Source: an uncultured Gemmatimonadales bacterium
GTDB lineage: Bacteria; Gemmatimonadota; Gemmatimonadetes; Longimicrobiales; Longimicrobiaceae
DNA length: 64,000 bases
Assembly: GCA_963716255.1 (NCBI GenBank)
Contig: OY970303.1
Span: 32,001-96,000, forward strand
Direction of reading: 5' to 3'
A program made the position numbers and the translations under genes. Under the pieces are notes generated by a model, which was given only the letters and a program-made list of their open reading frames with translations, was not told where the DNA came from and searched no databases. Shown piece by piece: positions 1 through 64,000 of the stretch (position 1 is the stretch's first letter; each line of letters starts with the position of its first letter).

Positions 1-5689
<5,689 letters not shown>

Positions 5690-5801
5690 GACCTGCGGTA
5701 TGGGGATCTTGTAAGCGACGACCCGGCTCGTCGCGGGGAGATCTCGCCTGGCCGGGACGCCGCGACCGCTCGCCCTCGGCCAGCCATCTCTTTATTGTCA
5801 T

Positions 5802-5830
5802 ATCATATGCGCATATATCCTACCAATCAA
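5802..5830 (-). promoter_or_regulatory. Putative sigma70 promoter of the PKS/NRPS gene with an overlapping palindrome
   Basis: TTGATT-17-TATGAT in an AT-rich patch; perfect palindrome ATATGCGCATAT at 5805-5816. Confidence 0.55.
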
Positions 5831-6099
5831 GAGGGGATTGAGCTTTCCTGTTCGGCGTGGAGCGAAAGGAAGTGCCCGGCTCCGGAGGATTGGCACGGAC
5901 GCGTGTGCCGGGGACGGTCCCATGCGAGCACCGTCAGGCAGAGCCCCGGGCTCGCGAAGCCCATCGCGTTCAGGGGTTGCGGCTGGGCGAAGGCTACTGC
6001 TTCGCCACGGATGCCGCAGAACTGGAAGCGGAATGGCTACGCCCGACTCCGCTCTACCGCCTCCGGCCGGCCTTGAGCTACCTCTGCGGGCCTCGACGA

Positions 6100-6141
6100 C
6101 GCCGCAGGAAAAATGCTCGGAACGTCTGACTACTAACTCAG
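6100..6141 (-). mobile_element. Solo degenerate left end of the IS630 element
   Basis: 36/42 identity to the reverse complement of 9342-9383. Confidence 0.8.
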
Positions 6142-6231
6142 GATCGACAGGACGTGCCGCGTACCACTCCGGCTTGGGGACGGAGATGTCCGGAAGCATT
6201 CCGGGCCGGGCCGACACGCTTGCGGGCGCGC

Positions 6232-7419
6232 TCACGCCGGAACCGCGGCGACGGCCGCCACAGCCCCGGCTTCCCGGGCCGTCTCCTCGATCAGCCGGTG
6301 GATCAGCCCGACCCCCCGCCGGGTCCGTTCCATGCTCTCGGTGCCCACCGACACCCGGATGAAGCGGTCGCAGGAACTACCGTAGCCGATTCCGGGCACG
6401 GTGCTGACGCGGTGCTCCGAGAGCAGCCGCGTACAAAACGCATCGGACGACAAGCAGGATCGCCCGATCGAAACGAAGATGTAAAACGTAGAATCTCCGG
6501 GGAGATACGAGATTCCGCGCGCGTCCATGAAGCGGACCATCTCGCACCGCCTCCGCACGACCTCCGCGATCTGGGGCCTGGTGATGTCGAGGATCTCGTC
6601 GAAGTGCCGCTCCAGGTAGTGCTGGAGAATGGTCGGAGCGCAGGTGACGAGGTGCTGGTTGATCTTGAGCACCTCGGCCGTCAGCTCAGGACGGGCAATC
6701 ACGTAGCCGATCCGCCACCCGGACATCCCGTAGTTCTTGGACATCGAGTTGCAGATGATGGTGTGCTTCTTCTCCGGGTCCAGCACGCCGCACGAGAGGA
6801 AGCCGCCGTCCGGCAGGAACTCGCTGTAGGCCTCGTCCGCGAGGAGGAACAGGTTGTGCCGGTCCGCCAGGCCGTGCAGGTGTTCCAGTTCCTCCAGCGA
6901 AAGGACCTTCCCCGACGGGTTGTTGGGATTGTTCACGATGATCGCCCGGGTCCGCGGGGTGATGAACTCACCCACCTCGAAGACGCTCCTGTCGAAGGGG
7001 ACCATGACCGGAACGGCGTGGCAAAGCTTGACCTGCTCCGTGTAGCTCACCCACGCCGGCTCTAGGACCACGACCTCGTCTCCGGGATTCAGGACAGCCA
7101 TGAGCGACATGTGAATGGCGATCTTGGATCCGGCCGTCACGACGACCTCGGTGTCCGGGTCCACCGGCACCCCATAGTGCTCCCGGTAGTACGCCGCCAG
7201 CCGCCGCCGCAACCCCGGGATCCCACGGGAATGGGTGTAGTGGTAGCCGTCGGGCATCGGCAGCTCCGCGAAGCTGAACAGCGGGATGTCGAAGAATGCC
7301 TCGCCCAGGGACAGCACGATGATGTCCTCGCCCCGGGACTTCATCTCGTAGACGAGGTTGTTGTACCGGATCGACAGGGCTTGGGCGATGTCCTCCAGGT
7401 GCGCCGCGGGTGCCGGCAT
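6232..7419 (-). CDS. PLP-dependent aminotransferase class I/II (aspartate aminotransferase-like)
   Basis: Motifs LSLGE, NNPNNPSG, ADEAY and NSMSKNYGMSGWRIGY (PLP Lys); ATG 7419 preceded by GAGGA. Confidence 0.9.
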   Translation of the reverse strand: MPAPAAHLEDIAQALSIRYNNLVYEMKSRGEDIIVLSLGEAFFDIPLFSFAELPMPDGYHYTHSRGIPGLRRRLAAYYREHYGVPVDPDTEVVVTAGSKIAIHMSLMAVLNPGDEVVVLEPAWVSYTEQVKLCHAVPVMVPFDRSVFEVGEFITPRTRAIIVNNPNNPSGKVLSLEELEHLHGLADRHNLFLLADEAYSEFLPDGGFLSCGVLDPEKKHTIICNSMSKNYGMSGWRIGYVIARPELTAEVLKINQHLVTCAPTILQHYLERHFDEILDITRPQIAEVVRRRCEMVRFMDARGISYLPGDSTFYIFVSIGRSCLSSDAFCTRLLSEHRVSTVPGIGYGSSCDRFIRVSVGTESMERTRRGVGLIHRLIEETAREAGAVAAVAAVPA

Positions 7420-7619
7420 CTGAGTTCCTCCGGGTGAAGAGGTGAGCGCCGGCCGGATGCGAGCTGCATCCGACCATGGGGTGGCTCGCGCCGCCTGCAC
7501 ACTCGAACGAATGGCAGCGTCCATCGGTGTTGCCCCGGCGCGCCCGAGCGCGCCGTCGAAGCGAGGCGCCTCAGGCGTACGAGCGCGCCTGAAGCAGTTG
7601 CCAGGTCGCCCATGCTCTT

Positions 7620-8500
7620 CAGCCAGCCTGTGCCCCGGATTGGCCGTGAAAGTGCGATCACCAGCTCCTTCTGCCCCGACAGCCGGCCCAGCACTGCGGC
7701 CCAGCCCGCCAGCAGCGTCGCGGACAGCGTTGCCCCGTTGCGGCTGCCGAGCGCACTGAGCCCCGCGGTCACCTCTTCGTCCAGCTCTAGCCCGACATGG
7801 GCCACGGCGTGGTCCTGCTGCACGGAGCGTGGGAAGGCGGGCGGCGGCTCCGGCAGCTCCGATGCGCCCGCGAGCGTCTCCTTCCAGTACTCCGCCTGGT
7901 GCCGCAGCAGCCCACCGGACACCAGACGCTGCTGCCACGCGCGGTAGTCCGCGTACTGTACGGGCAGCGCCGGCAGCGGATCGGCCTTGGGCCGCGTACA
8001 GCACGCCCAGCTCATGGACGACGACGCCCGCGGACCACGCGTCGGAATCCATGTGATGGATGGTCACCAGCAGCACGTGATCCCGTGCTCCCAATCGGAT
8101 CAGGCGCCCGCGGACGAGCGGCCACCGCTCCAGAATGAACGGGGCGTCCGCCTCCTCGACCGCCGGCCGGCCGACCTCCGCCTGCGCCTCGACCTCCCCG
8201 TACCCGGTCAGGTCGTGCTCCAGAAGATGGAACCCGCTCTCATCGACCGGCGCGATACGCTGCTTCGGCTCGTCGTCAACCAGCCGGAGCGTCGTGCGGA
8301 GCGCATCGTGGCGTGCCACGAAGTGATCCAGCGCGCGGCCCAGCGCCTGCCGGTCCAGCTCGCCTCGAAGCAGCCCGGGGATGTGGGACCTCGGGCCAAG
8401 GCTTCCGACCGGCTCCAGCAGCCAGAACCGCTTCGGGCCCGAACGACAGCGGCAGCTCCTCGCCCCGGCCCACAGGCTTAATCGCCGGCAACTCCGCTTG
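7620..8500 (-). pseudogene. Frameshifted NRPS condensation-domain remnant
   Basis: LPLSF.., RHDALRT, HHMDSDAWS (HHxxxDG-like), LPVQYADY..WQ and YWKETLAG are spread over at least three frames. Boundaries are approximate. Confidence 0.85.
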
Positions 8501-8888
8501 GACCCAGTTCACCGTCAGCGACCGCGATGCGGAGGATGTCCGACCAGCAAGCCCGTCCATAGCCTGTCTCCCAAACGAATTCACGCAAGAGACGTCGAGG
8601 AGTCCGGCGATCAATTCCTCAACCTGCCAGCTTCACATGATTCCTGGCACGGCCCGATCTGCCCCGACTGAGGGGAAACAGGGCCTTTTCACGTGCCGCC
8701 TCGGTGGCTGAGGCGAGAAGGAGGTCGCGATTACATCGCGCCTGGCCGCAGCCCTCAATGTGGGGCTTCAATTATTTGGTGTCCGAAAATCAGCTAAGCC
8801 AAGGATACCCTCTCCGCTCTCCTCATGTCAATGCTTGATAGAGTTTTCCTTCGTTGACATGGGAAGAAGGAAAAACACCCTCGGATGT

Positions 8889-9300
8889 TCAGTTTCGGGA
8901 CCTGAACCAGGCGTAGTCGGCAGGGTTATTCTGCGGTGCCAGGCACAGGCGCAGCAGGTTCAGCGCCCCTCGGATCGAACCAGCAGACCCGGACTTCCAT
9001 GCGGCGGTTGACCTCGCGTGTCTGCTGCTCCACCAGGTTCGTCGTGCACTCGGCCGAGGCTTCTCGTAGAGGATCAAGGATGAAGTCTGTTCCAGCTCCT
9101 GCTGGGCCTTGCGGCTGATCCTGCCGATCCAGCACGTGAAAGCGCTCGTAGGGGCCCTTCTTCCGCGCCTGCGTCGTCTTCCGCAAGAGGATCCGCCCCA
9201 GCAGCTTACTCAGCCACTTGCGCCGCTTGGCCGGCACGCGGTCCTCGATCAGCGACGGTCCACTTCTGGGGTTACACATCCTGCGCGAATATCGGAGTGG
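8889..9300 (-). pseudogene. Probable degraded transposase C-terminal fragment (IS256/ISLre2-like)
   Basis: TTNLVEQQTREVNRRM continues in another frame as ..GALNLLRL, resembling a DDE transposase C-terminus. It is cut upstream by IS630. Confidence 0.4.
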
Positions 9301-9342
9301 ATGTAAGTGGCGCCTGGCCGCGGGCGCATGCCACGCCGTGCC

Positions 9343-10456
9343 TAAGTAAGTAGCCAGAAGTTCTGAGCACTTTTCCTGCGGCGCAGACTGGGCGCCCAGC
9401 ATCGGAGGAGAAGATGCTCTACGTACGGAATCTGAGCGAGGCCGAGCAGAAGGAACTGCGCCAAGGCGCTCGGCGGGAAGTGGGCCGAGTTGCCGAACGG
9501 ATGCGAATGGTTCTTCTCTCGGCCCGTGGCTACACGGTGCCACAGATCGGCACGATCTACGAGTGCGACGAGGCGACTGTGCGGCGCTGGATCGAGCGCT
9601 ACGAGGCAGACGGAGCCCAGGGGCTACGCGACCTCCCTAGATCCGGGCGGCCGCCGCGCGCCGACGCGGCCGCCCGTGACCAGATCAGGCGCATGGTCGA
9701 GGCCGGACCCGCCGAGGATGCTCAGCCGGGCTACTGGAGCGTGCTCGTCCTGGTGCTCCACCTGGGCGCTTCGGGGCTGGCGCTCTCGGCCAGCACGCTG
9801 CGCCGCTGCTTGCACGGGCTGGGCTTCGCTTGGAGGCGTCCGCGTCACGTGCTGCCGCGCGACCCGGATGCACCCTCGAAGATGCATGCGCTCGGGCAGC
9901 GCATCTTCCGAGCGCCGGCCGACGCAGTGATCCTCTGCCTCGATGAATGCGACCTGCACCTGCTCCCGGTGCTGCGCAGCATGTGGATGAGGCGTGGCCA
10001 GCAGCGCGACGTGCCCACGCCGGGCAAGAACCAGAAGCGCGGCATCTTCGGCGCCCTGGAACTGGAGACGGGGCGCTGGCTCTACCAGATCACGATGCGT
10101 AAGCGCACCGAAGACTTCGTCGCCTTCTTGGAGCACCTGCTCAGCAGCTACCCGGCGCAGCCGCTCCTGCTGGTCCTCGACAATGCAAGCATTCACCACA
10201 GTCGTGCGCTGCAAGCCTGGCTGGGTGAACACCCGCGCATCGAGTTGCTCCACCTACCCAGCTACGCAGGGCATCGCGAGAGCCCGGTGGAGAAGGTTAT
10301 GGTGGCGTCTCAAGAGCCACGTCGCCGCCAATCGCTTGCGCTCCAACATCGACACCTTGGTTGCCGCGGCCGAGCGATTCTTCGCCGATCTGACGCCTGA
10401 GGCCGCCCTCCGCCTGGCAGCCTGAAAACTCGACAGAACCTTTGGCTATCTACTTA
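9343..10456 (+). mobile_element. IS630-family insertion sequence
   Basis: Imperfect terminal inverted repeats at 9342-9375 and 10424-10457 (26/34). TA at both ends, reconstructing a CTAG target. Confidence 0.9.
9414..10425 (+). pseudogene. IS630 transposase with a +1 frameshift near 10298
   Basis: HTH, LPRSGRPP and DDE motifs (LDEC, VLDNA, PVEK). GAG AAG GTT A TGG TGG CGT CTC AAG shows one extra base in the expected PVEKVWWRLK. Confidence 0.85.
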
Positions 10457-10611
10457 GAACAAAGAAAGCGGCCCCGGGACAGTCCCGGAGCCGTTCTCTT
10501 GCCATCGCATCGCCGCGCAACAACCCGCAATCGGCCCTGGCCCCACCGCTGGCCCCACGCCGCCGTTTGCGCGCCGGACGCCGCGCTCGTAAGTTGTTGT
10601 CCTGCTTGAAG

Positions 10612-10682
10612 AGGCGCCGCCCGGATTCGAACCGGGGGTCGAGGATTTGCAGTCCTCTGCCTTACCACTTGGCCACGGCGCC
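10612..10682 (-). tRNA. tRNA-Cys(GCA)
   Basis: GGCGCCGTGGCCAAGTGGTAAGGCAGAGGACTGCAAATCCTCGACCCCCGGTTCGAATCCGGGCGGCGCCT; CCA is not encoded. Confidence 0.97.
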
Positions 10683-10708
10683 GTACTACGTACCCTTGCG
10701 GGCGCCAG

Positions 10709-10781
10709 AGCGGGCAACCGGACTCGAACCGGCGACCTCAACCTTGGCAAGGTTGCGCTCTACCAACTGAGCTATGCCCGC
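10709..10781 (-). tRNA. tRNA-Gly(GCC)
   Basis: GCGGGCATAGCTCAGTTGGTAGAGCGCAACCTTGCCAAGGTTGAGGTCGCCGGTTCGAGTCCGGTTGCCCGCT. Confidence 0.97.
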
Positions 10782-10797
10782 GCCAGAAAGGAGAGCA

Positions 10798-10826
10798 AAC
10801 ATAAAGACCGTCCCTGGGGTCGTCAA
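10798..10826 (-). promoter_or_regulatory. Putative tRNA promoter
   Basis: TTGACG-17-TATGTT. Confidence 0.65.
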
Positions 10827-10879
10827 CCCCGCGGGCCCGTGATTTTTTCGCCTTGCCGCGTCCCTCGCGGGGGCGCGCG

Positions 10880-10908
10880 TTGACAGCGTGGGAGCCGACC
10901 GCTAGCGT
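10880..10908 (+). promoter_or_regulatory. Putative promoter of the gene at 11002
   Basis: TTGACA-17-TAGCGT. Confidence 0.55.
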
Positions 10909-11001
10909 CCCCGCACCGCCGGCTCGGGCACGGGCCGGCGGTCCGAGCTGGACGCCCACGGCGCGGGTCCTCCTCCCGCCCTTCCGGAACCTGCGAGCCC
11001 G

Positions 11002-12426
11002 ATGAAGCGCTTTCCACGCGTGGCCGGTGCCTGCCTCGCCCTGCTCCTGTCGGCCGGAGTGGCCGCGGCCCAGGAGGACGCCCGCGTCCTTCCCCGCGGC
11101 TACCTGGCCCTCCGGGTGGGGGGCGAGTTCACCCAGTACGATTCGCGCCGGGGGGGTGGGAGCGAGGGGCTGGGAGCGCCCTTCGCCACGCCGCTCCCGG
11201 CGGAGCGCTTCCCCAGCCTGAGCGCCACGCGCGACTCGCTCGCCGGCTTCTTCCGGGCGAGCGCGCGGGCCGGCGACAGTTTCGCGCCGGCGGCGGACGA
11301 CTTTTTCCTGGGGAGACTGAGCGCCGACCTGGCGGCGGACCAGCGCCGCGTCCCCATCGCCGTGGAGGCGGGGCTCACGAGCCGGTTGATGCTGCGCCTC
11401 ACCGTTCCCGTGGTCCGCCAAGAAACGGAGCTGGTCTCGCTGCGGCTGGCGGACGCGGCCCTCGGCGCCAACCGCAGCCCCGATTCGCTCGCCGCGCGGC
11501 TGCGGGCGATCGACTCCACGCTGGTGCGCTTCGGGAGGCTCCCCTTCGTCCCCGTCGCGGGGTCGCGCGCGGGCAACGAGATGCAGCGCCGGTACACGCG
11601 CGCCACCGGCGACAGCACTCCCCTGCCCCTCCCGGCCGTGGGGCTGGGTGCCACCGCCCTGAACTCCCTGCTCCAGGCGAACGACCTGGGAAGCCTTCCC
11701 ATCGCTTCCGCCCCGGAGAACTACCGCCTGGGCGACGTGGAGCTGGCGGCGAAGCTCCAGCTGCTGGGCGGCACCGGCGGCGCCCTGTCGCCGCGGCAGA
11801 CCGGGACGCGGCTGGCGCTGGAGGCCGGGATCCGCCTTCCCACGGCGACCGGCACCGACGTGGACAGCCTCACCGAGATCGTGGGCGACGACGGCCACGC
11901 CGGCGCGAGCGCCGCCCTCTTCGCCGACGTGCCGCTGGGCCGCCGCCTGTGGGTGGGCGCGCAGGCCCGCTACGGCCTTCTCCTGGCGCGCGACGTGGAG
12001 CGCGCCACCTGGAACCCGCAGGCTCCGTGGGAAAGCCTGGGCGCGGCGCGGGTCTTCAGCCGCGAGCCCGGCGCCCGCCTGGAAGCCGCCCTCGCGCCCA
12101 CCTACCAGCTCACCGACCAGCTGGCCCTGTCCGCGCGCTACGCCTTCGCCCACCTGGGCGAGACCACCTACTCCGGCGACGCCGACCCCGGCTCCGCGCC
12201 GGCGGCCTTCGCCGGCCTGGAGAGCACCGCCGCGCAGACCCTGCAGACGCTGGGACTGGGCCTGGGCTACAGCACGCTGTCCGCGTTCGTGGAGCGCCGC
12301 ACGAACATCCCGCTGGAGATCTGGCTCACCTACGACACCGCCTTCGCGGGATCGGGAGGCGCCCCCGACGTGGGAATCGCCCGGCTGACGGGCCGCATCT
12401 GGGTGCCCGCGTGGGGAGGACGGTGA
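11002..12426 (+). CDS. Secreted, probably outer-membrane beta-barrel hypothetical protein
   Basis: Signal peptide ending AAA|QE; amphipathic strands; LGDVELAAK...GIRLPT resembles transporter-like OMPs. Confidence 0.7.
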   Translation: MKRFPRVAGACLALLLSAGVAAAQEDARVLPRGYLALRVGGEFTQYDSRRGGGSEGLGAPFATPLPAERFPSLSATRDSLAGFFRASARAGDSFAPAADDFFLGRLSADLAADQRRVPIAVEAGLTSRLMLRLTVPVVRQETELVSLRLADAALGANRSPDSLAARLRAIDSTLVRFGRLPFVPVAGSRAGNEMQRRYTRATGDSTPLPLPAVGLGATALNSLLQANDLGSLPIASAPENYRLGDVELAAKLQLLGGTGGALSPRQTGTRLALEAGIRLPTATGTDVDSLTEIVGDDGHAGASAALFADVPLGRRLWVGAQARYGLLLARDVERATWNPQAPWESLGAARVFSREPGARLEAALAPTYQLTDQLALSARYAFAHLGETTYSGDADPGSAPAAFAGLESTAAQTLQTLGLGLGYSTLSAFVERRTNIPLEIWLTYDTAFAGSGGAPDVGIARLTGRIWVPAWGGR

Positions 12427-12463
12427 ACGGGAGGGAACAGGGAACAGCCTGCAACTGAAACGG

Positions 12464-12498
12464 CGCCCCCACCGGAACCTCCCGGCGGGGGCGCTTTT
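12464..12498 (+). terminator. Intrinsic terminator
   Basis: GCGCCCCC...GGGGGCGC hairpin followed by TTTT. Confidence 0.65.
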
Positions 12499-12499
12499 C

Positions 12500-12690
12500 G
12501 TCGTTCGCAGTTCCCGCAGTACCCCTCGAAGTCGGTTCGGAGGGAGACTCGCCGGCGCCGCAGTTCATAGGCGCTGTGCGAGGCTCCCTCCGGCGCAGGG
12601 AGACAGGCCGGCTGTTTGGCCTGGCTCCCGGAGCCCGCGCAGGAGACGGACGGCCGTATCGTCCGGCTCCGGAGCGGCCCGCGGAACCCG
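12500..12690 (+). repeat. Intergenic repeat family A, copy 1
   Basis: Three GGAGAC-stem-loop-stem-GGCTC modules ending GAGCGGCCC. Confidence 0.85.
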
Positions 12691-12696
12691 GACGAA

Positions 12697-14373
12697 TTAC
12701 GCTACCCCGACCCCGCCGCGCTCCAGCAGCTCCCGCGCGTGCTCCAGCGAAACGGCGCTCTCGGGATCCCCGCCGAGCATGCGCGCGATCTCCTGCACCC
12801 GCGTGTCGTCGTCCAGGGCGAGCACCTCGGTGGTGGTGCGGCCCGCCTTCTCGCGCTTGACCACGAGCAGGTGGTTGTGCGCGCGCGACGCGATCTGCGG
12901 CAGGTGCGTGATGGCGAACACCTGGTGGCTCCCCGCCACCGCGCGCATCTTGTCGCCCACCTGGAGCGCGACGCGCCCGCCGATCCCGGTGTCCACCTCG
13001 TCGAAGATCAGCGTGGGCACCGAGTCCAGGCGCGCCAGGATGGTCTTGAGCGCCAGCATCACCCGCGCCAGCTCGCCGCCGGAGGCCACCTGCGCGATGG
13101 GCCTGGGATCGAAGCCCTTGTTGAGGGACACGCGGAACTCCACCTCCTCGGCGCCGTGCGCCCCGGGGGCGGGGAGCGGCAGCCCCAGCGCCTCGAAGCG
13201 GCCGCCGGTCATCCCCAGCTCGGGGAGCACGGCATTCACCTCCCTGGCCAGCGCGCTCATGGCCTTTGCGCGGCGGCGGCTCAGGTCGCCGGCCAGCCGG
13301 CCCAGCGCCTCGCCGGCCTCGCGCTCGCGGCGCTGCAGTTCCTCCAGCTCGAAGGAGGCCCCCTCCAGCAGGTCCAGCTCGCCGCGCGCCTTGTTCCCCG
13401 TCTCCACCACGTCCGCCAGCTCCGGCCCGTACTTGGTCTTGAGCCGGAAGAACAGGTCCTGGCGGCGGCGGATCTCCTCCAGCCGCTCCGGGTCGGCTTC
13501 CACCGAGCGGGTGTAGTCCTCCATCCGCTCGCCCAGCTCCTGCAGGGCGTAGTAGGCGGTGTCGTACAGCTCCTGGAGCGCGCCCTGCGCCGGGTCGATC
13601 CTCACCAGCTGGTCCAGCGGGCGCTGCAGGCTTCCCAGGCGCGAACCGATGGAGGAATTCCCCCCCGCCAGCGCCTCGTACAGGCTCCCGGCGATGGCGG
13701 TCAGCTCCTCGGCGTGGGAGAGGCGGCTGGACTCGGCGTCCAGCTCCTCTTCCTCGTCGGCTCGCAGCTTCGCGCCTTCGATCTCCTCCAGCTGGAAGCG
13801 CAGGAAGTCCACCCGCTGCGCCGCTTCGCGCCGCCGCTTCTCCAGCTCCTCGATGTCGCGGCGGGCGCCCAGCAGCACGCGGTACGCATCGGCCACCCCG
13901 GCCGCAAGCGTCTCGCTCCCGGCGTACGCGTCCAGGATGGCGCGCTGCTCCTCGCGGCGCAGCAGCGTCTGGTGCTCGTGCTGCCCGTGCAGGTCCACCA
14001 GCGCGCGCCCCAGCTCGCCCAGCACGCCGGCGGTGGTGGGCGAGCCGTTGATCCAGGCGCGGCTGCGCCCCTCCGCGGCGACCTCGCGCTTGAGCACCAC
14101 CACCCCGTCCTCCGGCTCCACCCCGCGTTCGTCCAGGAGGCGCGCGATGTCGTCGCGCCCACCCACCTCGAACACGCCCTCCACGGAGGCGCGGTCGGAG
14201 CCGGCGCGGACCACGTCGGCGGAGGCACGCTCGCCCAGCAGCAGGGAGAGCGCGCCGACGATGATCGACTTCCCCGCCCCGGTCTCGCCCGTGAGCACGT
14301 TGAGCCCGGGCGCGAGACGGACGGAAAGCTGGTCGATCAGCGCGAAGTTGCGGATGCGGAGCTCGGAAAGCAT
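12697..14373 (-). CDS. recN: DNA repair protein RecN
   Basis: MLSELRIRNF, TGETGAGKS, HGQHEHQ, ASGGELAR, IFDEVDTG, ITHLPQ. Confidence 0.97.
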   Translation of the reverse strand: MLSELRIRNFALIDQLSVRLAPGLNVLTGETGAGKSIIVGALSLLLGERASADVVRAGSDRASVEGVFEVGGRDDIARLLDERGVEPEDGVVVLKREVAAEGRSRAWINGSPTTAGVLGELGRALVDLHGQHEHQTLLRREEQRAILDAYAGSETLAAGVADAYRVLLGARRDIEELEKRRREAAQRVDFLRFQLEEIEGAKLRADEEEELDAESSRLSHAEELTAIAGSLYEALAGGNSSIGSRLGSLQRPLDQLVRIDPAQGALQELYDTAYYALQELGERMEDYTRSVEADPERLEEIRRRQDLFFRLKTKYGPELADVVETGNKARGELDLLEGASFELEELQRREREAGEALGRLAGDLSRRRAKAMSALAREVNAVLPELGMTGGRFEALGLPLPAPGAHGAEEVEFRVSLNKGFDPRPIAQVASGGELARVMLALKTILARLDSVPTLIFDEVDTGIGGRVALQVGDKMRAVAGSHQVFAITHLPQIASRAHNHLLVVKREKAGRTTTEVLALDDDTRVQEIARMLGGDPESAVSLEHARELLERGGVGVA

Positions 14374-14376
14374 GCG

Positions 14377-14391
14377 CGAAGATACACCGAA
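14377..14391 (-). promoter_or_regulatory. Candidate LexA box upstream of recN
   Basis: TTCGGTGTATCTTCG, 3 nt before the ATG; matches the repeats in the lexA promoter. Confidence 0.65.
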
Positions 14392-14437
14392 GGCAGAGAG
14401 CGGTTCGGACTTTGTGGACGGCGGTCTTACTGCATGT

Positions 14438-14569
14438 TTCGGGCGTGCCCCGGCTGGCGCCGGGTCGGGCTTCGGCTCCGTAGGGCTGCAAACGACGCAG
14501 CCCAACGGAGTCGAGCCCCCGCGAAACGGCCCGCGGGGTCTCGCCCCTTCGGGCCGAAATCCCTCACGC
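14438..14569 (+). repeat. Intergenic repeat family B, copy 1
   Basis: Similar to 23905-24036 and to the reverse complement of 44402-44533, with compensatory stem changes. Confidence 0.9.
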
Positions 14570-14602
14570 AACTGCTTGCCCGTTCTCAGGATCCAGAAGT
14601 TG

Positions 14603-14659
14603 CCCCCTCTCCCAGAATTGGGAGAGGGTGGCGAGCCTCGAGCGAGCCGGGTGAGGGCC
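14603..14659 (+). repeat. REP-like palindrome, family C
   Basis: CCCCTCTCCC..GGGAGAGGG..GGGTGAGGG. Confidence 0.75.
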
Positions 14660-14661
14660 GT

Positions 14662-16053
14662 CTACAGCAGCAGCCGGCTCGCCAGCCCCAGCAGCAGGAA
14701 GAAGCCGCACATGTCCGTGAACGTGGTCACGAAGATGGAAGACGCCACGGCCGGATCCACGCCCATGCGCTCCAGCACGGTGGGGACGAAGGCGCCGGCG
14801 AAGCCGCCCACGGCGAGGTTGAGCCACATGGCCAGGAGCACGACCACGGCCAGCATGGGAGGACCCCCGGTGACCACGGAAAGGGCGTAGGCGGCGCCGG
14901 CCGCGACGATGCCGGTGGCGAGGCCGTTGGTGGCGCCCACCAGCAGCTCCTTGCCCACCACGCTCCAGCGCTGCTCTTGCACCTCGTCCGAGAGCGCCAG
15001 CCGGCGCACGGTCACGGCGAGCGCCTGGGTGCCGGTGTTGCCGCCCATCCCGGCGATCACCGGCATGCACACGGCCAGCAGGGCGACCCGGCCGACGACG
15101 TCCTCGAACGCGTAGACCACCGAGGCGGCGGCGAAGGCCGTGACCAGGTTGATGAAGAGCCAGGGGAGACGGGAGCGTACGGCATCCCACCAGCCGCCCC
15201 GGATCTCTTCCTCCTGGGGCACGCCGCCGAACTTGAGGATGTCCTCCGTGGTCTCCGCCTCGATGACGTCGATGACGTCGTCGAAGGTGACGACGCCCAG
15301 CAGGTGCCCGCGGTGGTCCACCACCGGCACGGCGGGGAGGTTGTAGCGGGCGAGCACGCGCCCCACCTCCTCCTGGTCGGTCTCCGGCAGGACGCTGGCG
15401 ACCACTTCCTCCACCAGGTCCACCACGCGCGCGCCCGGCCGCGCGATCACCAGGGCCTGCAGGGGGACGGTCCCGAGCAGCCGGTTGCCGTGATCCACCA
15501 CGAAGATGGTGTAGAAGTCCCCGATCTCCTGCCCCTGCCGCCGCACCTCCTCGATGGCCTCCGCGGCGCTCAACGCCTCGCGGACCGCGACCAGCTCGGT
15601 GGTCATCAGGCCGCCGGCGGACTCCTCGTCGTACTCCAGCAGCTGGCGGATGTCGCCCGCGTCCTCCAGCGACAGGGCGCTGAGGACGCGGTCCTGTTCC
15701 TCCGGGTCCAGCTCGCCGATCATGTCGGCGGCGTCGTCGTCGGAAAGCTCCGCGAGCACCGCGGCCATCTGCTCCGGCTGCAGCCCCGCCAGCGAGTCCT
15801 CGGGGTGCTCCTCCCACTCCATCTCGGACAGCGCCTCGGCGGCGAGCGCCGGGTCCTCGGCCCCCAGCACCCCCACCACGCGGGCGCGGTCCTCCTCGTC
15901 CAGCGCCTCCAGCAGGTCCGCGACGTCGGGGCCGTGGAAATCGGAAAGGAACGCGCCGAGCGCCGCGTCGTCCCCCGCGGCGATCAGCTCGTGCAGCCGG
16001 TCGAGCGGGTCCACCGGGGACGGCGGCGCGGGCGACGGCGTGGCGGCGCTCAC
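14662..16053 (-). CDS. mgtE: Magnesium transporter MgtE
   Basis: Acidic N-domain, CBS pair (ESAGGLMT), RLPWL, GMGGNTGTQ, VDPAVAS..VTTFTD; GTG start overlaps the ybeY stop. Confidence 0.95.
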   Translation of the reverse strand: MSAATPSPAPPSPVDPLDRLHELIAAGDDAALGAFLSDFHGPDVADLLEALDEEDRARVVGVLGAEDPALAAEALSEMEWEEHPEDSLAGLQPEQMAAVLAELSDDDAADMIGELDPEEQDRVLSALSLEDAGDIRQLLEYDEESAGGLMTTELVAVREALSAAEAIEEVRRQGQEIGDFYTIFVVDHGNRLLGTVPLQALVIARPGARVVDLVEEVVASVLPETDQEEVGRVLARYNLPAVPVVDHRGHLLGVVTFDDVIDVIEAETTEDILKFGGVPQEEEIRGGWWDAVRSRLPWLFINLVTAFAAASVVYAFEDVVGRVALLAVCMPVIAGMGGNTGTQALAVTVRRLALSDEVQEQRWSVVGKELLVGATNGLATGIVAAGAAYALSVVTGGPPMLAVVVLLAMWLNLAVGGFAGAFVPTVLERMGVDPAVASSIFVTTFTDMCGFFLLLGLASRLLL

Positions 16054-16502
16054 CCGCGCACGTCCGCGGCCGGGAGCGTGGCCAGGATCTCCTCCTGGCG
16101 GCGGAACATCGCGGACTCCAGCCGCTCCTCGCCCTCGGGGTGGTCCCACCCCAGCACATGCAGGGTGCCGTGTACCGCGAGGCGCAGCAATTCCTCGCGC
16201 GGGTCCACCCCCAGCTCCGCCGCCTGCCGGAGCGCCTGGTCCACCCCCACGTACACGTCGCCCAGCGGCGCCTCGTCCTCGCCGTGCAGCGCGAAGGAGA
16301 TCACGTCGGTGGGGCGGTCGTGGTCCAGGTACTCGCGGTTCAGCGAGGTGATGCCGGCGTCGTCCAGGAACGCCACGGACAGCTCGGCGGCCTCGTGGCC
16401 CTCGGCGCGCAGCGTCGCGCGGACCGCGCGCTCCACGGCCTCTTCCGGGAGCGGGAGGGCGACGCCCTGGCCCAGGCTCACCTCGACCTCGATGGAACCC
16501 AT
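16050..16502 (-). CDS. ybeY: rRNA maturation endoribonuclease YbeY
   Basis: LNREY..PTDVISF, LGDVY, HGTLHVLGWDH. Confidence 0.95.
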   Translation of the reverse strand: MGSIEVEVSLGQGVALPLPEEAVERAVRATLRAEGHEAAELSVAFLDDAGITSLNREYLDHDRPTDVISFALHGEDEAPLGDVYVGVDQALRQAAELGVDPREELLRLAVHGTLHVLGWDHPEGEERLESAMFRRQEEILATLPAADVRG

Positions 16503-16510
16503 GGGCGGCC

Positions 16511-18775
16511 TCAGGCGCGGGTGGGGGCGGGCTCCGCCGCCGGCGCGGCCGCGTCCTCGGCGGCCGGGGGGGCGGCGGGGTAGTCGATGCGGTGGTGGTA
16601 CATCCCCGCCAGCACGCGGGCGAGCTGCTCCTTGACCACCTGCACGTCGCGCAGCGTCAGCGGCGAGTCGTCCAGCTGCCCGCTTGCGATCTTGGAGGTC
16701 ACGATGCGCTCCACCATCTCGCGCAGGCGCTCCGGCGAGGGATCGGGGAGCACGTGGGCGGCGGACTCCACGGAGTCGGCCAGCATCAGCACCGCGGTCT
16801 CGCGGGTGCGCGGCCGGGGGCCCAGGTAGGTGAAGTCCTGGGGGTTCACCGGGCCGTCCGGGTCGGCCTGCCGCGCCCGGTCGTAGAAGAAGGAGATCTT
16901 CTGCGTCCCGTGGTGCTCGCGGATGAACGCCCTGACCGCGGGGGGGAGCCTCGCCTCGTCCGCCAGCCGCAGCCCTTCCACGACGTGGCTCCGCACGATG
17001 GCCGCGCTCATGGCGGGCTTGAGCTTGTCGTGCGGGTTGCGGTCCCGGGGCTGGTTCTCGATGAAGTACTGCGGCTTCGCGACCTTGCCGACGTCGTGGT
17101 AGTACGCCCCCACCCGCCCCAGCAGGGCGTTGGCCCCGATGGCGTGGCACGCGGCCTCCACCAGGTTGGCGACGTTGATGGTGTGGTGGAAGGTGCCGTT
17201 GGCGTCGCGCTGGAGCCGCCGCAGCAGCGGCCGGTTGGTGTCCGACAGTTCCAGCAGCATGGCGTCGGTGGTGACGCGCGCGAACGACTCCAGCAGCGGC
17301 AGGAAGCCGATGGCGACCACCGACGAGAGCACCGCGCTGGCCACCCCCCAGGCCACGTCGTGCAGGATCTCGGGCGCGGGGCGGGAGCGCAGCAGACCCA
17401 GCGACACGGCGCAGAGCGCGTACGCCAGGGCGATGATGACCACGAACAGCCAGGTCTGCGAGCGGCGCTGCGCCGCGCGCACGCTGAACGCCGCCGCCGC
17501 GCCGGTTACCGCCGCCGTGAAGGGGACGCTGACCCCCAGGAAGGGGGTCTGTCCGCCCAGCAGGAGCGCCAGGATCAGCGCCACGGAAAGCCCCAGGCGC
17601 CCGCCCCAGAGCGTGGCGACCACCAGCACCGCGAAGGTGACCGGGATCAGCTCCTGGGGAAGCGCCGCCCAGCTCGCCAGCGCCGCGGTCCCCGCCACCG
17701 TGGTCACCAGCACGCCCAGCAGGAAGAGCGAGCGCAGGTCGTCGTACAGCGGCCGGCGCGAGAAGCGGAGCAGCAGCCCCAGGATGCCCAGCACCGAGGC
17801 GTTGAAGAGGATCGCGCCCAGCGCCCGCGGCACCGTGTCCTCGCCGCGCTCGTCCAGCCCCCGCTCGGCGAGGGCGTCGTGGTACGCGCGCAGGCGGGCC
17901 TCCTCGCGCTCGCCCACCTGCTCGCGGGCGCCCACGATCTTCTCGCCGCGGAGCACGTTGGCCGCCACCGGCTCCACGGCCGCGCGGGCCCGGGCGCGGG
18001 CGGCCTCGGTCTCGCGCTCGTTGAAGGTGAGGCTGGGCTGGAAGTAGCGGATGAGGAGGAGGCGCTGCAGCTCCGCGGCGTCGGCGCCGAGCCCGGCGGG
18101 GAGCCGTGACGACGCGAGGCGACGGAACTGGTCGGGGGTGACGATGGAGTCCACCGGGACGATGCGCTCCCCGCCCACCGCGCCGCGCACCCGCACGGCG
18201 GAGATCCCCTCGCGCTCCAGCGCGGTGGACGCCACCCCGAGCGGGAGGAGCGCCCGCACGGCGGCCGCGGTGGCGTCCCGCAGGCGGGCGCGCCGCTCCG
18301 GGTCCAGCAGCAGTTCCACCGAGCCCGGCGTGGCCCCCACCCGGCTGCCGCGCAGCGCCCCCTGCGCCGCCGCGGCGGGATCGGCGCCGGGAGCGGGAAT
18401 CGCCACCGCGGCGAAGAACGCGCCGATCCCCGCCAGCACACTGTCCGCGGCGGCGGGGCGGTAGTCGTACACGGGGGGGACGCTGCGGGCCGCCTCCTCC
18501 TGCTCGCGGCGCAGGTCGGCGGGGTCCTTGGGAACCTGGAAGGCGAACTCGGCGACCACGTCCGCGGGCGCGACCATCCCCCGCTCCAGCGCCGCCGACT
18601 CGGAGACCCGCGCCGGGGGGAAGAACAGGTAGACCGCCGCCGCCACCGAGAAGAGCAGGAGGACGCGGAGGCCGTCGTGCACGAAGCGGAGGGCGCGCCG
18701 CGGCTCCGGCGCCGGGCGGGGCGCGGGCGCGGCCCGGCGGCCCGCCCCGGCCGCCCGCGCCCGCTCCGGGCTCAT
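16511..18775 (-). CDS. 7TM-HD family phosphohydrolase (PgpH-like cyclic-di-AMP phosphodiesterase)
   Basis: N-terminal TM, extracellular domain, multi-TM block, GTFHH, YYHDVGK, YFIENQ, HHGT, MLADSVE; phoH-ybeY context. Confidence 0.9.
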   Translation of the reverse strand: MSPERARAAGAGRRAAPAPRPAPEPRRALRFVHDGLRVLLLFSVAAAVYLFFPPARVSESAALERGMVAPADVVAEFAFQVPKDPADLRREQEEAARSVPPVYDYRPAAADSVLAGIGAFFAAVAIPAPGADPAAAAQGALRGSRVGATPGSVELLLDPERRARLRDATAAAVRALLPLGVASTALEREGISAVRVRGAVGGERIVPVDSIVTPDQFRRLASSRLPAGLGADAAELQRLLLIRYFQPSLTFNERETEAARARARAAVEPVAANVLRGEKIVGAREQVGEREEARLRAYHDALAERGLDERGEDTVPRALGAILFNASVLGILGLLLRFSRRPLYDDLRSLFLLGVLVTTVAGTAALASWAALPQELIPVTFAVLVVATLWGGRLGLSVALILALLLGGQTPFLGVSVPFTAAVTGAAAAFSVRAAQRRSQTWLFVVIIALAYALCAVSLGLLRSRPAPEILHDVAWGVASAVLSSVVAIGFLPLLESFARVTTDAMLLELSDTNRPLLRRLQRDANGTFHHTINVANLVEAACHAIGANALLGRVGAYYHDVGKVAKPQYFIENQPRDRNPHDKLKPAMSAAIVRSHVVEGLRLADEARLPPAVRAFIREHHGTQKISFFYDRARQADPDGPVNPQDFTYLGPRPRTRETAVLMLADSVESAAHVLPDPSPERLREMVERIVTSKIASGQLDDSPLTLRDVQVVKEQLARVLAGMYHHRIDYPAAPPAAEDAAAPAAEPAPTRA

Positions 18776-19770
18776 CCTGCGCCCTGCTCCGCGTCCGCGT
18801 CCTGCCCCGCGTCGGCGGCGTAGGCACGGATGATCTCGCGCACTAGGCGGTGCCGGATCACGTCGGTGGGCTTCATGTAGACGAAGGAGATCCCCTCGAT
18901 CCCCTTGAGGATCCGCTCGATCTGCAGCAGCCCGGAATCGTCGCGCCGCGGCAGGTCCACCTGCGTGGGGTCGCCCGTGATCACCGCCTTGGAGTTCAGC
19001 CCCAGGCGGGTGAGGAACATCTTCATCTGCAGGCCGGTGGCGTTCTGCGCCTCGTCCAGGATCACGAAGGCGTCCTGGAGGGTGCGGCCGCGCATGTACG
19101 CCAGCGGGGCGATCTCGATGGTCCGCGACTCCATGGCCCGCTTCAGCCGGTCGGCGGGCATCATGTCCTCCAGCGCGTCGTACAGCGGCCGGAGGTACGG
19201 GTCCACCTTGTCCTGCAGGTCGCCGGGGAGGAAGCCCAGGTTCTCGCCGGCCTCCACCGCGGGGCGCGCCAGGATGATGCGCTTGACGCGCTTCTTGGCG
19301 AGCGCGTCCACCGCCATCGCCATGGCCAGGTAGGTCTTCCCGGTGCCGGCGGGGCCCACGCCCACCACGATGTCGTTGTCGGCGATCGCCTCCAGGTAGT
19401 CGCGCTGCCCGGCGGACTTGGGGCTGATGGTCTTGCGCGCCCCGGGGATGACGATGCGGCCGCCCTCGCCCAGGCGCGCCGCGCCCCCGGCCGCGTGGGT
19501 GGCCTCGTCCCAGAAGCGCTCCACGTCGTCCTGCCCGAAGGGCTGGCCGCCGCGGGCGAGCTCGATCATGTGCTGCGCCACCGGGACGGCGCGCTCCACC
19601 TCGTCCACCCCGCCGGACAGGAGGAGGTGGTCGCCCCGCAGCACCACGCGGACGCCGGCGAGGCGCCCCAGCTCGGTGAGGTGGGCGTCGTTGATTCCCC
19701 CGACGGTGAGGGGGTCGGCTCCCTCGGTGGAGAGCCGGTGCTGGACCGTCTGGACTTCCGTGTTCGCCAT
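18772..19770 (-). CDS. phoH: PhoH-like ATPase
   Basis: [33 protein letters not shown]. Confidence 0.95.
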
Positions 19771-19803
19771 GATGAGACCGGTGCGACGCCGGCGAGGCGA
19801 CCG

Positions 19804-21696
19804 TCAGGCGGTCTCCCCTCCCAGCGTACGGATGTGCAGTTCCCTGAGCTCCCCGTCGGCCACCGCCACCGGGGCGCCCTCGAACAGGGCCCGGGTGGAT
19901 GCGGTCTTGGGGAACGCGATGACGTCGCGCAGGCTGCCCGCCCGCGCCAGGAGCATGACCATGCGGTCGAAGCCGAAGGCGAACCCCGCGTGGGGCGGGG
20001 CCCCGTAGCGGAACGCCTCCAGCAGGAAGCCGAACTTGGTGCGCGCCTCCTCGTCCCCGATCCCCACCGCCCGGAAGATGCGGCGCTGGAGCTCGGGGTC
20101 GTGGATGCGGACCGATCCGCTGGCCAGCTCGTTCCCGTTGTACACCGCATCGTACGCCCGGGATCGTACCGGGAGCGTGAACAGGCGCCGCGCGGCCTCC
20201 GCGGCGAGCGGCCCCTCCCCCGCCGTCGCCTCCATGAGCGCGGGGATGTCGTCGGGGTGCGGCATGGTGAAGGGGTGGTGCGCGGCGACCAGGCGCCCCG
20301 CGTCCTCGTCCCAGTCGAACGCCGGGAACTCCGTCACCCAGAGCCACGCGTGCCGGTCCGCGTCCACCAGCTCCATCCTGCGGGCCAGGTGGCGGCGCAG
20401 CTCGTCCAGCGCCGGCTCCAGCCCGGCCGCCGCCGGGGCGGCGGCGCCCTCGCCGCCCGCGCGGACCACCCGGAAGTCTCCCACCACGGCGACGAACAGG
20501 TCGCCCGCCTCCATTCCCGTCGCCGCGTAGAACGCCTGCGCCTCGCCCTCGCCGAGCGCCTTTGCGAACTGCCCGGCCAGCCCCTCCTCCGTGCGCTTCA
20601 CCCACAGGGCGCCCGCGGCCCCACCGCGCTTCGCCACCTCCTGCAGCTCGTCCGTCTCCCTGCGGGAAAGGCGCGCGCCGCCGGGAACGCGGATGCCGCG
20701 GATGCGCTGCGCCGTCCCCCGCGTGGCCTCGAACAGGCGGAACCCGGTGCCCTGAAGCACCTCCGTCACGTCCACGACGGCCAGGTCGAAGCGCAGGTCC
20801 GGCTTGTCGGTGCCGTAGAGCTCCATCGCCTCGGCGTAGCTCAGGCGCGGAAAGGGCGTCGCCAGCTCCACCCCCAGCACCTCGCGCCACACCGCCGCCA
20901 TCATCCCCTCGCCCACGCGGAACACGTCCTCCTCGTCCACGAAGGACATCTCGGCGTCGATCTGCGTGAACTCCAGCTGCCGGTCGGCGCGCAGGTCCTC
21001 GTCGCGCAGGCAGCGGGCGATCTGGAAGTAGCGGTCGAAGCCGCTCACCATCAGCAGCTGCTTGTACAGCTGCGGCGACTGCGGCAGCGCGAAGAACTCG
21101 CCCGGGTACGCGCGCGACGGAACGAGGAAGTCCCGCGCGCCCTCCGGGGTGGGCTTGGTGAGGAGCGGCGTCTCCACCTCCAGGAAGCCCTGCCCCGACA
21201 GGAAGCTGCGAACCGTCTGCGCGGCCCGGCTGCGGAGCATCAGGTTGTGCTGCAGCGCGGGGCGGCGCAGGTCCAGGTAGCGGTGCCTCAGCCGCTGCTC
21301 CTCGGCGGGGAGCTCCTCGTCGGCGGCGTAGTCCACCTGGATGGGGAGCGGCTCGGCCACGGTGACCACGCGCAGCACGGCCCCCCGCACCTCCACCTGG
21401 CCGCTGGGGAGCTGCGGGTTCTCGCGGATGCGACGCTCCACCGTGCCCTCCACCTGCACCACCGACTCGGGCTTGAGGTCGCGCGCGGCGGCCAGCACGT
21501 CGGCGGGGGTCCAGGAGGGGTCGAACGACACCTGCACGATCCCCGCGCGGTCGCGCAGGTCCAGGAACGCCACGCCCCCCAGGTCGCGGATGCGGTGCAC
21601 CCACCCCGCGAGGCGGACGGGGGTCCCGGCGTGTTCGGCGCGCAGCTCCCCGGCGGGGAGGTCGCGGAAGGCGGTGCGGAGCGGGCTCTCGGTCAT
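19804..21696 (-). CDS. aspS: Aspartate--tRNA ligase
   Basis: GWVHRIRDLG, PEGARDF, LPQSPQ, RDEDLRADRQ, HHPFT, GAPPH, IAFPKT. Confidence 0.97.
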   Translation of the reverse strand: MTESPLRTAFRDLPAGELRAEHAGTPVRLAGWVHRIRDLGGVAFLDLRDRAGIVQVSFDPSWTPADVLAAARDLKPESVVQVEGTVERRIRENPQLPSGQVEVRGAVLRVVTVAEPLPIQVDYAADEELPAEEQRLRHRYLDLRRPALQHNLMLRSRAAQTVRSFLSGQGFLEVETPLLTKPTPEGARDFLVPSRAYPGEFFALPQSPQLYKQLLMVSGFDRYFQIARCLRDEDLRADRQLEFTQIDAEMSFVDEEDVFRVGEGMMAAVWREVLGVELATPFPRLSYAEAMELYGTDKPDLRFDLAVVDVTEVLQGTGFRLFEATRGTAQRIRGIRVPGGARLSRRETDELQEVAKRGGAAGALWVKRTEEGLAGQFAKALGEGEAQAFYAATGMEAGDLFVAVVGDFRVVRAGGEGAAAPAAAGLEPALDELRRHLARRMELVDADRHAWLWVTEFPAFDWDEDAGRLVAAHHPFTMPHPDDIPALMEATAGEGPLAAEAARRLFTLPVRSRAYDAVYNGNELASGSVRIHDPELQRRIFRAVGIGDEEARTKFGFLLEAFRYGAPPHAGFAFGFDRMVMLLARAGSLRDVIAFPKTASTRALFEGAPVAVADGELRELHIRTLGGETA

Positions 21697-22073
21697 CGGT
21701 CCGTGCCGGCCATGGCGGGGGTGCGTCCCCGGAGCCAGGCCCGAAGGCGTGCATAAACAAAGGTGCCGGCCAGGACGCCGAGCGCGTCGGCGGCCCAGTC
21801 GGCGGGATCGGCGGAGCGTCCGGGGACGAACGCCTGGTGAAGCTCGTCGGAAAAGGCGTACGCCCACCCCGCCGCCACGGTTCCGCGCCGCCCCGGCCCC
21901 GTCGCGGCGGCGCCGTGCGCCACCAGGAAGCCCAGGAGCGCGTACGCGCAGAAGTGGAGCACCTTGTCCGCGCTCCAGAAGGAGGGAATGCCGACGGAGT
22001 GCCGGGAGCTCACCGCGAAGATCGCGGCGGCCCAGGCGGCCGCCGGGGCCCACGCCAGCGCCCCGCGGCTCAC
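21693..22073 (-). CDS. VanZ-like membrane protein
   Basis: DKVLHF..Y, DELHQAFVPGRS..D..AD. Confidence 0.88.
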   Translation of the reverse strand: MSRGALAWAPAAAWAAAIFAVSSRHSVGIPSFWSADKVLHFCAYALLGFLVAHGAAATGPGRRGTVAAGWAYAFSDELHQAFVPGRSADPADWAADALGVLAGTFVYARLRAWLRGRTPAMAGTDR

Positions 22074-22528
22074 GACTGCTCCGCTTCGGTCAGCACCTGG
22101 TGGAACTCCTCGGGCGAGGCCACCTCGGCCAGGCGGCGGCGGAAGGCGTCGCTGCGCACCAGGCGCGAGATGCGGGAAAGCGCCTTGACGTGGTCGCCCG
22201 CGGCGCTCTCCGGCCCCACCAGCAGGAAGAACAGGCTCACCGGCCGCCCGTCCAGCGCCTCGAAGTCCACCGGCTCGCGCGTGACCCCGGCCGCCATGGC
22301 CAGCGACGTCACCTGGGCGGACTTGCCGTGCGGGATGGCGACGCCGTTGCCGATCCCCGTGCTGAGCACCGCCTCGCGCTCGCGCACTGCGCGCAGCACC
22401 TCGGACGCGTCCCCCACCTCGCCGGCGGCGTGGAGCACCTCCACCAGCTCGCGGAGGAGGTCGTCCTTGGTGGCCCCCGCCAGCGGGATGCGGACCCGCC
22501 CGGGCGGGAGAAGCTCGGAAAGCAGCAC
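22070..22528 (-). CDS. PTS EIIA domain protein (PtsN-like)
   Basis: REAVLSTGIGNGVAIPH, DFEALDGRPV, HVKALSRISRL. Confidence 0.92.
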   Translation of the reverse strand: MLLSELLPPGRVRIPLAGATKDDLLRELVEVLHAAGEVGDASEVLRAVREREAVLSTGIGNGVAIPHGKSAQVTSLAMAAGVTREPVDFEALDGRPVSLFFLLVGPESAAGDHVKALSRISRLVRSDAFRRRLAEVASPEEFHQVLTEAEQS

Positions 22529-22752
22529 GGAAAGCCTCGGTCTCCCCAGGTCCGGAAACGGACAGCGCGGGAGGACGATCCCCCCGCGGGCGCAAGGGTT
22601 GCAAAGGTAACGCCACGCCTGGCGCGCATCAAGCGAGCGCGCGGCGTTTTCCGGGGGAACCCGGGCCCCGCTGCGGGGCATAAAGGCGGACGTATCAGGG
22701 CCGGGCGGACGGGGACGCTTCCCTCCCGCCGCATTCGCAGAACAGGTGCACG

Positions 22753-23895
22753 ATGAGCGCTTCCGAGACCAAGACCGACCTGGTGGGCCTCCTCCCCGAG
22801 GAAGCCGAGGCCGCCCTCGCCCTGCACTTCGCCCGCCGCGGGCAGCCGCGCTACCGGGCAAAGCAGGTGGTGGGCTGGCTGTACGAGCGGCTCGCCTTCG
22901 GCTTCGAGGAGATGAGCGACCTGCCGAAAGCGGAGCGCGACGCGCTGGCGGAGGCCTTCGACTTCACCGCCCCGGAGGTCGCCAAGCTTTCCCGCTCCAC
23001 GGACGGGACCGCGAAGCAGCTGTGGCGGCTGCGGGACGGCGAGCTGATCGAGTCCGTGCTGATCCCCACCTCCACCCGGCTGACGCTGTGCATCTCCTCG
23101 CAGGCGGGGTGCGCCATGGCGTGCTCCTTCTGCGCCACGGGGTGGTCCGGCTACCGGCGGCAGCTCAGCGCGGCGGAGGTGGTGGCGCAGTTCCGCGGCG
23201 CGCGCGCCTGGGCCCGCGACAACGGCTACGACGAGATCACCAACGTCGTCTACATGGGGATGGGCGAGCCGCTGATGAACCGCAGGGCGGTCTTCCCCTC
23301 GCTCGCCATCCTCAACCGCGGCTACGGGCTGGGGGCGCGGCGCATCACCGTGTCCACCGTGGGCGTGGTCCCGGGGATCCTGGAGATGGCGGACATGCCC
23401 GAGCAGTACCGGCTTGCCGTGTCGCTGCACGCCCCCAGCCACGAGCTGCGCCAGAAGCTGATCCCGCTGGAAAAGAAGCACCCGCTCCCCGAGCTGCTGG
23501 ACTCGCTGCGCCGCTTCGACGAGGCCGGGGGAAAGCGGATCACCTTCGAGTACGTGATGATCGACGGGGTCACGGATGCGCCGGAGATGGCCGACGAGCT
23601 GGCGGGGCTGGTGAGCGAGTTCAACGCCTTCGTCAACCTGATCCCCTTCAACCCCATCCCCGGGACCGACTGGAAGCCCAGCTCCCGCGGCCGGCTCAAC
23701 CTGTTCGTGGAGCGGCTGGGGAACCGCGGGATCTCGGCGGCGGTGCGGGAGTCGCGCGGGCGGGACATCGCGGCGGCGTGCGGGCAGCTGCGCGCCGAGG
23801 CCACGGAGGGGCGGAAGCCGGTGCAGATCACGCCGGGATCGACGCTCAAGGCGCGGCCCGGGCGGGAGGCGGCGGCGTCGGTTGAAGCGGACTGA
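22753..23895 (+). CDS. rlmN: 23S rRNA/tRNA radical-SAM methyltransferase RlmN
   Basis: CISSQAGCAMACSFC, MGMGEP, SLHA, NLIPFN, DIAAACGQL. Confidence 0.96.
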   Translation: MSASETKTDLVGLLPEEAEAALALHFARRGQPRYRAKQVVGWLYERLAFGFEEMSDLPKAERDALAEAFDFTAPEVAKLSRSTDGTAKQLWRLRDGELIESVLIPTSTRLTLCISSQAGCAMACSFCATGWSGYRRQLSAAEVVAQFRGARAWARDNGYDEITNVVYMGMGEPLMNRRAVFPSLAILNRGYGLGARRITVSTVGVVPGILEMADMPEQYRLAVSLHAPSHELRQKLIPLEKKHPLPELLDSLRRFDEAGGKRITFEYVMIDGVTDAPEMADELAGLVSEFNAFVNLIPFNPIPGTDWKPSSRGRLNLFVERLGNRGISAAVRESRGRDIAAACGQLRAEATEGRKPVQITPGSTLKARPGREAAASVEAD

Positions 23896-23904
23896 ACGGA
23901 AGGG

Positions 23905-24036
23905 TTCGGGCGTGCCCCCGGCTGGCGCCGGGGTCGGGCTTCGGCTCCGTAACGCAAGAAACAACCGTGCGTAACGGAGTCGAGCCCGCGCAAACAGCCG
24001 CGCGGTCTCGCCCCTTCGGGCCGAAATCCCTCACGC
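23905..24036 (+). repeat. Intergenic repeat family B, copy 2
   Basis: Nearly identical to the reverse complement of 44402-44533. Confidence 0.9.
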
Positions 24037-24062
24037 GGGTTCTCGGCGTGGGCCGAAAGACC

Positions 24063-24094
24063 AGAGGCGGCCTCCCGGGTGGGGGGCCGCCTCT
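24063..24094. terminator. Hairpin between convergent genes
   Basis: AGAGGCGGCC...GGCCGCCTCT. Confidence 0.55.
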
Positions 24095-24123
24095 CTCGCT
24101 TCTCGCTCCCGGCCGAGCGGTCG

Positions 24124-24603
24124 TCAGGGCGCCGTCGTCGTGTCCGGCGCGCTCTCCGCCGTTTCCGGCGCGCCCTTCCAGTCCCTGCCCACCACCACCG
24201 TCACCTCCAGCAGCAGCGTGGAGTCCGGCCGGCTCCGCACGCGGTCCACATCCAGCGCGTCGGCGACCTCGCGGGCGGTCTCCTCCCGGCCCACGCGGTC
24301 GATCACCAGCGTCGTCTCCGGCGAGAAGCCGCGCGCGTTGCCGAAGTACACCACGTCGAAGCCGCGCTCGCGGAGCGTTCGCGTCGCCACCCGCGCCAGC
24401 CCGGGGATCCCGGCCGCGTTCAGCACCTCCACCCGCACCCGCTCGCCGGGAGGCGCCTTCGCCGCGGGGAGGTCCGGGACCTCCTCCGGCGCGGAGGGGG
24501 CATCGCCGCCGCTTCCGGAGCCCAGGCCCAGCGCCATGGAGGCCACCAGCCCCGCCACCAGCAGCAGGGTCGCGGCGAGCGCCGCCGTCTGCACGCGCTT
24601 CAT
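24124..24603 (-). CDS. LytR C-terminal domain protein, membrane-anchored
   Basis: TM followed by VRVEVLNAAGIPGLA...GF..GNA...VTVVVGRDW. Confidence 0.88.
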   Translation of the reverse strand: MKRVQTAALAATLLLVAGLVASMALGLGSGSGGDAPSAPEEVPDLPAAKAPPGERVRVEVLNAAGIPGLARVATRTLRERGFDVVYFGNARGFSPETTLVIDRVGREETAREVADALDVDRVRSRPDSTLLLEVTVVVGRDWKGAPETAESAPDTTTAP

Positions 24604-25206
24604 CTACCGTCCCCCCACCGCGGCGCTCCAGAAGGCCGCCGTCTCCGGGCTCACGGGCCTGCGGCGGTCCACCAGGTTGCGGATGCGCGCGCCCAGCACC
24701 TCCACCAGCACCTCGTCCATCTCCGCGGGCATGCGGGCGGCCAGCGACGCCCGCCACTCCTGCTCGAAGTCGCGCCCCGGCTCCAGGAAGTCCGCGAGGT
24801 ACAGCGCCTTCCCCAGGCGCCCGAAGCCCGCCCACCCCAGCGTGTGGTAGCGCAGCGCGTCGCACAGCTCCGGGTCCGCCACGCCCGCCAGGCGCTCCGC
24901 CACGGCGGGCCCGTGCAGGATCGCGCCCGGGAGCGAGCGGAAGCGCTCCGGCACCGCGGCGCGCAGCCGCTCCGGGTCCGCCTCGCGCAGCGCGTCGTGC
25001 AGCCACCCGGCCGCCACCCAGCGGTCGCGCTCGGCGGGGTCCCGCCCCGCCGCCTCCGCCCACTCCGCGAGCAGGGCGCTCACGCGGGCGATGTGCGCGC
25101 GCCGGCGCGCGCCGGCCTCGGCCCACGCCGGGAGCTCGCCGGCCGCGGCGGCGCGCACCACCTCCGGGAGGTCGCGGGCCGGGTCAGTCGTAGCCGCGTC
25201 GGACAT
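24604..25206 (-). CDS. YqeK-like HD-domain hydrolase (Ap4A hydrolase family)
   Basis: RRAHIARV, AGWLHD, LHGP, YHTLG, LYLADFLEPGR. Confidence 0.85.
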   Translation of the reverse strand: MSDAATTDPARDLPEVVRAAAAGELPAWAEAGARRRAHIARVSALLAEWAEAAGRDPAERDRWVAAGWLHDALREADPERLRAAVPERFRSLPGAILHGPAVAERLAGVADPELCDALRYHTLGWAGFGRLGKALYLADFLEPGRDFEQEWRASLAARMPAEMDEVLVEVLGARIRNLVDRRRPVSPETAAFWSAAVGGR

Positions 25207-26029
25207 ACGGCTCCAGGATGGCGCGGTTGCGAATGGACGTGTGGGAAAGGTAGTTCCACCCCTTGAGCTCCACCCCGCTCCCCACCCAGCTGTCGACGAT
25301 GCGGCACCCCGGCCCCACCACCGTCTCCTCGCCGATGGTGGTCTGTCCCTCCAGCACCACCCCCGGGTAGACCACCGCGTCGCGTCCGATGCGGACGTCC
25401 AGGTCCACCCACGAGGTGTGCGGCAGGAGGAAGCTGACGCCCGCGTCCATCAGCGCCCCCACCAGGCGGTCGCGCAGCAGCTCGGACGCGCGGGCGAGAG
25501 AGCGCCGGTCGCGGACCACCAGCGCGCTCTCCCCGCCCGCCAGGCGGGGTGCGTCCCCCGCTTCGGCGGCCAGCGCGGCGAAGCCCCGCCAGCGGCCCAG
25601 GCGCCGGCGCGCGGCGTCCAGGTCCATGCAGGCGGCGGCCACGCCCGCGCCGTCGGCCAGGAACAAGTCGCAGGGAGAGTCCAGGAGCGCCTGGAGCCCG
25701 GAGGTCAGCAGCGGGGCCCGCGCGTCCACCAGCAGGAAGCGCTCGTCCGGGTCACCCGCCTCCTCCACCGCGCTCCAGGAGTCCTCCCCGGAGCGCTCGA
25801 ACACGCGGATCCCGTCCCAGGCGTCCCGGAAAGGATCCGGGCCGACCTCGCGGTCGGCCAGCAGCAGGATGCGAGACGGCGCCGGCCGGAGCGCGGCCAG
25901 CGCGGAAACGGCGTGCCAGGCCAGCGGGCGCCCGGCGAGCGGGTGCAGGAAAGTGGGAAGCCGTGACGCCATCCGATCGTCGTCCGGCTCCGAGCGCGCC
26001 AGGACGATGCCGGTCCAGGCCGCGGCCAC
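25184..26029 (-). CDS. Shortened, divergent GlmU-like protein
   Basis: RMASRLPTFLHPLAGRP at the N-terminus; LMDAGV..DLDVRIGRDAVVYPGVVLEG hexapeptide repeats; only about 281 aa. Confidence 0.75.
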   Translation of the reverse strand: MAAAWTGIVLARSEPDDDRMASRLPTFLHPLAGRPLAWHAVSALAALRPAPSRILLLADREVGPDPFRDAWDGIRVFERSGEDSWSAVEEAGDPDERFLLVDARAPLLTSGLQALLDSPCDLFLADGAGVAAACMDLDAARRRLGRWRGFAALAAEAGDAPRLAGGESALVVRDRRSLARASELLRDRLVGALMDAGVSFLLPHTSWVDLDVRIGRDAVVYPGVVLEGQTTIGEETVVGPGCRIVDSWVGSGVELKGWNYLSHTSIRNRAILEPYVRRGYD

Positions 26030-26034
26030 GGGAC

Positions 26035-26409
26035 TCAGGGCGCGTGGGCCCGGAGGGAGTTGCCCACGATCCGGTTCTCGTCGTCCACGAAGACGAAGGC
26101 GGGCCGGTAGTTCGTCAGCTCGGCCTCCTCGTACTGCCCGTAGGACATGATGATCACCCGGTCGCCGGCGTGCACCAGGCGAGCCGCGGCGCCGTTGAGG
26201 CAGATCTCCCCCGCCCCGCGCTCCCCGGTGATCACGTACGTCTCGAAGCGCGCCCCGTTGTTGATGTCGACCACCTGGACCTTCTCGTACTCGATCAGGT
26301 CGGCGGCCTCCATGAGGTCCGGGTCGATGGTGATCGACCCGACGTAGTTCAGATCCGCCCCGGTGACCGTGGCGCGGTGGATCTTGGACTTGCACATGGT
26401 CCGCTGCAT
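26035..26409 (-). CDS. panD: Aspartate 1-decarboxylase
   Basis: [29 protein letters not shown]. Confidence 0.97.
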
Positions 26410-26435
26410 GGGACTCCTTCCGGAGGGGGGCGTGT

Positions 26436-27284
26436 TCAAAGGATGCCGTTGTCGATGAGCCGGGTGCTCCCGACCCGGCCGGCCACGGCGCAAACCATGC
26501 CGGGAAATACATGCTCCACGGGCGCCAGCGTGGCCGGGTCCACGATCTCGGCGTACTCCACCCGGACTCCCGGTACGGCGAGCGCGCTGCGCGCGGCGTC
26601 GCGAAGGACGCCGCCGTCCGTCTCCCCGGAGGCGAAGAGCGCCCGGACCGCCTCCACCGCGCGGGGCAGGGCGAGCGCCCGCGCCCGCTCCTCGGGCGAC
26701 AGGTAGACGTTGCGGGAGCTCATCGCCAGCCCGTCCGGCTCCCGGACGATGGGCGCCACGTCCACCTCCAGGGGCATGTCCAGGTCCGCCACCATGCGGC
26801 GGACGAGGAGCGCCTGCTGCAGGTCCTTCTGCCCGAAAACCGCCACGTCCGGCGTGAACACGCCGAACAGCTTGGCGACCACCGTGAGCACGCCGCGGAA
26901 GTGCCCGGGGCGCGCCGCCCCGCAGAGCCGGTCCTCCAGCGACGGGTCGGCGACCACGGAAACCCGCGGCTCGCCGCCCGGGTACATCTCCGCCGCGGAC
27001 GGCGCGAAGACCAGGTCCACCCCGCGCTCCTCCGCCAGCCCCAGGTCGCGCTCCAGGTCGCGCGGGTAGCGGTCCAGGTCCTCCGCCGGGCCGAACTGGA
27101 GCGGGTTGACGAAGATGGAGAGCGCCACGCACCCGGCGCGCGCCCGCGCCCGGTCCACCAGAGACAGGTGCCCCTCGTGCAGGTAGCCCATGGTGGGCAC
27201 CAGCGCGACACGGTGCCCCTCCTCCCGGGCCGCGGCGGTCGCGGCGCGCACCTCGGCCCTGGTGCGGACGACCCGCATGGTCAT
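26436..27284 (-). CDS. panC: Pantoate--beta-alanine ligase
   Basis: [41 protein letters not shown]. Confidence 0.97.
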
Positions 27285-28105
27285 TCGAAGGTGTGCTCGG
27301 CGGCTGGATACTCGCCCGACCGGACGGCTTCGACGTAGCCGCCGACGGCCGCGCGCGTGGCCTCGCCCAGCTCGCCGAAGCGGCGCAGGAAGCGCGGCGT
27401 GAACCCCTCGTTGAGCCCCAGCATGTCGTGGAGCACCAGCACCTGCCCGTCGCACCCGGCGCCCGCGCCGATCCCGATGGTGGGGATGGACAGCCCGGCC
27501 GTCACCGCCACGGCGAGGGGGCCGGGGACCAGCTCCAGCACCACGGAAAAGGCGCCCGCGTCCTCCACCGCCCGCGCCTCGGCCAGCAGCCGCTCGAGCC
27601 CGCCCTCCTCGCGCCCCTGCACCCGCGTCCCGATGGTGTTCACCGACTGCGGGGTGAACCCCAGGTGGGCCATGACGGGGATCCCCACCCGCACCAGGTC
27701 GCGGATGGTGTCCGCGATCTCCGGGGAGCCGCCCTCCAGCTTCACCGCGGCAGCGCCTGTCTCCTTGAGGACGCGTCCGGCGTTGCGGATGGCCTCTTCG
27801 CGCGAGACCTGGTAGGTGAGGAAGGGGAGATCCACCACCAGGAGCGCACGGCGCACGCCGCGGCGCACGGCGCGCGCGTGGTGGATCATGTCGTCCAGGG
27901 TCACCGGGAGAGTGGAGTCGTATCCCAGGACGACCTGCGCCAGCGAATCCCCCACCAGCACCACGTCCGTGCCCGCCTCGTCGACCAGCCGGGCGAAGAG
28001 GTAGTCGTACGCAGTGAGGGCGGCGATCTTCTCGCCACGCCGCTTCATCTCCCGGAGCGTCGTCGTGGTGACGCCCCGGCCCGAACCCGCGCTCTGAACG
28101 GACAT
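27281..28105 (-). CDS. panB: 3-methyl-2-oxobutanoate hydroxymethyltransferase
   Basis: LTAYD, LVGDS, VKLEGG, HLGFTPQ, IGIGAG..DGQVLV. Confidence 0.97.
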
Positions 28106-28205
28106 AAGCTCTCCGGCACCTGGAAATTGCGCCGTGACACACACGTCGCGCACCCGTCACGGCGCCGAGCTTCTCCGCTCCTCTCTGGCGGGTTGACCGC
28201 CCGAA

Positions 28206-28234
28206 AAGCTAATCCCATTTTGGGGGGGTGTCAA
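28206..28234 (-). promoter_or_regulatory. Putative panBCD promoter overlapping the rqcH start
   Basis: TTGACA-17-TAGCTT. Confidence 0.6.
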
Positions 28235-29925
28235 ACCCGATCCGGTACGATCCCGTGCTCGTCCGTGCCCTGGCACGCGAGCTGGACGAGCGCCTCCGCG
28301 GCCGCCACGCGAGCCCGTCCCTCCTGTTCTCGCCGGACCTTTCCGCCACGCTGGTGCTGGACGGGCGGGAAGCGCTGCGCTTCGACCTGCATCCCGCCCG
28401 AGGCTGGGCGCGCATCGTCCCCGCCCCCGACGACGCCGACGACGAGCCGGACGCGCGCATCACCGGCGTGTCCGCCCCGCCGGACGAGCGCGTCCTGTTC
28501 ATCGGCCTCGCCGACCCGGCCTCCTTCGGGAGCTCGCGGCGGCGGATGGTCGTGGAGCTGCACACCAACCAGTGGAACGCGCTCCTCACCGCCGGCGAGG
28601 ACGAGCGCATCATCGCCGTGCTGCGCGGGCGCGACGCGGGGGAGCGGGCGCTCCGCATCGGGGCACGCTACCGCTCGCCGCCGCCCTCGCACCGCTTCGG
28701 CACCGGCGACGAGTCGCGCGAGGACGCCTGGGACGCGTGGCGCACGCTGATGGGCCGCGTCGCCCCGGCGGACCGCCCCACGGCCGCCGTGCGCAACTTC
28801 GCCTGGACGAGCCCGCTCACCGCCGGTCCCGTGCTGGACGGCGCGGCGCGCTCGGCGGACGAGGGGGAGCTGGAGGCGGCCTTCGGGCGGTGGTGGGCGC
28901 TGCGCACCGGCGCGGGGGCGGGCCCGGTGCTGCTGGAGCGGAAGCGCGGGGTGCAGCCCTTTCCCTTCGTCCTCCCGGGGATTCCCTCGCGCCCGGCGGC
29001 CTCGCTGCTGGCGGCGATGGACGCCGCCGCGGCGGAGGCGGCCGTGGAGCCGGCGGACGAGGGCCGCGACGCCGAGAAGCTGCTGCGCGGCGCCCGCCGG
29101 CGGCTGGCGTCGGCGGAGGGACGGGCGCGCAGCCTCTACCGCCAGCTGGAATCTGCGGGCGAGGCGGAGCGGATGCGACGCCTGGGCGACACGCTCCTGG
29201 CGCACCTCCACCTGGTGCCCCCCGGCGCGTCCGTCGCGCGGCTCCCGGACCTGGAGGACGGCCAGCGGGAGATCGAGGTGGAGCTGGATCCCACGCTGCG
29301 TCCCCACCAGAACGCGGAGGCGTGGTACGAGAAGGCGCGGCGGCTGGCGCGGGCGGAGGAGCGGCTCCCGGAGCTGATCGAGGCGGCGGAGGCGGAGGCG
29401 GCGCGCTGGCGGGCGGCGATCGAGGCTGCGGAGGCGGAGGGCGGCGCGCTCCCGGAGTGGGCGCTGCGGGCGCTGGAACGCCCCTCCGGCCGCCCCGCCC
29501 CCAGGGCCGACGAGGGGCCGCGCATGCCCTACAAGCTGTTCCGCACCTCGGGCGGGATCGAGGTGCGGGTGGGACGCAGCGCAAAGGACAACGACCTGCT
29601 CACCTTCGGGCACTCGGCGCCGGGGGACGTGTGGATGCACGCGCGCTCGGTCCCGGGGTCGCACGTGGTGCTGCGCTGGGCGGACCCGGCCGCCTCGCCT
29701 CCCGCGCGCGACCTGGAGGAGGCGGCGACGCTGGCGGCGCTGTACAGCAAGGCGCGCACGTCCGGCCTGGTGGCGGTGGACTGGACCCGCCGCAAGCACG
29801 TCCGCAAGCCGCGCGGCGCGCCGCCGGGGATGGTCAGGATCCAGCAGGTGAGGACGCTGTTCGTGGAGCCGGACCCGGCGGTGGAGGAGCGTCTGCGCGA
29901 CGACGCCCCTCCCCCGGCGGCCTGA
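28228..29925 (+). CDS. rqcH: NFACT/RqcH (FbpA-like) ribosome quality-control protein
   Basis: Coiled coil, LDPTL..QNA..Y, VGRSAKDND.LT, WMHARSVPGSHVVL, AALYSKAR, VRKPRGAPPG. Confidence 0.88.
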   Translation: MSNPIRYDPVLVRALARELDERLRGRHASPSLLFSPDLSATLVLDGREALRFDLHPARGWARIVPAPDDADDEPDARITGVSAPPDERVLFIGLADPASFGSSRRRMVVELHTNQWNALLTAGEDERIIAVLRGRDAGERALRIGARYRSPPPSHRFGTGDESREDAWDAWRTLMGRVAPADRPTAAVRNFAWTSPLTAGPVLDGAARSADEGELEAAFGRWWALRTGAGAGPVLLERKRGVQPFPFVLPGIPSRPAASLLAAMDAAAAEAAVEPADEGRDAEKLLRGARRRLASAEGRARSLYRQLESAGEAERMRRLGDTLLAHLHLVPPGASVARLPDLEDGQREIEVELDPTLRPHQNAEAWYEKARRLARAEERLPELIEAAEAEAARWRAAIEAAEAEGGALPEWALRALERPSGRPAPRADEGPRMPYKLFRTSGGIEVRVGRSAKDNDLLTFGHSAPGDVWMHARSVPGSHVVLRWADPAASPPARDLEEAATLAALYSKARTSGLVAVDWTRRKHVRKPRGAPPGMVRIQQVRTLFVEPDPAVEERLRDDAPPPAA

Positions 29926-29964
29926 GCGGACGTCCGTCCGCCCACAAACTTCAGAGGAGATCCC

Positions 29965-30399
29965 ATGAGCACAGCTTCACCCTCAGGCAGTAACGGCGCC
30001 GGACACGCCGGGGCGGATTCCTTTCGCGCCAGCGCCCTCGCGGCCTCGCTGACCGTCCGGGACCTCCAGGAGAGCCTGGCCTGGTACCGCGACGTCGTGG
30101 GCTTCGCCGTGGACCAGCAGTACGAGCGCGACGGCAAGGTGCTGTCGGTGGCGCTGAGGGCCGGGGACGTGCGGATCCTGCTCAACCAGGACGACGGGGC
30201 GAAGGGGCTGGACCGGATCAAGGGCGAGGGCTTCTCGCTGATGCTCACCACGGCCCAGGACGTGGACGGGATCGCGCGCGGAATCCGGGAGCGTGGCGGC
30301 ACCCTCGACACGGAGCCGGCGGACATGCCGTGGGGCGTACGCGCGTTCCGGCTGCGCGACCCGGACGGCTACAGGTTCGCGATCTCATCGGGGAAATAG
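29965..30399 (+). CDS. VOC/glyoxalase family protein
   Basis: LTVRDL..SLAWYRDVVGF, DMPWG.R.F..RDPDG; GGAG RBS. Confidence 0.9.
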   Translation: MSTASPSGSNGAGHAGADSFRASALAASLTVRDLQESLAWYRDVVGFAVDQQYERDGKVLSVALRAGDVRILLNQDDGAKGLDRIKGEGFSLMLTTAQDVDGIARGIRERGGTLDTEPADMPWGVRAFRLRDPDGYRFAISSGK

Positions 30400-30559
30400 C
30401 CCGGCGACACCGTTCAAGTTGAAGCGTCCCGGCGCTTCCGCGCTACTCGAGGCACAACCCGCCGTATGCATGTGGCGGGATAGCTCCGACTCACTTCCAC
30501 GTGACAGGAAGAGCGGATTCCTGGCGATCACCCCCGCGAGGGTGATCGCCTGCCGATTT

Positions 30560-32599
30560 CTACTGTGCTGCTTCGGGAGTCGGCTGGCACTTCCACAGAT
30601 CGGCGGCGCAGATGGCCCGGGCCGCTGCACCCACGTACGCGGTGTCTCGGCTGCTTCGCATACGCAGAACTACGGGAAGCCACCGATCGCGAGATGCGAT
30701 AAGGGCGTCTCGCGTGACACGGAATTGCATCGCTGACCCATGCTGCGTACGAAGCTCGCTGAGCACCTCGGTCAGGGAATCGCGGAGCGCTTGGTTCGCA
30801 ACGGAGTTTCGCGAAACGCTCACCCGCAGCGCCATTCCCTCTGCGACCGCCTGTTTGAGCGACCTTTCGAGCGACTGCTTGGCCGTTCTCTCCGCCGCCA
30901 GTGCAGCGGCGAAGCTGGCCTCTCCTGCCACAAACGCCTGTGAGACCGAGTCTGCCCGCTTCACCGCGTTGGAGCTCTCGGCGACGAGGGTCCCCACGCG
31001 AGAAGCAACCCGGTTCAAGCTGTCATCCTTCTCACGGATCGCCAACTCAAGGTTGGCGCGAGTAGCTTCGGCCCGCGTCGTCCGCAACCTCATTTCCTGC
31101 ACCCGAGCATTCTTTTCCGCCTCGAACGCTTGCAGCCGCAGCAGAAGCGAAGCGACCGCTACGACCACAAGTACAAAGACGCCTCCCCAGACGAGAATCT
31201 GCCTGCGGTACCTGGCCCATCGCCGCTCCGCCTCACGTTCGGCTCGCCAGTCGCGGATACGAGGCACAAGGAATTCGCTTACGATCGTATAGAAGGGAAT
31301 CCCGCGTGGCTCTTCTCGACGGACGAGCCGCGTCTTGCGCCCGTCGAAGTCGGTAAGGATCTCCATGAGTTGTTCACGCGGAACCCCGGTCTCCTGCTGC
31401 ACGTCGTCAAGCAGCGACACCTCGGAGATAATGTTCCGCGTTCCGGAATCAGTGACCATTTGGGAGAGGAGAGCCACCCCTGCGTCGCGCAGTTCCGGTT
31501 TGTAGGCGCTGAGGGCGCCGTCCAGAAATCGCTCCAGGATCACCTGCACTCCCTTTTCCAGCAGCCCAACGCGGTCCGGCGACTCCCACAACTCGCGGCA
31601 GGCGATCTGCACTTCGGTGGGGACCATCTGTCCGGCCCCGATCCGGGTCCGGAACTCTTCTTCCAGGCGCGGGGCCAAGTCCTTCATCTTGCGGGCCACC
31701 TCTGCGCGCGGCTCGCCCGCGGCGGTGGTGCCCTCCGCCTCATGGAATGCGGCGAGCGGACCGTACATGATGGATGAAAGCTGGCCGACGTCCGGAGCGA
31801 CTACGCGGACGTCGTGGTCTCCAAGTTCGGGAACCCGCCCTATCAGCTTGGAGAGCTTGGCCAAGTAGTCCTCCCGGAACGAGAGGACGATCTTTACCGG
31901 GAGTGTGTGGTCCGTGAGCAGATCGACGATCGCGTCGAACACCCTCCGCTGCACGTCCAGCGAAGCTTGGCCGCTGCCTGACCGGGGCGATTCTTCGAAC
32001 AGAGTTATGCTCTCTTCGAACTGATCGAAGATGAGCAACGGACGCGGGCCGGGTCTACGCCGGTCGGCTCCAGCGGTGCGCCCGGTGAGGCGAAGCCTCT
32101 TCAAGCATGCTATTACTGCTTCGATCGAGAGCGGAACCTGTACTTCCCGCGGATCTCCAGGCTCGTCAGCGAAGAATATGGACGGCAGGTATGGCGCACC
32201 CCCGTCAGGTGACGCCGAGATTCGCTCCACCAGGATCTCGCTTCCTTCGATGGACCGGACCCGCAGTCGCTCCGGCCAGAAGCCCTGACGCACAGCCGCC
32301 GGAACAAAGCCGGCATTGATGAGCGAAGACTTACCGACCCCAGACTCGCCATACAGAAGAACTCCTCGGTAAACGGCCACGGAGCGCGTGAGGCGAACGA
32401 TATCGTCAGCGCGAGCAAAAAAGATGGGCGCGTCGGCAAGCGTAAAGGCGCTGATCCCGCGGTACGGGGCAATTAGGGGCGCCGTAGGATCCGGCAGGTA
32501 GCCTGCGAGCGGGGCGTGCTCCGCAGTCGGCACCGCGAGCATGTACTCGCCCATGTGCCCCGGCTGCCCGAATTCGCCGAGGGATGAATTCAAGGTCAT
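30560..32599 (-). CDS. STAND (nSTAND1-like) P-loop NTPase with a single TM and a C-terminal coiled coil
   Basis: APYRGI..F...FFAR, Walker A GESGVGKSSLINAG, Walker B LLIFDQFEE, SFREDYL, TM ILVWGGVFVLVVVAVASLLL. The ATG overlaps the SIR2 stop (ATGA). Confidence 0.85.
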   Translation of the reverse strand: MTLNSSLGEFGQPGHMGEYMLAVPTAEHAPLAGYLPDPTAPLIAPYRGISAFTLADAPIFFARADDIVRLTRSVAVYRGVLLYGESGVGKSSLINAGFVPAAVRQGFWPERLRVRSIEGSEILVERISASPDGGAPYLPSIFFADEPGDPREVQVPLSIEAVIACLKRLRLTGRTAGADRRRPGPRPLLIFDQFEESITLFEESPRSGSGQASLDVQRRVFDAIVDLLTDHTLPVKIVLSFREDYLAKLSKLIGRVPELGDHDVRVVAPDVGQLSSIMYGPLAAFHEAEGTTAAGEPRAEVARKMKDLAPRLEEEFRTRIGAGQMVPTEVQIACRELWESPDRVGLLEKGVQVILERFLDGALSAYKPELRDAGVALLSQMVTDSGTRNIISEVSLLDDVQQETGVPREQLMEILTDFDGRKTRLVRREEPRGIPFYTIVSEFLVPRIRDWRAEREAERRWARYRRQILVWGGVFVLVVVAVASLLLRLQAFEAEKNARVQEMRLRTTRAEATRANLELAIREKDDSLNRVASRVGTLVAESSNAVKRADSVSQAFVAGEASFAAALAAERTAKQSLERSLKQAVAEGMALRVSVSRNSVANQALRDSLTEVLSELRTQHGSAMQFRVTRDALIASRDRWLPVVLRMRSSRDTAYVGAAARAICAADLWKCQPTPEAAQ

Positions 32600-33525
32600 G
32601 CAGACATCTCCTTTCCACTCACCCGCTGGTACAACGAGGGAACGAACTTCCATACGTCCTGCGTGATGAAGAAGATCTGCGGTTCGGCGCCACCGCCGAA
32701 GACCCGCATCAGCAGGGGATCGGGGCAGGGATCCACTGCGTAGGACGTAGGGAAGTCCGCGCGGTCCACCCTCCACCGCAGCGTCTTGAACAGAAGGCGG
32801 AGGTTGTAGTCGGCGAGACTATACCCCACGAAGAGCGTTGGCCACCAGCGCATGAACGTGCGCACCCCCAGCGGAATTGGGTTCACCGGGTCCTTGTCGC
32901 TCATCCGCAGTATGAAATGGATGTAATCTTCGTCCGTGACCACCATCGAGTCGCGCTGCTCGATATCGCCGTGGACTTTGAGGAGGAAAGGCTTGTTCTC
33001 GGGCGGAATCCCGCGCGGGAGGTCGCGCGTCACCTGGTTTTCATCGCGGCTGTAGATACAGTGGTCGAAGTCCTTGCCGGCGACGCCGAGAGCCCGCTCG
33101 AACAGCCGATCGTAGTTCGTGGTGATGATGATGGGGAAAGGCATGTCCGCGAGCGCACGAAGGACCGGCGATGGATGTCTCCCCGTGCTCACATTGCTGG
33201 TGATCTGCTCCACCAGCGCCGGGCGTCCCCTGCGCTGCTGGTATGCCATGGACATCCGCTGCAAGTTGCCCAGCTCCTCGTCGGGAAAGTCGCGGTCGTA
33301 GTTGCACTCCTGAGCTAAATGAGTGGACAGCTGCCGGCCCCGCGGGGGGGCATCCTTCGGGGTGTACTTGAAACGCTCCTGCAACTCCAAGTCGTCCGGG
33401 GAGCTGTGGACCCCAGCGCCCAGGAATAGTATGCACTTACCGCTTCCCACATGCCTCGCGACTTCTTCCATCTGAGAATCACCGGGATCGGCAACCGACG
33501 CGGGTACCTTTCGTTCGACGCTCAT
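32596..33525 (-). CDS. SIR2-like (SIR2_2) NAD-binding protein
   Basis: LFLGAG, ITTNYD, KVHGD, LFVGYSLAD. Confidence 0.9.
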   Translation of the reverse strand: MSVERKVPASVADPGDSQMEEVARHVGSGKCILFLGAGVHSSPDDLELQERFKYTPKDAPPRGRQLSTHLAQECNYDRDFPDEELGNLQRMSMAYQQRRGRPALVEQITSNVSTGRHPSPVLRALADMPFPIIITTNYDRLFERALGVAGKDFDHCIYSRDENQVTRDLPRGIPPENKPFLLKVHGDIEQRDSMVVTDEDYIHFILRMSDKDPVNPIPLGVRTFMRWWPTLFVGYSLADYNLRLLFKTLRWRVDRADFPTSYAVDPCPDPLLMRVFGGGAEPQIFFITQDVWKFVPSLYQRVSGKEMSA

Positions 33526-33911
33526 GCGAGGACTTGAAAGTGGGAAGTGAGCTGTAGAGGTCGTGAATACGGAGAAAGCAGCTTGTCAGGCGAGGACCGT
33601 CTCGGCGCACTCAGGGAAGCAGCCCGCCTATCCGCGGGTACAGAGCCGGGTCAAACCGCACGCACGCCGCTCATGAGTATTACCTACCATGGCAGCGATA
33701 AACGCCGGGTACCGGGCTTCTCCCAGAATGATAGCACGTTGTCCGTGAAAATCACGAAAAATTTGTCTGGGGCCAGAAAAACTTCATACTCACCATTTGT
33801 CTCATACCTCTCCAAGTGCGGTAGCCCACGCGGGTTCAGCCATCCCCGCGGGTCACTGCCGCTTGAGTCGGATCTACTCCGGCTCGGAAGTCGCAGCTTC
33901 GGCTCACCCGC

Positions 33912-33969
33912 GGAACGGCAAACGGCGGAACGGCACCTGATCGGTCGCCGTTCCGCCGTTTGCCGTTCC
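33912..33969. repeat. Perfect 23-bp inverted repeat with a 12-nt loop
   Basis: GGAACGGCAAACGGCGGAACGGC / GCCGTTCCGCCGTTTGCCGTTCC. Confidence 0.85.
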
Positions 33970-34122
33970 CGTAGTTCCCATATTATGTCACGGAGGGAGA
34001 CTCGCCGGCTGTTTGGCGAGGCTCCCTCCAGCGAGGGGAGACCCGGGGGCAGTTTCCCGGGGCTCCCGGAGCCCGCGGAGGAGACCGGCAGCAGTATCGC
34101 CGGGCTCCGCAGCGGCCCGCCA
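33962..34122 (+). repeat. Intergenic repeat family A, copy 2
   Basis: Three GGAGAC..GGCTC hairpin modules. Confidence 0.88.
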
Positions 34123-34136
34123 CGACAGCAGGAAGC

Positions 34137-36299
34137 TCAGCCGACCGTCTGCACGGCCCTGTCGACCACCACGGCGGCACCGGAGTCGACGGAGGGATTC
34201 TGCGAGACCTCCGTGAACCGCGCGATGTAGCCGTTCAGCCGCTCCGACACGTCGCGCAGCGCGGAGGCGGCGCGCTCGATCTCGGCCAGCGACGCAGCCT
34301 GGGCGCGCGCATCGTCGGCGACGGCGCGGACACCGGCCCCGTTCCGCTCCGCCACCTCGGCCACCGCGCCGAACTCGTCGTGCAGCCCGGCGATCCCGGA
34401 CCGCTGCTCAGCAACCCGCTCGGCGATGCGCCCGGTGAGCCGCGCCGCGCCCTCGGCCGCGGCGACGATGCGCTCCACCGCCTCCAGCGCCACCCGCGAC
34501 AGGTCGCCCACGTCGGCAACGCGCTGCGCCCCCTGCTCCATGCGGCGCACCGTGGTCGCCACCTGCTCGCCGATGGCGCCGGCCATCTCCATGGCCTCCT
34601 GCGAGGCGCGGGCGCTGGAATCGGCCAGCTTGCGGACCTCGTCCGCGACCACGGCGAAGCCGCGCCCGTGCTCGCCGGCGCGCGCCGCCTCGATGGCCGC
34701 GTTCAGCGCCAGCAGGTTGGTCTGGTCGGCGAAGTCGCGGATCGCGCCCACCACGCTGGAGATGCGCTCCGACGCGCCGGCGAGCCGCCCGATCTCGGCC
34801 GACTCCACGTCCACGAAGTCGCGCAGCTCCACCAGCCGCCCCACCGCCTCGAAGATGGCGCCGCGGTTCTCGGCGGCGAGCCGTCCGGCGTCGCGGCTGC
34901 GCTCGGCCACCACGGAGGCGTCGTCCGCCATCTCGGCGGCGGCGGCCGCGAGCCGCGAGGTCAGCTCCAGGCCGGCCGCGGTGCGGTGCCCCTGCACCTC
35001 GATGCCGCCGCGGATCTCGGCGGCGTGCGCGGCCACCCGCTCGCCGCTCTCGCGCATCCCGGTGGCGGTGCCGCCCAGGGCGCGCAGCTGCGTCTCGATC
35101 TCGCCGGCGGCGTGGACCATGGGGCGCACCAGTGAGTCCAGCTGCAGCGCGAGCGCCACCTGCCGCCCGAAGCGCTCGATCAGCCGCAGCTCGGCGGCGC
35201 CGTAGGTGTGCGGGCGGTGGTGCGCGATCTCCAGCACCCCCGTCACCTCGCGGCCGTAGCGCAGCGGCTGCTCCACCACGGAGCGCAGCTCGCCTCCGCC
35301 GGGGAGGCGCGGGTCGCGCAGGGCGTCCTCCACCGCCAGGGCTTCCCCGGCGGCCAGGGCGGCGCGGCGAAGCCCCCGGGCGGCGTCCAGCGCGGCGGGG
35401 GGAGGCGTGGCGGGGTAGATGGGGACCAGCTCGTCGCCGGAGCGGGCATAGACGTGCAGCCAGCGCCACTCGATGAGGCGGCCGGCCAGCCGCTCGATGT
35501 CGCCCAGAGATTCGTGCAGGGGGACGCCGGCGGAGATCACCGTTTCCATCGCCATCACCTTGCGCAGCTCCTCCGAGGCGATGGCTTCCAGCACCAGCGC
35601 GCGGGCGAAGACCCCCGCCGCCCCGATGAACGCCAGGACGAAGAGCCACCCCAGGTGGTCGCCGTACAGGGCGAAGGCGGCGGCGACCGAGAGCATGGCC
35701 GCCGTGCCCAGCGCGGCGGCGATCACCTCGTGGCGGAAGAGCACCATCCACTCGCCCGGCTGGAGCTTGCCGCGGAAGGCGAGGGAGAAGTAGAAGAGCC
35801 CGCGGGAAAAGAGGAAGTAGGCGATCAGGTAGGCGACCAGCGCGGGGACGGCGTCCACCGACAGCTCGTAGCGGGTGCCGGGCGGCGCCACCGCGCGCTC
35901 CGCCGCCAGGAACACCCCGGCGGAGCCGCAGGCCACGAGCGCCTCGCGCCCGGCGTTGACCAGCCCGGGGACGGCGCCGCGCCGCCGCAGCAGGTCGCCC
36001 GCGGCGGTCCCCGCCCACGCCGCGGCCACGGCCACGACGGGAAAGCCGAGCACCGTGAGCGCCCCCACGGGGACCACCGTCATGGTGACGTACGCGTACT
36101 TGGAGAGCGGCACCGCCCACCAGCGCAGCGCAGCGACCGCCGCGGCGCCCGCGGCGGCGAGCCCCCAGCCGCGGGCGTCCGGCGGCGCGGCGGCGAGCGC
36201 GGCGAGGAGGACCAGCCCCCCCGCCCACGTCATCCCCCGCGCGAAGACCCGAAGCACGGCCGTGGCCGGCGGGGGGAGCGGCGCCTCAGCCGCCGCCAT
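34137..36299 (-). CDS. Methyl-accepting chemotaxis protein with a multi-TM sensor and a GAF domain
   Basis: About seven hydrophobic segments; GAF (VEQPL..G..GVL..Y...E.RL); [34 protein letters not shown]. Confidence 0.92.
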
Positions 36300-37110
36300 C
36301 CCCGCCCCGCACCGTCGCTCGTCGCAGCGCCCGCACCAGCGGGCGGGCGCCCTCCACGCCCTCGCGGCCCAGCAGCTCCACCAGCGCGCTCCCCACCACC
36401 ACGCCGTCCGCGAGGCGCGCCACGGTCGCGGCCTGCTCCGGCGTGGAGATGCCGAAGCCCACCGCCACCGGGACCGGGGTCGCGGCACGCAGCTCGGCCA
36501 CCTCGGCCTCCAGCCCGGAGGCCAGCTCCTGCCGCGCGCCGGTGACGCCGGTGCGCGACACGTAGTACAGGAACCCGCGCGCCGCCGCGGCGATCTCGCG
36601 CACCCGCGCCGGGAGCGTGGTGGGCGCGACCAGCCGGATCAGGTCCAGCGGCGACTCCGCGAAGGCCGCTTCCAGCTCCGGGTCGGCGCCCACGGGGAGG
36701 TCGGTGAGGAGCACGCCCTGGGCGCCCGCCTCCGCCGCGTCGCGCAGGAAGGCGTCCACGCCGTACCGGAGCACCGGGTTCAGGTAGGTGAAGAGGATGA
36801 CCGTGGTTTCGTGCTCGCGGCGGAAGGCGCGCAGCGCCTCCAGCGTCCAGCGCAGGTCCACGCCCTGGCGGATGGCGTCGAAGGAGGAGCGCTGGATGGT
36901 GGGCCCGTCGGCCAGGGGGTCGCTGAAGGGAACCCCCAGCTCGATCACGTCGGCGCCCTCCTCGGCGAGCATGCGCAGCAGCGGCGCGGTGGCGTCCGGG
37001 GAGGGGTGGCCGGCGGTGACGTAGGGGATCAGCGCGGCCCGTCCCTCGGCCGCCGCGCGCTCGAACGCGCGCCCCAGCGTCGCCGCCTCAGACGAAGTAG
37101 TCGCCGACAT
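36286..37110 (-). CDS. trpA: Tryptophan synthase alpha chain
   Basis: [42 protein letters not shown]. Confidence 0.97.
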
Positions 37111-38554
37111 GGATTCCGTACCGCTCCGGGTCCGTGGTCTTGATGATGGTGCGCCGCGGGGCGCCCGGCTCGGGGGCGAACAGGTCCACCTCCAGGGGCG
37201 GGTCCACCGGCTGCCCCATGGAATCGAAGATGATGCGGACGACGGGCTCGTTGAGCGCCTCCGGCCGGGGGTTGGGGGCCGTGACCACCGCCATCTCGTA
37301 GGTGTCCAGCACCACCACGCTCCCCACCGGGTAGATGCCGGTCATGGCGATGAACGCCTTGACCAGCAGCGGGTCCATCCCCCGGTGCGGGTTGTCGCGC
37401 AGCTCCCCCAGCGCCCGGTCGGGGAGCCAGGGCTGCTGGTAGCTCCGCTTGGTGGTGGCGGCGTCGAAGGCGTCGGCCACCGCCACGATGCGGGGGAAGA
37501 GGGTGGGGTCGCGGGGGCGCTTGACCGTGGGGTAGCCGGAAAGGTCCAGCTTCATGTGGTGCTCGTAGACGCTGAGCATGGGGCGCAGCGGGAGGTCCGC
37601 CAGCCCGCGCATGTCGAAGAGCGCCAGGAAGCCCTCGGTGGTGTGCTCGCGCATCAGCGCCAGCTCCTCGGGGGTCAGCGGGCCCGTCTTGTTGATCAGC
37701 TCCAGCGAGATGCGCACCTTGCCCACGTCGTGCATCAGCCCCCCGAAGCCCAGCTCGTACAGCTCGTGCTTCCCCAGCCCCAGCTTCTTGCCCAGCGCCA
37801 CGCTGAAGATGCAGACGTTGACGCAGTGGGTGAAGGTGTACTCGTCGTAGTCGCGGAGCGTGGTCATCCCCACGATGGAGGTCTCGTTGGTGAGGACCTG
37901 GTCCACGATGGACTGCACGGCCCGCTTCACCCCGCGCATGCTCACGCTGCGCCCGATGCGCACCGCGGCCATGGCCTCGCGCGCCACCGCCACCGTCTGC
38001 GCGTAGGTTCGCTTCGCCACCTCGCGCGCCTCGTCGGGGTCGCGCGGGTTGGCCTCGGTCTCCACCTCGGGCACCGCCACGATGGCGCGGACCGAGGTGC
38101 GCCCCAGCCGCTCCGCGAAGCGGGCGAAGGGGTCTTCCGCGTCCGGCTCGGCCAGCAGCAGCGACAGGAAGGCGGTCCAGTCGGCCACCCCGGCCGCGGG
38201 GCCCACGTCCAGCTGCCCCACGCCGTGCGCCCGCAGCGTCCGCCCCACCGCGCTGAAGGTGGCGAAGCTCCCCAGGTCGATCCGCATGCGCAGGTCGTTG
38301 AGGAAGACGAAGTCGCCCACGTAGCGCAGCGACACGGAGCCCTCGGTGGCGACCACCTGCTTCACCGCGGCGTCCAGCTCGGCCAGGGCGTTCTGGACCG
38401 TCTGGTTCTCCAGCGGATACATCTTGAGCACGCGCAGCGAGGCGTACAGCGCGAAGAGCAGCTCGCGGCCGGCGCGCTGCAGCCCGCGCTCGTCGGCGGG
38501 GGCGGGCTCGCCGCCCTGCGGGGCGTCGGCGGGGAGGAGGCCGGGGGTGCTCAC
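37088..38554 (-). CDS. HD-GYP domain phosphodiesterase
   Basis: DEYTFTH, HDVGK, HHMKLDLSGYP, VADAFDA. Confidence 0.9.
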   Translation of the reverse strand: MSTPGLLPADAPQGGEPAPADERGLQRAGRELLFALYASLRVLKMYPLENQTVQNALAELDAAVKQVVATEGSVSLRYVGDFVFLNDLRMRIDLGSFATFSAVGRTLRAHGVGQLDVGPAAGVADWTAFLSLLLAEPDAEDPFARFAERLGRTSVRAIVAVPEVETEANPRDPDEAREVAKRTYAQTVAVAREAMAAVRIGRSVSMRGVKRAVQSIVDQVLTNETSIVGMTTLRDYDEYTFTHCVNVCIFSVALGKKLGLGKHELYELGFGGLMHDVGKVRISLELINKTGPLTPEELALMREHTTEGFLALFDMRGLADLPLRPMLSVYEHHMKLDLSGYPTVKRPRDPTLFPRIVAVADAFDAATTKRSYQQPWLPDRALGELRDNPHRGMDPLLVKAFIAMTGIYPVGSVVVLDTYEMAVVTAPNPRPEALNEPVVRIIFDSMGQPVDPPLEVDLFAPEPGAPRRTIIKTTDPERYGIHVGDYFV

Positions 38555-40230
38555 GCGTCGATCCCGCGCAGGGCGCGGCCCACGGCGCTGCGGACCACCG
38601 GGTCGGCGTCGGCGGAGGCGCCGGCGAGGGACCGGCGGGCCGCGGGGAGGCCAGAGCGGGCGAGTCCCAGCGCCGCGCAGGCCCGCATCTCGGGCGTTTC
38701 CCTGCGGCCCAGCCAGCTCTTGCCGTTGAGCATGCGGTCCAGCAGCGCCACCCCCTCCTCCCCGGCGACGGAACCGAACGCCTCGAAGAAGGCGATGCGC
38801 TCGGTGAGGTCGGCCTCGCGGAGCCGCCTGGAATCGAGCGCCGCCTCCAGCACCGGACGCGCGGGCGTGTAGCGGAGCGCGGCGAGCGCGCGCGCCGCGG
38901 CGATGCGCACCTCGCGCTCGGCGTCTTCCAGGGCGCCCTGGAGCGCGTGCGCCGCCACCGGGCTGCGCAGCGCCAGCAGCGTTTCCACCGCCACCAGGCG
39001 CAGCGGGAGCTCCGGGCGGGCGAGCTGGCGCGCCACCTCCGGCCCCGCCGTGGCGAAGCCGCGCCGCCCCGCGAGGCGCGCGGCCCCGGCCGCGATGCGC
39101 GGGTCCTCGTGCGCCAGCAGCGGCAGCAGCCGCTCGCCCTCCCTGCCGGCCAGGCGCTCCGCGGCCTCCAGCACCGCCGCGCGCACTCCCTCCACCGGCG
39201 TCGCCTCGGCGGCGCGCAGCAGCGAGGGAAGGGCGTCCGGCGGGAAGAAGGAAAGGAGCGCGCCCAGCCCGGCGAGCGCATCGGCGCCGGGGGCCTCCTC
39301 CACCGTGCGGATCAGCTCGTCTACCGTTTCCCCCTGCGACAGCCGCTCGAACAGGGCGCGGACGGCGCGCAGAACCGCCGGGGAAAGGGCCCCTGGGCGG
39401 GTGGCGATCCCCACCAGCTCGCGCAGCAGCGACGCGGCGAGCGGCAGGTTTCCGGAGCCCAGCAGCGTGGGGAGGAGGTCGGCGAGGATGCGGACGATCT
39501 GCTCCTGCCGCACGGGGGCGCCGTCCTCCAGCCGGTCGAAGAGGCCGGACAGCACGTCGCCCCACAGGTCGCGCTCCTGCTCGCGGCGCACCTCGGCCTC
39601 CAGGCGGCGCAGGTCGGCCTCGTCCAAAAAGTACAGCGCCTCGCGGAAGTCCTCGCGGCTCACGGTGGAGACCAGCGTGGACTCCTCCTCGCGCGGCGGG
39701 GGGATGGGCTTCGGGGGCGTCCCGCTCCCGGCGGGGAGCGCGACGCCCTCGGGGAGCGCTTCCACGTAGCGGTAGCGCAGGTGCTGCCAGTCGCGGTCCC
39801 AGAGCAGGGTGAGGAGGTCGTCCTCGTCCGCCTTGAGGCGCTGCACCCGCACCAGGATCTCCAGGAACATCCCCAGCTCCTCCTCCTCGAAGCCGGGGAG
39901 GAAGACCAGCTCGCGCACGCCGTCGCGGTACAGCAGGAAGGCGAAGTCCTCGGAGCGGGTCTCGCCGCGGTACACCGGCTCCCCCTCCCACCCCACCTCG
40001 TTCTCCTCCACGTGCAGCGCGAGGCGCGGGAGCCGGTCCCACAGCCCGGCCATACGGGTGCGCACCGCGTCCACGAAGCGGTCCACCGCCGGGTTGTTGC
40101 CGTCGTAGAGGAGGTGCACGCGCAGCGAGCGCCCCAGGTCGCGCACCAGCTCCTGGACGGCCTCCCGCTCGGCGGGGGACGGACCGCTCGGCTCGCCCTG
40201 GGCGTCCATCCGCGGGGCCGGTGCGCTCAT
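38551..40230 (-). CDS. HEAT-repeat protein
   Basis: Repeats LAHEDPRI, LEDAEREVRIAAARAL and DADPVVRSAV. Confidence 0.88.
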   Translation of the reverse strand: MSAPAPRMDAQGEPSGPSPAEREAVQELVRDLGRSLRVHLLYDGNNPAVDRFVDAVRTRMAGLWDRLPRLALHVEENEVGWEGEPVYRGETRSEDFAFLLYRDGVRELVFLPGFEEEELGMFLEILVRVQRLKADEDDLLTLLWDRDWQHLRYRYVEALPEGVALPAGSGTPPKPIPPPREEESTLVSTVSREDFREALYFLDEADLRRLEAEVRREQERDLWGDVLSGLFDRLEDGAPVRQEQIVRILADLLPTLLGSGNLPLAASLLRELVGIATRPGALSPAVLRAVRALFERLSQGETVDELIRTVEEAPGADALAGLGALLSFFPPDALPSLLRAAEATPVEGVRAAVLEAAERLAGREGERLLPLLAHEDPRIAAGAARLAGRRGFATAGPEVARQLARPELPLRLVAVETLLALRSPVAAHALQGALEDAEREVRIAAARALAALRYTPARPVLEAALDSRRLREADLTERIAFFEAFGSVAGEEGVALLDRMLNGKSWLGRRETPEMRACAALGLARSGLPAARRSLAGASADADPVVRSAVGRALRGIDA

Positions 40231-40240
40231 GGGGTGCGGC

Positions 40241-41455
40241 TCAGGCCCGGCCGGCGGAAAGCTCGGCCACCTGCGCGACGTCCTTGTCGCCGCGGCCGCT
40301 GAGGCACACCACCACCGGCCCGGAGTCGGCCCAGCGGGCACCGTCGCGCAGGAGATGGGCGATGGCGTGCGCCGTTTCCAGCGCGGGGATGATCCCCTCC
40401 AGCCGGGCCAGCCGCTCGAAGGCTTCCAGCGCCTCGGCGTCGGTGACGGACACGTACATGGCGCGGCCGGAGTCCTTGAGGTGCGAGTGCTCCGGCCCCA
40501 CGCCGGGGTAGTCCAGCCCGGCGGAGACCGAGTGCGCCTCGGTCACCTGCCCGGCCTCGTCCTGGAGCAGGTACGAGCGGCTCCCCTGGAAGACGCCGGG
40601 GCTCCCCTGGGTCAGGGTGGCGGCGTGGCGTCCGGTGTGCACCCCCTCCCCCGCCGCCTCCACCCCCACCAGCTCCACCTCCGCGTCCGCCACGAACGGG
40701 GCGAACATCCCGATGGCGTTGGAGCCCCCGCCCACGCAGGCGATCACCGCCGCGGGGAGGCGCCCCTCCACCTCCAGGACCTGCGCGCGGCTCTCGCGGC
40801 CGATGACCGACTGGAAGTCGCGCACCATGCGCGGAAACGGGTCGGGGCCCACGGCGGAGCCCAGCACGTAGTGCGTGTCGCGGACGTTGGCGACCCAGTC
40901 GCGCATGGCCTCGTTGCCGGCGTCCTTGAGGGTGCGTGTGCCGCTGCCGACGGGCCGCACCTCGGCGCCCAGCAGCCGCATGCGGTAGACGTTGAGCGCC
41001 TGCCGGCGGATGTCCTCCTCGCCCATGTAGACGATGCAGGGGAGCCCGAAGAGCGCGCAGGCGGTTGCGGTGGCGACGCCGTGCTGCCCCGCCCCGGTCT
41101 CGGCGATGATGCGCTGCTTCCCCATGCGCCGGGCGAGGAGCACCTGGCCCAGGGAGTTGTTGATCTTGTGCGCGCCGGTGTGGTTCAGGTCCTCGCGCTT
41201 CAGGTACACGGTCCCCACGCCCGCGGCCTCGCCCAGCCGCCGCGCCCGGTACAGCGGGGTGGGCCGGCCCACGTAGTCGCGCCAGAGCGCGTCCAGCTCC
41301 GCCCAGAACGCCGGGTCCGCCGAAGCCTGGGCGTAGGTGGCCGCCAGCTCGTCCAGCGCGGTGACGAGTGTCTCGGGGACGAAGCGCCCCCCGAACTTGC
41401 CGAAGCGGCCCGACACGTCGCCGGGGCTCGCCGCCGATGCTGCGGTGGAGGACAT
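40241..41455 (-). CDS. trpB: Tryptophan synthase beta chain
   Basis: [47 protein letters not shown]. Confidence 0.98.
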
Positions 41456-42127
41456 CTATGCCGTTTCCTGCTGGTCGTTCTGCGGCGCGCGGAGCGCGGC
41501 CGCGAAGGTACGGATCGCCGAGGGGTCCTTGATCCCGGGGGCGGACTCCACCCCGGAGCTCACGTCCACCACGTCGGGACGGAGGAGCGCGACCGCGCGG
41601 GCCACGTTGTCGGCCCGCATCCCGCCCGCCACCACCAGCGCCAGCCCGGCGGGGATCTCGCCGCGCACCGCGGCCACCTCCTCCCAGGGAAAGGCGGTGC
41701 CGGTGCCGCCGTGCGCCCTCGCCGAGAAGCCGTCCAGCAGCAGAGCATCGGCCACGCCGGCATAGCGCTCCACCCCGGCGCGCAGCTCCGCCGCGCCGCG
41801 GGGCCGCAGCGCCTTCCACACGGTCCAGCGGCCCTCCTCCCTGAGCTCGCGGAGCAGATCCGGGGGCTCGTCGCCGTGGAGCTGGAGCACGTGCAGCCCG
41901 GCCGCCTCCGCCGCCCGCCGCAGCTCGCCGCCGGCGGCGTCCACGAACACGCCCACGCGGCGCGCCGGGAGCCCGGCGAGGAGCGTGCCCGCGTCTTCCG
42001 CGGCGACGGTGCGCTTCCCCCCGGGGGCGAGCACCACCCCCAGGAACGCGGCGCCCGCCCCGGAGGCCGCCTCGGCGTCCGCGCGGCGGGTGATGCCGCA
42101 CACCTTGAGGGCGGGCGCGCCGCTCAC
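41456..42127 (-). CDS. trpF: Phosphoribosylanthranilate isomerase
   Basis: KVCGIT, VGVFV, QLHGDE, GGTG, DVSSGVE..PGIKD. Confidence 0.95.
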   Translation of the reverse strand: MSGAPALKVCGITRRADAEAASGAGAAFLGVVLAPGGKRTVAAEDAGTLLAGLPARRVGVFVDAAGGELRRAAEAAGLHVLQLHGDEPPDLLRELREEGRWTVWKALRPRGAAELRAGVERYAGVADALLLDGFSARAHGGTGTAFPWEEVAAVRGEIPAGLALVVAGGMRADNVARAVALLRPDVVDVSSGVESAPGIKDPSAIRTFAAALRAPQNDQQETA

Positions 42128-42921
42128 GGGCGGGCGGCGGGGTCGCGGGGGCGCCCGGCCAGGGCGGCGGCGGCGGCCCGCAGGTCGTCCTGCCGCATCA
42201 GCGACTCGCCCACCAGCACCGCGTCCACGCCGGCGGCGCCCAGCCGGTCCACGTCCGCGGCGGTGCGGATGCCGCTCTCGGCGACCAGCGTCACCGCGCC
42301 GGGGACGGACCCTGCGAGCCGGACCGAGAGGCCGAGGTCGGTGGTGAAGCTCGCCAGGTCGCGGTTGTTGACGCCCACCAGCCGCGCCCCGGCGGCGAGC
42401 GCGCGCTCCAGCTCCCCGGCGTCGTGCACCTCCACCAGCGCGTCCATTCCCTCCTCCGCCGCGAGCCCCAGCAGCTCGGCGAGGCGCGCGTCGTCCAGGA
42501 TGCGCGCGATGAGCAGGACGGCGTCCGCGCCTGCGGCGCGCGCCTCCCACAGCTGCACCGGGTCGATGAGGAAGTCCTTGCGGATGGCCGGGAGCCCCAC
42601 CTCCGCGCGGACGCGGCGAAGCGCGTCCAGGTCGCCCCCGAAGAATTCGCGGTCGGTGAGCACCGAGACCGCGGCCGCCCCGCCGCTCTCGTACGCGCGG
42701 GCGACCTCCACCGGATTCGCGCCGGGCCGGATCTCCCCGGCGGAGGGGGAGCGGCGCTTGACCTCGGCGAGGAGGCGGACCTCCCCGGGACGGCGGAGCG
42801 CCGCCGCGAAGCCGCGGGCGGGCGGCGCGTCGGCGGCGAGGGCGCGAAGCTCCGCGCGCCGCGGAGCAAGGTCCGCGACCTCGCCCCGCTTGGTGTCCAC
42901 GATGCGCTGCAGGATGCTCAA
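42124..42921 (-). CDS. trpC: Indole-3-glycerol phosphate synthase
   Basis: AEVKRRSPS, SVLTD, RKDF, GVNNRDL, AESGI, LVGESL; TTG start inferred. Confidence 0.96.
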   Translation of the reverse strand: MSILQRIVDTKRGEVADLAPRRAELRALAADAPPARGFAAALRRPGEVRLLAEVKRRSPSAGEIRPGANPVEVARAYESGGAAAVSVLTDREFFGGDLDALRRVRAEVGLPAIRKDFLIDPVQLWEARAAGADAVLLIARILDDARLAELLGLAAEEGMDALVEVHDAGELERALAAGARLVGVNNRDLASFTTDLGLSVRLAGSVPGAVTLVAESGIRTAADVDRLGAAGVDAVLVGESLMRQDDLRAAAAALAGRPRDPAARP

Positions 42922-43023
42922 GAACTCTTCAAAAGGGCGCCGCGGCGCGCTCGCGCGGAACACCGGAAAAGGGGCCCGCGGGCGCCGTTTTCGACCGGGA
43001 GGAAGGCCTTCCGCACGAGCGGC

Positions 43024-43072
43024 TTGCGCTTCGGGTTACGTTCGGGTATAATTCTATTCGGTGATTCTTCGG
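43024..43072 (+). promoter_or_regulatory. lexA promoter with two TTCGG-N6-TTCGG direct repeats (candidate SOS boxes)
   Basis: TTGCGC-17-TATAAT; TTCGG at 43030, 43041, 43057 and 43068. Confidence 0.75.
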
Positions 43073-43105
43073 ATCGCAATTGGTCCACTTCCCCGGAGCC
43101 CTCGA

Positions 43106-43714
43106 ATGGCACTCACCAAGCGTCAGCGGCAGATCCTGGACTACGTCCAAAGCTTCATCGAGGCGTACGGGTACTCGCCCAGCTTCGAGGAGATCGCGGA
43201 GCACTTCGGCTACTCCTCCCTTGCGACGGTGCACGAGCATCTGTCTAATCTGGAGCAAAAGGGCTTCCTGCGGAAGAACTACAACAAGAGCCGCTCCCTG
43301 GAGGTCGTGCCGGCCGAGATGGGCACGCTCGCCGTTGAGCTTCCCCTCCTGGGCTCGGTCGCCGCGGGCCTGCCCATCGAGGCGCTCCGCGACAACGAGG
43401 ACACCGTCGCGGTGCCGCACGACATGGTTCCCAAGGGGAACAACTACGTGCTGCGGGTCAAGGGAAGCTCCATGGTGGACGAGCAGATCCGCGACGGGGA
43501 CTACATCATCGTCAACTCCCGCGTCACCGCGGACAACGGCGAGATGGTGGTGGCGCTGGTGGGCGGCGAGTCGGCCACGGTGAAGAAGTTCTACCGCGAG
43601 CGCGACGGCCGCATCCGCCTGCAGCCGGCCAACCCCACCATGCAGCCCATGTACTTCCAGCCGGACGAGGTCCAGATCCAGGGGATCGTCGTCGGCGTGA
43701 TCCGCAAGTACTGA
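43106..43714 (+). CDS. lexA: SOS repressor LexA
   Basis: LTKRQ..IL, PSFEEIA, VAAGLP (Ala-Gly cleavage site), GSSM (catalytic Ser), TVKK (catalytic Lys). Confidence 0.97.
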   Translation: MALTKRQRQILDYVQSFIEAYGYSPSFEEIAEHFGYSSLATVHEHLSNLEQKGFLRKNYNKSRSLEVVPAEMGTLAVELPLLGSVAAGLPIEALRDNEDTVAVPHDMVPKGNNYVLRVKGSSMVDEQIRDGDYIIVNSRVTADNGEMVVALVGGESATVKKFYRERDGRIRLQPANPTMQPMYFQPDEVQIQGIVVGVIRKY

Positions 43715-44002
43715 CCGGCATTCCGCCCGGCGCCGCGCAACCTGCGGCGCCCGGTCCCCTTCCGCGCGCCCCCGGGCGCGGCGACCTACAGCAGGAGGCG
43801 AGCCATGCAGGGAGTCGAGCCGGTGCCGTTCGTGGTGGGGCGCATCGCCCGCGACGGCAAGAGGATGATGGTGCTGGAGGCCGCCACGCCCGCGCCGTTC
43901 CCGGGGCCCTGGGACCTGCGCGCGGTGTTCGCTCCCGGGACCGGGTCTGCTTCGTCACCTGGCATCAGGCGCGCCATCTAGTTTTTGCGTGTCGGGCGGA
44001 GG

Positions 44003-44163
44003 CGGCGGGCCGCTCCGGAGCCCGGACGATACTGCCGTCCGGTCTCCTACGCGGGCTCGGCGAGCCCCGGGAAACGGCCCCCGGGTCTCACCTCGCCGGA
44101 GTGAGCCTCGCCAAACTGCCGGCGAGTCTCCCTCCGTACATGATTTTGTGGGTACGGCAACGG
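44003..44163 (-). repeat. Intergenic repeat family A, copy 3
   Basis: Reverse complement of the tri-hairpin unit. Confidence 0.88.
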
Positions 44164-44189
44164 CTTCGTTCGCCGCGCACCCGAAAGCA

Positions 44190-44222
44190 GAAGCCCCTCC
44201 CGGGATCCCGGAGGGGCTTTCG
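44190..44222. terminator. Terminator-like hairpin
   Basis: AAGCCCCTCC...GGAGGGGCTT. Confidence 0.55.
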
Positions 44223-44326
44223 TGCGTGCGTCGGGTCCGTGCTTGGTACCCCGCTTTTACGGAATCCGTGTAGGTCGAGGTTCTTGGGCGTCGGCGAGGG
44301 GCTGAAGGCAGGCATACCGAGCAGGT

Positions 44327-44372
44327 CCTCCCCCTCTCCCCTCGTGGGAGAGGGGGCCGGGGGTGAGGGGGC
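44327..44372 (+). repeat. REP-like palindrome, family C
   Basis: CCCCTCTCCC..GGGAGAGGGG..GGGGTGAGGGG. Confidence 0.75.
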
Positions 44373-44401
44373 CCACCCCTGCGGACGCCAGCGCGGGCCC
44401 C

Positions 44402-44533
44402 GCGTGAGGGATTTCGGCCCGAAGGGGCGAGACCGCGCGGCTGTTTGCGCGGGCTCGACTCCGTTACGCACGGTCGTTTCGTGCGTTACGGAGCCGAAGC
44501 CCGACCCCGGCGCCAGCCGGGGGCACGCCCGAA
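44402..44533 (-). repeat. Intergenic repeat family B, copy 3
   Basis: Reverse complement of 23905-24036. Confidence 0.9.
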
Positions 44534-44597
44534 CCCCGCCGTCCAGCCCGCCTCAACCGGATCCGGATCACACCTCAGAGCAGTTCCGGCGCACGAG

Positions 44598-44918
44598 CTA
44601 CCCAGGGGATGCGAGCTTCAGCCCGACGATCCCGGCGACGATCAGGGCGATGCACACCAGCCGCATCGCACCGGCCGGCTCGCCCAGGAGCACCATCCCG
44701 AGAATCGCCGTCCCGACGGTCCCGATTCCCGTCCACACCGCGTACGCCGTGCCCAGGGGCAGCGTTCGCAGCGCGCTGCCGAGGAGCACCACGCTGGCGA
44801 CCAGCGCGGCCGCCGTGCCGGCGGACGGCCACGGGCGGGTGAATCCGTTCGTGTACTTCAGGCCGACGGCCCACCCGACCTCCAGCAGACCCGCGAGCAG
44901 CAGAAGACCCCACGCCAT
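44598..44918 (-). CDS. sugE: SMR-family guanidinium exporter Gdx/SugE
   Basis: [49 protein letters not shown]; riboswitch upstream. Confidence 0.95.
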
Positions 44919-44938
44919 GACTCGCCTCCAGATCCGGT

Positions 44939-44988
44939 GTGGGGCCGTCCCCACGTGCGTAGCGACCGAGCGAGGTCGTCCCCGCTCG
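44939..44988 (-). ncRNA. Guanidine-II (mini-ykkC) riboswitch upstream of sugE
   Basis: CGAGCGGGG-ACGA-CCTCGCTCG and GTGGGG-ACGG-CCCCAC hairpins with a 12-nt linker. Confidence 0.92.
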
Positions 44989-45016
44989 ACATGGACGTAC
45001 TACGCGGAACGACGGG

Positions 45017-46138
45017 TCACGGCGCGGCGGAGCGGATGGCCGAGTCGAGATCGGCCCACAGGTCTTCGGCGTCCTCGATCCCGACGCTGAGCCGCAGGAG
45101 CGAAGGCGGCAGGTGTTCCTGTCCCGGGATCGCGGCCCGCCGCTCCATCGTCGATTCCACGCCTCCGAGACTGGTGGCATGGCGGACGAGCCTCACGTTC
45201 CGGCAGACCGCGTCGGCCATCCCGGCCTCGCCGCGCAGGTCGAACGAGACGACGGTCCCGAAGCCCCGGAGCACGCGCCGGGCGATCGCGTGCGTCGGAT
45301 GCGAGGGCAGGCCCGGGTACCGGACGCGGGCGACCGACGGGTGCCTCTCGAGCCGCTCCGCGAGGCTGCCGGCCGTCTGCTGGGCCCGCTCCAGGCGAAT
45401 GGCCAGCGTCCGCGCGCCGCGGACGGCGAGAAAGGCTTCGAGCGTTCCCGGCGTGGCGCCGGTCAGCTCGCGAGACTGCCGGAGGGCGTGCCACAGGGCG
45501 TCGTCCCGGGTCGTGGCGATCCCCGCCAGCAGGTCGGAGTGGCCGCCGATGAGCTTGGTCGCCGACTGCAGGGACACCGTAGCGCCGAAGTCGAGCGGCC
45601 GCTGGTTCAGGGGCGTGGCGAAGGTGTTGTCCACCGCCACCATCGCTCCGGGCCTGCGCGGCGCCGCGCACACGGCCTCCAGGTCCGCCACGGTGAGCAG
45701 CGGGTTCGAGGGCGATTCGAGCCAGACCAGGTCGGCGGCGCCGCACGCACGGATCCAGGCGGCCGTGTCGTCCCCCGCCACCCGCCGCACCGACCAGCGT
45801 CCCTTTTCGGCGCCTGCGGCCGCCAGCCCCGCGACGCCCTGGTAGCAGTCGTCCGGGAGCGCCACGACGGCTCCCGCCGGGAGCTGGTCGAACACCGCGG
45901 CGATGGCGGCCATGCCGGAGGCGAACGCCACGGCCCTGCCGGACTCCAGCCCGCCGACGATGTCCTCGAGCGCTTCCCAGGTGGGAGTGCCGTCGTCGCG
46001 CGAGTAGCCGCGCCCGCCGCCGAGGATGAAGGTCGACGCGGGGACCAGCGGCGCGTTCAGCGGGGCCCCGGGCCCGGAGGGGCGCCCCGCCGAGACGAGC
46101 CACGATTCCGGTCTGATTCCGGACGGTTGCCTGTCCAT
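45017..46138 (-). CDS. Trans-sulfuration family PLP enzyme (cystathionine gamma-synthase/lyase-like)
   Basis: YSR, FASGMAAI, ESPSNPLL, VDNTFATP, SATKLIGGHSD (PLP Lys), SLGGVES, LRLSVGIED. Confidence 0.93.
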   Translation of the reverse strand: MDRQPSGIRPESWLVSAGRPSGPGAPLNAPLVPASTFILGGGRGYSRDDGTPTWEALEDIVGGLESGRAVAFASGMAAIAAVFDQLPAGAVVALPDDCYQGVAGLAAAGAEKGRWSVRRVAGDDTAAWIRACGAADLVWLESPSNPLLTVADLEAVCAAPRRPGAMVAVDNTFATPLNQRPLDFGATVSLQSATKLIGGHSDLLAGIATTRDDALWHALRQSRELTGATPGTLEAFLAVRGARTLAIRLERAQQTAGSLAERLERHPSVARVRYPGLPSHPTHAIARRVLRGFGTVVSFDLRGEAGMADAVCRNVRLVRHATSLGGVESTMERRAAIPGQEHLPPSLLRLSVGIEDAEDLWADLDSAIRSAAP

Positions 46139-46171
46139 GTTACGTATGCCTCCAGGCGAGACGAGTCGTCA

Positions 46172-46212
46172 GCTCCGACAGACCAGCGAGAAACAGCAAA
46201 GCCCCACGCCAC
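46172..46212 (-). pseudogene. Decayed 5' fragment of a second sugE copy
   Basis: GTG GCG TGG GGC (T) TTG CTG TTT CTC GCT GGT CTG TCG GAG = VAWG/LLFLAGLSE, compared with [13 protein letters not shown]. Confidence 0.75.
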
Positions 46213-46232
46213 GACTCGCCTGCGAGTCTGGT

Positions 46233-46282
46233 GTGGGGCCGTCCCCACCTGCGTACGGGAGAGACGGGGCCGTCCCCGCTCT
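46233..46282 (-). ncRNA. Second guanidine-II riboswitch, upstream of the PLP enzyme
   Basis: CGGGG-ACGG-CCCCG and GTGGGG-ACGG-CCCCAC hairpins. Confidence 0.88.
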
Positions 46283-46295
46283 GTATGTGGGCGCT

Positions 46296-46325
46296 AATCT
46301 ACACGGGCGAGAGCGTTTACGTCAA
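46296..46325 (-). promoter_or_regulatory. Putative promoter just upstream of the riboswitch
   Basis: TTGACG-18-TAGATT. Confidence 0.6.
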
Positions 46326-46362
46326 CGGGCCCCTGGCCGTGCCGCGAGCCTGCGCACGCGGC

Positions 46363-47418
46363 CTAGCGTCTCGTCGCCGCGCGCAGCGCCTCCAGCGCGG
46401 TCCACCCCGCCCCGCCGTCCAGCGCTTCCTCGGCCTTCCGGACCCCTTCCACCAGCGTTTCCGCCCGCCCCGCGACGTAGATCGCGGCGCCCGCGTTCAG
46501 CGCCACGGCCGCGCGGGCGGAGCCGCCCATCCGGCCGCGCAGGACGCGCTCGATGGTGCGGGCGTTCTCCTCGGGCTCGCTCCCGCCCAGCCCCTCCACG
46601 TCGGCGGGCTCCCAGCCCAGCTCGGCGCGCGGGTCCAGGGTGCTGCGCGTGAGCTCGCCGTCCTTGAGCTCGATCACCGCCGTCGGGCCGATGGGGCTCA
46701 GCTCGTCCATCCCCGGCTCGCCGTGCACCACCAGGGCGCGCTCGTGGCCCAGCTCGCGCAGACCGCCGGCGATCAGCTCCAGCAGCCCCGGGTCGGAGAC
46801 GCCCACCACCTGGCGGCGGGCCATGGCGGGGTTGGTGAGCGGGCCCAGCACGTTCATCAGCGTGGGCATCCCCAGCTCGCGGCGGACCGGGCCCACGTGG
46901 CGCATGGCGGGGTGGTGCAGCGGCGCGAACATGAAGACGATGCCTGCCTCCTCCAGCACGCGCGCTTCCTGCTCCGGCGTCAGGTCCAGCCGCACGCCCA
47001 GCGCCTCCAGCACGTCCGCGCTGCCGCAGCGCGAGGTGAAGCTGCGATTGCCGTGCTTGGCGACGCGCACCCCGGCCCCGGCGGCGACCAGCGCCGCGGC
47101 GGTGGAGATGTTGAAGGTGGTGAGCGCTCCGCCGCCGGTGCCGCAGGTGTCCACCAGCTCCGCCGTGGAGTCCACCGGCACAGCGACCATGGCGCGCCGC
47201 AGCGCGCGGACGCCGCCCGCGACCTCGTCCGGCACGGCGCCGCGGACGCGGATGGCCACCAGCAGCGCCGCCATCTGCACCGGGCTGGCGTTGCCGCCCA
47301 TCACCTCGCCGAAGGCGCGCTCGGCCTCGGCGGCTGTGAGGGGGCGCAGCGTGGCGGCGCGGACCAGCTCGCCCAGCGACATCCCGGCGGCCTCGCCGGA
47401 CAGCAGTCCGTCGCTCAT
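46363..47418 (-). CDS. trpD: Anthranilate phosphoribosyltransferase
   Basis: DTCGTGG, FNIST, AKHGNRS..GSAD, HPAM, GPLTNP, GMDEL. Confidence 0.96.
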   Translation of the reverse strand: MSDGLLSGEAAGMSLGELVRAATLRPLTAAEAERAFGEVMGGNASPVQMAALLVAIRVRGAVPDEVAGGVRALRRAMVAVPVDSTAELVDTCGTGGGALTTFNISTAAALVAAGAGVRVAKHGNRSFTSRCGSADVLEALGVRLDLTPEQEARVLEEAGIVFMFAPLHHPAMRHVGPVRRELGMPTLMNVLGPLTNPAMARRQVVGVSDPGLLELIAGGLRELGHERALVVHGEPGMDELSPIGPTAVIELKDGELTRSTLDPRAELGWEPADVEGLGGSEPEENARTIERVLRGRMGGSARAAVALNAGAAIYVAGRAETLVEGVRKAEEALDGGAGWTALEALRAATRR

Positions 47419-47527
47419 GCGGCTTCCCCCGCGCGGCGGGGGCGGGGCGGAGGGGTCCGGGCCGGTGGAACGGTGGACATCGGGCCGTCGGTGCGGGTGG
47501 AACGCGCTCTCGCGAAGCGGGGCCGGG

Positions 47528-47603
47528 ATCATACCCACGCCCGGCGGAGACTGTCAATCGCGCCGCGGCGCGCGCTTGACACCGGGTACCCGCCGGGTAG
47601 CTT
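47528..47603. promoter_or_regulatory. Divergent sigma70 promoters for trpD (-) and truA (+, apparently leaderless)
   Basis: Minus strand TTGACA-18-TATGAT; plus strand TTGACA-16-TAGCTT, 7 nt before GTG 47611. Confidence 0.6.
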
Positions 47604-47610
47604 GTCGCGC

Positions 47611-48423
47611 GTGAGCTCAACGGAAACGCACCGCATCCGCTTCACCGTCCACTACGACGGTCGCGACTTCTTCGGCTGGCAGGTGCAGGCGAAGGGGAGG
47701 ACCGTGCAGGGCGAGCTGGAGCGTGTCCTGTCGCGCCTGTTCGCCCGCCCCGCCGGGGTGATCGGCTCGGGGCGCACGGACCGCGGGGTGCACGCGACCG
47801 GCCAGGTGGCCGCCGTGGACGCTCCGCTCAAGTGGACGCCCCACGCGCTGCGCCGCGCCCTCAACGCCCTGCTCCCCGGCGACGTGTGGATCGCGGACGC
47901 GGCGGAGGCGGCGCCGCGCTTCCACCCGCGCTACGACGCCGTGGCGCGCTCGTACGTGTACCGCGTGGGCCTGGCGCCGGAGGCGCACTCGCCCTTCCGC
48001 GCCCGCTGGTGCTGGCCCCTGGGGAAGCCGCTGGACCGCGCCGCGATGGAGCGCGCCACGGGCGTTCTCGTGGGCGACCACTCCTTCAAGGCCTTCGCCA
48101 AGGCGGGCCAGGAGGAGCGCGGGGACCGCTGCATCGTCGCGGAGGCGCACTGGGCGGAGTGGGAGCTGGCGGGGATCGAGTTCCACGTGACCGCGAACCG
48201 CTTCCTCCACCACATGGTGCGCTACCTGGTGGGGACGCTGGTGGACGTGGGCGTGGGCGTTCGCCCGGAGGGCGACGTGGCGGCCCTTCTCGCGCAGATC
48301 CCGGGGCTGGAGACCTCGCCGCCCGCGCCGCCGGAGGGGCTTTTCTTGCGGGAGGTGCGGTACGGCCCTCACCCGGCGGCCCTGGAGCCACCACCCTCTC
48401 CCGATTCTGGGAGCGGGGGCTGA
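47611..48423 (+). CDS. truA: tRNA pseudouridine(38-40) synthase
   Basis: YDG..F.GWQ, TVQG, GRTDRGVHA, FHPR, FLHHMVR, APPEGL. Confidence 0.95.
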   Translation: MSSTETHRIRFTVHYDGRDFFGWQVQAKGRTVQGELERVLSRLFARPAGVIGSGRTDRGVHATGQVAAVDAPLKWTPHALRRALNALLPGDVWIADAAEAAPRFHPRYDAVARSYVYRVGLAPEAHSPFRARWCWPLGKPLDRAAMERATGVLVGDHSFKAFAKAGQEERGDRCIVAEAHWAEWELAGIEFHVTANRFLHHMVRYLVGTLVDVGVGVRPEGDVAALLAQIPGLETSPPAPPEGLFLREVRYGPHPAALEPPPSPDSGSGG

Positions 48424-48523
48424 ACGACGGGGCGCTTCGGTTGGCTCGGGGTATGGGGTCGGCCGGGGGATGCTCCCCCAACCTCCCGGCGAGCATCGCA
48501 GGAACGGCGACGGCCCGGCAGTG

Positions 48524-48567
48524 CTCCCCCTCTCCCGCTTGCGGGGGAGGGGGCCGGGGGGAGGGGG
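48524..48567 (+). repeat. REP-like palindrome, family C (another partial copy at about 48393-48420)
   Basis: CCCCTCTCCCGC..GCGGGGGAGGGG..GGGGGAGGGG. Confidence 0.7.
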
Positions 48568-48599
48568 TCCGCCACGGTGCGCCGGAGCCGACGCGCGCG

Positions 48600-48775
48600 G
48601 ACCGTTGCCGTTCGCAGTTGCCCGCCGTTCCCGAAAGATGTTGCGGAGGGAGACCCGCCGGCCGTTTGGCGGGGCTCCCGCAGCGGGAGCGGAGACAGCG
48701 GGGCAGTTTCCGCTGGCTCCGCGACCCGCGTAGGAAACAGGCCGGCAGTTTGGCCTGGTTCCGGAGCGGCCCCAA
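48600..48775 (+). repeat. Intergenic repeat family A, copy 4 (diverged)
   Basis: Three modules with GGCCGTTT/GGCAGTTT loops, ending GAGCGGCCC. Confidence 0.8.
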
Positions 48776-48793
48776 CTCAGACACAGAAAAACC

Positions 48794-50233
48794 ATGTCGA
48801 TCGATCGATACAGCAACCCGCTGACCGAGCGCTACGCCTCCCCGGAGATGTCGCGCATCTTCTCGCCGGCCTTCAAGTTCGGCACCTGGCGCCGTCTCTG
48901 GCTGGCGCTGGCGGAGGCGGAAAAGGAGCTGGGCCTCCCCATCCCGGACGAGGCGATCGCCGGGATCCGCGCGCACCTGGACGACTTCGACCTGAAGCGG
49001 GCGGCGGAGCTGGAAAAGCAGCTCCGGCACGACGTCATGGCCCACGTGCACCACCTGGGCGAGCAGACGCCGGAGGCCCGCGCCATCATCCACCTGGGCG
49101 CCACCTCGGCGTACGTGGGCGACAACACGGACCTGATCCAGCACCACGAGGCGCTGAAGCTGGTCCGCCGCCGCATCGTCAACGCGGTGGCGGCGCTGGC
49201 GGAGTTCGCCCGGGAGCACCGCGGCCTGCCGACGCTGGGCTACACCCATTTCCAGCCCGCCCAGCCCACCACGGTGGGGAAGCGGGCGACGCTCTGGATC
49301 CAGGACCTGCTGCTGGACCTGGAGGAAACGGAGTTCCGCCTGGACACGCTGCGCTTTCGCGGGGTGCGGGGCACCACGGGGACGCAGGCCTCGTTCGTGG
49401 ACCTGTTCGAGGGCGACGGGGCGAAGGTGGAGCGGCTCAACCGCCTGGTGGCGGAGAAGATGGGCTTCGCGGACCGGCTCTACGGCGTGACCGGGCAGAC
49501 GTACACCCGCAAGACCGACTACGCCTGCCTGGCGACGCTGGCGGGGGTCGCCCAGTCGGCGAGCAAGTTCGCCAACGACGTGCGCCTTCTCTCGCACCTC
49601 AAGGAGGTGGAGGAGCCGTTCGAGGAGCACCAGATCGGCTCCAGCGCCATGGCGTACAAGCGCAACCCCATGCGCTCGGAGCGCATCGGGGCGCTGGCGC
49701 GGCACGTGATCGCGCTCACCATGGACCCGGCGTTCACGGCGGCCTCTCAGTGGTTCGAGCGCACCCTGGACGACAGCGCCAACAAGCGCATCGCCGTGCC
49801 GGAGGCGTACCTGGCGACGGACGCGGTGCTCCTGATCGTGCACAACGTGGCGTCCGGGATGGTGGTGTACCCGGAGATGATCCGCCGCCACCTGATGGAG
49901 GAGCTTCCCTTCATGGCGACGGAGAACCTGATGATGCGGGCGGCCAAGCGCGGCGGCGACCGGCAGGAGCTGCACGAGCGGGTGCGCGTCCATTCCATCG
50001 CGGCGGGGCGCGAGGTCAAGCAGCACGGCCGCCCCAACGACCTGATGGACCGCATCGCGGCGGACCCGGCCTTCGGGGTGACGCGGGCGGAGCTGGAGGA
50101 GGACCTGCGCCCGGAGCTGTACGTGGGGCGCGCCCCGGAGCAGGTGGACGAGTTCCTGCAGGAGTGGGTGCGGCCCGTGCTGGAGCGGCACGCGGGCGAG
50201 CTGGAGGGGGGCGCCCCCGCCCTGCACGTCTGA
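48794..50233 (+). CDS. purB: Adenylosuccinate lyase
   Basis: RHDVMAH, HLGATS, THFQPAQ, GSSAMAYKRNPM. Confidence 0.96.
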   Translation: MSIDRYSNPLTERYASPEMSRIFSPAFKFGTWRRLWLALAEAEKELGLPIPDEAIAGIRAHLDDFDLKRAAELEKQLRHDVMAHVHHLGEQTPEARAIIHLGATSAYVGDNTDLIQHHEALKLVRRRIVNAVAALAEFAREHRGLPTLGYTHFQPAQPTTVGKRATLWIQDLLLDLEETEFRLDTLRFRGVRGTTGTQASFVDLFEGDGAKVERLNRLVAEKMGFADRLYGVTGQTYTRKTDYACLATLAGVAQSASKFANDVRLLSHLKEVEEPFEEHQIGSSAMAYKRNPMRSERIGALARHVIALTMDPAFTAASQWFERTLDDSANKRIAVPEAYLATDAVLLIVHNVASGMVVYPEMIRRHLMEELPFMATENLMMRAAKRGGDRQELHERVRVHSIAAGREVKQHGRPNDLMDRIAADPAFGVTRAELEEDLRPELYVGRAPEQVDEFLQEWVRPVLERHAGELEGGAPALHV

Positions 50234-50260
50234 GCGCACCCGACCCGAACCGAGCGAACG

Positions 50261-51814
50261 ATGGCGACGACCGAGACCCGCGTGTCCGCAGGGGCCGCGG
50301 AGGCCCCCGCGCCCTACGCCGAGCTGACCGCCCTGCTCCGCGAGGCGGCGGTGCTGGCCTCCGTGAGTGCCACCCTGGGGTGGGACCAGGAGACCATGAT
50401 GCCCCCCGCCGCCGCTGCGCTGCGGGCGGACCAGCTCGCCGCCCTTTCCGCGCTGGTACACGAGCGGCGCACGTCGCCGCGACTGGCGGAATTGCTGGAG
50501 CGCTGCGAGGGCGACGCCGCGCTCGCCGCCGACGCGGCGGCCGCCGCCAACCTGCGCGAGATCCGCCGCCAGTACGACCTGGCGACCCGGCTCCCCACGT
50601 CGCTGGTGCGCGCCTTCGCGGAAACCTCGTCGCGCGCCCTGGAGGCGTGGAAGGACGCGCGCGAGCGGGACGACTTCGCCGCGTTCGCCCCCTGGCTGGA
50701 GCGGGTGCTGGAGCTGAACCGCGCCAAGGCGGAGTGCTACGGCGTCCCCGCGGGCGGCGAGCCGTACGACGCGCTGCTGGACGAGTACGAGCCGGGGATG
50801 ACCAGCGCCGGGGTGCGGCGGGTGTTCGGGACGCTACGGGCGGGGCTGGCGCCGCTGATCGCGGACATCGCCCGCTCCGGCGCGCGGCCCGGAGAGCGGC
50901 TGGCGGCGGTGCGCGTCCCCGTGGCGGCGCAGGAGGCACTGAACCGCAGGATCGTGCAGGCGATCGGATTCGACTTCCGCGCGGGGCGGCTGGACGTGTC
51001 CACCCACCCCTTCTGCGAGAGCCCGGGGCCGGGCGACACCCGCATGACCACGCGCTACCGCGAGGACGCCTTCCTGGACTCGCTGGTGTCGTGTCTCCAC
51101 GAGGCGGGGCACGGCATGTACGAGCAGGGCCTGCCCAAGGCCGCGGCCTTCGGGCAGCCGCTGGCGCAGCCCGCCTCGCTGGGGATCCACGAGAGCCAGT
51201 CGCGCCTGTGGGAAAACATGGTGGGCCGCTCGCGCCCCTTCTGGGAGTGGGCGCTCCCCGTGGCACAGGAGGCGTTCGGGGGGGCGCTGGCGGGGACCAC
51301 GACTGACGAGGCGTTCGGCTTCCTCAACGCGGTGGAGCCGGGGCCCACGCGGGTGGAGGCGGACGAGGCCACCTACAACCTGCACATCATGCTGCGCTTC
51401 GACCTGGAGCGCGGCATGCTGCACGGCGAGCTGCCCGTGCGCGAGCTCCCCGGCGCGTGGAACGAGCGGATGCGGCAGGACCTGGGGGTGGAGGTGCGGG
51501 ACGACCGCGCCGGCTGCCTTCAGGACATCCACTGGTCCATGGGCGCCGTCGGCTACTTTCCCACCTACACGCTGGGCAACGTGTACGCGGCGCAGCTGTG
51601 GGAAACGATGCGCGCGCAGCTCCCCGGGCTGGACGCGCAGCTCGCCCACGGCGAGTTCGGGCCGCTCCTGGGGTGGCTGCGCGACAACGTGCACCGGCAC
51701 GGCAGCCGGTACCGGGCGCCGGAGCTGTGCGAGCGGGTCACCGGCCGGCCGCCGTCTCCGGAGCCGCTGCTGGCGTATCTGGAGGGCAAGCTGCGGCCGT
51801 TGTACGGGATCTGA
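50261..51814 (+). CDS. M32 metallocarboxypeptidase
   Basis: WDQET, HPF, RMTTRY, HEAGH, HESQS, QDIHW, GYFPTY. Confidence 0.95.
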   Translation: MATTETRVSAGAAEAPAPYAELTALLREAAVLASVSATLGWDQETMMPPAAAALRADQLAALSALVHERRTSPRLAELLERCEGDAALAADAAAAANLREIRRQYDLATRLPTSLVRAFAETSSRALEAWKDARERDDFAAFAPWLERVLELNRAKAECYGVPAGGEPYDALLDEYEPGMTSAGVRRVFGTLRAGLAPLIADIARSGARPGERLAAVRVPVAAQEALNRRIVQAIGFDFRAGRLDVSTHPFCESPGPGDTRMTTRYREDAFLDSLVSCLHEAGHGMYEQGLPKAAAFGQPLAQPASLGIHESQSRLWENMVGRSRPFWEWALPVAQEAFGGALAGTTTDEAFGFLNAVEPGPTRVEADEATYNLHIMLRFDLERGMLHGELPVRELPGAWNERMRQDLGVEVRDDRAGCLQDIHWSMGAVGYFPTYTLGNVYAAQLWETMRAQLPGLDAQLAHGEFGPLLGWLRDNVHRHGSRYRAPELCERVTGRPPSPEPLLAYLEGKLRPLYGI

Positions 51815-51845
51815 GGCGTTTTCTCTGCGGCTTCGGCGGGTGCGG

Positions 51846-52012
51846 TGGGCCGCTTCGGAGCCCGGCGGAAACTGCCCCGCCGGTCTCCTGCGCGGGCTCC
51901 GGGAGCCAGCCAAACGGCCGGCTGTCTCCCTCCGCCGGGGTGAGCCTCGCCAAACAGCCGGCGAGTCTCCCCCCGAACAGAATCACGGGGGTACTGCGGG
52001 AACGGCAAATGC
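51846..52012 (-). repeat. Intergenic repeat family A, copy 5
   Basis: Reverse complement of the tri-hairpin unit. Confidence 0.88.
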
Positions 52013-52017
52013 GACGG

Positions 52018-52061
52018 AAAAAACGAAAGCTCCCGCGGCGACGCGGGAGCTTTCGTTTTTT
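52018..52061. terminator. Bidirectional intrinsic terminator
   Basis: AAAAAACGAAAGCTCCCGCG...CGCGGGAGCTTTCGTTTTTT. Confidence 0.85.
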
Positions 52062-52079
52062 ACGACCGGTGGCGAGCGA

Positions 52080-52706
52080 TCAGCGCACGCGCAGGGGACC
52101 GACGAACTTGCCCACGGTCGACTGCTGGTGCCCGGCCCACGTCTCCTGGGCGTAGATGTTCGCGAGCTGCACGTACGAGGCGTACAGGTAGTAGTACCCG
52201 GGCGCCATGCCCGCCGTGCTGACGCCCTCGGGCTCGTGGTGGACCACGCAGTTGTCGCGCGACTTCTGCGTCCAGTGCTCCCGCACCAGCTGGCCCGCCT
52301 GGTTGTAGATGCCCCAGTGCATCACGGTGCCCGGCGCCACCACCCCGGTGAGGTAGATGACGGTGCCCTGCGTCACGTCGTTGCTGAACCCCCAGAACGC
52401 GTGGGTCACCTGGCCGCACTCGTAGTACAGGCTGCTGGTCAGCGGCGCGGGCGCGAGGTTGGCGGCGAAGATGTACGGGCGGAAGGGCGGGTTGAACGGC
52501 GGGACGGTCGTGCCGCCGGTGCCGCCCCCGATCTCCTCGCCTCCCTCGCCGTAGCCGCCGTCGCCGGGAGAGAGCTCGTCGATGGGAGCCATCATGGACG
52601 CGGGAAGCTCGCTCGGGCCGGTCACGGCCTGGCCTCCGGGCGTGTCGCCGCAGCCGGCGAGGGCGATGCAGGCCAGCAGGGCGGCGAGCGGCAGGTGCTT
52701 GGACAT
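52080..52706 (-). CDS. Hypothetical lipoprotein
   Basis: Lipobox LAG|C, Gly/Pro linker, beta-rich C-domain; promoter TTGACG-17-TATGTT at 52753-52781. Confidence 0.8.
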   Translation of the reverse strand: MSKHLPLAALLACIALAGCGDTPGGQAVTGPSELPASMMAPIDELSPGDGGYGEGGEEIGGGTGGTTVPPFNPPFRPYIFAANLAPAPLTSSLYYECGQVTHAFWGFSNDVTQGTVIYLTGVVAPGTVMHWGIYNQAGQLVREHWTQKSRDNCVVHHEPEGVSTAGMAPGYYYLYASYVQLANIYAQETWAGHQQSTVGKFVGPLRVR

Positions 52707-53077
52707 GGAGATCCTTCGAGTGGCGGGTAGGTTACAACGACCATCGGATAGGAACATAATTTTCCACACATTTCCCGTCAAGGTTTTTCGATACATCCGT
52801 TTCCCGGGGATCGGCGAGGCCGTTCCGGCAATCCCCCGGTGCGACCGCGGTCCTCCCGTCGGCCGACCGGCCACGCGCCAGGGGCGTCGCCCCGGCGGCC
52901 GCACGGCAGACAACCCTCCCCCGGCCCCGGGATAGGGCTGCCCGTACCGGAAGCGCGGTACGCGTCGTCCGATTTGCGGCGCGCGGCAGCGGAGCGGGAC
53001 CGGGCCGGTTGCCGCTCCCCGCACCGGCTGGTACCTTTCCGTCTTCCGATCCTCCGACTCTGAACACGACCTGGGCC

Positions 53078-54019
53078 GTGACTTCAGCGATCACCCGGAC
53101 CGACCTGCCCTTCCCCGTCTTCCGCCGCGGGAAGGTGCGGGACGTGTACGACCTGGGCGAGGCGCTGCTCATGGTCGCCACCGACCGCGTCAGCGCCTTC
53201 GACGTGGTCCTCCCCCAGCCCATCCCGCGCAAGGGCGAGGTCCTCACCCTGGTCTCGGCGTGGTGGTTCGGCCGCACCCGCGACGTGGTGCCCAACCACC
53301 TCCTGGCCGTGGACCCCGACGAGATCGCCGCCCGCTACCCCGCCCTGGCCCCCACGCGCGACGTGTGGGCCCGCCGCGCCATGCTGGTGCGGAAGACGGA
53401 GCCCCTGCCCGTGGAGTGCGTGGTGCGCGGCTACCTGGCCGGCTCGGCGTACAAGGAGTACGCGGCGTCCGGGACGCTGGCCGGCGAGCCGCTGCCCGCC
53501 GGGCTGGTGGAGTCGGCCCGGCTGGAGGCGCCCGTGTTCTCCCCGGCCACCAAGGCGGAGACCGGGCACGACGAGAACATCCCCTTTTCCCGCATGGCGG
53601 AGATCGTGGGCGCCGAGACCGCGGAGCGGCTGCGCGATGCGAGCTTCGGGCTGTACCGCCGCGGGCTGGAGATCGCGGCGCGGGCGGGGATCGTGATCGC
53701 GGACACCAAGTTCGAGTTCGGGCGCGACCCCGACGGCTCGCTCCGGCTGATCGACGAGGTGCTGACGCCGGACTCGTCGCGCTTCTGGCCGGCGGACCGC
53801 TACGCCCCGGGGCGCGGGCAGCCGTCGTTCGACAAGCAGCCGCTGCGCGACCACCTGCAGCGCCTCGCCGACGAGGACCGCTGGGACATGCGGCCGCCGG
53901 GGCCGGACCTCCCCCCGGAGGTGGTGGAGGAAACGTCGCGCCGCTACCAGGACGCCTTCCGCCGCATCACCGGCTGCGCGCTGGACGACTTTCCTCTCCC
54001 CACGGAGGTGGACGGGTGA
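53078..54019 (+). CDS. purC: SAICAR synthetase
   Basis: GKVRDVY, TDRVSAFD, ECVVRGY, ADTKFEFG, DEVLTPDSSRFW; start approximate. Confidence 0.96.
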   Translation: MTSAITRTDLPFPVFRRGKVRDVYDLGEALLMVATDRVSAFDVVLPQPIPRKGEVLTLVSAWWFGRTRDVVPNHLLAVDPDEIAARYPALAPTRDVWARRAMLVRKTEPLPVECVVRGYLAGSAYKEYAASGTLAGEPLPAGLVESARLEAPVFSPATKAETGHDENIPFSRMAEIVGAETAERLRDASFGLYRRGLEIAARAGIVIADTKFEFGRDPDGSLRLIDEVLTPDSSRFWPADRYAPGRGQPSFDKQPLRDHLQRLADEDRWDMRPPGPDLPPEVVEETSRRYQDAFRRITGCALDDFPLPTEVDG

Positions 54020-54906
54020 ACCTTCCCGGCAGGAACGCGGGGGTGCACCCGCGGCGGCGGCTGCGCCGGGGGATCGTCATCCTCCCCAGCGCCTTCACCC
54101 TGGGCAACCTGTTCCTGGGGATCTGGGCCATCGTGGAAGCCACCCGCGGCGAGTTCGCCATGGCGGGGTGGCTGATCGTGGGCGCCGCCTTCATGGACAT
54201 GTTCGACGGGCGCATCGCCCGCATCACCGCCACCGGCAGCCCCTTCGGCGAGGAGCTGGACTCGCTGGTGGACGCAGTGTCCTTCGGGGTGGCGCCGGCG
54301 CTGATCGCCTACTTCGCCTTCTTCAACCGGGGAGGGGAGTGGAGCTGGATCATCTCCTTCCTGTACATCGTCGCCGCGATCCTGCGGCTGGCCCGCTTCA
54401 ACATCGAGCAGGCGGGGACCGCGAAGTCGGCGTTCCACGGCCTTCCCTCCCCCACCGCGGGGGTATGCGTCGCCACCTTCTTCGCCTTCACGCAGACGCC
54501 GTTCTGGCGGGAGGTCTTCCCGCGGGTGAACGTGCACCGCGCGGCGGGGTGGCTGGTGCTGGGGGTGGCGATCCTGATGATCAGCAACGTGCTGTACTCG
54601 GTGGTGCCCCGCTTCGGGCTGCGCACCTGGGGCGGCCGCCTGGCCTTCTTCCTGGCCTTCGCGAGCATCTTCGCCGCGTTCACGGTGCCGCAGTACTTCT
54701 TCTTTCCCATGGGGATCCTGTACATCACGGTCGGGCTGGTGCGGACCGTGCTTGCAGGGTTCGAGGAGCGGCTGCCGGACCGGGATCCCATGATCCTGGA
54801 GGAGGAGGAGGAGCCCGAGTCGCAGCGCGACCTGGAGTACGAGGAGATCCGACCCGCGGCGCACCGGGGCGAGCCGCGGCCCGACAACGAGGAGCCGACG
54901 ACGTGA
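54016..54906 (+). CDS. pssA: CDP-alcohol phosphatidyltransferase (PssA-like)
   Basis: [16 protein letters not shown]....FG.ELDSL.D.VSFG, RLARFN. Confidence 0.88.
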
Positions 54907-55172
54907 CGGAATACCAGATCGAGGTCCGGGTCACCCCCCGCCGGGGGATCCTGGACCCGCAGGGGAAGGCGGTGGGCGGGGCGCTGGCCTCGCTCGGCTT
55001 CGAGGGCGTCTCCGAGGTGCACGTGGGGCGCCTGGTGGTGTTCACCCTGGCCGCGGGCGGCGAGGACGAGGCGCGCGAGCGGGTGGACGCCATGTGCCGG
55101 CAGCTGCTGGCCAACCCGGTCACGGAGGACTTCCACGTCCGCGTCGCCGCGGCGGAGGCGGCGGGGCGATGA
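54903..55172 (+). CDS. purS: FGAM synthase subunit PurS
   Basis: [17 protein letters not shown]. Confidence 0.93.
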
Positions 55173-55864
55173 GGCTGGGCGTGGTGACCTTCCCGGGCTC
55201 CAACTGCGACTACGACTGCTACAAGGCGATCGAGGAGGGGCTGGGCGCGGAGGCGGTCTACCTGTGGCACAAGGAGCACGACCTGGGCGGGGTGGACGCG
55301 GTCTTCCTCCCCGGCGGCTTCTCCTACGGCGACTACCTGCGCGCCGGGGCCATCGCCTCGCTGAGCCCCATCATGCGCGAGGTGGCGGCGTTCGCGGAGG
55401 CGGGCGGGCCGGTGGCGGGCATCTGCAACGGCTTCCAGATCCTGTGCGAGGCCGGTCTGCTGCCGGGCGCGCTGATCCGCAACCGCAGTCTCAAGTTCGC
55501 CTCGCGCGCGGTGCACCTGCGCGTGGAGAGCGCGGACACGCCGTTCACCTCCGCGTACCGGCCCGGGCAGCTGCTGCGCATTCCCATCGCCCACGGCGAG
55601 GGGTGCTACATCGCCGAGCCGGACGTGCTGGCGGCGCTGGAGGCGGAGGGGCGCGTGGCGTTCCGCTACGTGGACGCCGCCGGCCTGGAAAGCGCGGAGG
55701 CGAACCCCAACGGCTCGCTGAACCACATCGCCGGCGTGGTGAACCAGCGCGGCAACGTGCTGGGGATGATGCCCCACCCGGAGCGGGCCGTCAGCGAGGT
55801 GCTGGGCTCCACCGACGGGATGGGCTTCTTCCGCTCGCTGGCGGACCACCTGGTCCGCGCCTGA
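55169..55864 (+). CDS. purQ: FGAM synthase subunit PurQ
   Basis: [34 protein letters not shown]. Confidence 0.97.
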
Positions 55865-55887
55865 AACCCCACCCGAGGAGGACCGCG

Positions 55888-56649
55888 ATGCGCACGAGCA
55901 AGCTCCTGTTCCCGGCCGCCGGTCTCGCCGTTCTCCTCGCCGTCCCCGCCGCCGCGCAAACGGTCCGCGCCGGGATGACGGAGAGCCAGGTCCGCTCCAC
56001 GCTGGGCGCGCCCGCGGCCACCCGCCGCGCCCCCGACGGGTGGAGCTACCTGTTCTACCTCAACGGCTGCGCGGTGCGCTGCGGCTCGGACGACGTGGTC
56101 TTTTTGCGCGAGGACCGCGTGGTCACCGCGGTGTTCCGCACCCCCCGGCGCCGCTTCGCCGGGCCGGCCCCCGCGGCGGTGCTGGAGGGCGGGCCCGCGG
56201 GGCCGGCGCGCTCCGCGCCCTCCGGCGCCGCCCGCCCCTCCGCCGGCGGCCATCCGCGCGCCGTGGAGCCGGAGCCGGGCCGGGCCACCGTGACCGGGAT
56301 CCGCGTCACCCTGCCCGGGAGCGAGAACCTGTCCGTGGGGAGCGGCCAGCCGGCCGCGGGCTCGTCGGGGCGCAGCGGGATCATCGTGTACCCGGACGAG
56401 GCGCGGCGGCAGGAGACCGCCCCGGCGCCGCGCGGCGTCATCATCATCCGCGACGCCCTGGGGACCGAGATCGTGCAGTCCGACAGCGCCCTGGACCGCA
56501 CCCGGCAGGAGCGCGAGCGCAACGTGACGCCGCGCACCATCCGCCCCGACAACCGCGAGTCCGCCGTGGCGGACTCCGCGATGACCCCGGCGATCCGCGA
56601 GCGCGAAAAGGCCGTGGCGCCCCGGACCGTCCGGCCGCGCCCCCGTTAA
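55888..56649 (+). CDS. Secreted protein with a BamE/SmpA-like N-domain and a low-complexity tail
   Basis: [10 protein letters not shown], signal peptide, [19 protein letters not shown]. Confidence 0.65.
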
Positions 56650-56662
56650 AGACAGGAGAACC

Positions 56663-58975
<2,313 letters not shown>

Positions 58976-59018
58976 CCGGGCGCGGACGGACGTCCCAACA
59001 TAGAAGGCGAACCGACTC

Positions 59019-60404
59019 ATGTGTGGAATCGTAGCGGTCTCCGGCACGCCCGAGGCCGCGAAGCTGGCCTACCTGGGGCTGCACGCGCTCCAGCACCGCG
59101 GACAGGAGGCGGCCGGGATCGTGGCGTTCGACGCCCGCGAGGGGGTCGCGCACCGGGTCCGCGAGGCGGGGCTGATCTCCGAGATCTTTTCCGAGGAGAA
59201 GCTGGCCAAGCTCCCCGGCGAGGTGGCGGTGGGGCACATCCGCTACTCCACGGCGGGGGGCGCGGGACTCAAGAACGCGCAGCCCATCCGCGTCACCTAC
59301 CGCGAGGGGCACCTGGCCCTGGTGCACAACGGCAACCTCACCAACGCGGGCGAGCTTCGCAACCGGCTGGTCAACGAGGGAGCGCTCTTCCAGAGCACCA
59401 TCGACAGCGAGGTGGTGGTGCACCTGGTCGCGCGCTCGCACCGCGAGGGGGTGGAGGCGCAGATCGACGACGCGCTCTCGCAGCTGCAGGGCGCCTTCTC
59501 GGTGCTGATCACCGTGGGCGACACGCTGTACGCGGCGCGCGACCCCTGGGGGTACCGCCCGCTGGTGATCGGGCACCTCCCCGGGGGCGGGCTGGTGCTG
59601 GCCTCGGAGAGCTGCGCGCTGGACATCATGGGCGCGCGCTTCCTGCGCGACGTGGAGCCGGGCGAGGTGCTGCGAATCCGCGGCACGGAGATGACGCGGC
59701 TGCGCCCGCTCCCCCCGGAGGGCGCGCCGCAGCCGTGCGTCTTCGAGCTGGTGTACTTCGCGCGGCCGGACACCCGGCTGTGGGGGTACACGGTGGACCG
59801 GGCCCGGCGCGCCTTCGGGCGGCGCCTGGCGGAGGAGCAGCCGGCGGACGCGGACATCGTCATCTCCGTCCCCGACTCCGCCAACTCGGCGGCGCTGGGA
59901 TACGCGGAGGCGTCGGGGATCCCCTTCGAGCTGGGGCTGATCCGCAACCACTACGTGGGCCGCACCTTCATCGAGCCCAGCCAGGCCGGGCGCGACTTCA
60001 AGGTGCGCCTCAAGTACAACGCGGTCCGCGAGGTGCTGGCCGGGAAGCGGGTGGTGGTGGTGGACGACTCGCTGGTGCGCGGCACCACCTCGCGCGGGCT
60101 GGTGAGCCTGCTGCACGACGCGGGGGCGCGCGAGGTGCACTTCCGCTTCGCCTCGCCGCCGGTACGCCATCCCTGCTTCTACGGCATCGACATGCCCAGC
60201 GAGGCGGAGCTGATCGCCGCCCACAAGACGGTGGAGCAGATCCGCGACTACCTGCGGGTGGAGTCCATCGGCTACCTGTCGCTGGAGGGAATGCTGGACT
60301 GCGTCAAGGACGCGGGGACCTTCTGCACGGCGTGCTTCTCGGGCGACTACCGCGCGCCTCTGGTGGACATGGAGCGCGGCCTGGCGATGTCGTCGCACTG
60401 CTGA
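59019..60404 (+). CDS. purF: Amidophosphoribosyltransferase
   Basis: MCGIV, QHRGQ, GHIRYST, HNGN, VDDSLVRGTT, YGID. Confidence 0.98.
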   Translation: MCGIVAVSGTPEAAKLAYLGLHALQHRGQEAAGIVAFDAREGVAHRVREAGLISEIFSEEKLAKLPGEVAVGHIRYSTAGGAGLKNAQPIRVTYREGHLALVHNGNLTNAGELRNRLVNEGALFQSTIDSEVVVHLVARSHREGVEAQIDDALSQLQGAFSVLITVGDTLYAARDPWGYRPLVIGHLPGGGLVLASESCALDIMGARFLRDVEPGEVLRIRGTEMTRLRPLPPEGAPQPCVFELVYFARPDTRLWGYTVDRARRAFGRRLAEEQPADADIVISVPDSANSAALGYAEASGIPFELGLIRNHYVGRTFIEPSQAGRDFKVRLKYNAVREVLAGKRVVVVDDSLVRGTTSRGLVSLLHDAGAREVHFRFASPPVRHPCFYGIDMPSEAELIAAHKTVEQIRDYLRVESIGYLSLEGMLDCVKDAGTFCTACFSGDYRAPLVDMERGLAMSSHC

Positions 60405-60434
60405 CCGGACCCCACTGGACGCCAGGGAGAAACG

Positions 60435-60468
60435 AGGAGCCGGCCGCGCGCGTGACCGGCTCCCTTTT
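60435..60468. terminator. Terminator hairpin between convergent genes
   Basis: GGAGCCGG...CCGGCTCC followed by CTTTT. Confidence 0.7.
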
Positions 60469-60494
60469 CGTCTCCGGATTCCGATGATCCCGGT

Positions 60495-61058
60495 CTACGG
60501 GCGCCAGCGGATGCCCAGGTTGAGGCGCGAGACGCCGAGCACCTTGCCGCCGCCGAGTTCGATGTCGCGATCCCACTCGCCCCGCGAATAGCTCATCCCC
60601 GCGTCCATGCCCAGGTTGGGGCTGAGGAAGTACTCCACCCCGGCGCCGCCGGTGAGCGCCGTGCCGCTGAAGCGGGCGCCGCCACGAAGGGCGCCCACCC
60701 CGGTGAACGCACCCTCCACGTAGGGCCGCAACGCCCCGGGGGCCGCACCGAAGCTGTAGCGCGCGCCCACGTCGAGGTAGGTGGAACTGTATGCGTAGTC
60801 GCCGCGCGTGAACAGCGTGAGCCGGTCGCTCACCCCGTATCCGAGCGTAACCCCCAGGCCGGCGGAAGCTCTGTTCCCGGACGGGAGGCCGGTCCCCGCG
60901 ACGCCGCCGTTGAAGTTCAGGCCCAGCATGAAGCCGCGGAGGTCGGACTGCGCGACGGGTGGCGCGGCCGGGGCTTCCTGCGCGGCCGCGGAGCCGGCCG
61001 CGAGCGCGGCGGCGACAAGGGCGAGCGCGACCGTCGGACGGGATTTCGTCATGAGCAT
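60495..61058 (-). CDS. Small outer-membrane beta-barrel protein
   Basis: Signal peptide AAA|QE, LRPYV, GAGVEYF, C-terminal LNLGIRW; alternative start 61052. Confidence 0.85.
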   Translation of the reverse strand: MLMTKSRPTVALALVAAALAAGSAAAQEAPAAPPVAQSDLRGFMLGLNFNGGVAGTGLPSGNRASAGLGVTLGYGVSDRLTLFTRGDYAYSSTYLDVGARYSFGAAPGALRPYVEGAFTGVGALRGGARFSGTALTGGAGVEYFLSPNLGMDAGMSYSRGEWDRDIELGGGKVLGVSRLNLGIRWRP

Positions 61059-61446
61059 CCTGGAGCAGGGGTAGGACTGCGGCGGCGCGGGCGGGTCCCG
61101 CGCCTCTCCGGTGTGGCGGGACGGTCCTACACGCGCGCCGCGTCGGGAGATCCATTCGACCCCTCGCGTGCGTTTCGCCGCTCCCCGATTCGCCTTCGCG
61201 CTCCCCACGGGTGCACAGTCCACCGGTGGAGTCGCCTCCATCCGGGGGCTCCGTACATCACGGTCTCGACCCACCGGCACGTCCACCAAGCATTTCGCGA
61301 CAGGATCCTTTCGCCGCCGGGAGCCCGGCTCTATACTGTCTCCGCCGCAGAACCGTGTTCCAGTCGCGTTCCTCACGCGATGCTGGGGCCGCGATGCCGG
61401 CACCCCTCCCGCGGTCCACCTTCCCCGATCCACCCGACAGAGGCCC

Positions 61447-62973
61447 ATGCGACGCGCACACGGTGTGGTTGCAGTGCTCACCCTCTCCTTTCTCGCGCTG
61501 CCCTCGTGCCGCGGCGAAGACGTCCGGCCGCCACAGGCGGAGCTGGCGGCCGGCGACACCACGTACAACCCCTGGTGCGCAAGCGGGACGCAGACGCAGC
61601 TCTGCCCCCACGTCCCGCACGAGGTGGACGTCACGCTGCCGGACGGCTATTCGGGGCTGATCCCGGCGGACCAGGTGCGCTTCGACGACTTCTCGTGGCA
61701 GAGCTTCGTGGCGCTCAACTGGCCCGCGGGGTCCGACGGCCGACCGCTGGGAACCGACTTCCGCGCCAACCCCGGCGCGCCCCGCGTGTGGGAGGGGTAC
61801 CCGGACGCCATCACCGTCTTCCGCGGGGGCGTGCCGATCCCCTGCAACGCGGGCGGCGGCAAGATGCTGGTGCAGATGGCAAAGAACGGGCAGGTGGTGG
61901 ACCCGGACGGCTCGTTCGACGAGGCGGTGGGCGGTCCGCTGATCGACCGGGACCTGAACTTCGCCGTCTACGAGAAGAAGATGAACCCGGACGAGGTGCG
62001 GTTCGTCACGCAAAACGGCTACAACACCGTGCAGGGGCAGGCGAAGGCGGACAGCATCCGCTTTCCCGTCGGCTTCTACACCGACTCGGCGCACACGCAG
62101 GGGCCCGTGGGCTCAATGGAGATCAAGGCGACGTGGAGGGTGGTGCAGCCGGCGGACAGCGCGCGCTTCTACACCCGCGCCGCCGTCCTCTACGTCCCGG
62201 CGGCGCACAGCGCCACGGGGCAGCCGCTGTGCCTGAACACCACCGTGGGACTGGTGGGGATGCACATCCTCCACAAGACCAGGAACTTTCCGTCGTGGAT
62301 CTGGAGTACCTTCGAGCACGTGGACAATGCGCCACAGTGCCTGCCCGGCCAGACCGGCGCCTGCGGCGACAGCACCACCTTCTCGTTCTACAACTCCGAG
62401 TGCACGACCTGCCCGCTGAACACCCCCGCCAGCAGCGGGAGCGACAGCACCTTCCTGTGGGAGCCGGACCCGCCCCACGCACGCCGGTACGCGATCGGCG
62501 GCCGGTACGGCGCGCAGATCACGCGCACGCAGGCCGTCCCCAGCTTCACCGACTCCACCAGCCGCGCGTGGCAGCAGCGGGTGCAGGGAACGGTGTGGGC
62601 CAACTACCGCCTGGTCGGCAGCCAGTGGCAGGTGACACACCTGGACGTCCCCGGCGGCGGGAGCAGGAACGTTCCCGACACGCTCCGCAACACCACGCTG
62701 GAAAGCTTCATCCCCGACACGTCGTCGTGCCTCGGCTGCCACGGCGCGTTCGCGAGCTCCGCGGCAAAGGACGGCAGCGGCGACTTCAGCTTCCTGCTCG
62801 GCATGGCCGGCAAGGGCCTCACCTCGCTCCCGCCCGGAGTCGCGCGCAGGATCGCGCAGGCCGGAGCGCAGCCGGCCACGCGCGCGCACGCCGGCGCCGG
62901 CGCGCCCGGCGGCGCCCCGGGCGGCCGCGACACGGCGAGGGGGCGCGACACGGCCCGGACGCGGCCCCGGTAA
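61447..62973 (+). CDS. Cys-rich exported protein/lipoprotein with a C-terminal CxxCH (putative c-type cytochrome)
   Basis: Signal peptide ending LPS|C, FSWQSFVALNWP, WIWSTFEHVDN, SCLGCH..DFSFLL. Confidence 0.78.
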   Translation: MRRAHGVVAVLTLSFLALPSCRGEDVRPPQAELAAGDTTYNPWCASGTQTQLCPHVPHEVDVTLPDGYSGLIPADQVRFDDFSWQSFVALNWPAGSDGRPLGTDFRANPGAPRVWEGYPDAITVFRGGVPIPCNAGGGKMLVQMAKNGQVVDPDGSFDEAVGGPLIDRDLNFAVYEKKMNPDEVRFVTQNGYNTVQGQAKADSIRFPVGFYTDSAHTQGPVGSMEIKATWRVVQPADSARFYTRAAVLYVPAAHSATGQPLCLNTTVGLVGMHILHKTRNFPSWIWSTFEHVDNAPQCLPGQTGACGDSTTFSFYNSECTTCPLNTPASSGSDSTFLWEPDPPHARRYAIGGRYGAQITRTQAVPSFTDSTSRAWQQRVQGTVWANYRLVGSQWQVTHLDVPGGGSRNVPDTLRNTTLESFIPDTSSCLGCHGAFASSAAKDGSGDFSFLLGMAGKGLTSLPPGVARRIAQAGAQPATRAHAGAGAPGGAPGGRDTARGRDTARTRPR

Positions 62974-63006
62974 GCACGCAATCGTGTGAAGCGGCCCCGG
63001 GCCGCG

Positions 63007-63046
63007 AAGGGAGCCGGCCACGGGCGCGCGGCCGGCTCCTTTCTTC
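63007..63046 (+). terminator. Terminator hairpin
   Basis: GGAGCCGGCC...GGCCGGCTCC followed by TTTCTT. Confidence 0.7.
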
Positions 63047-63228
63047 CTGTTCGGACCCGGCTTCCCCGTCCCTGCACGATGTCGTCATAGCTACGGCGGC
63101 CTCCCGGTGTGGGGCAAACCCCGACTTGCCTTCCCCCCGCGGCGCGGCCTAGCTTGTGGCGGGGCGCGGTGCTTGCGGCGCCTCGCCACGCTTCCGTTCC
63201 AGATCATTCCGTGCCTGAGGGAGGCCCG

Positions 63229-64000
63229 ATGAAGTACCGCACCTATCCCGGGACCGACATCACCGTTTCCGAGGTCGGCTTCGGCCTGTGGACGCTCGCC
63301 GCCGGCTGGTGGGGCGAGTTCACGGACGAGCAGGCGATCTCCATGCTGCACCGCGCCCACGACCTGGGGATCACCACCTTCGACTCGGGCGACAGCTACG
63401 GCAACGGCCGCGCGGACGAGCTGCTGGGCCGCGCCTTCGCCGATCGCCGCGACCGGGTGACCATCACCACCAAGATCGGCTACGACTTCTACGCGCACCC
63501 CGACGCGCGCCGCGGGCAGCAGGAGATCCCGCACAACGCCTCGCCCGAGCACATCCGCTTCGCCGTGGACGAGACGCTGCGGCGCCTGGGCGGCGACGTG
63601 GTGGACATCGTCTCGTACCACAACACGCACGAGGAGCACGTCCCCGACGACGCGATCTGGGAAACGCTCCAGCGCCTCCAGGACGAGGGGAAGATCCGCG
63701 CCTGGGGCGCCGCCCTGGGGCCGTCCAACGGCTACCTGTTCGAGGGGCTGGACCTGGTCCGCGAGCGCGGCGTCCGCAACCTCCAGCTCATCGACAACGT
63801 CCTGGAGCCCTTCCCCGGCCGGGCGCTCACCGAAGCCGCCGAGCAGAGCGGGCGCACCGGCGTGCAGGTGCGGGTGACGCACTCGTCGGGGATGCTGGAG
63901 GGCAAGTACACCGAGGACACCGAGTTCGCCAAGAACGACCACCGGCGGCACCGGCCCCGCTCCTGGCTGATCAACGGCCTCAAGAAGCTGGAGTCGCTGC
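63229..64000 (+). CDS. Aldo/keto reductase, truncated by the window end
   Basis: Manual translation MKYRTYPGTDITVSEVGFGLW..GITTFDSGDSYGNG.ADELLG..TKIGY..EGKIR; GGAGG RBS. Confidence 0.92.
   Translation, partial: MKYRTYPGTDITVSEVGFGLWTLAAGWWGEFTDEQAISMLHRAHDLGITTFDSGDSYGNGRADELLGRAFADRRDRVTITTKIGYDFYAHPDARRGQQEIPHNASPEHIRFAVDETLRRLGGDVVDIVSYHNTHEEHVPDDAIWETLQRLQDEGKIRAWGAALGPSNGYLFEGLDLVRERGVRNLQLIDNVLEPFPGRALTEAAEQSGRTGVQVRVTHSSGMLEGKYTEDTEFAKNDHRRHRPRSWLINGLKKLESL

Follow-up and report, generated by a model that had tools for sequence, protein, structure and literature searches.

Two guanidine-II riboswitches precede an orphan trans-sulfuration-type PLP enzyme gene and gdx in an uncultured Longimicrobiaceae bacterium

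We analyzed a 64,000-nucleotide stretch of DNA (hereafter, the window) from an uncultured Gemmatimonadota bacterium of family Longimicrobiaceae (assembly GCA_963716255.1, contig OY970303.1, positions 32,001 to 96,000). Its minus strand carries a unit in which one promoter is followed by two guanidine-II riboswitches, a pyridoxal phosphate (PLP) enzyme gene, and an exporter gene, arranged as follows:

46296..46325, minus strand: sigma-70-type promoter (−35 TTGACG, 18-nt spacing, −10 TAGATT; 46325-46296)
46233..46281, minus strand: guanidine-II aptamer 1 (P1 46281-46261, P2 46248-46233; ACGG/ACGG loops)
46191..46238, minus strand: OFF hairpin (46238-46202) with T-rich tail (46201-46191), a predicted terminator
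46165..46212, minus strand: gdx stub, the first ~15 gdx codons, beginning with GTG and carrying a single additional base
46149..46153, minus strand: Shine-Dalgarno (SD) sequence GGAGG, the enzyme gene's own and outside the switch
45017..46138, minus strand: PLP enzyme gene (373 aa; Cys/Met-metabolism PLP family PF01053)
44908..44987, minus strand: guanidine-II aptamer 2 with its OFF hairpin (ACGA/ACGG loops), without a −35 box of its own
44598..44918, minus strand: gdx/sugE guanidinium exporter gene, intact (106 aa)

Guanidine-II riboswitches are defined in the available text of PMC5558903 as a pair of hairpins, their ACGR loops closed by two G-C pairs, with a linker of 7-40 nt between them. 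Both switches in the window have this structure and exceeded the gathering score of Rfam family RF01068 (32 bits), with matches at 46281-46234 (40.3 bits) and, in the gdx leader, at 44987-44940 (42.1 bits). These were the only RF01068 matches in the genome among the 150 of 5055 first-look candidates scored, and no guanidine-I switch was found in this genome. The original prediction, made from the sequence alone, had named two guanidine-II switches with these very loops, and the annotation upheld it, along with its calls of a promoter upstream of the first switch (TTGACG-18-TAGATT; 1 observed versus 0.1 expected in shuffled sequence), a trans-sulfuration-type PLP gene (profile match, fold, and PLP-binding residues all fit PF01053), and sugE/gdx (NCBIfam SugE PRK11431, score 133.6 versus a cut-off of 126, with a guanidine switch upstream). 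A −35-like hexamer was also present ahead of 21 of 21 orthologous enzyme leaders. The switch–enzyme–gdx unit and lexA sit between trpD (46363-47538) and trpC/trpF/trpB/trpA (40241-42963; names except trpD taken from ORF sequences), and the trpD neighborhood was common to the window and genome G001 only, among seven orthologous loci checked. A second genomic gdx (L135 4963-5292; G000:C1 about 222980-223291), 70% identical and without a guanidine-II switch, sits downstream of a small membrane-protein gene.

The catalytic set of the enzyme is intact (PLP lysine K195; Y45, R47, Y99, D170, S323, and R349). It nevertheless scored below the cut-offs of all of the best 25 NCBIfam families listed, the best match being the cystathionine gamma-lyase family PRK07582 (346 bits versus a cut-off of 440). 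Other genes of the genome exceed the NCBIfam cut-offs for CGS and CBL, one each. The enzyme is not the housekeeping MetB/MetC, in agreement with the original prediction. The predicted structure (pLDDT 96) gave Foldseek matches generic to the family, with MetB, CGL, and CalE6 as the top folds (TM 0.91-0.94) at 34-40% identity to solved structures, and ESM Atlas matches comprised unnamed trans-sulfuration clusters only; nothing in the predicted fold points to the substrate. The enzyme resembles MetB/CGL/MGL and PRK07582 proteins in fold and catalytic residues, but differs from them in its sub-cut-off NCBIfam scores, in having housekeeping paralogues elsewhere in the genome, and in its own motifs (YSRDDGTPT, DCYQG, SRELTG, and HATSLG). 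The pocket departs from that of MetB in acidic residues inserted behind the YSR motif, in a Gln following Tyr99, and in the residues Glu224 and Thr322. The Glu before the SLG motif contributes to specificity in MetB/CGL, and the titles of structures 5TSU and 5EIG give E339V as a change of specificity. Here, Thr322 replaces the Glu of E. coli MetB. To judge from the roles that such residues play in the family, a pocket of acidic character may favor a cationic side chain, although Thr322 is common in the wider clade (68 of 81).

By sequence, the enzyme is a member of a tight orphan subfamily spread across many phyla (Gemmatimonadota, Chloroflexota, Deinococcota, Acidobacteriota, and Pseudomonadota). 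The clade received an SH-aLRT support of 99, its members are 70-94% identical to the window enzyme, and the closest named orthologue, at 94% identity, comes from a Longimicrobiaceae MAG. Its distribution is patchy: it was carried by 22 of 401 Chloroflexota genomes and, in the Rubrivivax family, by 6 of 301, and a phylum-wide sample of 400 Pseudomonadota genomes contained no member beyond the centre genome, indicating that the gene is rare there. Cultured carriers belong to Herpetosiphon, Meiothermus, Rubrivivax, and Variovorax.

Kinship with canavanine gamma-lyase, the family member to which the original prediction had pointed, was not supported by comparison with the rhizobial enzyme encoded on pRLG201 (L134). 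We identified this reference lyase by locus anatomy and its best PDB match, 5DX5, rather than by accession; the locus contains gdx, ABC, B3/4, homoserine and aldehyde dehydrogenase, and DapA genes, and both the anatomy and the 5DX5 match agree with the canavanine operon as given in the available text of PMC9533460. Its identity to the window enzyme was 31%, and a joint clade was rejected (AU test, p = 0.00024, on a quickly built 38-row tree in which the reference branch is long); orthology was therefore rejected. As in the canavanine operons of Pseudomonas canavaninivorans and Rhizobium, to judge from the same portion of PMC9533460, a PF01053 fold-type-I enzyme stands beside gdx in the window. 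Conversely, the window enzyme forms a separate clade, the ABC importer and the homoserine and aldehyde dehydrogenases of that operon are absent from the window ORFs, and the unit is predicted to be riboswitch-controlled, whereas the rhizobial locus gave no Rfam match. The missing partners likewise speak against kinship with canavanine gamma-lyase. No importer or homoserine-catabolism genes were seen near the enzyme, and an operon with the ABC importer and the two dehydrogenases was not found among the nearest neighbors at the best 80 loci either (121 of 436 called ORFs scanned). The canavanine operon also has a B3/4 gene, which finds a counterpart in one relative: in L095 (Anaerolineales), 1 of 80 loci, a CtdA-like B3/4 gene, 36% identical to the rhizobial one, adjoins the enzyme gene upstream. 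At L243 (1273-1920) and L244, the window's own genome encodes a standalone B3/4-domain protein with weak CtdA likeness and a single DUF1989 gene.

We then considered gene neighborhoods across the subfamily, using the best 80 of at least 412 GTDB loci. A guanidine-II switch was present at 7 of these 80, all from Gemmatimonadota closely related to the window, and an intact gdx likewise at 7. In 5 of the 7 gdx loci, the gene is part of an operon that comprises, beside a divergent MocR regulator, PaiB, an ABM-like protein, gdx, and the enzyme, and that gave no Rfam match. Among 17 loci with PaiB and/or ABM, most with a divergent MocR gene, gdx lay directly upstream of the enzyme gene in 8 and was absent from 9; these operons were mostly betaproteobacterial, and the gdx-bearing ones fell in two subclades of the enzyme tree. 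Within about 1.5 kb, gdx was found at 0 of 23 control loci of other ABM homologues and at 0 of 25 other PF01053 loci. The riboswitch-free MocR/PaiB (FMN_bind_2)/ABM-like/gdx/lyase operon (L060 120-4219; also L075, L097, L104, L130, L131, and L157) is a candidate protein-regulated unit for detoxification of a guanidino compound. Regulators of the MocR type generally use PLP to detect an amino compound, in keeping with an amino-acid substrate. Homologues are thus associated with gdx in this second lineage, as the original prediction required, but outside the two lineages neither a guanidine gene nor a guanidine switch stands close to most subfamily members, and most Chloroflexota, Acidobacteriota, and other members have unrelated neighbor genes. 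At 22 further Chloroflexota loci, gdx, B3/4, and PaiB were found at none, and none of the 19 scanned gave an Rfam match; the genomes behind five non-Gemmatimonadota loci gave no RF01068 match among 150 candidates scored in each. Five Meiothermus loci (L061 4310-6144; L105, L108, L111, and L120) have agmatine-deiminase-like (PAD_porph) and carbon-nitrogen hydrolase genes downstream. Carboxyguanidine deiminase is typically encoded by a gene pair; the window's genome has a single DUF1989 gene, not a pair of that type.

The explanation that we favor, to which we give roughly even chances, is a guanidine-induced operon in which predicted anti-termination at the upstream switch would be followed by translational release at gdx, and in which the enzyme would act on an arginine-like amino acid. 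The enzyme would cleave a guanidino or guanidinooxy amino acid, and Gdx would export the leaving group. Taken singly, assignment of the substrate to the guanidino-type amino acids could fall either way, and canavanine itself is an unlikely substrate. It is possible, on the doubtful side, that a guanidine-II switch was converted to transcriptional control through gene duplication and loss of its SD, and at the same time that it governs a widespread PLP lyase which frees guanidine or hydroxyguanidine from an amino acid of the arginine type; if true, this reaction would represent a hitherto unrecognized natural origin of guanidine.

Of the rivals, the one that survives best, itself a rather doubtful one, keeps the switch functional and has the enzyme cleave sulfur amino acids or other compounds without a guanidino group, such as S-substituted cysteine or homocysteine; guanidine would then be a mere cue for decaying plant or protein material. 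Guanidine has indeed been proposed as an indicator compound in the available part of PMC10018355, and the best NCBIfam match (PRK07582), the MetB, CGL, and CalE6 folds, and the unrelated neighbors of most Chloroflexota, Acidobacteriota, and other members are in line with such an enzyme. However, the switch-free link to gdx in the MocR-type operons points to an exported guanidine-like product, and the pocket departs from E. coli MetB in having Thr for Glu before SLG and Gln after the PLP-stacking Tyr.

A sub-case of the favored explanation, improbable in our estimate, is that canavanine gamma-lyase activity evolved a second time, independently, in this enzyme and serves detoxification rather than growth. 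The known enzyme is accompanied by gdx and a CtdA-like gene in the text available for PMC9533460, and both genes occur beside the subfamily; two carriers are Variovorax from legume roots, and hydroxyguanidine triggers a guanidine-I switch according to the accessible portion of PMC10018355. Against this stand the 31% identity, the rejected joint clade, the different pocket motifs, the single B3/4 neighbor in 80 loci, and the many carriers that are hot-spring or sludge bacteria by record titles and genera.

Returning to the guanidine-induced operon, a feature overlooked in the original prediction is that both leaders form one duplicated unit. They are alike over 54 nt at 87% identity, and the similarity extends past the aptamer, about 45-50 nt into the gdx coding sequence; the upstream switch is likely a duplicate of the gdx leader. 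The gdx stub that remains is in a reading frame different from that of the enzyme, and in one relative (L047) it is still detectable as gdx codons 1-25. From the old gdx start to the enzyme ATG there are 74 nt in the window, out of frame, and 51-122 nt across 10 leaders, with all three frames represented; leader-peptide coupling was ruled out because the length and frame of the stub are not conserved. The double-leader layout also occurs in G001, G373, and the metagenome locus L138; a −35 box is missing from all four second leaders. In G384, gdx lies 3′ of the enzyme gene and the second switch was apparently deleted. Ancestral leaders (SD present, gdx) and derived leaders (SD lost, enzyme) thus coexist, even inside one operon, which offers a rare snapshot of riboswitch re-wiring.

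The original prediction had also called the pairing of switch and enzyme unusual, and this pairing proved to be conserved in many related soil bacteria. Among 71 family genomes, 23 carry the enzyme gene; the upstream switch was intact in 15 of these carriers, decayed in 2, and absent in 5, and 1 reached a contig end. G010, an unpublished genome among the 71, has neither switch nor enzyme gene and enters only the denominators and one paralogue row. Because no more than 4 of the 23 have gdx within 1.5 kb downstream of the enzyme gene, retention of the leader is not explained by gdx alone. We collected 56 distinct leaders (Rfam matches in family genomes, 16 metagenome matches, and L063, with identical ones collapsed): 32 stood before an intact gdx, 22 before an intact or damaged enzyme gene, and 2 before neither. 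The Rfam matches L186, L187, L198, and L200 and the non-switch match L146 fell outside the leader pattern and were not counted; L187 (about 1372-1500, in G354) is a 36-bit guanidine-II match with no gdx start and no enzyme gene after it. Over 120 pairs of 16 leaders, identity was 0.958 in P2 plus hairpin. The enzyme gene's four-fold sites reached 0.692, and the part of the stub past the tail, eroded by deletions, 0.37 (ungapped). The excess of P2 and hairpin identity over four-fold sites indicates selection on the leader. The switch before the enzyme gene probably has one evolutionary origin, so the leader and genome counts are not independent. The enzyme gene is frameshifted, truncated, or a remnant behind leaders L140, L147/L172, L150, L151, and L171, suggesting that selection on it is weak; as these loci read, it is repeatedly lost with the switch left behind. 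In L151 (about 514-620), L171, and L150, the leader is followed only by the end or a decayed start of the enzyme gene. Overall, the upstream switch is probably functional. A passive remnant, with an enzyme gene that landed in a duplicated gdx and uses its promoter, is quite improbable: the visible stub, the enzyme's own SD, which is predicted to be no more accessible in the ON fold, and the 7 of 23 carriers with no or a decayed leader would agree with it, but the loops and hairpin are conserved well above synonymous sites (0.96 versus 0.69), the stub is eroded, and the leader persists in genomes without a downstream gdx.

If the upstream switch is functional, it would probably act on transcription, a further aspect that the original prediction had passed over. 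Folding predictions allow the 3′ strand of P2 in either leader to join a long alternative hairpin, and forcing P1 and P2 to form takes 5.2 and 6.9 kcal/mol in the two leaders. The gdx copy has the layout of a translational ON switch, with its OFF hairpin spanning the SD GGAGG (44929-44925) and the gdx start. In the upstream copy, the OFF hairpin overlaps the 3′ strand of P2, but the ancestral gdx SD is absent and the enzyme start lies well past the old start, outside such a layout. The SD was kept in 14 of 14 same-type gdx leaders versus 3 of 22 enzyme leaders. OFF-hairpin energy was equal in the two groups; of 11 tail positions, 6.0 were T in enzyme leaders versus 4.9 in gdx leaders, which are already T-rich there from Ile/Leu codons. 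The OFF hairpin was paired in 98.4% of cells across 21 leaders, and its covariation was not significant (13 and 21 sequences). Since the SD was lost while the hairpin and T-rich tail were kept, the switch was probably turned from translational to transcriptional, and, given a functional switch, it is somewhat probable that the upstream hairpin terminates transcription. A strict intrinsic-terminator scan reported no terminator at this hairpin, whose tail has 7 T of 11 in an interrupted run. Strong post-tRNA hairpins of this genome have similar interrupted tails, with at least 6 T of 11 in 8 of 24, as against 1% of 105 random hairpins. Direct occlusion of the enzyme SD was rejected, as the modeled ON fold predicts no gain in its accessibility. 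We propose that guanidine-stabilized P2 would prevent the upstream terminator hairpin, turning the operon on by anti-termination, and that, in a second step at gdx, guanidine would free the SD and start in the usual translational release.

A terminating switch would break the stated rule of its class, which is described as exclusively translational in the available text of PMC10351892 and predicted to be translational in that of PMC12186494. Direct SD sequestration was dispensable in one guanidine-II switch, again from the portion available of PMC10351892, and this, with the interrupted T tail and the negative strict scan, is what could be said for action through Rho access, mRNA decay, or long-range SD occlusion; such action is very unlikely, as the hairpin and tail alone are conserved and the spacer varies in length and sequence.

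Compared with guanidine-II switches (mini-ykkC, RF01068) over gdx/sugE, both copies share the twin ACGR hairpins and the downstream one masks the gdx SD and start in the same way, whereas the upstream copy differs in standing before a PLP enzyme gene, in the loss of its SD, and in the terminator-like hairpin at its end. Operons combining a transcriptional guanidine-I switch with an internal translational guanidine-II switch are known (PMC5558903, available text) and provide two-level guanidine control, as proposed for the window operon; here, in contrast, a single guanidine-II leader, in two copies, would supply both levels. According to the available parts of PMC12623156 and PMC11018352, new enzymes have been uncovered time and again among genes controlled by guanidine riboswitches, and biological guanidine sources are largely unknown. 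In the literature searched, from which subscription papers were mostly outside the scope, we found no report of the pairing or of the subfamily; the gene lists of the original guanidine-II paper could contain an earlier mention. The enzyme subfamily can now be named for testing, with two separate links to guanidine. Downstream of gdx lie two families of interspersed repeats, probably MITE- or REP-like elements: one (44330-44545) occurs at ~824 distinct places in the genome with 88% mean identity, and the other (44041-44180) at ~183 with 80%.
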